Program-made: the position numbers and the translations under genes
The notes under the pieces: model-generated
Database searches by the model: none
What the model was told of the DNA's origin: nothing
The model's input: only the letters and a program-made list of their open reading frames with translations
From: Patescibacteria group bacterium
GTDB lineage: Bacteria > Patescibacteriota > Patescibacteriia > 2-01-FULL-39-33
Assembly (NCBI GenBank): GCA_041662745.1
Contig: JBAZRV010000004.1
Location: 30,001 to 62,000, forward strand
DNA: 32,000 bases
Direction of reading: 5' to 3'
Part shown: positions 1 through 32,000 of the stretch, piece by piece
How positions within the stretch are numbered: the first letter of the stretch is position 1
Layout of the letters: each line of letters starts with the position of its first letter

Positions 1-3000
1 GGCTTTCGCAATTGGCCTTGGCCTCGGTAAACGAGGTTTCGGTCATGGTGCGGCGATACGGGTGGCAATTATCGGAAACGGAAACAGTGCGGGATAATAA
101 ACGATAATGAATATTGCCGTTTACATCATACAATTCGCGGCAATCCGGGTTGCTAACCATATCATCCTTGGTACAGACGCCAAAATCATAACGATCGCGA
201 TCCGCACCGCGAGCGCTCGTTGGATCATTGCAAACGGCATTGCCCGAAGCGTTATAAGCCAAATTAACGCAAGGAGCGCTGCCATTGCCAACGCCGGCCG
301 TTTCTGGGTCGCTGGCGATCTGTGATTTCTTTAAGCTGAACGCCACCAGCTGGTAACCGGTGATATCGGAACCCTCCCAAGTATAATAAGCGCCGTCATC
401 AACCGATGGTTTCTGGCAGGCCTGGATTTGACTATAATATTCTTTCTGCTCCCCGCCCTGGCCGGCAACGTCAAGATTGGTGAATTCATCGCAACCGGCA
501 TAACTGGCAGAACAAGTCTTGAGTTTGTTGTCGGCGATGAACTGCCTGAAAGCTTGATTGATAAAACTGGTCTCTTCTTGATTGTATAACTGATAGCCGG
601 CGCATTCCTTAGGACAAGCATCAAAATCCTGCGCCACACCCGGTATTGACGGGTCACCATTAAGGGGGCGATATAATTCACAACCGACTTCTTGCGGCGT
701 ACAAACACCGGAATACAGGGCGCAATTGGCATTCTTATTCTTTAAGACGCCAGTTAGCTCCTGTTGATTTTGGGGCCATTGCAAGCCGGCAAGATCCGGA
801 TAAGCATCATAACAACTAAAGTAACTGGGGGCCTTCTTAAGGTAAGCCACTTGTTCAATCGGCCGGGTTGAAGGATTATAATCGCTATAATTACTGGGAT
901 AAGTAGCATTAAAAGAAATCGCCTCAACCTTGGCATTATCAATAATCGCCTCCTGGCCGGCCGATCCGGTGGAGAACCACAATTCCAGTTTAGCGGCGTT
1001 ATCCGGCGCCTTAAATTTACAGAAAAACCGACTGGAAGTGGCAAAGGAAGTCGGAGTAAACTTCAAAGCCAATGTTTGCGGGACACTGCCATCCTTGTCT
1101 CTGGCCCAGTCGCAAGTCGCCGAAGAAGTGGCTACCTGCAAAACGGCTCCGGCCTTGGATTTGAATCTCAAAAAAGTCTCAATCGGAACTGCCTGGTCAA
1201 CGGAAGCTTGATAACCGTCAATAGCCAAAAAATAATATTGGCCGGGAGTAACTTGGATTGCCTTATTAACATTAGCGCTATCCAAACCACTTAAATAGCC
1301 GATCTTGGCTCTGGTGTTATCTGCCAAGGTCAGATTGCTCCAATCATATAAAGTGCCGTCAAAGCCGCCGTTAATGACAACATTACCGCCCAAATTTGAT
1401 TTAGTGCGGATGAATTGGCTGCAGCCGTCGCTTAAAGACGAGCAAGTCTGAGCATCACGATCAAAATACATTTCAGTTGCGCCCTCGCGCGAAGAAACAA
1501 GGACTGATACGGCGCCGACGCCGCAAGCAGTACTGATGGGATAAAATTCAAAATCATCAAGATATAAATCGGCGTAAACCCCGGCAGGATTGCGCGCCAC
1601 CAAAATCACCCGTTCATTGTCGCCGGAATTAAAATTCAAATTAGCTTCGCGCCAACCGGAGGAACCGCTGGTCAATTGCAAATTATTCAATAAGGAAGGC
1701 CATAATGAGCTGTCTTGATCAAAAGACGTAAAGTCTTTGCTATCGGCCCGCACTTCCACATTAACATTGCCGTTAATAGACCCTTTATAATAAAATCTAA
1801 CATTATAATTGGTGTTCTTCTCTACCGGTATAGCCGGCTCGTAACTGATCAGATCGGCCGGAGCATAAAGCGTCTTAATAAAAAGCGCGGCGGCGCCACT
1901 GTGTTTTTCGGTGGTAACGCGAAGATGGCGATTGTTGTTGTCAATAAACGCCAAAGTCCAAGAAGCGGCTTTCCAGCTTTCCTGGCTGTTAAGCAACGCT
2001 TCCAAACCGAGATTCGGCTTGTTTATCACTTCGGCAGTATAGACATCGGGGAATAATTTAGCGTCATTGCATAACCGCAATTGGCAAGACACGCCATTGT
2101 CCGGAACATTGCAGAAAGGATTCTGAGGGATATAACTGGCCTGATCTGCGGCTTCGGAATACTGGAAACTGCAATAATTGCCGCCGGTAGTCTGATGGAA
2201 AACGCAACCTTTGCCCGTGACATCCAATTTACACATGTCCGAGGAGCAGGGCGAAGCCAATCGCAAACGCGAATTGGCGCTGACTTGATGGCCGGCCTGC
2301 ACCCACCAATCCTTATCGCTTCTGTTGAAAGTTATTATTTGATTGATAGTCTCAGGCGGAGCAAGTTGCGTACCGCTGCCCAAATTAGTCCAAGTCTGAC
2401 TGGACGGATTGTAATTGATGGCATACCAACGACAACCGGCCACTTGCGCATTGCAATTTCTAAAATCCAAGGTATTGGTTAAATAAGAAGAGGCATTGCC
2501 GGCGCGCGAAGCGTAGGTCTGGCAGGAATTGACTCTGGCCGGACAAGTCTTCCCCAAATCCCAAACGCGACGCTCTTCATTGCAATAGCCATAAGCCAAG
2601 CAAGCGCCGTTCTCATCCTCTTGCAGACATTGTTGCTCGTCGGAACAGTATTCCAAGCGGCCGATGGTTCCGCTTTGATCGTCTTTATTCAGATTAAGAG
2701 CGCCGTAACCTTGGCGGCGACAACTGGTTTCATACGCTTTCAGCGTCCAGTAAGGGTCAACCATCCCCTTAAAGTTATTGGTGGTGCAACCGTTTTTGCC
2801 TATGCCTTCATAACAATTGATCAATTCGCCCAGAGTATATTCGCGATTACTGTTAGAATTCTTAATAAAATTAGCGGCTTCTTCCCAACCCACCGGTACG
2901 ATGCGGTATTGGCGTAAAACCAAAATAGAACGGTAAGGAATGGCTGTCTGCAAGGAGTTGGACTGTTCTGATCGAGGAGAAAAAACCCGGTTCTTGATTT

Positions 3001-4375
3001 GATCAGGCAGATCAATCACATAGGTTTTGCTTTTAACCGCTTGGGCCAAAGAATCATCCATGACGCAGTCCATTGGTCCGGGATTAGTTTTGGCTGAGTC
3101 ATCGCAAGAAGAAAGCTCAACTATTAAATCAACCTTCCCGCCTTGCTGGCCCTGGCTGCCGGAAATGGCGTTATTTATTCTTTCTTCAGCCCCCTTAGTG
3201 CCTTCAGTAATTATCGGACTGGCCGAAGGATTAAACAAAGCGGTCAAGGCGCCGGAAAGTATGCTGGAACCTTGACTGGCCAGAGAATTGGAACTACCGC
3301 CGGATGAACCGCCGGATGATGATTGCGTCAAAGAAAACAAGCCCTCTTTTAATAACCCTAACGATTCGGCTACGACCGTATCCATGAATTCAAACGGCAC
3401 AGCCATAGCTGTTTCCGTCCAAGTAATAGCGTATTGCGAGTTGCCTTTTTTCAACATGGCATCAGCCATCATTTCATGAAGCATGGTGCCGGGAGTAAGG
3501 ATTTTACCATTAAAGGTTGCCTTGCTCAGCCAACCCTGATTGGTGCTGGCTTCATAAGTTTTGGCTTTGATCTGCTGATTAACCGCCGCATCGCGCAAAT
3601 CCAAAGCTAACAATGAAGCGGTGATATCATTTTCTCCGGGGCGCAAGGCCAAGGTGTACTCTAAGGGAAAATTTAGATTAGTTACGGCCTCTTGCCAATT
3701 GGTCATGATTTCGGAAAAAGTACACCTGACACGGGGAGTCGTCTGGCCTAATTGAATATTAATCAATAGCCGTACCTGCAAATCAGGCTGGCAGATATCC
3801 ACGCCGTAATGCTGGCTGAAGTTATCAATAAAATCACCCAAAGCCGAGTCGGCGGCATTAAGCAGATAGGCATTCCATCCTTCGGTAATATAGGCCGGCT
3901 TCTGACCCTTAAGCGCGGTAAAAGCGATCTTGGTGGCTTCACGCGTCACGCTTCTAAGCAAGGTATCCAAGGCTTTAGAGGCGGAACTACTCAGGGCGGA
4001 TAAAAATTTCCTCCGCCTTTCATCGTTCTTCACTTTTCTAATTTCTGACTTCAAATCGGCTTCAATTTGGTCTCCCGTGCTGGCATCGGAAATATACTTA
4101 TTACAAACGGTCTGAGCTTCAGTTAAAGCGCTAAGTTTGGCGCCGCATTCAAATGCCGTACAAGGTATGGCCAATGCTGCTGTTTTCAATTCTTGGCACA
4201 TTGCTAAAGCTGTCTTGGCAGGAACACCGGCTTCCGCTTCAGCTTCCGCTTCAGCTAAATCTATTTTTGATTGAGCTAATTGTTCATCAAAAGCCGCCTG
4301 GGGATCAACTTGAGCTAAGACATTTAAAGGGTAAAGAATCCACAAGCAACAAAAAACTACTCCCAATAAAACCAT
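1..4375 (-). CDS. Very large Cys-rich secreted/cell-surface protein, N-terminal ~1458 codons; the ORF runs off the left edge of the window
   Basis: Absent from the supplied ORF track because it has no in-window stop. Hand translation of the minus strand from ATG 4375-4373 gives MVLLGVVFCCLWILYPLNVLAQVDP..., a hydrophobic signal/anchor. I met no stop codon down to base 1, with one base left over, consistent with 4375 = 3x1458+1. All minus-strand ORFs the track lists in this region are in a different frame, and all plus-strand ORFs there are short. The protein has many Cys pairs and CBM/beta-sandwich-like stretches such as GGFDGTLYDWSN. Confidence 0.75.
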   Translation of the reverse strand, partial: MVLLGVVFCCLWILYPLNVLAQVDPQAAFDEQLAQSKIDLAEAEAEAEAGVPAKTALAMCQELKTAALAIPCTAFECGAKLSALTEAQTVCNKYISDASTGDQIEADLKSEIRKVKNDERRRKFLSALSSSASKALDTLLRSVTREATKIAFTALKGQKPAYITEGWNAYLLNAADSALGDFIDNFSQHYGVDICQPDLQVRLLINIQLGQTTPRVRCTFSEIMTNWQEAVTNLNFPLEYTLALRPGENDITASLLALDLRDAAVNQQIKAKTYEASTNQGWLSKATFNGKILTPGTMLHEMMADAMLKKGNSQYAITWTETAMAVPFEFMDTVVAESLGLLKEGLFSLTQSSSGGSSGGSSNSLASQGSSILSGALTALFNPSASPIITEGTKGAEERINNAISGSQGQQGGKVDLIVELSSCDDSAKTNPGPMDCVMDDSLAQAVKSKTYVIDLPDQIKNRVFSPRSEQSNSLQTAIPYRSILVLRQYRIVPVGWEEAANFIKNSNSNREYTLGELINCYEGIGKNGCTTNNFKGMVDPYWTLKAYETSCRRQGYGALNLNKDDQSGTIGRLEYCSDEQQCLQEDENGACLAYGYCNEERRVWDLGKTCPARVNSCQTYASRAGNASSYLTNTLDFRNCNAQVAGCRWYAINYNPSSQTWTNLGSGTQLAPPETINQIITFNRSDKDWWVQAGHQVSANSRLRLASPCSSDMCKLDVTGKGCVFHQTTGGNYCSFQYSEAADQASYIPQNPFCNVPDNGVSCQLRLCNDAKLFPDVYTAEVINKPNLGLEALLNSQESWKAASWTLAFIDNNNRHLRVTTEKHSGAAALFIKTLYAPADLISYEPAIPVEKNTNYNVRFYYKGSINGNVNVEVRADSKDFTSFDQDSSLWPSLLNNLQLTSGSSGWREANLNFNSGDNERVILVARNPAGVYADLYLDDFEFYPISTACGVGAVSVLVSSREGATEMYFDRDAQTCSSLSDGCSQFIRTKSNLGGNVVINGGFDGTLYDWSNLTLADNTRAKIGYLSGLDSANVNKAIQVTPGQYYFLAIDGYQASVDQAVPIETFLRFKSKAGAVLQVATSSATCDWARDKDGSVPQTLALKFTPTSFATSSRFFCKFKAPDNAAKLELWFSTGSAGQEAIIDNAKVEAISFNATYPSNYSDYNPSTRPIEQVAYLKKAPSYFSCYDAYPDLAGLQWPQNQQELTGVLKNKNANCALYSGVCTPQEVGCELYRPLNGDPSIPGVAQDFDACPKECAGYQLYNQEETSFINQAFRQFIADNKLKTCSASYAGCDEFTNLDVAGQGGEQKEYYSQIQACQKPSVDDGAYYTWEGSDITGYQLVAFSLKKSQIASDPETAGVGNGSAPCVNLAYNASGNAVCNDPTSARGADRDRYDFGVCTKDDMVSNPDCRELYDVNGNIHYRLLSRTVSVSDNCHPYRRTMTETSFTEAKANCES

Positions 4376-4430
4376 CGGGCCATAAAATCTTACACGATTA
4401 TACTTATTCAGATTTAAAAGCATAATTATT

Positions 4431-5477
4431 TTAAGTTGAAGTTGCTGTTGAAGAAACTATGCGCTTTTCTAATTGGCTGATGAACACCTGTTTCAATTCA
4501 TCATCGCCAATGGTGTCCAAAATAACGCTATCACCGCCGGATTTAATCAGGATCTGCCTGATTTGCGCGCCGGACAGCTGTTTAAAATCAGCCATAGTGG
4601 TAACGCCGAATGACTCCAAATTAACATTGGCCCAACCGCTCGTAGCGGTAGCTAAAGCATCAACGGTCAAATCTGTTTGGTTAACTAAAGCATCATCAAC
4701 GCCCAAATCTCCGCCAATGGCGTAAGAAGAAAAAACTGTCGGATCAATCAGGCCGTATTGCTGCAATTGTTGCGCCATAGTCGGATTATTCTGCAAATAT
4801 TGAGCAAAAGTCTGCATTAATTCATCATCGGTGGTATCGGCCAGATCCTGATCGCTAATGCCGCTGCTTTTTAGCATCTGTCTGATAATATCCGGAGTCA
4901 AAGCCGAATAATTGTTGGTCTGGCCGGCAGTTGCCGTTAGGGGCGCCGAATCAGTGGAACCGGATGGCAAGACGCCGGTATCGGAAGGGCTGGCAGTAGA
5001 ATCCATGGTAGGCAATCCCGTACATTTTTGGCCTTGCGGACAGTTCGGATCAGTCCCCCTATCCACCTCAATTTTATCGTTAAGGCCGTCGGAATCGCTG
5101 TCTTTAAGATAGGGACTGGTATGATAAACGCTTAATTCAAGATTATCAGCCAGGCCATCGGCGTCGGTATCGCGGGTCATCATGTCCCTTATTTGCGCTT
5201 GTTGCAAAGCTAACCTCTCCGCGCGGGATTTATTACCGGCCTTAACTATATCTTGAAAAGGATTTTGGCTGGCGAAAAAAAACTGCCAAAAACCAAAAAC
5301 AAGGGCCATTAACCCGATTGCCGCGATTAAAACTGTATGCATTTTTTCCTTGCCGGTAAGCGATTTACCTAAGCTTGAGTCATTGCCTGAAGCGGGGGTA
5401 TCGCCCACTTCCAGATTCTTCAAGTAATCAGCTTCTTTATCTTCACTTATCGGCCGGGGTTGTTCACTACCTTCCAT
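4431..5477 (-). CDS. Membrane-anchored protein with Asp-rich repeats (thrombospondin type 3-like, putatively Ca-binding)
   Basis: 348-aa ORF with a charged N-terminus and one hydrophobic helix (VLIAAIGLMALVFGFWQFFF). It carries DTDADGLADNLE and DSDSDGLNDKIE motifs. It is on the same strand as the giant ORF and ends 55 nt upstream of that ORF's start. Confidence 0.6.
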   Translation of the reverse strand: MEGSEQPRPISEDKEADYLKNLEVGDTPASGNDSSLGKSLTGKEKMHTVLIAAIGLMALVFGFWQFFFASQNPFQDIVKAGNKSRAERLALQQAQIRDMMTRDTDADGLADNLELSVYHTSPYLKDSDSDGLNDKIEVDRGTDPNCPQGQKCTGLPTMDSTASPSDTGVLPSGSTDSAPLTATAGQTNNYSALTPDIIRQMLKSSGISDQDLADTTDDELMQTFAQYLQNNPTMAQQLQQYGLIDPTVFSSYAIGGDLGVDDALVNQTDLTVDALATATSGWANVNLESFGVTTMADFKQLSGAQIRQILIKSGGDSVILDTIGDDELKQVFISQLEKRIVSSTATST

Positions 5478-5632
5478 TAGAGGTGTGGATAAGTTATGTA
5501 TTAATTATACCACAAAATCGTTTTCGTAAAAAGATTTATACTAGAACATTTAAAGAATGAATAAATCAAGGAAACGAAAAAACAACAATCACCCGTTTTG
5601 TTGCCTTACTGTTTGAGCATTATCTCGTTTGG

Positions 5633-6433
5633 TTATTTGATTGCTTCCGCCAATTCAAGCCAGTCATCAACGCTTAAATCTTGGGCGCGGATTTTCTCAT
5701 CCAATCCCAGTCCGATCAAAATTGAACGCACCTGCTTTTCCGGCAAAGGCAATCCCCCGGCTAAGTTATTCTTCATTTGTTTTCTTTTGGCGGCGAAACC
5801 GATGCGCGCCAAACGAAAAACCTGTTTAGCTTGAGCCGGCGTTTGTCGCTTTAATTTTATCCGGACCACCGCCGAATCCACTGCCGGCACGGGCCAGAAA
5901 CATCCGCGGCCGACTTCAAACAATATTTGCGGTTCGCCAAAAAGCTGAGCCGATAAACTTAATAAAGACATTTCTCCCGGCTTGGCTATCAGCCTTTTCG
6001 CCACTTCTTTCTGCAACATCAGGATCATTTCCGTCGGCTTTGGCCCGGTTTCCAAAAATAACCTCAAAAATGCCGCCGTAATGGAGTATGGCAAATTGGC
6101 AACGATACGATAAGAAAAATCCGTAAATCCTTCAGCCGCCAAATTGACCCGCAGGATATCGCCGGCAATCAAATCAACTTGAGGAAAATTAGTTTTTATA
6201 TAAGAAATAATCTTCTGATCTAACTCTACTGCGACCAGGTTGTCAGTGGCTTTGGCCAACTCTTCGGTCAGAACGCCCAAGCCCGGCCCAACCTCTAAAA
6301 TTCTTTCTTTCGGCTTAATGGCGGCGGCGGCGATGATTTTTTTAACAATATTGGCATCAATTAAAAAATTCTGCCCCTTGGATTTGGACGGCTTGATATC
6401 ATACTGCCGGCACAAAGATTTAACATCAATCAT
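5633..6433 (-). CDS. rsmA: 16S rRNA (adenine1518/1519-N6)-dimethyltransferase RsmA/KsgA
   Basis: The sequence KGQNFLID...ILEVGPGLGVLTEEL...VANLPYSI is typical of KsgA. I place the start at the internal MIDVKSL (ATG 6433-6431), which makes a 4-nt ATGA overlap with the stop of the upstream MFS gene. The 31-codon extension in the track ORF looks non-coding. Confidence 0.9.
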   Translation of the reverse strand: MIDVKSLCRQYDIKPSKSKGQNFLIDANIVKKIIAAAAIKPKERILEVGPGLGVLTEELAKATDNLVAVELDQKIISYIKTNFPQVDLIAGDILRVNLAAEGFTDFSYRIVANLPYSITAAFLRLFLETGPKPTEMILMLQKEVAKRLIAKPGEMSLLSLSAQLFGEPQILFEVGRGCFWPVPAVDSAVVRIKLKRQTPAQAKQVFRLARIGFAAKRKQMKNNLAGGLPLPEKQVRSILIGLGLDEKIRAQDLSVDDWLELAEAIK

Positions 6434-7617
6434 AAACGATAAAACAAATAGAATAAAGTAAACATCGCGCCGACAATAAACATCGTATTCCAGCCCGGCG
6501 CCACCAATTGCAGGGCCAGGAAACAAATAATCATGGCCGCTATCTTGCCTAAAACCAAAGTCATCTCAAAAAACACAATGGAGTTCATCACCGAACCGTC
6601 CCTGGCATCCTTATAAACAAAAGCGGTAATCGGCACGGCCAAAGAATCCTTGGAGATGCGGGAAAAAACATCCAAAAGCAACACTCCCCAGGGCAAGCGC
6701 GTTACTAACTTAAGCAACCAGCTAAAAAAATAAAAGACGATGCCGTAGCCTAAAATTTGCTGGCGAGGACTTTTGTCCGTCCAACGGCCGATAAACAATA
6801 AAACAACCAAAGAAATCAAAGTTGAAATCGCTGAGAAAATGCCAAGATTAAGATAGGTGCCGACTACCAAAAAAACAAAAATCGGCCAAATCGTCAAAAT
6901 TATCCATTCCTCGCCAAAACCCAAATTAGCCCAAAGCCTAAGCCGGTTTTCTTTGGCAAAAATACGCTTAAAAGCTTCGCGATAGCTGAACGGCTTAGGA
7001 TCAAACTTCTCCTTGGTAATCAGCATGGGGACATTAGAAACCAGGATGAGTATGGCGGTAACTACAAACAACACTTTAAAACCATAAAATTGCACGATCA
7101 AACCGCCAACTAAAGGAGAGATAACATAAACAATATTCAAAATAACGTACAAATTGCTGATTGCCCTGCCCTGTTCGCCGTCGGAAGAGAATTTGGCAAA
7201 ATTGGAATGGTAAGACGGCCAATAAAGCGCTTTAAAAATAATATAGGGTATGGTCGCCAGCCAAACCGCCGGCGCAAAACGATTGGCGGAAAACAACAAA
7301 AAATACATTAACACGATGAAGGGCGTAGACAAAGCAATGGAATTTTCATAGCCGAAACGACGGGCAAATTTGGCGCCGAAAGGCACCAGGAAAAAGTACG
7401 GGATATAAACCAAGAGATAAAAAAAGATAATTAACTCTAATGTCTTCTGCAAGTTATGGGTCTGTGAGAAAAAAATATACAAAAATACCGGTTCAAAAAT
7501 ACTGACCATGCAAGCGGCGAAATCCAAAATAATGGAAGAAGCGTAAAGTTCCTTCACCTGGCGGGTCAACCGATGGGCAAAAAATGATGACAGGACGTTG
7601 AGCGGATTACGGCTCAT
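6430..7617 (-). CDS. Multi-pass membrane transporter, MFS-like
   Basis: 395-aa ORF, highly hydrophobic with about 12 predicted helices by eye. It has 4-nt start/stop overlaps with both neighbouring genes. Confidence 0.6.
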   Translation of the reverse strand: MSRNPLNVLSSFFAHRLTRQVKELYASSIILDFAACMVSIFEPVFLYIFFSQTHNLQKTLELIIFFYLLVYIPYFFLVPFGAKFARRFGYENSIALSTPFIVLMYFLLFSANRFAPAVWLATIPYIIFKALYWPSYHSNFAKFSSDGEQGRAISNLYVILNIVYVISPLVGGLIVQFYGFKVLFVVTAILILVSNVPMLITKEKFDPKPFSYREAFKRIFAKENRLRLWANLGFGEEWIILTIWPIFVFLVVGTYLNLGIFSAISTLISLVVLLFIGRWTDKSPRQQILGYGIVFYFFSWLLKLVTRLPWGVLLLDVFSRISKDSLAVPITAFVYKDARDGSVMNSIVFFEMTLVLGKIAAMIICFLALQLVAPGWNTMFIVGAMFTLFYLFYRL

Positions 7618-8621
7618 GATCTTCTGATTAGTTTATAAAAAAAATATAATAACGGATTGACAATCAAGTCATAAGCTCCGACATATTGAGTTAAAGGACG
7701 CTGAGGGGCGAAGCCGACTTTGAATCTGGTTACGCCGGGCCAACGGTCGGGATCGGCGCCGAAAAAATCATAATATTTGCAACCGCGATTCTGCGCTTCT
7801 TTGATCATTTCCCATTGCAACAAATACGGCGCCATTTTTTCTCGGGCCTCATAAGCTGAAGCGCCGTGCAAGTAATAGCACCAATCGCCATAAAACGCCA
7901 TAATGGCGGCGGCCACGGCTTGGCCTTCGGCTCGAGCAAAAACTAATGTTATTTCCGGCCGTTCCAGCATTCTGCGATAATAATTTTCCGAGTGCGCGGC
8001 AATATTATCGCGTTTGGCCGTTTGTTTCATTAAGGCCATAAACTCGCCTAAGTCTTCCTGCGGTTTGGCGCCGGTTGCTATTTTTATGCCATGCTTCTGC
8101 GCCACTTTTATATTGTAACGCGTCTTGGGCTTCATGGCCTTAAGCAAATTCTCTGCGGCTTCGGTTAAATCCAAAACCAAAGTGCTGCGCGGCTGGACTT
8201 GTCCGCCAAACCTTAATTTATTAGCCGCCAAGACATCCGCCTCTTCCCAGGCCGGGTCCATTCTGATAAAAATCGCTTTTTCCGTTTCGGCTAATTCTTT
8301 CAAGCCCGATAAAACATTGGCAAAAATTTGCGGCTTAAGGCCGGTCGTCTGTCCGACTGCTAAGCAAGCTTTAGCTTCTATTATCGGCCCCCGAGGCAGA
8401 TAAAAATAATTAAAACCGCCGGGCAATGGCTGGCGGACAACCAAAGCCACGGCCCTGATTTCAGTCCCGTCCATCCAGGCCAAACGCCAAATTTTTCGGC
8501 CGTAAGATTGTTGGAATTCTCCCCAACCCCAGGATTGCAATAAACCGCCGTCACCGGCGTTGGCTGAGACGAATTTTTCCCAAGAATTACGATTGAGATT
8601 GAAATTTTTTTCTAATTTCAT
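7614..8621 (-). CDS. FemAB-family peptidoglycan interpeptide-bridge aminoacyltransferase (lipid II:amino acid transferase-like)
   Basis: 335 aa. The N-terminal WEKFV...LQSWGWGEFQ and C-terminal YYLHGAS...PYLLQWEMIKEA...YDFFG patterns are characteristic of FemX/FemAB-type proteins. Confidence 0.7.
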   Translation of the reverse strand: MKLEKNFNLNRNSWEKFVSANAGDGGLLQSWGWGEFQQSYGRKIWRLAWMDGTEIRAVALVVRQPLPGGFNYFYLPRGPIIEAKACLAVGQTTGLKPQIFANVLSGLKELAETEKAIFIRMDPAWEEADVLAANKLRFGGQVQPRSTLVLDLTEAAENLLKAMKPKTRYNIKVAQKHGIKIATGAKPQEDLGEFMALMKQTAKRDNIAAHSENYYRRMLERPEITLVFARAEGQAVAAAIMAFYGDWCYYLHGASAYEAREKMAPYLLQWEMIKEAQNRGCKYYDFFGADPDRWPGVTRFKVGFAPQRPLTQYVGAYDLIVNPLLYFFYKLIRRS

Positions 8622-8686
8622 TACTTATATAATAACATAAAAATTAAAAAGCTGCGAAACGCAGCCGAATATAAAATCATTTTGTC

Positions 8687-8716
8687 TTGACAAAGCGACT
8701 AAAAATGTTATATGAT
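8687..8716 (+). promoter_or_regulatory. Sigma70-like promoter for der
   Basis: TTGACA at 8687-8692 and TATGAT at 8711-8716 with an 18-nt spacer. An alternative reading is TGtTATATG at 8706-8714. It lies inside the 5' extension of the track ORF, which supports the downstream start at 8753. Confidence 0.5.
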
Positions 8717-8752
8717 GTTGTTTTGTCCCTAAATAACTGCTACCATATTAAT

Positions 8753-10117
8753 ATGTCTGATAAATTACCGCGAGTAGCGATCGTTGGACGGGCCAACGTC
8801 GGCAAATCAACTTTATTTAATCGCCTGATTGAACAGAATAAGGCGTTAGTTTCTTCTATTGCCGGCACCACGCGCGACCGCAACATTGGCGTAGCCGAGT
8901 GGCGCGGTATCAAATTCACCCTGGTTGACACCGGCGGCTTGGATGTGGATTTGATTGAGGGGGCGCCGGAAGAAATCGCGCTCGGTATCATTAAGCAGGC
9001 CCGACAAGCCATCAAAACCGCCAAGGTAATCGTCTTTGTCGTTGACTTAAAAACCGGCATCCTAACCTCGGACAGGGAATTAGCCAAAGCCCTGCTTCAA
9101 CAGGGTCTGCGCTCAAAAATCCTGGTGGTCGGCAATAAGGCGGAAACAGCCCGCTACGAGAAACATTCAGCGGGTGTGGAAAAATTAGGCCTGGGCGAGC
9201 CATTATTTGTTTCTGCCGCTTCCGGTTCCGGCACCGGCGACCTGTTGGATGAAATTGTTAAAAAACTTCCGCCGCAAAAAATCGCCAAGCCGGATGAACG
9301 AAAACCGATCCGCGTCGCTTTATTGGGCAAACCCAATGTCGGCAAATCTTCTTTGCTCAATTCCATTTTGGGCGAAGAAAGAGTCATTGTCAGTCCTCTG
9401 CCCCACACTACCCGCGAAGCGCACGATACTGAATTTGAATACCATGATCACAAATTCGTCATCATTGACACTGCCGGATTGCGAAAAAAGGCCAGGGTAG
9501 AAGGCGGACTGGAAAGAAAATCGGTTGATAAATCGCTTAAAGCGCTGGCCGAATGCGATGTGGCCGTCCTGGTTACCGAAGCGGACAAAAAAATAGACGT
9601 GCAGGATAAAAAAATAACCCAGGCCATCTTAGAGTCCGGCAAATCGGTGATTATCGTAGCCAATAAATGGGATCTGATCGGCGACAAGGACACGGCGACA
9701 ATTGATAAATTCGTGGATTACTATCATTTGTCTTTTCCTTACCTGTGGTGGGCGCCCTTGATTTTCGTTTCCGCCAAAGAACACCTGCGCAGCAAAAAAA
9801 TCTTGGATGTCATCCTGGAAATAATCGCCTCGCGCTCCGTGGAGATTTCCGATTCGCGCCTGGATAAATTTTTAAAATCCAAAATCAAACAACATCGGCC
9901 GAGCCGCGGCAAAGGATTGAAAAACCCCTACATCTACAGCATTCGCCAAAGCGGAGTCAACCCGCCGCGCTTTATTATCAATGTCAACGACCCGGCAACT
10001 CTGCACTTCTCTTATTTGCGCTTCCTGCAAAATAACTTGCGCGACACCTTCAAAATCATCGGCACGCCGATTCAAATTGAAATGAGAAAGTGGCAGGGCG
10101 GCAAAATTAAAAGTTAA
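8753..10117 (+). CDS. der: Ribosome-associated GTPase Der/EngA (tandem GTPase domains plus a KH-like C-terminus)
   Basis: Two G domains (GRANVGKSTLFN...DTGG...NKAE and GKPNVGKSSLLN...DTAG...NKWD). The start is set at MSDKLPRVAIVG. Confidence 0.92.
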   Translation: MSDKLPRVAIVGRANVGKSTLFNRLIEQNKALVSSIAGTTRDRNIGVAEWRGIKFTLVDTGGLDVDLIEGAPEEIALGIIKQARQAIKTAKVIVFVVDLKTGILTSDRELAKALLQQGLRSKILVVGNKAETARYEKHSAGVEKLGLGEPLFVSAASGSGTGDLLDEIVKKLPPQKIAKPDERKPIRVALLGKPNVGKSSLLNSILGEERVIVSPLPHTTREAHDTEFEYHDHKFVIIDTAGLRKKARVEGGLERKSVDKSLKALAECDVAVLVTEADKKIDVQDKKITQAILESGKSVIIVANKWDLIGDKDTATIDKFVDYYHLSFPYLWWAPLIFVSAKEHLRSKKILDVILEIIASRSVEISDSRLDKFLKSKIKQHRPSRGKGLKNPYIYSIRQSGVNPPRFIINVNDPATLHFSYLRFLQNNLRDTFKIIGTPIQIEMRKWQGGKIKS

Positions 10118-10146
10118 TTGATGCTATCGCCTCTTACCAATTATTT

Positions 10147-10713
10147 ATGAAACTAATAGTCGGCCTGGGCAATCCCGGCAAAAAATACGAGTCTACCTGG
10201 CATAATCTGGGCTGGTTGGCTGTTGAAAATTTTCGACAGTTAACGGATCTGCCGAAACTGAAAAAATCAACCAAATTCCAAGCGGAAATCAGCGCCGGTG
10301 AGATCAATGGCGAAAAGGCCGTCTTGGCCCGGCCGCTGACCTACATGAATAATTCCGGAATCAGCGTGAGCGCTCTGGCCAAATTCTATAAAATAAAAAT
10401 TGAAGACATTATCGTTATCCACGATGATAAAGACTTAGCTTTGGGCCGGTTGCGCTTATCGCAAGACTCTTCAGCCGGAGGCCATAACGGCGTCAAATCA
10501 ATCATTGAACGCTTAGGCGGCCAGAAATTCTTGCGCGTCCGCTTAGGCGTCAAAACGCCGCTTCTGGACCGAGTTTCCACCGCCGATTATGTCTTGATGA
10601 AATGGGCTAAAGATGAAAAAACGGCGGTTAAAGAACAAACAAAAAAAGCCGCGACTGCGACTCTAAGCATTCTTACCGACGGCTTAACCAAAGCGATGAA
10701 TCAATATAATTAA
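10147..10713 (+). CDS. pth: Peptidyl-tRNA hydrolase
   Basis: MKLIVGLGNPGKKYESTWHNLGW...GGHNGVKSI is the canonical Pth signature. Confidence 0.93.
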   Translation: MKLIVGLGNPGKKYESTWHNLGWLAVENFRQLTDLPKLKKSTKFQAEISAGEINGEKAVLARPLTYMNNSGISVSALAKFYKIKIEDIIVIHDDKDLALGRLRLSQDSSAGGHNGVKSIIERLGGQKFLRVRLGVKTPLLDRVSTADYVLMKWAKDEKTAVKEQTKKAATATLSILTDGLTKAMNQYN

Positions 10714-10936
10714 ATGACGGCCATGATACTGTCTGCCAATAAGCGAGAATTATCAGGAGGGGGACAATAATCGCTAGTTAACAGACAGGATTATAACCGT
10801 CATTCGCTGTTTTGGGCCCAAATAACGGCCAACTGTTTTACGACCCCATCTTAACAAATAACTCCGAACCCGTCAAGGCTTTGGGGTAAAAATTAATAAG
10901 CCGTTATTTTTTTAATTTTAACTTTCTTTATCAGCC

Positions 10937-12025
10937 ATGATTAACGCGCCCTATTTAATAGCTCTGTCACAAATAAGCTTCTTAGGCCCCTCGCGCCTAA
11001 AACGGCTGATTGAATTCTTCCCCGATCTTAAGGACGCCTGGATCGCCAAATTCCCTGAACTTTTAGCCGCGGGATTTAACGAAAAGGAAGCGACGGATAT
11101 AATTTTAAAACGCCAAGAAATAAATCCGGAACAGGAGCTAAAACAATTAGAACGGGCCGGCATTAAATTCATAACCTCTGCTGAGGCCAATTACCCAAGG
11201 CTTCTGAAGGAAATTTATAATGCTCCGCCGCTGCTATACTATCGCGGTAATATTGAGTGCCTTGGCGCCTCTTGCTTGGGCGTGGTCGGCGCCAGAAAAC
11301 ATACGGCCTATGGCCAGCAAGCGACAGAAAAAATAGTCGCCGGCATTGCTCAGGCCGGAATCACGGTGATCTCCGGCTTAGCCTTGGGAATTGACGCTTT
11401 GGCGCATAAAATAACTTTAGATCAAGGAGGACTGACAGCGGCCGTATTGGGATCGGATTTAAGCTGGGATAATATCGGACCTAAAGCCAACTTTCATTTA
11501 GCTGAAAAAATCTTGGCCTCCGCCGGCTGTTTGGTTTCGGAGTTTCCTTTGGGCGTCAGCGCCAACCGCACAACCTTTCCTCAACGCAACCGCCTGATTT
11601 CCGGCTTGTCTTCCGGCGTATTGGTTATTGAAGCGGGCGAAAGTTCCGGCTCGCTGATTACCGCCAATTACGCCTTGGAACAAAACCGCGACGTTTTTGC
11701 CGTGCCCGGAAGCATCTTCAGTCCCTGTTCCGCGGGCACCAACAATCTAATCAAAAAGGGAGCCAAATCAATAACTGAACCCGCTGAAATAATTGAGGAG
11801 TACGGCTGGCAAAAATTGCCTAAAATAACAGTAATCGCCCCGGAAAACAAACCGACTGAAGCGGAAAAAGAAATCCTGGAATACCTCTCGGCTGAACCGC
11901 TCCACCTTGACAAAATCGTCCAAGTGTGTAATATTAGGGTTAATACTCTCTCATCCTTGCTTATGATAATGTCAATAAAAGGACTAGTGAAAGACCTTGG
12001 CGGGGGTAATTATATCAGGATATAG
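10937..12025 (+). CDS. dprA: DNA-processing protein DprA/Smf
   Basis: Rossmann-like core VVGARKHTAYG...VISGLALGIDALAHK...FPQRNRLISGLS...VIEAGESSGSLITA and a C-terminal winged-helix-like tail. Confidence 0.9.
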   Translation: MINAPYLIALSQISFLGPSRLKRLIEFFPDLKDAWIAKFPELLAAGFNEKEATDIILKRQEINPEQELKQLERAGIKFITSAEANYPRLLKEIYNAPPLLYYRGNIECLGASCLGVVGARKHTAYGQQATEKIVAGIAQAGITVISGLALGIDALAHKITLDQGGLTAAVLGSDLSWDNIGPKANFHLAEKILASAGCLVSEFPLGVSANRTTFPQRNRLISGLSSGVLVIEAGESSGSLITANYALEQNRDVFAVPGSIFSPCSAGTNNLIKKGAKSITEPAEIIEEYGWQKLPKITVIAPENKPTEAEKEILEYLSAEPLHLDKIVQVCNIRVNTLSSLLMIMSIKGLVKDLGGGNYIRI

Positions 12026-12150
12026 GTTATGAATTCCGTAAAGCCGAAAATTAAAAAATTATTTTTAATGACTCCGGGCCTTAATGACTTTCTAAACTTA
12101 TAATTTTTATCTTTTAACTTAATCAATCCGCGCCACCATTAATTTCTCTT

Positions 12151-14337
12151 ATGCCTCATAAACTTCTCATCGTTGAGTCCCCGGCCAAAGCCAAAACCAT
12201 TGCCAAGTATCTGAATAACGAATACACGGTCAAGGCCTCGGTCGGACACATTCGCGATCTGCCGAAATCAAATAAAAACGCCATTGATATCAAGGGCGGA
12301 TTCGTGCCGCATTACGAGGTTGTTCCCGGCAAAGAAAAAATTGTCAGCGAATTGAAAAGCTTGGCGCATAAAGCCGACGAAGTGGTATTGGCTACCGATC
12401 CGGACCGCGAAGGAGAAGCGATCGCCTGGCATATCAAGGAGGCTATCGGCTTAAAGCACCCCAAAAGAATCGTCTTTCATGAGATTACCAAAGAAGCCGT
12501 ACAGGAAGCCATCAAGCACCCGCGCGAGATTGACGAGAACCTAAAAGAGGCGCAAGAGGCGCGCCGCGTCCTTGATCGCTTGTTCGGTTACGATCTCAGC
12601 GCCCTAATCTGGCAAAAAGTCCGCTACGGCTTATCCGCCGGCCGCGTGCAATCCCCGGCTCTGCGTATCCTAACGGAAAAAGAAAAAGAAATCCGCGCTT
12701 TCGTGCCGGAAACCTATTTTGTTTTGGAAGCTGATTTTGAAACGCCGCAAAATGACAAGCTAAAATTCAAATGCAGCGAACAGCCCAAAACAGCCGAGGA
12801 CTCGGAAGACATCCTGGCTAAAGCCAAAAAAGCGGATTGGCAAGTCAAAGCCGTGGAAGAAAACGAGGCCACCCGCCGCGCCAAAGCGCCGTTTACCACC
12901 TCAACATTGCAACAATCATCCTCTTCGCGCCTGGGCTATTCGCCCAGCCAGACCATGCGTTTGGCGCAGAAACTCTACGAAGCCGGCCATATTACTTACA
13001 TGCGTACCGATTCCACCACTTTGAGCGGCCAGGCCATGAAAGAAATCAATAGTTTTATTATAGAAAAATTCGGCAAGGAATACGCTAAACCGCAAAAATT
13101 CTTAGCTAAAAGCAAAAACGCGCAAGAAGCGCACGAGGCTGTCCGTCCGACGCATTTTTCGGTCACCGAAGCCGGACATACGCCGCAAGAGAAGCGACTC
13201 TATCAATTGATTTGGCAAAGGACTGTCGCCTGCCAAATGGCCGACGCCAAAACCCTGAAAACCAAAGCTATTGCCAGCGCTAAAAACGAAACGGAAATGC
13301 CGGAATTTGTCGCCGAAGGCAGCCGTATTACTTTTGCCGGCTGGCTGAAGGCCGATCCCAAGGCCCGAGGCGAAGAAGTGGAATTGCCCAAAATGACCGC
13401 CGGCGAAAAATTAAAGCTGTTGGATATCCTGGCCGAAGAAAAGCAAACCGAACCGCCGCATCGCTACACCGAGGCCGGCTTAGTCAAGGAATTGGAAAAA
13501 CGCGGCATCGGCCGTCCTTCCACCTATGCCTCCATTATTGACACCGTTATCAAGCGCGGTTACGTCACCAAAGAGCAAAAATCGCTCAAGGTAACCGAGA
13601 TCGGCGAACTGGTTGATGATTTTCTGGAAAAATATTTCGGCGATTATATCTCCGACACTTTTACCGCGGAAATGGAAAATCAACTGGATGAAATCGCCCG
13701 AGGCCAGGACACTTACATCAAAACCTTGAAAGATTTTTACGGCCCCTTTACTGAAGCGGTCAAGAGCAAAAAGTCCATTCCCAAGATTACCGACTTAGGC
13801 GATGCGCCGGCCGATATCAAATGCCCGGAATGCGGAGCAAAAATGAAAATCAAACTGGGACGCGGCGGCAAATTCTATTCCTGCGAACGGTTCCCCGATT
13901 GCCAGGGCGCCTTGACTATGGAGGGAAAAGTATTGGAACCGCCCAAAGATACGGGTGAAATCTGCCCCAAATGCGGCAAAGGCAAACTGATTGAACGCGA
14001 AGGCAAATACGGCAAATTCATCGCTTGCTCCAATTATCCCAAATGCAAATTCATCAAAAAAGACGAGGCAGCCGAAGCGGAACGAATGAAGGCCGCCGAT
14101 ACCGGCGTGCAATGCCCGGAATGCAAAAAAGGCACGATGATAGAAAAACGCGGACGCTACGGAGTTTTCTACGGTTGCAGCAATTATCCCGACTGCAAAA
14201 ACATCGTCAAAGCCAAGCCCACGGGCGAACTCTGCCCGCAATGCGGTAAACTGATGATGGCGGGAACCAAAACGATCCCCGAAAGGTGCTCGGACAAGAA
14301 CTGCCCCAACCATAATCCGCAAAAACTCAAAAAATAA
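12151..14337 (+). CDS. topA: DNA topoisomerase I with four C-terminal zinc ribbons
   Basis: Toprim N-terminus LLIVESPAKAKTI, the active-site region ITYMRTDS, and four CxxC...CxxC modules in the C-terminal 180 aa. Confidence 0.95.
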   Translation: MPHKLLIVESPAKAKTIAKYLNNEYTVKASVGHIRDLPKSNKNAIDIKGGFVPHYEVVPGKEKIVSELKSLAHKADEVVLATDPDREGEAIAWHIKEAIGLKHPKRIVFHEITKEAVQEAIKHPREIDENLKEAQEARRVLDRLFGYDLSALIWQKVRYGLSAGRVQSPALRILTEKEKEIRAFVPETYFVLEADFETPQNDKLKFKCSEQPKTAEDSEDILAKAKKADWQVKAVEENEATRRAKAPFTTSTLQQSSSSRLGYSPSQTMRLAQKLYEAGHITYMRTDSTTLSGQAMKEINSFIIEKFGKEYAKPQKFLAKSKNAQEAHEAVRPTHFSVTEAGHTPQEKRLYQLIWQRTVACQMADAKTLKTKAIASAKNETEMPEFVAEGSRITFAGWLKADPKARGEEVELPKMTAGEKLKLLDILAEEKQTEPPHRYTEAGLVKELEKRGIGRPSTYASIIDTVIKRGYVTKEQKSLKVTEIGELVDDFLEKYFGDYISDTFTAEMENQLDEIARGQDTYIKTLKDFYGPFTEAVKSKKSIPKITDLGDAPADIKCPECGAKMKIKLGRGGKFYSCERFPDCQGALTMEGKVLEPPKDTGEICPKCGKGKLIEREGKYGKFIACSNYPKCKFIKKDEAAEAERMKAADTGVQCPECKKGTMIEKRGRYGVFYGCSNYPDCKNIVKAKPTGELCPQCGKLMMAGTKTIPERCSDKNCPNHNPQKLKK

Positions 14338-14371
14338 TATTTGTTACGTAGCCTGCTACGTAGCAAGCAGA

Positions 14372-14397
14372 ATCCCGCCGGACGGCGGGATTTTTTA
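14372..14397 (+). terminator. Rho-independent terminator after topA
   Basis: Stem atcccgcc (14372-14379) pairs with ggcgggat (14384-14391) around loop ggac, followed by a T5-6 run. Confidence 0.8.
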
Positions 14398-14564
14398 AAA
14401 AAGACGCGCCAAAATTTAAGGCGACTTTACCTAATTTATGGAATACGTACTATCATCACCTTGGGGATGACGATGAATAAAAGCTCATTTTAGGTGATTA
14501 TTTACAATCGCCAATACCCGTTAGACAGCCGACTATTTATTGTTTATAATAAGTCTACACCAAT

Positions 14565-16028
14565 ATGGCCATTCTTAATCCGCAAAAAGAGTTTGATAAA
14601 CTGCTAAAAACCGTTCAAGAAAAACAAATCGGCGGGGATTTGGATATGTTAAAGCTGGCTTATGATTTCGCCTTTGAGGCCCATAAAGGACAAGTGCGCG
14701 CCTCCGGCAATCCTTACATTATCCATCCGCTGGCAACCGCCCAAAAATTAGCGGAGATGAATTTTGATTTGACGACGATTATTGCCGGCCTGCTTCATGA
14801 CGTTCCCGAAGATACCGAGGTGACGCTTTCAGAAATAGAAAAAAATTTCGGCCCGGAAGTCTCCCGATTGGTTGAGGGCATCACCAAATTGGGCAAACTC
14901 AAATACCGCGGCATGGAACGCTACGCCGAGAATCTGCGCAAGATGTTCGTAGCCATGTCTGACGACATCAGGGTCATCCTGATCAAATTCGCCGATCGGT
15001 TGCATAACCTGAAGACCTTGGACGCTCTGCCGCCGGACAAACGCTTCCGCATCGCCAAAGAAACCCTGGAAATTTACGCGCCGATTGCCGATCGCCTGGC
15101 GATCGGACAAATCAAAGGCGAATTGGAGGATCTGTCTTTCCCTTATGTTTATCCTGAAGACTACAAATGGATTACTGCGATCATTCCGCGCGAATACAAA
15201 ATCAAAGAAAAATACTTGCAAGAGGTCAAAGACAAGGTTAGGAAAAAATTAGCGGAAGAGGGCATCACGATTGATGAGATTTCCATTCAGGGCCGTACCA
15301 AGCATCTTTACTCGCTGTACAAGAAACTTTTACGGCCGCATATTAATCGCGACCTGTCCAAAATCTACGATCTGATCGCTTTGCGTTTGATTGTGCCGAC
15401 AGTTACCGATTGTTACAGCGCTTTGGGAGTCCTGCACAGCATTTACCGACCCATGCCCGGACGCATCAAGGATTACATCGCCAATCCCAAACCCAACGGC
15501 TACCAATCATTGCACACCACCGTCTTCACTGATGACGGAGAAATCGTAGAATTCCAAATCCGCACCAGAAAAATGCACGAGCAGGCTGAATACGGAATCG
15601 CCGCTCACTGGAGTTACAAAGAAAGCGGGGGCAAAACCGCGAACACTAATTTAAAATGGCTGAACGAACTGGTGGAGTGGCAAAAAAAGGTCAAAGATAA
15701 CGATCAATTCCTGCAAACCGTCAAACTGGATGTCTTTCAAAACCGCATTTTCGTTTTCACGCCTCACGGCGATGTCATTGATTTGCCGGAAGGCGCTACG
15801 CCGGTTGATTTTGCTTATCACGTCCACAGCTCCCTGGGCGACAAATGCGTCGGCGCCAGGGTCAATGACCAATTGGTCAGCTTGGGGCATCAGCTCAAAT
15901 CCGGCGATATCGTAGAAATCATTACCGACAAAAACCGCAAAACCCCCAACGCCGACTGGATGGAAACAGTCAAGACCTCCATGGCCAAAGGCAAAATCAG
16001 GGCGGCCATCAATAAGCTAAAAAAATAA
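14565..16028 (+). CDS. rel: Rel/SpoT homolog: HD hydrolase, (p)ppGpp synthetase and TGS domains, with no C-terminal ZFD/ACT region
   Basis: HD motif LLHDVPEDT, synthetase region YRPMPGRIKDYIANPKPNGYQSLHTTV, and TGS region IFVFTPHGDVIDLPEGATPVDFAY. The protein stops at 487 aa, shortly after TGS. Confidence 0.88.
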   Translation: MAILNPQKEFDKLLKTVQEKQIGGDLDMLKLAYDFAFEAHKGQVRASGNPYIIHPLATAQKLAEMNFDLTTIIAGLLHDVPEDTEVTLSEIEKNFGPEVSRLVEGITKLGKLKYRGMERYAENLRKMFVAMSDDIRVILIKFADRLHNLKTLDALPPDKRFRIAKETLEIYAPIADRLAIGQIKGELEDLSFPYVYPEDYKWITAIIPREYKIKEKYLQEVKDKVRKKLAEEGITIDEISIQGRTKHLYSLYKKLLRPHINRDLSKIYDLIALRLIVPTVTDCYSALGVLHSIYRPMPGRIKDYIANPKPNGYQSLHTTVFTDDGEIVEFQIRTRKMHEQAEYGIAAHWSYKESGGKTANTNLKWLNELVEWQKKVKDNDQFLQTVKLDVFQNRIFVFTPHGDVIDLPEGATPVDFAYHVHSSLGDKCVGARVNDQLVSLGHQLKSGDIVEIITDKNRKTPNADWMETVKTSMAKGKIRAAINKLKK

Positions 16029-16030
16029 AA

Positions 16031-16050
16031 GACCGCGGAAGCGGCCTTTT
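16031..16050. terminator. Weak bidirectional hairpin between the convergent rel and parB genes
   Basis: gaccgc ggaa gcggcc forms a 6-bp stem with one mismatch. It is flanked by an A-run upstream and tttt downstream. Confidence 0.4.
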
Positions 16051-16080
16051 ATGATATTGAAATCTTTTATGCCATTAAAA

Positions 16081-16962
16081 TCAAGAGATCTTGTTGACCA
16101 AGCTGCGCAATTCTTCATTGGAAAAAAATTTAATGGTGATCTGGCCCACCCCGCCGTGGCGCCTAATCTCTACCTTGGTGCCCAAAGCCGAAGCCACATC
16201 TTCCTCCATTTGCTTTGCCTCCGGATCAAATGATATTTTGCGCAAATTCCTCTTGACGACAATCACCTTCGCCGCTCTTTCGGCTTCGCGCACGCTCATC
16301 TTGTTCTCCAATATTCGCTGTAAGCCGTCAAATTGCTCGTCTTGAGGCAGGCCGGCCAAGGTGCGCGCATGCCCTTCGGACAAACGGCCGTCAACGATCG
16401 CTTCTTTGACTTCCGGTATCAGATTCAACAAACGCAAACTGTTAGCCACCGCTGAAGTGCTTTTGCCGACTTTTTTGGCCAACTCCACCCGGCTGAGATT
16501 AAATTCATCCTCTAATTTCTTATAGGCCATGGCCACCTCCAACGAATTCAAATCTTCGCGTTGCAAGTTCTCAATCAAAGCCAGCTCCATTTTCTTCTGT
16601 TCGCTTACCTCCCTGATGATTGACGGCACGGTTTTTAATCCGGCCAGCTTGGCGGCTTTAAGGCGGCGTTCGCCGGCAATCAGTTCGTAATCATCGCCCT
16701 TCTTGGTTACGATCAACGGTTGGATGATACCATGTTCCCTGATGGACTCGGCTAAATCGTTTAAAGCATCAACATCAAAGCTTTGCCGCGGTTGATGCGG
16801 ATTAGGCAGTATTTTCTCTACCAGCAACTGATTGATTCGCTCGTGGCTTTCAATCACCTCTTTAATTGTCGGATCAATCAAGCCGATGTTATTGTCGATC
16901 TTTTTGCCGGCGGGTATGAGCGAACCCAAGCCGCGGCCTAAGCCGGAAGGACGGGTGGACAT
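16081..16962 (-). CDS. parB: Chromosome partitioning protein ParB/Spo0J
   Basis: GLGRGLGSLIP N-terminus, the ParB box IIQPLIV...YELIAGERRLKAAKLAG, and an HTH region. Confidence 0.92.
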   Translation of the reverse strand: MSTRPSGLGRGLGSLIPAGKKIDNNIGLIDPTIKEVIESHERINQLLVEKILPNPHQPRQSFDVDALNDLAESIREHGIIQPLIVTKKGDDYELIAGERRLKAAKLAGLKTVPSIIREVSEQKKMELALIENLQREDLNSLEVAMAYKKLEDEFNLSRVELAKKVGKSTSAVANSLRLLNLIPEVKEAIVDGRLSEGHARTLAGLPQDEQFDGLQRILENKMSVREAERAAKVIVVKRNLRKISFDPEAKQMEEDVASALGTKVEIRRHGGVGQITIKFFSNEELRSLVNKIS

Positions 16963-16985
16963 ATATATTTTTATTTTATTTTATA

Positions 16986-17038
16986 TTGTCATTCCCGCGT
17001 ACCTTGCCTACCGACAGGCAGGGGCGGGAATCCAGGTT
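16986..17038. repeat. Nested palindromic repeat unit: outer attcccgc/gcgggaat arms with an inner ccttgcct...aggcaggg hairpin in the loop
   Basis: The outer arms 16991-16998 and 17024-17031 are complementary, as are the inner arms 17002-17009 and 17016-17023. Both 14-nt ends (ttgtcattcccgcg and cgggaatccaggtt) recur at 28203-28234 inside the RT gene. A degenerate relative (gtcgtcctgatcgtaatgagggatc) follows at 17044-17068. Confidence 0.8.
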
Positions 17039-17093
17039 TTCTTGTCGTCCTGATCGTAATGAGGGATCTAAAGTTAAATTCAAATTTATTTCT

Positions 17094-17120
17094 GATACCT
17101 TTCTCTATGAGAAAGGTATC
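17094..17120. repeat. Perfect 12-bp inverted repeat with a 3-nt loop
   Basis: gatacctttctc (17094-17105), loop tat, gagaaaggtatc (17109-17120). Confidence 0.85.
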
Positions 17121-17159
17121 TCCAAAGAGTCGCGAGCGAAGCATAAATCATGGCCTCTT

Positions 17160-17248
17160 GTCATTCTGAGCAAAGCGAAGAATCTCAGGTTTAAACTTTA
17201 GATCCTTCGTTTTCGCTCCCGCCTCGCTTCCGCTTCACTCGGGATGAC
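17160..17248. repeat. Inverted pair of gtcatYYYgag...gaagRatc-type repeat units
   Basis: Plus-strand gtcattctgagcaaagcgaagaatctc (17160-17186) faces a longer copy at 17201-17248. The reverse complement of that copy reads gtcatcccgagtgaagcggaagcgaggcgggagcgaaaacgaaggatc. The two are separated by about 14 nt, so together they can form one long hairpin. Confidence 0.7.
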
Positions 17249-17351
17249 GAAAAGGAAACTGAATCTAATTCTTGAATTCTCTGGTCGTTCCCGCATAAAG
17301 TCGCGCAAGATTTTGTTATGCTCGCACATTGGAAACAAATTTGAAACAACT

Positions 17352-18119
17352 TCAATTATTCTCGGTCAAATACACAAATTCGCGCGCCAAACGCTCGTAA
17401 GCCTTAGCGCCCTTGGACTTGGGATCATAGCTCAAGATGGTTTTGCCATGGCTCGGCGCCTCCGACAAACGCACGCTGCGCGGAATGACCGTACGGAAAA
17501 TCTGGTTGGGAAAATAATTGTACAGCTCGCTCAGCACATCATTGGCCAGTTTGAAACGGCTGTCATACATGGTTAGGACTACGCCTAAGATATCCAATTC
17601 CGGTTTGAGATTTTCGCGGATCAAGCCGATGGTATCAACCAATTGGCCCAATCCCTCCAAGGCAAAATATTCCGCCTGCACCGGAATCATCAATTTATCA
17701 GCGGCGGTCAAGCCGTTTAAGGTCAGAAGTCCCAAAGAAGGGGGGCAATCTATGATGATATAATCGTAGTTGTTTTTGACCTCCAATAGATTATCATACA
17801 AGCGGAATTCGCGGCGATCCAAATTGACAAACTCCACATTGGCGCCGGCCAGCGAGGTGGTGGAAGGAGCCAAATGATAATTATCATGGCCGGTCTCTAC
17901 GGCCACATCGGAGAAAGAATACGGCCCGGTCAAAACTTCATACACGCCGCGGTCTAAATTTTTGGCCACGCCCAAATGCGAAGTGGCATTGGATTGAGGA
18001 TCAAGATCAACCAAAAGCACGCGTTTGCCCAAATGGCTTAAAAACGCGGCTAAATTAACGGAGGTGGTGGTCTTTCCGACTCCGCCTTTTTGATTGACAA
18101 CGGAAATTACTTGTCCCAT
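17352..18119 (-). CDS. parA: Chromosome partitioning ATPase ParA/Soj
   Basis: Deviant Walker A NQKGGVGKTTTSVNLA, then VLLVDLDPQSNAT and IIIDCPPSLG. Confidence 0.93.
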   Translation of the reverse strand: MGQVISVVNQKGGVGKTTTSVNLAAFLSHLGKRVLLVDLDPQSNATSHLGVAKNLDRGVYEVLTGPYSFSDVAVETGHDNYHLAPSTTSLAGANVEFVNLDRREFRLYDNLLEVKNNYDYIIIDCPPSLGLLTLNGLTAADKLMIPVQAEYFALEGLGQLVDTIGLIRENLKPELDILGVVLTMYDSRFKLANDVLSELYNYFPNQIFRTVIPRSVRLSEAPSHGKTILSYDPKSKGAKAYERLAREFVYLTENN

Positions 18120-18204
18120 AACGGATTAATTATAACATAAAATTATCAACGAAGCAAAATCAAACAAAAATAAAAGCCAGCCTAACGCTGACGTTTCATT
18201 TCAG

Positions 18205-18276
<72 letters not shown>

Positions 18277-18456
18277 AAAACATGGCATATGGCTAATGGC
18301 ATATAACTTATGGTTTAATTATTAACTATAAGCTATGTGCCATTTGCTATGCGCTATCTGTTGACTGGCTCGGTTGTGAACCAGCCAATATCAAGTATTA
18401 TAAGGTATTTTGAGGAATTTGTCAAAGGCCGGTTTGAGGCCTCTTGGTCTAGGGGA

Positions 18457-18639
18457 AAATGCGACAAATGCGACAGTACTTTGGCACTTCCAATTTTATA
18501 ATTCTGAAGGGTTAAATGAGACAAATGAGACACCTATAGTGTGTTTTGAAAATAGTATCAAAAGCACGTTTTATGTTTAATTTTAGATTAAAATTTGATG
18601 AGACAGCCCGATGATGATTGTCTCATTTGCTAAATGCGA
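18457..18639 (+). promoter_or_regulatory. Cluster of AAATG(A/C)GAC iterons upstream of the Panacea-domain gene
   Basis: aaatgcgac occurs in tandem at 18457-18465 and 18466-18474. aaatgagac occurs in tandem at 18514-18522 and 18523-18531. There is also gatgagaca at 18597-18605, an inverted gtctcattt at 18620-18628, and aaatgcga at 18632-18639. The last three abut the -35 box. Confidence 0.55.
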
Positions 18640-18652
18640 TTTTTGCCAGCTC

Positions 18653-18681
18653 TTGACAGAATTTGAGCTTACATTTATGAT
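18653..18681 (+). promoter_or_regulatory. Sigma70-like promoter upstream of 18740
   Basis: TTGACA at 18653-18658, a 17-nt spacer, and TATGAT at 18676-18681. A second extended -10 (tgtTATAAT, 18720-18728) lies only 11 nt before the ATG and would give a near-leaderless mRNA. Confidence 0.5.
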
Positions 18682-18739
18682 TAAACATCTAGTTGTATTT
18701 GCGCTACTACCAAATTATTTGTTATAATATAGTCAACCT

Positions 18740-19276
18740 ATGAATATTCCCCTAGTAAAATTAAAAGCAATCCTTTTGTACTTCGGGACATTTACTGAAC
18801 AACGTTTTCTCGGCAAGGTAAAACTCATGAAGTTATTCTACTTCTTGGATTTTATGCATGTCAAAAAATTCGGTTCTCCGGTAACTTACGATAATTATAT
18901 CAAACTAGAGCATGGGCCCATTCCCTCTGCAATAAAGAACATGGTAGACACTGCGGAGGATGATGTGGATAATTCAGTCTTGTCTGATACTATAAAAATT
19001 GAAATGGCTGACGGAGAAGGAATCCATAGAATTGTCGCTCTAAGAAAGTTCACTGAAAATGACAAAAAATATTTCACGCCGACAGAAATTAATATACTGG
19101 AAACCGTAGTAGAAAGATTTGGTAGCAAGAATACGAAGTTCATCGAAGACGCCTCTCACAATGAAGCCCCCTGGAAAGAGACTTCATTTATGGATTCAAT
19201 TCCGTATTGGCTGGCTACGCATGATAATGACTGCCAGGTAAGCAGGGAGGAAATTGAGTTAATGTTGTCAATCTAG
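18740..19276 (+). CDS. Panacea-domain (DUF4065, SocA/GepA-like) putative antitoxin
   Basis: KLMKLFYFLDFMHVKKFGSPVTYDNYIKLEHGPIPSAI matches the pattern I recognise for DUF4065: KLxKLLYxxD...G.P.T...Y.....GPV/IP. Confidence 0.7.
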   Translation: MNIPLVKLKAILLYFGTFTEQRFLGKVKLMKLFYFLDFMHVKKFGSPVTYDNYIKLEHGPIPSAIKNMVDTAEDDVDNSVLSDTIKIEMADGEGIHRIVALRKFTENDKKYFTPTEINILETVVERFGSKNTKFIEDASHNEAPWKETSFMDSIPYWLATHDNDCQVSREEIELMLSI

Positions 19277-19280
19277 CCAT

Positions 19281-19673
19281 ATGGATGCTTTACTATTCGG
19301 CGATATATTTAGATTTAGGGAGGAAGAATATGTCTACCTGGCTTCAGGCGACGGAGTCGATTTTGCGGCCAGAATCCTCAATACTTTTAATACCAACCAA
19401 ATAGTGGAGTTGGATAACCGAAAGGCAATGGGCCATGGCGCAAACAGGACTAATAGCAATCCGCTTTATTGCTATGTTATTTTGCAGACGGATGAATATA
19501 AGAATCAAGCAGCGCACTTCAAGGATAGCCAATATGATTCCGGCCGGCTAATGTTCGAAAAAACCGGTTCGTTATGCGCTGAAGACCAACAGGAAATCAA
19601 GAAGAAAATAATTGATCCAGCCAGTCCGATCCCATTGGGTCTTAGAGATATAATTTTAAACATGGATATATAG
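19281..19673 (+). CDS. Hypothetical 130-aa protein, candidate toxin partner of the Panacea gene
   Basis: The ATG lies 4 nt after the upstream stop, and the pair shares a downstream terminator. I recognise no motif in it. Confidence 0.55.
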   Translation: MDALLFGDIFRFREEEYVYLASGDGVDFAARILNTFNTNQIVELDNRKAMGHGANRTNSNPLYCYVILQTDEYKNQAAHFKDSQYDSGRLMFEKTGSLCAEDQQEIKKKIIDPASPIPLGLRDIILNMDI

Positions 19674-19689
19674 AAACAGATAAAAAAAG

Positions 19690-19712
19690 ACATCCTGCGA
19701 GGGATGTTTTTT
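19690..19712 (+). terminator. Rho-independent terminator of the two-gene module
   Basis: acatcc (19690-19695), loop tgcgag, ggatgt (19702-19707), then a T5 run. Confidence 0.8.
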
Positions 19713-19772
19713 GATTAATTGACCGATAGTTAGCCATCATATATAATTAAGCTATCACCATGAAAGAAACCC

Positions 19773-19952
19773 TTATGCAGATCCGTCTGCCTCGGGGGTT
19801 TTTTCTTTTTGGCCGATAAACAGGTAAATATAGGCGGCTTGGAATTTTTGGCTGAGCCAGCCGTGGAATTTTTTGTAATCAATGGCAAATCCCAGCTCCT
19901 GGGCGCTGCGGTAAAGGTTATTGCCGTCGATGTAAATGTTGATTTTGGACAT
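19773..19952 (-). pseudogene. Truncated NYN/LabA-like gene (N-terminal ~55 residues only)
   Basis: MSKINIYIDGNNLYRSAQ...DYKKFHGWL...YIYLFIG aligns with the N-terminus of the full 178-aa NYN protein at 27180-27716 (AFIDSNNLYQS...DYRRFRVYL...AFLFIG). It then ends, and the SGDGDF part is missing. Confidence 0.6.
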
Positions 19953-19994
19953 GAGATTATGATATCGGGCTATAAACATGACAATCAAACTAAT

Positions 19995-22004
19995 TTATTT
20001 AACTTTAAATTCCCTAGCTTGTTCTTTTTCTGTCCTTTGCCATTTTTCAAATTCAACTGGAATACCATTTTCTCTCCAAAACTCAGCCCAATCTTTATAC
20101 GCCTCAATTAGATAGGGAAATCTTCCAATTTTTCTTGCTGCACTCCTTGCATAACCATCGCTTAAATAAAAATCTCTAACCAACTTTTTTTGTGACGCCA
20201 CGATTTCGCCAACATCCACGGAGGATTCAATTGTCGGCGCCTCTTGGTCTAACACCTCCCATTCATCCCATCCCTCGCTTATCAATTCATCAAGTGTTTT
20301 ATCAGTATCAATAATTTCACCATTAGCATCATTATATTTTAATTTTGCAGTCCTTCCTAGAGCTGTTTCTGGGTATGGCGTTTCTGGGGCGACTCTTATA
20401 TGATCAATTTCTAAAAATCTCTCTCTTTCTCCATCTCTTAATCCAAATCTTTCTGCAACTAAATCAGATAGCTCTGTTGCCGTATAAGTATTGGCATTTT
20501 CTCCCTCTTGTGACGATTCAGCTTGTCTATCAAAAATAAATTCCACTGCCTGGCGGAGAAGTTCATAATCAGAAAAAAGCTGTTTTGGAATCTCCAGTTC
20601 TAACAATACTCTTGCCTTTTGCTCGAATAATTCGTCCTGGTTTTCTCTGCCCCAAACAAAATATCCTCTAGTAAACATTCCAAGGTCGCTTGATCGTTTT
20701 AATGACCAAACAGCATTAGTATATTTTTTTATACCCTCCTGCATTAACTTCTCTCTATCAGCTTCTCCAGTCGGCCTTTTAAGGTTAACCACGTCAATGG
20801 GATTAAATGCTTCTATTCCTATTCCAATTTTAGAACAACCAGATTTTTTCATAAGCTCCAAAACCTTCTCCGCTTTTCCGCTTACTATTTCCTTTTCGTC
20901 GAAAGCTCTTGCCAGACAAAACCAGTGCACCAATTCTTTATCCTCATCGCTGAATACGCCACTTTTAATCATTTTCAAGCATAGGTCTTCGACATGCTGA
21001 ATATTTTCGTTAAAAGTCAAATCTGCAAAATATACAAAATTTGTCCTATATTCAGGATCATCATGATATTTCTTTATTTCAGTGACTATCGATTTCGGAT
21101 CCCTATACTTTACTGGCGTTCTATACCTACCACTGCCAGTATCCTCGCCCCAAACCATGGGAGAACTGCAAAACTCACAATTACCTGGGCAACCGCGACA
21201 GGAAGAAATCTGAATTTCACCTCTTATCTCCTTATGAGAAGGAAAACTACCAAATTGAGTACAGTCTACACTTGAAGGCACCTCCTTAACACCTTCAACC
21301 ACCCCGTCATTATTTTTGACGGGAACAACGATCCTCCTATACGCTTCAGGCAATACTTCGAGTTCCTTGTTGGTCATCCTTTTTCTCGGTCTGAATTCAT
21401 TTACGGCCCCATCCTCTCTATAAATAATTCCCTCAACTCCAGAAAAATCAGCTTGCCCTTCTTCAACTTTTTTCGCTAATTCTAAAATAGTTTCCTCACC
21501 CTCTCCAATAACAAAAAAATCGACTAAACTAATATTGTCTCCTAATTCTTTTTTCAATTCCTCTTCCCAGGCATTATATTTTTTACTTAAATAAACTTTA
21601 TCTTTCATGGCAGATATATGATAGCCGCCGATTACAATCTTTATTTCTGGATCAGCTTCTTTAATTTTTTTAGCGATCTGCAATGCGCGGTTAAACAGCG
21701 GAGTAATAGCACTAATTCCAACCATCATACAATCTCCCTGCCTTTTAATGACTTCAGCAATATCTTCGTCAGTTATGTTTATGGGTTCTTCGCCCTCGGG
21801 AGTTCCGTCTAACGCAATCTCGATGTGTTTTCTTTTTACTGGCCTTTGATGAATTAGAGAAACATCAAAACCTCCTCGATCTTTCAAAAATCCTCCTAGT
21901 GTTTCTATGGCATATGGAGGAGCCTGATTGCCCCTTTTTGCTGGTTCTGGTGTAAAATTCATGCCACCTATGGGCTCAATTAAAATAACTCTTGATTTTG
22001 GCAT
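19995..22004 (-). CDS. B12-binding-domain radical SAM protein with a ~250-aa C-terminal extension of unknown function
   Basis: The N-terminal cobalamin-binding-like region is VGISAITPLFNRALQIAKKIKEADPEIKIVIGGYHIS. The radical SAM cluster motif is CRGCPGNCEFC (CxxxCxxC). I recognise nothing in the C-terminal third. Confidence 0.8.
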   Translation of the reverse strand: MPKSRVILIEPIGGMNFTPEPAKRGNQAPPYAIETLGGFLKDRGGFDVSLIHQRPVKRKHIEIALDGTPEGEEPINITDEDIAEVIKRQGDCMMVGISAITPLFNRALQIAKKIKEADPEIKIVIGGYHISAMKDKVYLSKKYNAWEEELKKELGDNISLVDFFVIGEGEETILELAKKVEEGQADFSGVEGIIYREDGAVNEFRPRKRMTNKELEVLPEAYRRIVVPVKNNDGVVEGVKEVPSSVDCTQFGSFPSHKEIRGEIQISSCRGCPGNCEFCSSPMVWGEDTGSGRYRTPVKYRDPKSIVTEIKKYHDDPEYRTNFVYFADLTFNENIQHVEDLCLKMIKSGVFSDEDKELVHWFCLARAFDEKEIVSGKAEKVLELMKKSGCSKIGIGIEAFNPIDVVNLKRPTGEADREKLMQEGIKKYTNAVWSLKRSSDLGMFTRGYFVWGRENQDELFEQKARVLLELEIPKQLFSDYELLRQAVEFIFDRQAESSQEGENANTYTATELSDLVAERFGLRDGERERFLEIDHIRVAPETPYPETALGRTAKLKYNDANGEIIDTDKTLDELISEGWDEWEVLDQEAPTIESSVDVGEIVASQKKLVRDFYLSDGYARSAARKIGRFPYLIEAYKDWAEFWRENGIPVEFEKWQRTEKEQAREFKVK

Positions 22005-22202
22005 ATGAGAAATTAACTATTATTTCCTATATTTTACTACCTTTTAAGTCCTATTGCAAACTTAAAACTTATCAACTCTTTACCTACTCCAACCATCCTG
22101 GACTCCTCAAGAGGGTTGCGTCATCAATGTCCATAGTAATAACCAAAAACTATAGACAACAACCAAAAATCAAGGGTTTCAAGTGATTTTCAAGGCGATT
22201 TA

Positions 22203-23465
22203 GTGCCACTTAAGTACTGCCTTTATGCCAGAAAATCGACCGAGGCCGATGACAAGCAAGTGTTATCCATCGAATCCCAAGTCAAAGAGATGCTGGCTCT
22301 GGCTAGCAAGGATTCCTTAGATGTAGTAGAAATCAAGCGGGAAGCCCACTCATCTAAGGATGTTGGCCAAAGGCCGATTTACAACGAAATGATTTCTGAA
22401 ATCAGAGCGGGCAAGTTTAACGGCATTCTGACCTGGGCGCCGGATCGGCTCAGCCGCAATGCCGGAGATTTGGGCTCAGTTGTGGATTTGATGGATCAGA
22501 AACTACTTTTGGAAATCAGGACGTATGGCCAGAAGTTCAGCAATAATCCCAATGAGAAATTCCTGTTAATGATTTTAGGCAGCCAAGCCAAGCTGGAAAA
22601 TGACAATAAAGCGATTAACATTAAAAGAGGACTCCGAACCAGGTGCGAAATGGGCTGGCGGCCGGGCGTGGCTCCGACCGGATACTTAAATGAAAAACAC
22701 GCCGACAAAAAGTGCCAATCCCGATTAGATCCCAAGAGAGCTGTCATTATCAAAAATATGTTCGAGAAATCGGCTAATGATAATTGGAGTGGCCGAAAAA
22801 TCTACAGATGGCTTCGCGAGATTGACTTTAGAACTAAGACCGGCAAGCGATTAGTTTTGGCCAATGTCTATCTGATTTTAAGAAATCCATATTACTACGG
22901 TGAATTTGAATTCCCGGTGGGTAGTGGTAATTGGTACAGTGGCAAACATACGCCGATTATCACTAAGGAACTATTCGACAAAACGCAATTAGCCCTTAAC
23001 GACCACAATCTACCTAAGACCGAGAGCAAGGAATTCGCCTTCACTAAACTAATTAAATGCGGCTATTGCGGTTCGGGCATTTCGGCTGATGAGAAATTCA
23101 AGAAGCTTAAAAACGGCGGCACTAACCGCCATGTCTATTATTTTTGCTCCAAGGCCAGAAATATAGATTGCAAAAATCAACCGATTAATGAAACCAACTT
23201 AATCACTGAACTGGCCGGCTTAATCGATCGGATCAGCTTGGATGAACTGGGCGTCCAGCAGAAAATTGAGGATGAATTCAAAAGATACAACAAATTCAGA
23301 ATCAGCGTGCTGGGTAAAAAGAATGAGGAATGCAATAGCGAAGTGGACATCAAGAATTTCGTCAAATACCTACTTAAAGACGGCACGATTCTGGAAAAAC
23401 GAGAATTGCTTGCTTGCCTTAAAAGCAGATTGATCCTAAAAGACAGGCAAATCAGTTTGGAATAA
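22203..23465 (+). CDS. Large serine recombinase (resolvase domain, recombinase domain and zinc ribbon)
   Basis: GTG start. YARKSTEADDKQVLSIESQ carries the catalytic Ser context, followed by WAPDRLSRN and the Zn ribbon CGYCGSGIS...YYFCSKARNIDC. 420 aa. Confidence 0.85.
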   Translation: MPLKYCLYARKSTEADDKQVLSIESQVKEMLALASKDSLDVVEIKREAHSSKDVGQRPIYNEMISEIRAGKFNGILTWAPDRLSRNAGDLGSVVDLMDQKLLLEIRTYGQKFSNNPNEKFLLMILGSQAKLENDNKAINIKRGLRTRCEMGWRPGVAPTGYLNEKHADKKCQSRLDPKRAVIIKNMFEKSANDNWSGRKIYRWLREIDFRTKTGKRLVLANVYLILRNPYYYGEFEFPVGSGNWYSGKHTPIITKELFDKTQLALNDHNLPKTESKEFAFTKLIKCGYCGSGISADEKFKKLKNGGTNRHVYYFCSKARNIDCKNQPINETNLITELAGLIDRISLDELGVQQKIEDEFKRYNKFRISVLGKKNEECNSEVDIKNFVKYLLKDGTILEKRELLACLKSRLILKDRQISLE

Positions 23466-23479
23466 ATCTAAAACTAAAA

Positions 23480-23505
23480 ATACCGCGGAAAAACCGCGGT
23501 ATTTT
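23480..23505 (+). terminator. Rho-independent terminator after the recombinase gene
   Basis: ataccgcgg (23480-23488), loop aaaaa, ccgcggtat (23494-23502), then ttt. Confidence 0.8.
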
Positions 23506-23554
23506 GTGGCTAAATCAGTGATACCTCTCGGTCATTTGACTTAGCATAAGCGTG

Positions 23555-23628
23555 TTGCGGGGGGCGGATTCGAACCGCCGACCTCTTGGTTATGAGCCAA
23601 GCGAGCTGCCGGACTGCTCTACCCCGCG
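23555..23628 (-). tRNA. Initiator tRNA-fMet (CAU)
   Basis: CGCGGGG TA GAGC AGTCCGGCA GCTC G CTTGG CTCATAA CCAAG AGGTC GGCGG TTCGAAT CCGCC CCCCGCA A. The C1xA72 mismatch is typical of bacterial initiators. Only two G-C pairs, not three, close the anticodon stem. Confidence 0.85.
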
Positions 23629-23673
23629 ATAATATTTTATTTTCCCTCTCTCCTTAAAAAGATGAGACTGGTG

Positions 23674-23755
23674 TGCCCGAGGAGAGACTCGAACTCTCAC
23701 ATATTGCTATACACGATTTTGAGTCGTGCGCGTCTACCAGTTCCGCCACTCGGGC
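23674..23755 (-). tRNA. tRNA-Leu (CAA), type II with a long variable arm
   Basis: GCCCGAG TG GCGGAACTGGTAGACGC G CACGA CTCAAAA TCGTG TATAGCAATATGT GAGAG TTCGAGT CTCTC CTCGGGC A. The acceptor, anticodon and T stems all pair. Confidence 0.9.
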
Positions 23756-24015
23756 CTGAGTTATAACAAACTTTTTAACCATTCTTTACCACAACCTGAC
23801 TTTAAATATTTTTCTCTTTGTCTTGCATCTATTCTCGTACTATACTTTTCTGTTATAATCATTTTAAATGGTCGATAAAATCTTGTTGTCCTCTCTCGTC
23901 CATTATTGTGGCGACTAAATCTGTCATCAAAATCAGAGGTTTGACCGACATAAATATAATTATGTTTTATACTTTGCAAGGCATAAACAGTATACTCCAT
24001 AAGAAAAATATTTAA
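23722..24015 (-). mobile_element. Putative 294-bp GIY-YIG cassette carrying a replacement tRNA-Leu 5' half
   Basis: This is the interval between the two copies of the tRNA 5' half. It contains only the duplicated 34 nt and the GIY-YIG ORF. The boundaries are inferred from where homology ends. Confidence 0.45.
23761..24000 (-). CDS. Small stand-alone GIY-YIG nuclease-domain protein (79 aa)
   Basis: MEYTVYALQSIKHNYIYVGQTSDFDDRFSRHNNG...RQREKYLK has the GIY-YIG pattern (Y.VY...YVG.T...R...H...E). The start is set at ATG 24000-23998. The 21-codon extension in the track ORF reads through tRNA-derived sequence. Confidence 0.8.
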   Translation of the reverse strand: MEYTVYALQSIKHNYIYVGQTSDFDDRFSRHNNGRERTTRFYRPFKMIITEKYSTRIDARQREKYLKSGCGKEWLKSLL

Positions 24016-24069
24016 AGTCGTGCGCGCCTGCCTGCCGGCAGGCAGGTCTACCAGTTCCGCCACTCGGGC
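24016..24069 (-). pseudogene. Orphan 5' half of tRNA-Leu(CAA), positions 1 to U33, interrupted by a 20-bp palindrome
   Basis: Plus-strand agtcgtgcgcg (24016-24026) and tctaccagttccgccactcgggc (24047-24069) are identical to 23722-23732 and 23733-23755 of the intact gene. Homology ends exactly at anticodon position 34. Confidence 0.85.
24027..24046. repeat. Perfect 20-bp palindrome cctgcctgccggcaggcagg
   Basis: Exactly self-complementary. It belongs to the same family as the inner hairpin ccttgcctaccgacaggcaggg at 17002-17023. Confidence 0.9.
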
Positions 24070-24107
24070 AATTTAGACTTTATTTATTTTATACTATTTT
24101 TTGAAAA

Positions 24108-24136
24108 TTGTCAAATATTTCAGAGTTTGATATAAT
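24108..24136 (+). promoter_or_regulatory. Sigma70-like promoter for the 24198 membrane-protein gene
   Basis: TTGTCA at 24108-24113, a 17-nt spacer, and TATAAT at 24131-24136. The ~55-nt leader contains a hairpin in which ctatttga (24156-24163) pairs with tcaaatag (24176-24183). Confidence 0.5.
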
Positions 24137-24197
24137 TAAAACATTGTAAATCTGCCTATTTGAGCCTATTGTCATTCAAATAGCAGACCAAAACCAT

Positions 24198-24683
24198 ATG
24201 TTTATAACCGTACATGCGGCCGCTTCAGCCGTTATCGGCAAGGAAATCGCCAACCCCTTTATTGCCTTCATTATCAGTTTTATCCTGCATTTTATTTTTG
24301 ATATCATCCCGCACGGCGATCGCGATTACTGCAAAAGATTTTTCGGCCTGCAATTCAAGCGCCTGAACGAGGAAGAAAAATTCAAATCCATGGCCTTATA
24401 CAGTTTGATTGATACCGTGGTTCTGGTTTTTTTCTTGCTCTTTTTATTTAAGAACTTCACTTGGGCCAAGGACGACAGTGTTATCTGGGCGATTATCGGC
24501 GGCATTATTCCCGATTTTATCGTAGCGCTTTATATGCTGACCAAGTCCCGCTGGCTCAAAGGCTTTTTCATTTTCCATCATGAAAACCATAGCTTGATCA
24601 AACGCGATTTTCCGCTTTACGCCGGCATGATTTTCCAAATCGTAATTCTTTTTGGCCTGATCTCCTTGCTTTACCTGCTGTAA
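24198..24683 (+). CDS. Small integral membrane protein (about 4 TM helices); possibly a DUF457/YdjM-like metal-dependent hydrolase
   Basis: 161 aa and hydrophobic. The HFIFDIIPHGD motif is reminiscent of YdjM-type proteins, which is weak evidence. Confidence 0.45.
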   Translation: MFITVHAAASAVIGKEIANPFIAFIISFILHFIFDIIPHGDRDYCKRFFGLQFKRLNEEEKFKSMALYSLIDTVVLVFFLLFLFKNFTWAKDDSVIWAIIGGIIPDFIVALYMLTKSRWLKGFFIFHHENHSLIKRDFPLYAGMIFQIVILFGLISLLYLL

Positions 24684-25777
24684 CTTTCCAATAATTCCCT
24701 TGTTTGCCGCGCGCATTTGTCCCAAGTGAATTCTTGGGATTTTTGTTTTCCTTTTTCCGCCAGTTGCCGTCTAAGGTTTTCGTCAGTAACCGCCTTTTTA
24801 ATCGCTAAACCTATCTCTTCTTCTTGCAGGGGATTCACATAAAGCACGGCTTCACCGCCGATTTCCGGCAAAGAACCGGCATTAGAGGTTACAACCGGCA
24901 CGCCGCAGGCCAGCGCTTCCGCCACCGGCAAGCCGAACCCTTCATACAGGCTCGGAAAGACAAAAACCTCGGCGTGACTTAACAACTCGCGCTTTCTGGC
25001 TGCCGTAACATAGCCCAAGTACTTTATTGCTTCTTCTTGCAACTCGGCATTAGCTTGTCTTAATCCTTTGAATATCTCCTTATTCTTCCAGCCGTCTTTT
25101 CCGGCCAAGATTAATTTAAAATCGCGCGCCGCCGGTTCTTCCTGTTTAAATTTTTTAAACGCTCCGATCAATCGGATCAGATTTTTTCGCGGTTCAATGG
25201 TACCCAAATATAAAATATACTTCTCCTTGTTTTTTTGCCGATTTATTCCCCTGTCCGCCACACCCTCATAGATTACCTCGATCTTTTCCGGCGCAATGCC
25301 GAATAATTTGATAATATCCTGTTTGGTGCTGTTAGAAACGGCGATAATTTTATCCGCTCGCCTTAACGATCGCGGCACCAGATAGCGCCGATCAAAGTTA
25401 ATCAACCGATCGGGAAATAACTCCGGATAAAGATAAACTGCCAAATCATGGATTGTTACCACGGCTCGGCCGCCATAGCCCAAGGGAATGATATTGGCGG
25501 GAAACAGGCAAACGTCAAGCTTCTGCCGATTAATGAGCCGACCGACCGCCAATTGGGAATAAAAAAACGGCAAATAACGGCGATAACGCGACAAGGACAA
25601 ATGCTTTATTTCATAATCGCCCATTACTATCTCCGACGGCAACTTTTCACCTTCATTTAAAAACAGGACATAATGATTATGCCTGTCTTGGATTAATAAA
25701 TTTTTAACCACTTGTCTGCCATACTCCCCGATTCCCGCCGAGGCGGCCAGAGTCCGGCAATCAATTCCGATTCTCAT
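24671..25777 (-). CDS. Glycosyltransferase, GT4 (group 1) family
   Basis: The C-terminal half VFVFPSLYEGFGLPVAEALACGVPVVTSNAGSLPEIGGEA is the classic GT4 E-x7-E region. Confidence 0.88.
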   Translation of the reverse strand: MRIGIDCRTLAASAGIGEYGRQVVKNLLIQDRHNHYVLFLNEGEKLPSEIVMGDYEIKHLSLSRYRRYLPFFYSQLAVGRLINRQKLDVCLFPANIIPLGYGGRAVVTIHDLAVYLYPELFPDRLINFDRRYLVPRSLRRADKIIAVSNSTKQDIIKLFGIAPEKIEVIYEGVADRGINRQKNKEKYILYLGTIEPRKNLIRLIGAFKKFKQEEPAARDFKLILAGKDGWKNKEIFKGLRQANAELQEEAIKYLGYVTAARKRELLSHAEVFVFPSLYEGFGLPVAEALACGVPVVTSNAGSLPEIGGEAVLYVNPLQEEEIGLAIKKAVTDENLRRQLAEKGKQKSQEFTWDKCARQTRELLESYSR

Positions 25778-25780
25778 AGG

Positions 25781-27043
25781 CTATTTGATTAGGCGTCGCA
25801 GTTTATCGGCATTCAAACCCGGTCCGATCAGGGCCAAATTGGCCCGATTAAAATCAAAAATATCCTTAGCCGTCTGTTGCACTTCCTTGGCTGATACCGC
25901 GAAAATCTTTTTTAATTTCTGTTCCGGCGTCATCAACGGTTTATTCATCAGTTCTTGATTGACGTAAAACTGGGCAATAGACATGGAATCTTCCAAATCC
26001 AAAGCGGTTTTGCCGGCAATGAATTCTTTGGCCCGATTCAGTTCCTCGGCGGTCACGCCGCCAGCCAAAATATTTTTGATTTCCAAAATTATCGTTTCTA
26101 AGGCCAACTCCAGTCGCGCCTTATCCAAGCCCGCCTGAATCACCAAAGATCCGGCATCCTCATACAAATTAGGCCAAGAACGGATAAAATAGGCCAGGCC
26201 TTTTTGTTCCCGTATATTGATAGACAAACGCGAACTCATGTTGCCTCCCAAAATAATCGCCAAAAGATTCAAAGCATAAACGCGCTTGTCATAAGTGGGA
26301 AAAGCGTTAAAACCCAAAGCCAACTGCACCTGTTCCGTTGCCTTGTTTTTGATTTTTATCCTGGGTTTCTGTTGTCTGACGACCGATCGCCTGATGGCTG
26401 ATTTCTTGCCCTTGGGCAAAGAAAACTTAGCCGAGATATCCTTGATCTGCTTGTCGCTGAATTTTCCGGCCAAGCCGATAACGACATTGGCGCCGTTATA
26501 ATAATTACGCTTGTAAGCCAGGAGTTTCTTCCTGTCCAACCCCTTGACCGTTTCCTTGCTGCCGGCGATCATGTGGCCCAATTGTCCGCCATCAAACATC
26601 AGTTCCTCCAGCATTTCTTCCACATGCATCAAGGGATTGTCTTCATACATATTGATCTCTTCTGTAATCACGCCCTTTTCCTTTTCCAGCTCAACAGCAT
26701 CAAATTTAGAGTTAATAACCATGTCCGACAGCATGTCAATCGCCAGCGGCAAATGCCGAGCATCGGATTTGATATAATAGCCGGTCATATCCTTGCCGGT
26801 AAAAGCGTTGTATTCCGCGCCGATGCCGTCTAACTCTTTGGCTAAATCCAAGGTTGTCGGGCGTTTGTTCGTGCCCTTGAACATCATATGCTCAATAAAA
26901 TGGGAACTGCCGTAAATTGACGGCGATTCCTGACGGCTACCCACCTTGAACAGGACCAATAAGCTGGCGGTCTGCGTATCATGAAGCGGAGCCGTAATCA
27001 ACCTAATGCCGTTTTTTAAGGTTTGTTTTTTATACATAATCAT
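25781..27043 (-). CDS. M16-family (pitrilysin-like) zinc peptidase
   Basis: The inverted zinc motif HFIEH, within SSHFIEHMMFKGT, plus a downstream E in the EKGVITEEI region. 420 aa. Confidence 0.88.
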   Translation of the reverse strand: MIMYKKQTLKNGIRLITAPLHDTQTASLLVLFKVGSRQESPSIYGSSHFIEHMMFKGTNKRPTTLDLAKELDGIGAEYNAFTGKDMTGYYIKSDARHLPLAIDMLSDMVINSKFDAVELEKEKGVITEEINMYEDNPLMHVEEMLEELMFDGGQLGHMIAGSKETVKGLDRKKLLAYKRNYYNGANVVIGLAGKFSDKQIKDISAKFSLPKGKKSAIRRSVVRQQKPRIKIKNKATEQVQLALGFNAFPTYDKRVYALNLLAIILGGNMSSRLSINIREQKGLAYFIRSWPNLYEDAGSLVIQAGLDKARLELALETIILEIKNILAGGVTAEELNRAKEFIAGKTALDLEDSMSIAQFYVNQELMNKPLMTPEQKLKKIFAVSAKEVQQTAKDIFDFNRANLALIGPGLNADKLRRLIK

Positions 27044-27092
27044 TATTTTTGTTAAATTTACAGGGCATTTTAATACTTTCGCTATTTTCCTA

Positions 27093-27120
27093 TTGACAAA
27101 TAATACGGATATGCTATAAT
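27093..27120 (+). promoter_or_regulatory. Consensus sigma70 promoter pointing away from any annotated plus-strand gene
   Basis: Perfect TTGACA (27093-27098), a 16-nt spacer, and perfect TATAAT (27115-27120). Confidence 0.55.
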
Positions 27121-27126
27121 TACGAT

Positions 27127-27180
27127 AGAATCACGACGAGAAAGGTTCTCTAAGGGTTTCGTCCCGACGAGAGCCTTTTT
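27127..27180 (+). ncRNA. Candidate ~55-nt small RNA (consensus promoter to intrinsic terminator)
   Basis: The predicted TSS is about 27127. A two-tier hairpin follows: outer stem aaaggttctc (27141-27150) pairs with gagagccttt (27169-27178), and inner stem ggg (27154-27156) pairs with ccc (27163-27165). A T5 run ends at 27180. There is no ORF and I recognise no family. Confidence 0.35.
27141..27180. terminator. Bidirectional hairpin terminator (NYN gene on the minus strand, candidate sRNA on the plus strand)
   Basis: This is the same hairpin as in the sRNA candidate. On the minus strand it is followed by tttctcgtc, and on the plus strand by ttttt. Confidence 0.6.
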
Positions 27181-27716
27181 CATTTGTGTTTATTTTTATA
27201 CTCCAACTTACCTTTCAAAACATTCAAAAAAATCAAGATATTATTTGCCGGAGAACTTAAGCGATCCAAAAGACAAGAATAATTATTTTGATTCGGAATT
27301 AACACTCTCTTGAGTTTTGCGTTATTGATCAGATATTCTACCAAACAATAAAAATCACCATCACCGGAGACAATAATGGCCTTGTCATAATTAGAGTGTT
27401 CAATCATAGTATGCAATACCAATTCGGCATCTACATTACCCTTAACCGTACCATCGGCTAATTCCAGCGTCGGTTTAAACACGCAAATATAGCCATACTC
27501 CTGTAATTTTGTATACATCGCTTGATTGCCGGGTTTAAAGCCAATGAACAGGAAGGCCTTTTCAATGCCATATTTATCCTTAAGATAAACCCTGAATCTT
27601 CTATAATCAAGTTGCCAGCCGGAATAAATTTTCCGGTCTTTTTTATAAATGTCTTTTGACAAGCTTTGATATAAATTATTGCTGTCAATAAAAGCGTAAT
27701 TTTTTTCTTGCGGCAT
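27180..27716 (-). CDS. NYN/LabA-like (PIN-related) putative ribonuclease, 20 nt downstream of the DGR RT
   Basis: AFIDSNNLYQS at the N-terminus, with GNVDAELV and IIVSGDGDFYCLVEYL, fits the NYN (DUF88/LabA) acidic-residue pattern. Confidence 0.7.
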   Translation of the reverse strand: MPQEKNYAFIDSNNLYQSLSKDIYKKDRKIYSGWQLDYRRFRVYLKDKYGIEKAFLFIGFKPGNQAMYTKLQEYGYICVFKPTLELADGTVKGNVDAELVLHTMIEHSNYDKAIIVSGDGDFYCLVEYLINNAKLKRVLIPNQNNYSCLLDRLSSPANNILIFLNVLKGKLEYKNKHK

Positions 27717-27736
27717 ATTATTTTATATAGATAATC

Positions 27737-28795
27737 TTAGCAAGTATAAGCCAAATTAGCAATTTTTCGTTGTAACTTATAGCTCTGGCCGTGACTCAAT
27801 AAACCCAAATATGAATTTATGGTCTCCAAACTATGGTTTCCTCTCACTCGCCTGAACATTCTTCTTTTACTCGTCGTCCGAAACACCCGATGGTCAAAAA
27901 AAGTCACCCAGCCAAGAAAGTCCAAACCGGAGTTCAGGGTTTTAATGAATAACTTATCAGGATGAAGCATCAGCTTCATTTTATCTCTCAAATATTCATC
28001 AATTATTGGAATAATATTTTCCAAATATTCTTTATCGTCAGCCATAATCACGAAATCATCGGCATAACGGATATAATGCTTGACTTGCAATTTATGTTTG
28101 ACGAATTGATCAAACTTGTTCATGTAAATATTAACCAAGAGTTGTGAGGTCAGATTGCCTAATGGCAGACCCCTACCACCGCCATTATTCCCACTCTCCC
28201 TCTTGTCATTCCCGCGGAGACGGGAATCCAGGTTATCTTCAATATTATCAAAACTGTCAATTACTTCATCCAATAATCCTAAAATACTTTTATCCGGGAT
28301 ATACTCGGCCAGAATCTCTTTCAATATCCTATGGTCAATATTGGCAAAAAATTTCCTGATGTCACCCTTCAAAATCCAGCAAGTGCGGGTATTATTTTTG
28401 CTGGCGGCATAAGCGAATTCCCTGAACCGAGCCAGGGCCTTGTGCGTGCCCTTGCCCAGTCGGCAAGAATAGGAATCGGCAATGAAAGTCCGATCAAAAA
28501 ACGGATACAAAATCCGATAAATCGCATGGTGAACCAATCTATCGCGGACAGACGCCTTATGAATTTGCCGCGGTTTGGGATCGCAGATCTTAAAGGCCTG
28601 GTAGCCGCCGTGGCGATAAACACCGGTTGCCAAATACCGATGCAATGCGATAAGATTATCCATGAGGCGCAATTGGAATTCCTGCGCGTCTTTTCTGCCC
28701 CTTTTGCCCCTGACAAATTCCTGCCAAGCCAATAATAAATTATCAAGACAAATAATATCTTCAAAAGTATGGCTCAATTTGATTTTCCCGTTCAT
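27737..28795 (-). CDS. DGR-type reverse transcriptase
   Basis: The motifs are LLLAWQEFVRGKRGRKD, GLPLGNLTSQLLVNIYMNKFD (the DGR-typical LGNxxSQ) and YIRYADDFVI (YADD). The start is set at MNGKIKLSHTFEDI (ATG 28795-28793) because AAAGGA lies 6 nt upstream. The track ORF starts at 28846 and would read the G10 run as GGG. Confidence 0.88.
   Translation of the reverse strand: MNGKIKLSHTFEDIICLDNLLLAWQEFVRGKRGRKDAQEFQLRLMDNLIALHRYLATGVYRHGGYQAFKICDPKPRQIHKASVRDRLVHHAIYRILYPFFDRTFIADSYSCRLGKGTHKALARFREFAYAASKNNTRTCWILKGDIRKFFANIDHRILKEILAEYIPDKSILGLLDEVIDSFDNIEDNLDSRLRGNDKRESGNNGGGRGLPLGNLTSQLLVNIYMNKFDQFVKHKLQVKHYIRYADDFVIMADDKEYLENIIPIIDEYLRDKMKLMLHPDKLFIKTLNSGLDFLGWVTFFDHRVFRTTSKRRMFRRVRGNHSLETINSYLGLLSHGQSYKLQRKIANLAYTC
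28203..28234. repeat. Palindromic repeat unit embedded in-frame in the RT gene
   Basis: ttgtcattcccgcg gaga cgggaatccaggtt. Arms attcccg (28208-28214) and cgggaat (28221-28227) are complementary. The unit is translated on the minus strand as NLDSRLRGNDK. Both 14-nt ends are identical to those of the copy at 16986-17038. Confidence 0.8.
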
Positions 28796-29183
28796 AATAA
28801 TTCCTTTAATTACCCCCCCCCCGACGGAAGATTTATCAATCATCAAAAAACTCGTTGAGACCTTTAAGCTCTGGCACGGCTATGTAAAGCATTTCCCCAA
28901 AACCTCCCGCTATTCGTTGGGCGGAAAAATAGACGGCCTGTTTTCTGATCTGATTGAATCGGCATACACCGCCGGCTATCTGCCCCAAACGGAAAAACTG
29001 CCGTTCATAGAAAAATCCATCGACAAACTGAATTTGCTTAATTTTTTTATGCAAATCGCCTGGGAGCTGAAGGCGTTTGACAACAACAAATACAAAAATA
29101 TTTCCTTATTGCTTAATGAAATCGGCCGAATGCTGGGCGGCTGGCGCAAACGGATAAAAAAAGAAACTTCCGCCCCAAAATAA
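28779..29183 (+). CDS. avd: Avd-like four-helix-bundle protein (23S rRNA IVS protein family); start codon uncertain
   Basis: KKLVETFKLWHGYVKHFPKTSRYSLGGKIDGLFSDLIESAYTA...LNLLNFFMQIAWELKAF...LLLNEIGRMLGGW is the helical-bundle pattern of Avd/IVS proteins. There is no in-frame ATG, GTG or TTG between 28782 and about 28915. TTG 28779 is the nearest canonical start. The homologous core begins around 28836. The gene lies on the strand opposite to the RT, TR and target. Confidence 0.65.
   Translation: MIFPFIIIPLITPPPTEDLSIIKKLVETFKLWHGYVKHFPKTSRYSLGGKIDGLFSDLIESAYTAGYLPQTEKLPFIEKSIDKLNLLNFFMQIAWELKAFDNNKYKNISLLLNEIGRMLGGWRKRIKKETSAPK
28813..28822. repeat. C10/G10 homopolymer in the divergent RT/Avd start region
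   Basis: Ten consecutive C on the plus strand (tacccccccccccgacgg). Confidence 0.95.
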
Positions 29184-29194
29184 CCGGGCGGAAG
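29167..29194 (-). terminator. Strong hairpin with a U-tract immediately 3' of the TR (minus sense); also spans the avd stop codon
   Basis: A 9-bp GC-rich stem: cttccgccc (29167-29175) pairs with gggcggaag (29186-29194) around a 10-nt loop. On the minus strand it is followed by tttctttttttatcc. There is no T-run on the plus strand. Confidence 0.65.
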
Positions 29195-29203
29195 AATGGA
29201 GAG

Positions 29204-29337
29204 ATTTGCGGAAACAAACGCGAAACGGTTGTCGCTATTGTAGAAATTGTCAGGCCTGCCATTGTTGGCATTAAGCCACGGCTCATCGTCATTACGTTTG
29301 ACGTTGAACACATTCGGGTTGCCGTCCGAGTCGGTTA
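29204..29337 (-). repeat. DGR template repeat (TR)
   Basis: 134 bp, non-coding-looking. It matches 29666-29799 without gaps, and all 26 mismatches fall on TR adenines (minus strand). In the equivalent frame it is rich in AAC/AAT codons (EPWLNANNGRPDNFYNSDNRFAFVSAN). Confidence 0.92.
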
Positions 29338-29656
29338 AATGTCCAAAACGCCGCCAAAACCACCGCCCCTTGATCCGCCGGCTGACGGACTCTCGGGACT
29401 GAATCTTATCCGTGAGCTAAACTCACTTAGCGCCTTAGACCAAGTATCTTCATTTTTAGCAATTATAATTGATACTGGCAAAAGGCGTGCCCGTTGCCAC
29501 TCCGCAAATTATAATTGCAGAATTCGATCATCCGAAGCCGTAACCGCAGATATGTCAATCTACTATCCTAAATATATTTTAACAAACAAAAATAAAAATA
29601 AAAAGGAATTAAGGGTTTAAGGATTAAAGAATAACAATACTTAAGATTTTAAGGAT

Positions 29657-31552
29657 TTAAGTGTTACTTGCGGAAACAAACGCGAAACGGCTGACGCCAT
29701 AGTAGAAACGGCCAGGCCCGCCACAGTAGGCACCAAGCCACGGCTCACCGCCACTACGCTCGACGTCGAACACACTCGGGTCGCCGCCCGAGCCGGAAAT
29801 TGGTTCCATACCGATTAAAATCCATTCGCCCAGCGGTTGGTCAGTATATTGTAAACGAAGCTGGGGGCCGGTTTCCGGCGGGCAGAATTCTAAGCCGAGT
29901 TTCTTGGCTTGTTCGTAAATATCCTTGAGCTTGGCGCCGCCTTTGAAACCCAAATCCGCAACAGCCAAGATAATTAACTTTTCTTTGGTTTCTTTTTTGG
30001 CCACGGCAAATTCCGGCTTGCCCATTATGTCTTTGGCCCAATCACTGGTCTGCCCGCCTTTTTTCTCTATGGCTTTAATGAAATCATCTTTGGTTTTTAG
30101 TCCGGTGCCCAGTTCAATGGTTTTCTGTTTGATTCGGCCCTCGGGGAATTCAGTGTAAATATGTTCCAGGTTTGAGGGCAATAGTTTGAAGATGTTGAGG
30201 AATAATTCGCCGACATAGACCTTAATGTCTTTTTCTTGTTTAAGCGCTTGCTCTAATTCCTGTTTGTTGTGGATAATCTGGCTCGGTTTGCAGTCAAAAA
30301 TTACGAGCATGTCGGCATTCTTGTCCCGTTGACCCCGCAGTTCTTTGATGCGCGGATCTTTCTGGTAGCCAAAGCCCTCAATCGGCGAATTTATTTCGTA
30401 AAGGAAGATGAGATCTTCTTTGTCTAATGACTTACCTTGCCGGATTTTCTTATCCAGAGCGGTTAAGCGGCTCATGTCCTGCGATTTCTTCTCGTAGCTC
30501 TCATGTCCGGGCAGAGTTCTGGCTTTATCTTGGGCGATATCCACTAAAGCCGGTTCAAGATTTTGTTCCGCATTAATACCCCCAATTTCAGCTATTTGAT
30601 CATTCTGCATTCTGATGGCGATGCGGGGAATCTTAGGTTGGCCTTGATCATTATTGCTGTAATACACATAAAAATCGCCTTCTTTTAATTGCGCCTGGGC
30701 CGTGCTTTCTCCGGCCGTGCACCAGCCCGTGCCGTGGCCTTGGAGTGACTGGCATAGTTTTTGGTAGTCGTCGCCTTGATCGTATTTGACCCATTGGCCC
30801 TGGATATTTTCCTTTTGCTCTTGGCTGGCGGGGGTAACTTTTTCAATGGCATAGGCGTAAAGCTTGGCGAAATTGGCGCCTTCCAGTATTTTGCCCAGTT
30901 CTGCATTGATTGGCGAAGACGCGTTATCCACACCATGCCGTTTATTGACAATATCCAAAACCAAAGCCAAGGCCTCGCGGTTAAGATCGGGAAAAACGCC
31001 CCGAGTGAATTGGCTGCGTTTTTTGAATTCGTGCTTCTGCTTATCAAATTCAGCCAGGCCAGTCACGGAACGAAGGGCAAAATACTTGAGCCAAGTCGGA
31101 TACATGGCATCTTCCGACGACAGGTAATCAAACCAGTTGCTTAAGCCGGCCTCCTGGTCTTTGACCGCGGATTCCAAAATCTGCTCCTGCATTTCCCGGG
31201 TTACTTCAATATCGCCATGGCCTTGTTCGCGGGCGACGCGCTTGTCCAAATCAAAAAAATTACCCGGTAAATCGTCAATGGTTTTATGGCGCAAGGGAAT
31301 GGCCGAATCTAGGATTTTATTCTTAAGGTAATCCAACCTGAATTCCCTAAGATTTTGGCCCTTGAGATATTCCTCTTCCGGCGTAGAAAAAATTTCCTCC
31401 AAACGATCCAGGTAAGTGCCAAGTCGGCCTTCCGGAGTATTAGCGACTTTTTCGCCGACACGGATTTTTTTGCGCGCTGAAGCAGACGCCACTTCTGGAG
31501 TTTTTTGCAGATCTTCAAATTTATTATGGAGAAAACGTTCTGGGGAGGGCAT
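29657..31552 (-). CDS. DGR target (variable) protein, 631 aa, with the VR at its C-terminus and no obvious signal peptide
   Basis: A long ORF whose last 44 codons are the VR. The N-terminus MPSPERFLHNKFEDLQKTPEV is hydrophilic. I recognise no family in the first ~580 aa. Confidence 0.85.
   Translation of the reverse strand: MPSPERFLHNKFEDLQKTPEVASASARKKIRVGEKVANTPEGRLGTYLDRLEEIFSTPEEEYLKGQNLREFRLDYLKNKILDSAIPLRHKTIDDLPGNFFDLDKRVAREQGHGDIEVTREMQEQILESAVKDQEAGLSNWFDYLSSEDAMYPTWLKYFALRSVTGLAEFDKQKHEFKKRSQFTRGVFPDLNREALALVLDIVNKRHGVDNASSPINAELGKILEGANFAKLYAYAIEKVTPASQEQKENIQGQWVKYDQGDDYQKLCQSLQGHGTGWCTAGESTAQAQLKEGDFYVYYSNNDQGQPKIPRIAIRMQNDQIAEIGGINAEQNLEPALVDIAQDKARTLPGHESYEKKSQDMSRLTALDKKIRQGKSLDKEDLIFLYEINSPIEGFGYQKDPRIKELRGQRDKNADMLVIFDCKPSQIIHNKQELEQALKQEKDIKVYVGELFLNIFKLLPSNLEHIYTEFPEGRIKQKTIELGTGLKTKDDFIKAIEKKGGQTSDWAKDIMGKPEFAVAKKETKEKLIILAVADLGFKGGAKLKDIYEQAKKLGLEFCPPETGPQLRLQYTDQPLGEWILIGMEPISGSGGDPSVFDVERSGGEPWLGAYCGGPGRFYYGVSRFAFVSASNT
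29666..29799 (-). repeat. DGR variable repeat (VR), forming the C-terminal 44 codons of the target gene
   Basis: See the TR entry. It encodes SGSGGDPSVFDVERSGGEPWLGAYCGGPGRFYYGVSRFAFVSAS and ends two codons before the stop. Confidence 0.92.
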
Positions 31553-31558
31553 ACGGAT

Positions 31559-32000
31559 TTAACTAATTTTCTCTTTAACCCACTCCTTCAACTCCTCTAC
31601 TTTAATAAGTTCTTGCTTCATGGTGTCGCGGTTACGGACAGTAACAGTACCTTTTTCCAAAGTGTCAAAATCAACCGTAATGCAGTAAGGCGTGCCGATT
31701 TCATCCTGCCGGCGATAGCGTTTGCCCACATTGCCGTTATCGTCAAACTCGCATTTGAATTCGCTTTTCAGGCTAGCAAAAATCTCCCGCGCCTTGGCCA
31801 CCAATTCCGACTTATTCTTAAGCAAGGGAAAAATCGCCACCTTAACCGGCGCGATCCTGGCCGGAAACTTCAACACCACGCGGACATCATCGCCTTCAAG
31901 TTTTTCTTCGGTATAAGCGGCAGAGAGAGCTACGAGCACTGAGCGATCCAAACCGAAAGTCGGTTCCAAAACATGAGGCAAATATTTCCGGCCGGCCTGC
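31559..32000 (-). CDS. glyQS: Glycine--tRNA ligase (class II, alpha2 type), C-terminal anticodon-binding part; the gene continues beyond the window
   Basis: HVLEPTFGLDR...APVKVAIFPL...GKRYRRQDEIGTPYCITVDFDTLEKGTVTVRNRDTMKQ is the conserved GlyRS C-terminus. The frame stays open from 31981 to 32000, so the TTG start in the track ORF is internal. Confidence 0.9.
   Translation of the reverse strand, partial: QAGRKYLPHVLEPTFGLDRSVLVALSAAYTEEKLEGDDVRVVLKFPARIAPVKVAIFPLLKNKSELVAKAREIFASLKSEFKCEFDDNGNVGKRYRRQDEIGTPYCITVDFDTLEKGTVTVRNRDTMKQELIKVEELKEWVKEKIS

Follow-up and report, generated by a model that had tools for sequence, protein, structure and literature searches.

Integrase-borne islands integrate into tRNA genes, carrying a copy of the tRNA 3′ end. 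Short palindromic repeats termed REP elements are linked to RAYT (IS200/IS605-type) transposases. For the UPF0213/YhbQ-type proteins we know of no assigned function and no described genomic context. Among GIY-YIG nucleases, SsnA of Neisseria meningitidis cleaves single-stranded DNA adjoining its NTS hairpin (Chenal et al. 2025, PMC11893778), and phage T4 SegB belongs to a tRNA gene cluster (PMC2330249). Here, we describe a tRNA-Leu locus of a Patescibacteria group bacterium that resembles each of these systems in part. From sequence comparison, the region would be one copy of a compact, selfish-looking cassette family living in tRNA genes and consisting of a GIY-YIG gene, a 20-nt hairpin and a duplicated tRNA 5′ part, a reading that we consider reasonably probable but by no means secure. 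The cassette is widespread in tRNA genes of several bacterial phyla and apparently undescribed in the open-access literature searched: no description of the architecture was found in open-access papers and preprints, with the hairpin sequence itself included in the search.

The locus lies in a window of 32,000 nt, by which we mean the whole stretch of DNA analyzed. Its features are listed below in the direction of transcription; G001 and G002 denote two sister species of the same genus.

24086..24114, minus strand: sigma-70-like promoter (TTGACA, 17 nt, TAAAAT) of the original tRNA-Leu gene; promoter scan 11/12, with the same sequence also found ahead of the uninterrupted G001 tRNA-Leu
24047..24069, minus strand: first block of the orphan tRNA-Leu copy, covering nt 1-23 (5′ acceptor strand, D stem and D loop); exact repeat of 23755-23733, contiguous with the native promoter and leader
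24027..24046, no strand: perfect 20-nt palindrome CCTGCCTGCCGGCAGGCAGG between the D loop and the D stem 3′ strand (GGTAGA/CGCGC, the slash marking the insertion point); inverted-repeat search
24016..24026, minus strand: second block of the orphan tRNA-Leu copy, covering nt 24-34 (3′ strand of the D stem, 5′ strand of the anticodon stem and the first two bases of its loop); exact match to 23732-23722
24002..24019, minus strand: left arm of an 18-nt perfect inverted repeat, at the junction of orphan copy and start codon, an inverted copy of ORF codons 61-67; inverted-repeat search
23761..24000, minus strand: gene for a 79-aa single-domain GIY-YIG nuclease, stop codon included; PF01541, E 4.7e-17
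23798..23815, minus strand: right arm of the 18-nt repeat, lying within the ORF and encoding REKYLKS; inverted-repeat search
23756..23760, minus strand: 5-nt spacer from the stop codon to tRNA position +1; read from the sequence
23673..23755, minus strand: intact tRNA-Leu(CAA); ARAGORN, Rfam tRNA model 57.4 bits, 100% identical to the G001 and G002 gene
23554..23628, minus strand: tRNA-Met(CAT), downstream in the same transcription unit; ARAGORN and Rfam, order tRNA-Leu, tRNA-Met conserved in relatives
23477..23505, minus strand: intrinsic-terminator-like hairpin ending the unit; 12-pair stem, then a T run

A first-pass annotation had noted that the first 34 nt of the tRNA-Leu recur upstream, and this was borne out. 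Nucleotides 1-23 of the gene (ARAGORN, 23755-23673, minus strand) are identical to 24069-24047 (23 nt) and nucleotides 24-34 to 24026-24016 (11 nt, minus strand), the two blocks of the orphan copy being split solely by the perfect palindrome at 24046-24027. A repeat search of the window returned two exact direct repeats joining the orphan copy to the tRNA-Leu, the first of 24 nt; as the chance of an exact 24-nt repeat in 32 kb is ~2e-6 by our own estimate, a chance origin is not expected. Identity ends one base ahead of the anticodon, where the copy reads TTA and the tRNA CAA. The GACT that closes the copy doubles as the start of the 18-nt inverted repeat, a 4-nt overlap, so the true end of the tRNA-derived sequence lies anywhere within nt 30-34. 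Between the copies are a 15-nt leader, an ATG-started ORF of 79 codons (24000-23761) and 5 nt; the ORF takes up 240 of the 260 nt that separate them, a complete tRNA follows, and the 314-bp insert holds no second ORF. The native tRNA-Leu promoter now precedes the orphan copy and the nuclease gene.

Several other readings of the layout were discarded. A group I intron or split tRNA does not fit, since Rfam yields the two tRNAs alone (E up to 1), the space is too small for a ribozyme and the tRNA that comes next is complete. The neighboring large serine recombinase (22203-23465) is absent from related loci and belongs to a separate island. The helix formed by the 18-nt inverted repeat is present in both the minimum-energy and the centroid RNA folds. 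It is found in the source genome and otherwise only in L095, the nearest relative, with a single compensatory change between the two; a role as an RNA switch throughout the family was rejected, the 61 other loci not rising above shuffled controls.

The reported GIY-YIG ORF between the copies was also upheld, with a match to Pfam PF01541 at 62.5 bits against a cut-off of 22.6. Five residues, Y6, Y17, R27, H31 and E63, which correspond to the two Tyr of GIY/YIG, the Arg, the His and the metal-binding Glu, occur without exception in an alignment of 32 homologs and are 97-100% conserved among 61, and 61 of 63 family ORFs are intact. An AlphaFold2 model of the protein (pLDDT 97.5) retrieved UPF0213 BH0048 (E 4e-5), the structure-specific nuclease Slx1 (TM 0.67-0.70) and the I-TevI catalytic domain in Foldseek. 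The Pfam match, the catalytic residues and the predicted alpha/beta fold thus place the 79-aa protein in the GIY-YIG superfamily, and this minimal protein is probably a structure-specific nuclease. UPF0213/YhbQ-type proteins (PDB 1zg2, 1ywl) are its closest solved relatives by sequence and fold and have the same size, at a similarity that is weak (phmmer E ~6e-4; 32% identity to 1zg2 in the Foldseek alignment).

Uninterrupted alleles were found in both sister species: in G001 and G002, the same promoter and leader run straight into a tRNA-Leu of 100% identity. Hence the 314 bp were either inserted here or, alternatively, precisely lost in the sisters. With that alternative in mind, the proposal that a pre-existing single tRNA-Leu locus was invaded holds up, and all of the tRNA-Leu(CAA) loci read in relatives are likewise empty (16/16). 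A more distant relative, L095, has an orthologous filled locus with the same hairpin site and the same type of junction, its copy ending 2 nt earlier. Presence and absence are thus polymorphic at one site among relatives, and the host tRNA is kept intact in every case. A near-identical copy at a second site, which would define the borders of the mobile unit, was sought and not found: identity over the full length reached at most 64% in the genome collection and at most 72% in the metagenome collection, the best relative being 72% identical in protein.

A survey of homologs, split at 52% protein identity into 69 loci at or above and 67 loci below this threshold, extended the layout well beyond the source genome. 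In the upper set, 55 of 69 loci have a co-oriented tRNA-Leu within 150 nt, with all five anticodons represented, and 59 of 69 carry the hairpin; in the lower set these counts fall to 2/67 and 4/67. The surveyed cassette loci are spread over several lineages of Patescibacteria and over Bacteroidota, Ignavibacteriota and Omnitrophota, while other GIY-YIG clades adjoin other tRNAs and have other palindromes. The first-pass annotation had proposed searching related genomes for further GIY-YIG ORFs flanked by duplicated tRNA 5′ parts, and these abound: linkage of the homologs to tRNA genes and to such duplications is overwhelming, and the intact tRNA is always preserved. The stop codon stands a median of 6 nt from tRNA position +1 (45 related loci). 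Tandem cassettes exist as well, with periods of 314-349 bp.

The survey also revises how the element was first pictured. That it keeps its target tRNA alive agrees with the preserved tRNAs, but the fixed break and the incidental palindrome that went with this idea do not stand. An exact break in the anticodon loop does not characterize the element, as over 33 loci the orphan copy ends anywhere from -20 to +5 relative to the anticodon and at -1 in only 4. The palindrome, first taken as a mere difference between the copies, is a conserved hallmark of the cassette family and a separately inserting unit. As for a replacement 5′ tRNA half, one locus speaks for it: in G047 (locus L018) the old gene survives as a 5′ and a 3′ fragment on either side of an intact tRNA that differs from both, so that here a replacement tRNA does appear to have come with the cassette. 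At nearly all loci, by contrast, the orphan copies bear a local, species-specific acceptor stem, and at the source locus import and local duplication of the 5′ half look the same, because copy, gene and sister-species genes are identical.

Within related tRNA-Leu loci, 37 of 55 hairpin insertions sit at GGTAGA/CGCGC. Among tRNA copies the hairpin occurs only in dead ones, and the intact tRNA-Leu keeps the preferred site unfilled. The family is dispersed in the source genome, with 16 copies at up to 3 mismatches, and in its relatives too, and also lies within intergenic repeats. The tRNA-Pro(GGG) array of the source genome has orphan copies that carry the hairpin at GTA/CGC, and the orthologous dead copies of G001 are without exactly those 20 nt; the hairpin is thus a separate and precise 20-nt insertion. 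Dead tRNA 5′ copies without an intervening nuclease gene occur in this array and beside about ten other tRNAs of the source genome, so duplication of a tRNA part does not require the cassette. The 155-nt spacer of the array was considered as a decayed nuclease gene and dismissed, as the family HMM gave no similarity (best E 0.66).

The nuclease clade and the hairpin family travel together across phyla. Across 151 Flavobacteriaceae genomes, nuclease and hairpin are found together in 31, the nuclease alone in 12, the hairpin alone in 24 and neither in 84 (odds ratio ~9); a control with the reversed hairpin pattern gave 0 everywhere. Of the 14 genomes that have a close homolog, 13 carry the hairpin, frequently at a distance of 20-40 nt from the ORF, and every relative of the source genome with a close homolog (6/6) has at least 5 hairpin copies. 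Genomes without a detectable homolog may also be rich in hairpins, with 33 copies in G002 and 11 in G024.

The closest known parallels are SegB and the Ssn nucleases (CDD cd10448), the latter being single-domain GIY-YIG proteins of ~80-95 aa that are encoded beside copies of a conserved hairpin, itself also dispersed in the genome, and of which different protein clades pair with different hairpins. By analogy, Ssn-like recognition and cleavage near the hairpin may be inferred for the cassette protein. The two systems are distinct in several respects. The cassette hairpin CCTGCCTGCCGGCAGGCAGG (CCTGCC..GGCAGG) is not of the NTS/SRM type (GTCATTCC..GGAATC), the best sequence and fold matches of the protein are UPF0213 and Slx1, and the cassette lies inside tRNA genes and comes with duplicated pieces of them, a setting that PMC11893778 does not mention (the word "tRNA" occurs there 0 times). 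The source genome also holds a typical Ssn-like small GIY-YIG gene (L002) flanked by NTS-like hairpins, to whose product the 79-aa protein is 32% identical over 31 residues only (BLAST).

Like SegB, the cassette is a GIY-YIG gene among or in tRNA genes that is present or absent between relatives and does not destroy an essential gene. Seg proteins are, however, two to three times longer and have a DNA-binding domain, whereas the cassette protein is a bare catalytic domain; Seg genes come without duplication of target parts and without a signature hairpin, and reside in a phage rather than a cellular chromosome. A homing endonuclease gene with a fixed insertion point is at odds with the variable junction. 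With integrase islands the cassette has in common the tRNA gene target and the outcome, in which part of the gene is supplied or duplicated so that one intact gene and a partial copy at the other border result, but it duplicates the 5′ end, measures ~300 bp instead of kilobases, has varying junctions and lacks an integrase. REP/RAYT systems likewise combine a short palindrome in tens of copies with one or a few small nuclease genes adjoined by the repeat. The cassette is not such a system: its protein is a hydrolytic GIY-YIG nuclease and not an HUH/Y1 transposase able to rejoin DNA, its tRNA-gene context is new, and only the dispersed palindromic repeat is held in common.

A life cycle for the cassette can be proposed along these lines. 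The strong tRNA promoter would drive the nuclease gene in one transcript with tRNA-Leu and tRNA-Met, from which RNase P would free the tRNA. The nuclease may recognize the hairpin or folded single-stranded tRNA-gene DNA, as Ssn nucleases do with their hairpins, and recombination through the first 25-35 nt of tRNA-Leu genes, which are conserved, would repair the resulting breaks. Such repair would copy the cassette in and leave a direct repeat of the tRNA 5′ part, with only those products surviving that have one intact tRNA. As the regenerated tRNA would stay a target, the proposal could explain the tandem arrays; since recombination between the repeats could delete the cassette precisely, it could also explain the empty sites in the sister species. 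Insertion of the hairpin would need a further host step, because a hydrolytic GIY-YIG enzyme cannot itself join DNA, and a nuclease aimed at the preferred hairpin site would endanger its host, because the intact tRNA keeps that site. A more far-reaching version, which we regard as speculative and rather unlikely, would make the minimal GIY-YIG protein and the 20-nt hairpin a new DNA-insertion system. The nuclease, structure-specific and acting on single strands, would cut folded tRNA-gene DNA at loop/stem borders, and host repair would write the hairpin precisely into redundant tRNA copies, mostly at GGTAGA/CGCGC, disabling the copies and splitting the direct repeat; the ~300-bp cassette, so protected from recombinational loss, would spread between tRNA-Leu genes across phyla.

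Different accounts of the same data have to be weighed against the cassette reading. As first formulated, a defined 294-bp element comprising a replacement tRNA 5′ half and the GIY-YIG gene homes to a fixed site at anticodon position 34, and the palindrome is a later accident. The empty site in the sister species fits this model, as do the repeat that starts exactly at tRNA +1 and the stop codon that abuts the tRNA at most loci, both expected if the element carries a tRNA 5′ segment, and the intact middle tRNA of G047. We nevertheless give it little credence: the end of the orphan copy scatters around the anticodon, 4 nt of microhomology with the inverted ORF copy make the source junction imprecise and that of L095 lies 2 nt away, and the acceptor stems are local nearly everywhere. 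As 59 of 69 loci have the hairpin, and a preferred site exists for it, the hairpin is not accidental, and a regenerated tRNA would still hold the fixed target site.

Alternatively, the nuclease gene could be old, vertically inherited and useful to its host, riding the tRNA promoter much as Ssn modulates DNA uptake, with the sisters having lost it by direct-repeat recombination. Ancestry followed by precise loss fits the filled locus of the distant L095, at the same site and junction, while closer relatives are empty; intact ORFs with conserved catalytic residues, some clustering by host phylum in the protein tree and the host-level role of SsnA in Neisseria (PMC11893778) point the same way. 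Yet in unrelated phyla the same clade occupies genes for every one of the five tRNA-Leu isoacceptors as well as tRNA-Arg, with protein identities between phyla (62-64%) that come close to the 67% within the family of the source genome, the tandem arrays and the splitting of resident tRNAs suggest that invasion was repeated, and seven of the eight species of the genus have no close homolog, so that immobility seems to us quite unlikely. Mere coincidence, in which a partial tandem tRNA duplication, a generic REP-like hairpin landing in neutral DNA and an unrelated small ORF happened to meet, could draw on the many nuclease-free tRNA duplications of the source genome and on hairpins in intergenic repeats and nuclease-free genomes. 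It is hardly credible and already contradicted by the comparative counts, given that the three-part layout recurs at dozens of loci in several phyla, hairpin and nuclease co-occur genome-wide and the hairpin takes the same site in most tRNA-Leu copies.

If mobile, the cassette would be among the smallest autonomous gene-carrying bacterial elements known to us (~300 bp), with a range from ultra-small Patescibacteria to cultured Flavobacteriaceae. The way in which it occupies essential tRNA genes while leaving them alive is new and mirrors integrase islands, in that the 5′ and not the 3′ end is duplicated, and it accounts for many of the tRNA pseudogenes and "orphan tRNA halves" that genomes are annotated with. 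Its proteins form a second clade of bare GIY-YIG domains tied to a cognate hairpin, extending the recent Ssn finding, and are candidates for new site- or structure-specific single-strand nucleases. These questions are directly testable, because cultured carriers exist in Robertkochia marina, R. flava and Flagellimonas baculiformis. No more than a lead is a possible preference of the hairpin for loops of larger hairpins: by a lax criterion 6 of 16 copies lie in such loops against 31% of random sites, and when stems are required to have 6 or more pairs the figures become 4 of 16 against 7.5% (p ~0.03, for copies that are not independent).

The first-pass annotation had described the first 34 nt of a tRNA-Leu gene repeated upstream of the intact copy, with a 20-nt palindrome inside the repeat and a 79-aa GIY-YIG ORF between the two copies. 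Direct reading, ARAGORN and Pfam confirmed this arrangement as written. The features are, in the direction of reading:

24069-24047, minus strand: orphan copy of tRNA-Leu nt 1-23, exact (repeat comparison)
24046-24027, minus-strand reading: perfect palindrome CCTGCCTGCCGGCAGGCAGG (inverted repeat)
24026-24016, minus strand: orphan copy of tRNA-Leu nt 24-34, exact (repeat comparison)
24000-23761, minus strand: GIY-YIG ORF of 79 codons (PF01541, E 4.7e-17)
23755-23673, minus strand: intact tRNA-Leu(CAA) (ARAGORN)
23628-23554, minus strand: tRNA-Met (ARAGORN)

Identity between the orphan and the intact copy ends one base 5' of the anticodon, and the sequence separating them consists of 15 nt, the 79-codon ORF and 5 nt. 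The orphan copy is immediately preceded by a strong promoter-like site (TTGACA, 17 nt, TAAAAT), and tRNA-Met is followed by a terminator. Rfam returned no match at the locus beyond the two tRNAs. A longer, GTG-started frame with its start inside the tRNA copy was rejected, as the family alignment begins at the ATG.

Searching the locus against 60 relatives of the source genome (G000; 1.0 Mb, 10 contigs, with the window at 30001-62000 of contig 4) uncovered the uninterrupted tRNA-Leu alleles that the annotation had proposed to look for. Two congeneric sister species (G001 and G002) share the promoter and leader, which in both are joined straight to a 100% identical tRNA-Leu, leaving 314 bp extra in G000. 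All 16 tRNA-Leu(CAA) loci read in relatives were empty, and no close nuclease homolog was found in other species of the genus. From these alignments, the G000 cassette would represent either an insertion or a unit precisely lost by the sister species. A more distant relative, represented by a metagenome contig (L095), carries a cassette at the same tRNA-Leu(CAA), tRNA-Met locus, with 72% protein identity and with the same hairpin position and leader junction as G000. Since this locus is filled and those of closer relatives are empty, either the cassette was gained twice, in the G000 and L095 lineages, or it was gained once, long ago, and later lost precisely from the closer relatives, an outcome that recombination between the direct repeats would yield. 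At the ORF start of L095 (430-470), ATGTATT-like repeats have expanded by 16 nt, producing several in-frame ATG codons.

To place the locus in a wider context, 136 loci encoding relatives of the protein were drawn from three sources: collections of genomes and of metagenomes, and the G000 relatives. Where the protein is at least 52% identical to that of G000 (69 loci, 8 of them at a contig end), 55 loci have a co-oriented tRNA-Leu within 150 nt and 59 have a CCTGCC..GGCAGG hairpin nearby; the corresponding counts for the 67 loci below 52% identity are 2 and 4. All five anticodons are represented among the tRNA-Leu genes of the family, whose hosts comprise several Patescibacteria lineages, Omnitrophota, Ignavibacteriota, Bacteroidota (including cultured Flavobacteriaceae) and a bin labelled Gammaproteobacteria. 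The duplicated tRNA 5' parts that the annotation had anticipated beside other GIY-YIG ORFs are indeed present: nearly all family loci have, upstream of the ORF, a partial 5' copy of the adjoining tRNA that has the acceptor stem of its own locus and is broken by the hairpin. Between the stop codon and position +1 of the tRNA that follows, the median distance is 6 nt (n = 45). A common alternative order in the Bacteroidota and Ignavibacteriota group runs from an intact tRNA through the ORF to a tRNA copy that is nearly complete but inactivated by one or two hairpins. The ORF and a complete tRNA lie, in G041 and G047, between a 5' and a 3' fragment of the old tRNA; in G047, these fragments and the complete tRNA are of different sequence. 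Tandem cassettes are frequent. The G000 locus very probably belongs to this family.

More distant GIY-YIG clades adjoin tRNA-Arg, Asn, Glu, Lys or Met, and their palindromes differ. Two such groups lie 45-80 nt 3' of the tRNA, with a conserved palindrome directly after it: TCACCNAGCTNAGCTNGGTGA at tRNA-Glu/Lys (L068, L074, L143) and a ACGCTTAGCGT-type palindrome at tRNA-Met (L078, L079, L168).

A break exactly in the anticodon loop, as the annotation described for this locus, did not hold across the family. Across 33 loci, the end of the tRNA-derived stretch that follows the hairpin falls between 20 nt before and 5 nt after the first anticodon base, and only 4 break at the G000 position. In G000, the final 4 nt of the copy (GACT) double as the first bases of an 18-nt stretch that is a perfect inverted copy of ORF codons 61-67. 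This junction therefore shows microhomology and inverted duplication, a pattern more suggestive of an accident of replication or repair than of precise cut-and-paste. RNA folding predicts the 18-nt helix in both G000 and L095, which differ there by one compensatory pair; it was not found in the rest of the family and is regarded as a lineage-specific feature.

The hairpin itself has a preferred site. Of 55 insertions counted in tRNA-Leu copies, 37 are at the GGTAGA/CGCGC border that ends the D loop, 5 within the D loop, 4 at the anticodon stem/loop border and 3 in the T arm; some hairpin copies have 10-nt arms split by an unrelated loop of 10-57 nt. G000 contains 16 hairpin copies (at most 3 mismatches), 3 of which occur in an array on contig 1 (119300-119910, L086), where tRNA-Pro(GGG) is preceded by 2-3 tandem dead copies of its own first 39 nt with a period of ~215 bp. 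Each dead copy carries one hairpin at GTA/CGC, the equivalent site. No nuclease gene lies between the array copies in G000, and the 155-nt spacer has no match elsewhere in that genome. The G001 ortholog (L087) has the same dead copies minus exactly the 20-nt hairpin, which indicates that hairpin insertion was precise, separate from duplication of the tRNA part, and recent in the nuclease-carrying lineage. By these sequence comparisons, the hairpin is both a hallmark of the family and a separate, precise insertion. Intact tRNA-Pro and tRNA-Leu genes contain the same target sequence and no hairpin; insertion into an intact tRNA gene would presumably be lethal. At three G000 sites (window 17003-17022, contig 3 60127 and contig 6 13303), CCTGCC..GGCAGG hairpins are nested in the loops of hairpins resembling the NTS/SRM family of Ssn nucleases (GTCATTCCCGC ... 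GCGGGAATCCAGG).

Nuclease and hairpin travel together, though not strictly. Of the 60 G000 relatives, 6 encode a close homolog (E <1e-20), and each of these has five or more copies of the hairpin; G002 and G024 have 33 and 11 copies, respectively, and no protein match at E <=1e-5. Across 151 Flavobacteriaceae genomes, the hairpin is present in 31 and absent from 12 of those with a homolog (E <=1e-8), and present in 24 and absent from 84 of those without, giving an odds ratio of ~9 that is reported without a p-value because related genomes are not independent. A reversed-pattern control gave no hit in any of the 151. In this group, 13 of 14 close-homolog genomes contain the hairpin, frequently at a distance of 20-40 nt from the ORF; the remaining copies in Robertkochia marina are located in intergenic repeats.

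The protein is conserved and is probably an active nuclease: 61 of 63 full-length homologs are intact, and Y6, Y17, R27, H31 and E63 show little or no variation. The AlphaFold2 model of the G000 protein is confident (pLDDT 97.5), with UPF0213 protein BH0048, the structure-specific nuclease Slx1 and the I-TevI catalytic domain as best solved neighbours. A second small GIY-YIG protein of G000 (97 aa; contig 6, 37800-38250; L002 1340-1940) is only distantly related to the cassette protein. NTS/SRM-like hairpins (GTCATTCCTGG..CCAGGAATCCAGG) and two tandem-repeat arrays that differ from each other flank its gene, which looks like a typical Ssn-type gene (PMC11893778).

We consider the cassette likely to be selfish and mobile, and tentatively propose a route that we regard as somewhat less likely than not. 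The tRNA promoter would drive a single transcript containing the nuclease ORF and the tRNAs, and the enzyme would recognise the hairpin, or else single-stranded tRNA-gene DNA in a folded state, on the model of SsnA (PMC11893778) and Slx1. Breaks would be repaired via recombination in the 5' region conserved among tRNA-Leu genes, copying the cassette in and leaving the direct repeat behind. Selection would retain only products with an intact tRNA, and the regenerated target would permit repeated insertion, yielding arrays. The hairpin may serve as a recognition site, may block recombination between the repeats, or may be a scar by which the dead copy is protected. Each part of the cassette is of a known kind: the GIY-YIG nuclease, the hairpin repeat that goes with it, and the tRNA gene, which serves as a target and is kept alive. 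What is new is how they are combined, that the 5' end is duplicated, and that the hairpin occupies a specific site in dead tRNA copies. Queries of open-access papers and preprints, including one with the hairpin sequence, found no description of the cassette, and the Ssn paper (PMC11893778) does not mention tRNA.

Other tRNA-linked features were observed in G000. Among its 45 ARAGORN tRNA genes, none of them a tRNA-Phe at a rated genome completeness of 98%, about 10 have a partial self-copy within a few hundred nt, with 5' parts upstream of Lys, Arg, Gly, Pro and Leu tRNAs and 3' parts downstream of Tyr (two), Val, Cys, Gly and Ser tRNAs. Second, near-complete copies of tRNA-Lys(CTT) and tRNA-Gly(GCC) share an 85-100-nt element between the anticodon arm and the T arm (L175, L176; contig 4 108624-108790 and 112250-112400; contig 5 27669-27751 and 12381-12425), with further copies near tRNA-Asn. 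This element contains GAGCCGAAAGCGAAGTCGAG ... GATGAATGCGACC ... CCCAGGAACG, has no Rfam match at E <=0.1, and may be an intron-like or ribozyme-like insert. Within the window, a 420-aa large serine recombinase (22203-23465, plus strand; Resolvase, Recombinase and zinc-ribbon domains) adjoins tRNA-Met at the edge of an island bounded by tRNA(CAT) genes (18204-18276 and 23554-23628), and is outside the cassette.

What the first reader, a model, noticed from the sequence alone, without database searches (positions are those of the whole stretch)
27737..31552. Complete diversity-generating retroelement: 134-bp TR/VR pair with adenine-only mismatches
Seen directly: 29204-29337 (TR) and 29666-29799 (VR) align without gaps at a constant offset of 462. 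By hand count there are 26 mismatches. Every one sits where the TR has T on the plus strand, which is A on the coding minus strand. None of the ~96 non-A positions differs. 26 of the 38 TR adenines are changed, to G, C or T.

The VR is the last 44 codons of a 631-aa ORF. TR AAC/AAT codons correspond to D, S, G, Y, C and R in the VR, giving about 22 amino-acid differences. The final ~23 nt in coding sense (CCGTTTCGCGTTTGTTTCCGCAA) are identical, which is IMH-like. An RT with LGNLTSQ and YADD motifs and an Avd-like bundle protein lie next to the TR.

Established knowledge: adenine-specific TR-to-VR substitution is the defining DGR signature (Bordetella phage BPP-1 paradigm), and DGRs are common in CPR genomes. 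The element itself is a confident call. Its architecture is what looks unusual, and separate findings cover that.
Basis: partly seen in the sequence, partly recalled or inferred. Interest (0 to 1): 0.8.

Follow-up and report, generated by a model that had tools for sequence, protein, structure and literature searches.

The report
Typical CPR diversity-generating retroelement
This is a genuine, complete diversity-generating retroelement of the kind already known to be standard in Patescibacteria (CPR) bacteria, so the element is ordinary, but comparing 67 relatives showed a conserved structured RNA around its template that appears to be undescribed.

Summary
TR 29204-29337 and VR 29666-29799 align without gaps. 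All 26 mismatches sit at TR adenines on the minus strand, and none of the 96 non-A positions differs (P = 7e-19). RT, Avd, TR, VR and the target gene are all present and intact.

The layout that looked unusual is VR, then a 328-nt spacer, then TR, then inverted avd, then RT. This is published architecture B3, which makes up 90% of CPR DGRs in Wu et al. 2018. All 67 related loci with enough upstream sequence share it. The element is therefore a new member of a known kind.

The target belongs to a large unannotated Patescibacteria family. Its VR domain resembles C-type lectins only weakly.

Current activity is not shown. Three other assemblies carry a VR that is 100% identical.

Three features came out of the comparison:
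- The spacer holds a conserved extended -10 promoter and a structured RNA of about 230 nt just 5' of the TR. 41 of its 45 base pairs covary, and it has no Rfam match.
- A covarying long-range helix joins that RNA to a box just 3' of the TR, followed by a hairpin and a U-run. I infer, without a direct test, that this is a circular permutation of the Bordetella phage DGR RNA.
- A conserved G:C homopolymer at the avd/RT junction remains unexplained.

The parts
29657..31552 (-). Target gene (631 aa), a member of a large unannotated Patescibacteria family
   Evidence: ORF. At least 2697 homologues at 45-71% identity over the full length. No Pfam, NCBIfam, PADLOC, PHROG or PDB sequence match. AF2 model with mean pLDDT 89.
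29666..29799 (-). Variable repeat (VR), codons 585-629 of the target
   Evidence: 26 A-specific differences from the TR. Across the family, variability is concentrated at the A-templated codons.
29605..29661 (-). About seven tandem 8-nt units (CTTAAANC) directly after the target stop codon; function unknown
   Evidence: The same 7-8-nt periodicity follows the VR in the related loci.
29576..29584 (-). Putative extended -10 promoter (TGTTAAAAT) of the TR RNA
   Evidence: TGnTAnAAT sits at a fixed distance of about 28 nt before the first helix in most loci. It lies after the target-gene terminator and is followed by conserved GGTAGTAGG. Inferred; transcription was not measured.
29338..29568 (-). 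Conserved structured RNA domain 5' of the TR. Helices: P1 29551-29530; P2/P3 29511-29466; P4 29440-29429 paired with 29352-29341; P5 29426-29412; conserved single strand 29411-29398; P6 29399-29365
   Evidence: RNAalifold gives 45 pairs, 41 with compensatory changes. 94.6% of cells are paired, against 71% in shuffles and 39-51% in slid controls, with 0 of 500 shuffles reaching the observed values. The single-sequence fold reproduces P4, P5 and P6 (z = -3.5). No Rfam match.
29441..29457 (-). Strand a (AAAAAUGAAGAUACUUG), the 5' half of the long-range helix; it abuts P4
   Evidence: Complementary to the post-TR box. Cognate pairs beat non-cognate pairs in 5000 of 5000 permutations.
29204..29337 (-). 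Template repeat (TR), non-coding, 38 adenines
29194..29203 (-). Post-TR box a' (CUCUCCAUUC), the 3' half of the long-range helix
   Evidence: The consensus box in relatives is GCAACUCUYUUCAUUUC.
29152..29194 (-). 9-bp hairpin (CUUCCGCCC/GGGCGGAAG) followed by a U-run. It looks like an intrinsic terminator and sits where the BPP-1 Avd-binding stem-loop sits. It overlaps the avd stop codon on the other strand.
   Evidence: 67 of 68 loci have a stem of at least 6 bp here, 59 have a T-run after it, and there are 58 distinct arm sequences. Compared with Handa et al..
28779..29183 (+). avd, on the strand opposite to everything else. The conserved domain starts near 28830. TTG 28779 is the only in-frame start.
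   Evidence: Pfam bAvd 2e-12, NCBIfam DivGenRetAVD 5e-19, PHROG 3206. Gene callers give 134 aa.
28813..28822 (.). C10/G10 homopolymer at the divergent avd/RT junction
   Evidence: 62 of 75 related loci have a run of 8-14 at this position. These account for 62 of all 68 such runs in 836 kb of loci. Function unresolved.
27737..28795 (-). DGR reverse transcriptase (352 aa from ATG 28795; the ORF is open up to 28846)
28205..28229 (-). 25-nt palindrome (GGATTCCCGTCTCCGCGGGAATGAC) inside an in-frame insert of about 20-24 aa in an RT surface loop
   Evidence: The alignment to bRT splits here. The loop between DSF and GLPLGNLTSQ carries inserts of 0 to about 44 aa in relatives. The palindrome occurs once in the window.

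Best explanation
This is a chromosomal, structurally complete diversity-generating retroelement. It belongs to the Patescibacteria-specific lineage (architecture B3 of Wu 2018; it probably corresponds to DGR clade 2 of Roux 2021).

Shown directly. A non-coding 134-nt template repeat differs from the last 45 codons of a 631-aa gene only at template adenines. A DGR-type RT and an Avd lie next to it.

Follows from established DGR biology. The TR is transcribed and the RT-Avd complex copies it into cDNA, misincorporating opposite adenines. The cDNA then replaces the VR. This recodes about 23 surface positions of the target's C-terminal domain.

Inferred from comparing 68 loci. The TR RNA is its own transcription unit of about 417 nt. 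It starts at an extended -10 promoter in the VR-TR spacer and ends at a hairpin plus U-run just after the TR. That is why avd can sit inverted between TR and RT. The RNA has a covarying structured domain 5' of the TR. A 12-bp helix (P4) ends 3 nt before the TR. A long-range helix joins the strand just upstream of P4 to the box just downstream of the TR, so both TR ends meet at one junction.

Inferred by analogy only. The cyclic order of elements equals that of the Bordetella phage DGR RNA: primer strand, stop-duplex strand, small stem-loop, single strand of about 13 nt, longer stem-loop, stop-duplex partner, TR, Avd-binding stem-loop. On this reading the RNA is a circular permutation of the phage RNA, with the 'spacer' functions moved to the 5' side of the TR.
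For: The A-only TR/VR pattern has P = 7e-19. All 21 changed codons are nonsynonymous, and 35 of 38 A's are at codon positions 1 or 2.

The RT is closest to bRT 8ub7 (1.9e-38) and has the LGNLTSQ and YADD motifs. Avd matches three independent Avd models.

All 67 related loci, almost all labelled as CPR/Patescibacteria MAGs (a few carry other labels), show the same order, spacing and A-specific mismatches. Architecture B3 is published as the CPR norm. A Patescibacteria-restricted clade with domain-less targets is published.

Family-wide entropy is 2.59 bits at A-templated codons against 1.34 bits elsewhere, p = 6e-5.

RNA: 41 of 45 pairs covary and both controls are passed. The long-range helix passes a permutation test with 0 of 5000. 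The post-TR hairpin is present in 67 of 68 loci with 58 distinct arm sequences. The extended -10 box sits at a fixed distance. The BPP-1 element order and the requirement for an upstream/downstream duplex and a post-TR stem-loop come from Handa et al..
Against: Current activity is not shown. The identical target protein and 100% identical DNA, VR included, occur in three other assemblies from at least two sequencing runs. Unitig-style Logan contigs also run through the VR without breaking. The 90% cluster of the target has one member. A metagenome scan for A-degenerate VR variants found nothing.

No GC-rich hairpin follows the VR, unlike BPP-1. The C-type lectin fold of the VR domain is only weakly supported, with Foldseek E = 0.05-0.8 and TM 0.35-0.46.

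The Avd start codon is uncertain, and a hypermutable C10 run lies in or before its first codons. The RT carries an extra insert.

The mapping of RNA elements onto BPP-1 rests on order, length and adjacency only. Transcript ends were not measured. My TR/VR finder penalised non-A mismatches, so the 98% A-specificity across loci is partly by construction. The unbiased finder showed the same trend.
Confidence: 0.9

Rival explanations
1. The element is a complete but currently silent or rarely firing DGR, or a recently inactivated one. The 26 differences would record one past homing event, and the VR is now fixed.
For: The VR and the whole locus are 100% identical in three further assemblies. The target's 90% cluster holds no variant. 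The A-degenerate scan found no match. The RT carries an extra palindromic insert. The Avd N-terminus depends on a slippage-prone C10 run.
Against: None of the 96 non-A positions differs between TR and VR, so the last homing event is recent relative to neutral drift. The RT motifs, Avd, TR and all RNA helices are intact in the window copy. The insert lies in a loop that tolerates inserts in many relatives. The other assemblies may come from one population, and consensus assemblies hide minority variants.
Confidence: 0.3
2. The two 134-nt copies are an ordinary duplication that diverged by an adenine-biased process, such as deamination or selection, with no role for the RT.
For: A-to-G changes dominate, 19 of 26.
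Against: Seven changes are A to T or A to C, which deamination does not produce. No other base changed (P = 7e-19). The same pattern recurs next to the same RT-Avd pair in 67 independent loci. The A's are placed at codon positions 1 and 2.
Confidence: 0.01
3. The RT belongs to another retroelement class (retron, group II intron, or a defence-associated UG/DRT), and the conserved RNA 5' of the TR is that element's own ncRNA.
For: The RT gives sub-threshold hits to group II, retron and DRT models. The layout of structured RNA, then template, then closing inverted repeat resembles retron msr-msd topology.
Against: All those hits fall far below their curated cut-offs. The best structural relative is bRT by 20 orders of magnitude. 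Motif 4 is LGNLTSQ, the SQ form that I recall as DGR-typical. An Avd and a TR/VR pair are present. The PADLOC defence models score below the generic RT model.
Confidence: 0.02

Closest known systems
CPR/Patescibacteria DGRs of architecture B3, TR-(avd)-RT (Wu et al. 2018, PMC5758913); probably DGR clade 2 of Roux et al. 2021 (PMC8144416)
   Same: Gene order and strands are the same, with avd on the reverse strand between TR and RT. The host lineage is the same. The element is chromosomal and has a single target upstream. The target has no recognisable domain. The VR is C-terminal with A-specific changes.
   Different: Nothing differs at the level of the element. In the papers I could read I found no description of three features documented here for the clade: the covarying 5' RNA domain, the fixed extended -10 promoter, and the G:C homopolymer at the avd/RT junction. 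Paul et al. 2017 could not be opened.
Bordetella phage BPP-1 DGR (bRT, Avd, mtd; RNA architecture from Handa et al., bioRxiv 10.1101/2023.10.23.563531)
   Same: RT family, Avd, adenine mutagenesis, a 134-nt TR and a VR at the 3' end of the target are shared. Both have a stem-loop directly after the TR. Both have a duplex of about 12 bp immediately 5' of the TR. Both have a helix involving the TR 3' end that adjoins that duplex. The cyclic order of RNA elements is the same.
   Different: BPP-1 is avd-TR-Sp-RT on one strand, with the functional RNA (Sp, 140 nt) 3' of the TR. Here avd is inverted, only about 50 nt follow the TR, and the structured domain lies 5' of it. The stop-like duplex here forms from two upstream strands rather than one upstream and one downstream strand. 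No GC hairpin follows the VR here. The target is cellular, not a phage tail fibre, and is not an Mtd-type C-type lectin by sequence.
Retron msr-msd ncRNA
   Same: The topology matches: a structured non-template RNA comes first, then the template, with the two ends joined by a helix next to which priming occurs.
   Different: The RT clade differs. There is no evidence here for msDNA. An Avd and a VR target are present. The resemblance is topological only and was not tested.
C-type lectin-fold DGR variable proteins (Mtd, TvpA and others)
   Same: The VR lies in the last roughly 45 residues of a compact C-terminal alpha/beta domain. Variable residues alternate with a conserved scaffold. The only domain-sized structural neighbours are C-type lectin-like domains.
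   Different: There is no sequence match to any known CLec or FGE-type family. Foldseek scores are not significant (E at least 0.05, TM 0.35-0.46). Mtd and TvpA themselves did not appear among the top 50 hits.

Membership tests
Diversity-generating retroelement (DGR) | TR/VR repeat pair whose differences are confined to TR adenines | tested here: met
   26 of 26 mismatches are at A, 0 of 96 non-A positions differ, P = 7e-19.
Diversity-generating retroelement (DGR) | Reverse transcriptase of the DGR clade, with motif 4 [LIV]GxxxSQ and motif 5 YxDD | tested here: met
   The best PDB match is bRT 8ub7 at 1.9e-38, against about 1e-18 for group II and retron RTs. LGNLTSQ and YADD are present. PHROG 1423 hits at 1e-105. 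No formal phylogeny was run. That the SQ motif is DGR-specific is from my own knowledge.
Diversity-generating retroelement (DGR) | VR at the 3' end of a protein-coding target; TR non-coding and next to the RT | tested here: met
   The VR covers codons 585-629 of 631. The TR lies outside any supported gene, 20 nt from the avd stop codon.
Diversity-generating retroelement (DGR) | Accessory protein Avd | tested here: met
   Pfam bAvd scores 47.8 bits, above its cut-off of 40. NCBIfam DivGenRetAVD scores 68.4 bits, below its cut-off of 80. PHROG 'Avd protein of DGR' hits at 1e-19.
Diversity-generating retroelement (DGR) | IMH/IMH* at the 3' end of VR/TR, with a GC-rich inverted repeat downstream of the VR | tested here: inconclusive
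   A 23-nt A-poor identical stretch ends both repeats. No GC hairpin follows the VR in the window; 8-nt tandem units follow instead. Wu 2018 found the inverted repeat in only 34% of DGRs.
Diversity-generating retroelement (DGR) | VR displayed on a C-type lectin fold | tested here: inconclusive
Diversity-generating retroelement (DGR) | Ongoing diversification, seen as population-level VR hypervariability at A positions | tested here: inconclusive
   Three other assemblies have an identical VR. The scan for variants was empty. Read-level data were not available.
CPR DGR, architecture B3 (Wu 2018) | Order TR-(avd on the reverse strand)-RT, with the target upstream | tested here: met
   The window layout and 74 of 74 related loci with a detected Avd have avd on the opposite strand.
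CPR DGR, architecture B3 (Wu 2018) | Host in Patescibacteria/CPR | tested here: met
   An identical target protein is deposited as 'Patescibacteria group bacterium'. Nearly all of the 80 nearest RT loci are CPR MAGs.
BPP-1-type DGR RNA (Handa et al.) | Stem-loop just downstream of the TR (Avd-binding) | tested here: met
   A 9-bp stem lies at 29194-29167. 67 of 68 loci have a stem of at least 6 bp, with 58 different arm sequences. Binding to Avd was not tested.
BPP-1-type DGR RNA (Handa et al.) | Duplex between sequences upstream and downstream of the TR | tested here: met
   Strand a and box a': cognate mean -7.7 kcal/mol against -5.7 for non-cognate, with 0 of 5000 permutations reaching the observed value. 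In the window itself the helix has one mismatch and scores -4.8 kcal/mol.
BPP-1-type DGR RNA (Handa et al.) | Functional spacer (Sp) RNA located 3' of the TR, between TR and RT | tested here: not met
   Only about 50 nt (box, hairpin, U-run) follow the TR before antisense avd begins. The covarying domain lies 5' of the TR.
BPP-1-type DGR RNA (Handa et al.) | cis-priming from a 2'-OH of a specific spacer adenosine | not testable with these tools
   This needs cDNA mapping. Only a positional prediction can be made, near 29441-29445.

The most novel reading that the evidence does not exclude
The CPR (B3) DGR lineage, this locus included, uses a DGR RNA that is a circular permutation of the Bordetella phage RNA. 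In this RNA the primer strand, stop duplex, thumb-ring-like single strand and RT-binding stem-loop all lie 5' of the TR. The RNA is made as a separate transcript of about 417 nt from its own extended -10 promoter and is terminated by the Avd-binding-like hairpin. In addition, expression of Avd, and so of mutagenesis, is gated by slippage at a conserved C8-14 homopolymer at the avd/RT junction.
Probability: 0.35. Interest if true: 0.65.

Novelty: new member of a known kind. Interest (0 to 1): 0.42.

Why it matters
As a DGR call this adds one more example to tens of thousands, in the lineage where DGRs are most common, so it changes little by itself.

The value lies in what the comparison showed about the whole CPR lineage. 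First, it gives a defined RNA, supported by covariation, with a promoter, a 5' structured domain, a template-closing helix and a terminal hairpin. This gives a concrete construct for reconstituting a CPR DGR. It would also test whether the RNA logic solved for one phage element holds when the parts are rearranged.

Second, the VR-bearing domain has more than 4,000 clusters at 50% identity and no annotation. It is one of the most frequently diversified protein modules in Patescibacteria, and its ligand is unknown.

Third, if the conserved homopolymer switches Avd on and off, it would be a way for cells to control when they hypermutate.

Tried and rejected
1. Further VR copies in the window. A scan with A positions free found only the TR and the VR.

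2. Known RNA families. Rfam at E up to 1 over 27000-32000, and at gathering threshold over the whole window, gave nothing in the DGR. The RT-1 to RT-19 motifs of Weinberg 2017 are therefore not matched.

3. Annotation of the target. Pfam at E up to 10, NCBIfam, PADLOC, PHROGs, PDB by sequence and by family profile, and Pfam on 10 relatives all gave nothing consistent. My recollection that the conserved GWC...DFYVYYS region looks PcfJ-like found no support and is dropped.

5. Population variation. The metagenome scan with an A-degenerate TR pattern was empty. Exact look-ups of the 369-aa and 368-aa RT forms failed. The 352-aa form returned a single contig, which is one of the three other assemblies of this strain.

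6. NYN-domain gene after the RT as a DGR accessory. It occurs in only one other locus, on the other strand, so this is rejected.

7. The generic promoter/terminator scan missed both the extended -10 box and the post-TR hairpin, whose loop is 9 nt. Both were found by comparison instead.

8. The RT insert as evidence of inactivation. This is rejected as a firm conclusion, because the same loop carries inserts of varied length in many relatives.

9. A canonical Avd start codon. It is not resolved: only 15 of 61 loci have an in-frame start upstream of the C-run.

Full report
**Observation.**
I recomputed the alignment of 29204-29337 against 29666-29799. It is ungapped at offset 462 and has 26 mismatches. 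Every mismatch falls where the first copy has T on the plus strand, which is A on the minus strand. The TR has 38 such A's. Of these, 26 are changed: 19 to G, 6 to T and 1 to C. None of the 96 other positions differs. The chance that 26 random mismatches all land on A positions is 7e-19. Similarity stops at both ends of the interval. A scan of both strands with the A positions left free found no third copy in the window.

In the reading frame of the 631-aa ORF, the VR spans codons 585-629. Of 44 whole codons, 21 differ and all 21 change the amino acid. The TR has 4 AAC and 7 AAT codons, and 35 of its 38 A's occupy codon positions 1 or 2.

**Components.**
- The minus-strand ORF 27737-28846 hits RVT_1. 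Its best relative among solved structures is the Bordetella phage DGR enzyme bRT (8ub7, E = 1.9e-38). Group II intron and retron RTs score about 1e-18. It carries LGNLTSQ and YADD.
- All hits to retron, group II and DRT models lie far below their curated cut-offs. The RT also hits PHROG 1423 at 1e-105.
- Homologues and gene callers start the protein at ATG 28795, giving 352 aa.
- The plus-strand ORF ending at 29183 is an Avd. It hits Pfam bAvd above its cut-off, NCBIfam DivGenRetAVD at 5e-19 (below that model's cut-off), and the PHROG family 'Avd protein of DGR'.

The element is therefore complete: target with VR, TR, Avd and RT.

**Architecture.**
Avd is on the strand opposite to the target, the TR and the RT, and it sits between the TR and the RT. 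I fetched 80 loci that encode the nearest RT relatives (55-70% identity). Almost all come from MAGs labelled as CPR/Patescibacteria; a few carry other labels.

- In all 74 loci where Avd was detected, it lies on the opposite strand, head to head with the RT.
- In all 67 loci with enough upstream sequence there is a VR, a TR 380-560 nt downstream of it, and 8-55 nt between the TR and the avd stop codon in almost every locus (126 nt in one).
- Across these loci, 1199 of 1222 TR/VR mismatches are at TR adenines. My finder favoured A mismatches, so this figure is partly by construction. The unbiased finder showed the same pattern.
- Wu et al. 2018 already define this layout as architecture B3, TR-(avd)-RT. 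[quoted passage not shown]
- Roux et al. 2021 describe a DGR clade restricted to Patescibacteria whose targets lack recognisable domains.

The architecture is the lineage norm, not a peculiarity of this window.

**Target.**
The 631-aa protein has at least 2697 homologues, mostly 600-650 aa long and 45-71% identical over the full length. All that carry a name are hypothetical proteins of Patescibacteria. No Pfam, NCBIfam, PADLOC, PHROG or PDB sequence match exists, even with a family profile.

Across the family, the last 45 residues show a fixed scaffold with variable positions in between. Column entropy is 2.59 bits at positions templated by A-containing codons of this TR, against 1.34 bits at the others (p = 6e-5). 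Homologous positions are therefore diversified family-wide.

The C-terminal 162 aa form an independent module. It matches 4244 representatives of 50%-identity clusters (2365 at E up to 1e-10). Most are proteins of 160-250 aa with the module at the C-terminus. This agrees with the many related loci whose target shares only this part.

AlphaFold models are confident: pLDDT 89 for the whole protein and 94 for the domain. Foldseek finds no significant PDB or viral neighbour. The only domain-sized hits are C-type lectin-like domains (NKp65, Mincle, DCIR, Bd2740 C-terminal domain) at E = 0.05-0.8 and TM 0.35-0.46. This fits the suggestion of Roux et al. that unassigned CPR VR domains are divergent C-type lectin variants, but it does not establish it. 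The 470-aa N-terminal region remains without any lead.

**Activity.**
The zero differences at non-A positions argue that the last homing event is recent. I found no sign of ongoing diversification, however.

- The exact protein occurs in three further assemblies: ENA ERZ27249449, Logan SRR18595301 and Logan SRR6484324.
- Their DNA is 100% identical to the window over 2.9-4.4 kb, including VR, spacer and TR.
- The Logan contigs run through the VR without a break.
- The target's 90% cluster has a single member.
- An A-degenerate pattern found nothing in the JGI metagenome collection, which evidently does not hold this organism.

These samples may come from one population, and consensus assemblies hide minority alleles. 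The question stays open until reads are mapped.

**The TR RNA (comparison of 68 loci).**
The VR-TR spacer is not a passive gap.

1. *Promoter.* After the target gene's terminator, most loci carry TGnTAnAAT at a fixed 28 nt before the first helix, followed by conserved GGTAGTAGG. The window has TGTTAAAAT at 29584-29576.

2. *5' structured domain.* The following roughly 230 nt fold into a conserved structure. RNAalifold on an ordinary MAFFT alignment gives 45 pairs, 41 with compensatory double changes.
   - 94.6% of cells are paired, against 71.4% in column shuffles and 39-51% when partners are slid.
   - 745 cells carry a change on both sides, against 215 in shuffles. None of 500 shuffles reaches any observed measure.
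   - The best helix, P4, has 12 bp and is 98% paired. In the window it pairs 29440-29429 with 29352-29341, and it ends 3 nt before the TR.
   - P4 encloses a short hairpin P5, a strongly conserved single strand of about 14 nt, and a longer stem-loop P6.
   - The window's own sequence folds the same way (z = -3.5).

3. *Long-range helix.* The conserved strand directly 5' of P4 (AAAAAUGAAGAUACUUG, 29457-29441) is complementary to the conserved box directly 3' of the TR (consensus GCAACUCUYUUCAUUUC; window 29203-29194).
   - Cognate 5'/3' pairs are more stable than non-cognate ones (-7.7 against -5.7 kcal/mol). None of 5000 permutations reaches the observed mean.
   - In the 29 loci whose 5' strand departs from the consensus, the cognate partner compensates (-8.4 against -4.9 kcal/mol, 0 of 5000). 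L063 and L008 are examples.
   - In the window itself this helix has one mismatch.

4. *Terminal hairpin.* A hairpin follows the box in 67 of 68 loci. Stems are 6-12 bp, and the window's is 9 bp. There are 58 different arm sequences, and 59 loci have a T-run after it. It overlaps the avd stop codon on the other strand.

No Rfam family matches any of this.

**Interpretation of the RNA.**
Shown: conservation, covariation and fixed spacing. Inferred: the TR is transcribed as its own RNA of about 417 nt, from about 29568 to about 29152, which ends before antisense avd. That would explain why avd can be inverted.

Handa et al. showed that the BPP-1 RNA needs several elements. These are an upstream/downstream duplex next to the template:primer duplex, a small stem-loop, a 13-nt single-stranded 'thumb ring', a long RT-binding stem-loop, and an Avd-binding stem-loop just after the TR. 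They predicted the last element and the duplex in 207 of 278 DGRs, including CPR ones, using only 40 nt upstream and 100 nt downstream of the TR.

Read around a circle, the BPP-1 order is: up strand, TR, Avd stem-loop, primer strand, down strand, small stem-loop, single strand, long stem-loop. The order found here is: strand a, P4 5' strand, P5, single strand, P6, P4 3' strand, TR, box and hairpin. This is the same cycle opened at a different point.

I therefore propose that this RNA is a circular permutation of the phage RNA, with strand a as the primer strand and P4 as the stop duplex. This is an analogy from order, length and adjacency. The priming site cannot be determined with these tools. 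In the papers I could read I found no description of the 5' domain. Paul et al. 2017 could not be opened.

**Unexplained features.**
- *Homopolymer at the avd/RT junction.* A G:C run sits at the junction (window C10, 28813-28822). 62 of 75 related loci have a run of 8-14 there (mode 10), and these account for 62 of the 68 such runs in 836 kb of loci. The run ends 16-19 nt before the RT start codon and 2-9 nt before the first conserved Avd residue. It stays with avd when the RT is displaced. It reads as PPP in the Avd frame, but only 15 of 61 loci, the window among them, have an in-frame start codon upstream of it. Phase variation, transcriptional slippage and a promoter role are all possible; none was tested.
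- *Repeats after the VR.* Directly after the target stop codon there are about seven tandem 8-nt units. The same 7-8-nt periodicity follows the VR in the related loci. The position is where BPP-1 has its target-recognition hairpin.

**Verdict.**
The finding is correct, and the element is a confident, complete DGR. It is an ordinary member of the known CPR B3 lineage, so the call itself is of modest interest. Both are supported by comparison of 68-75 loci, but their functions remain inferred.

Noticed in passing
window 28813-28822 (C10 on the plus strand); same position in L001-L080: A conserved G:C homopolymer of 8-14 bp sits at the head-to-head avd/RT junction in 62 of 75 loci. It reads as PPP in Avd, and most loci lack an in-frame start codon upstream of it. 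It could be a phase-variation or slippage switch for Avd.
   Followed up: partly
window 29605-29661 (minus strand), and the 90 nt after the VR in the related loci: Tandem 7-8-nt units (CTTAAANC here; CTTGGANC, CTCAGNNC and CTTTGANC elsewhere) lie directly after the target stop codon. Autocorrelation peaks at lags 7-8 and 15-16. Function unknown.
   Followed up: partly
window 28160-28240; palindrome at 28205-28229: The RT has an in-frame insert of about 20-24 aa containing a perfect hairpin-forming palindrome (translated DSRLRGNDK), between DSF and GLPLGNLTSQ. Relatives carry unrelated inserts of up to about 44 aa at the same loop, so the loop looks like an insertion hotspot for small palindromic elements.
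   Followed up: partly
L082 and L083 (Logan contigs), both ending at window 28727: Two independent unitig-style contigs of the same strain break at exactly the same base, inside the RT coding region just upstream of the annotated avd start. This suggests a graph branch there, from strain variation or a repeat.
   Followed up: no
window 27180-27716 (minus strand): A NYN-domain (predicted RNase) gene starts 20 nt after the RT stop codon. It occurs near the RT in only one other locus (L041), so it is probably an unrelated neighbour.
   Followed up: yes
window 27139-27187 (plus strand): A weak sub-threshold Rfam hit to ctRNA_p42d (25.9 bits against a gathering score of 50, E = 0.018), lying mostly in the gap between the M16-peptidase-like gene and the NYN gene. 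It is probably chance.
   Followed up: no
window 29660-30145 (minus strand); proteins P0121-P0269: The 160-aa VR-bearing domain is a free-standing module in more than 4000 clusters at 50% identity. Most are proteins of 160-250 aa, and a few carry two copies. One full-length family member (P0067) is fused to a SpoU methylase domain.
   Followed up: partly
window 31559-32000 (minus strand); 25781-27043; 18204-18276, 23554-23755: The context is chromosomal. A glycyl-tRNA synthetase gene lies directly upstream of the target. An insulinase-like peptidase ORF (my reading of its HFIEHMMFKGT motif; not scanned) and three tRNA genes (Met, Met, Leu) lie further along. No phage genes were seen near the DGR.
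   Followed up: partly
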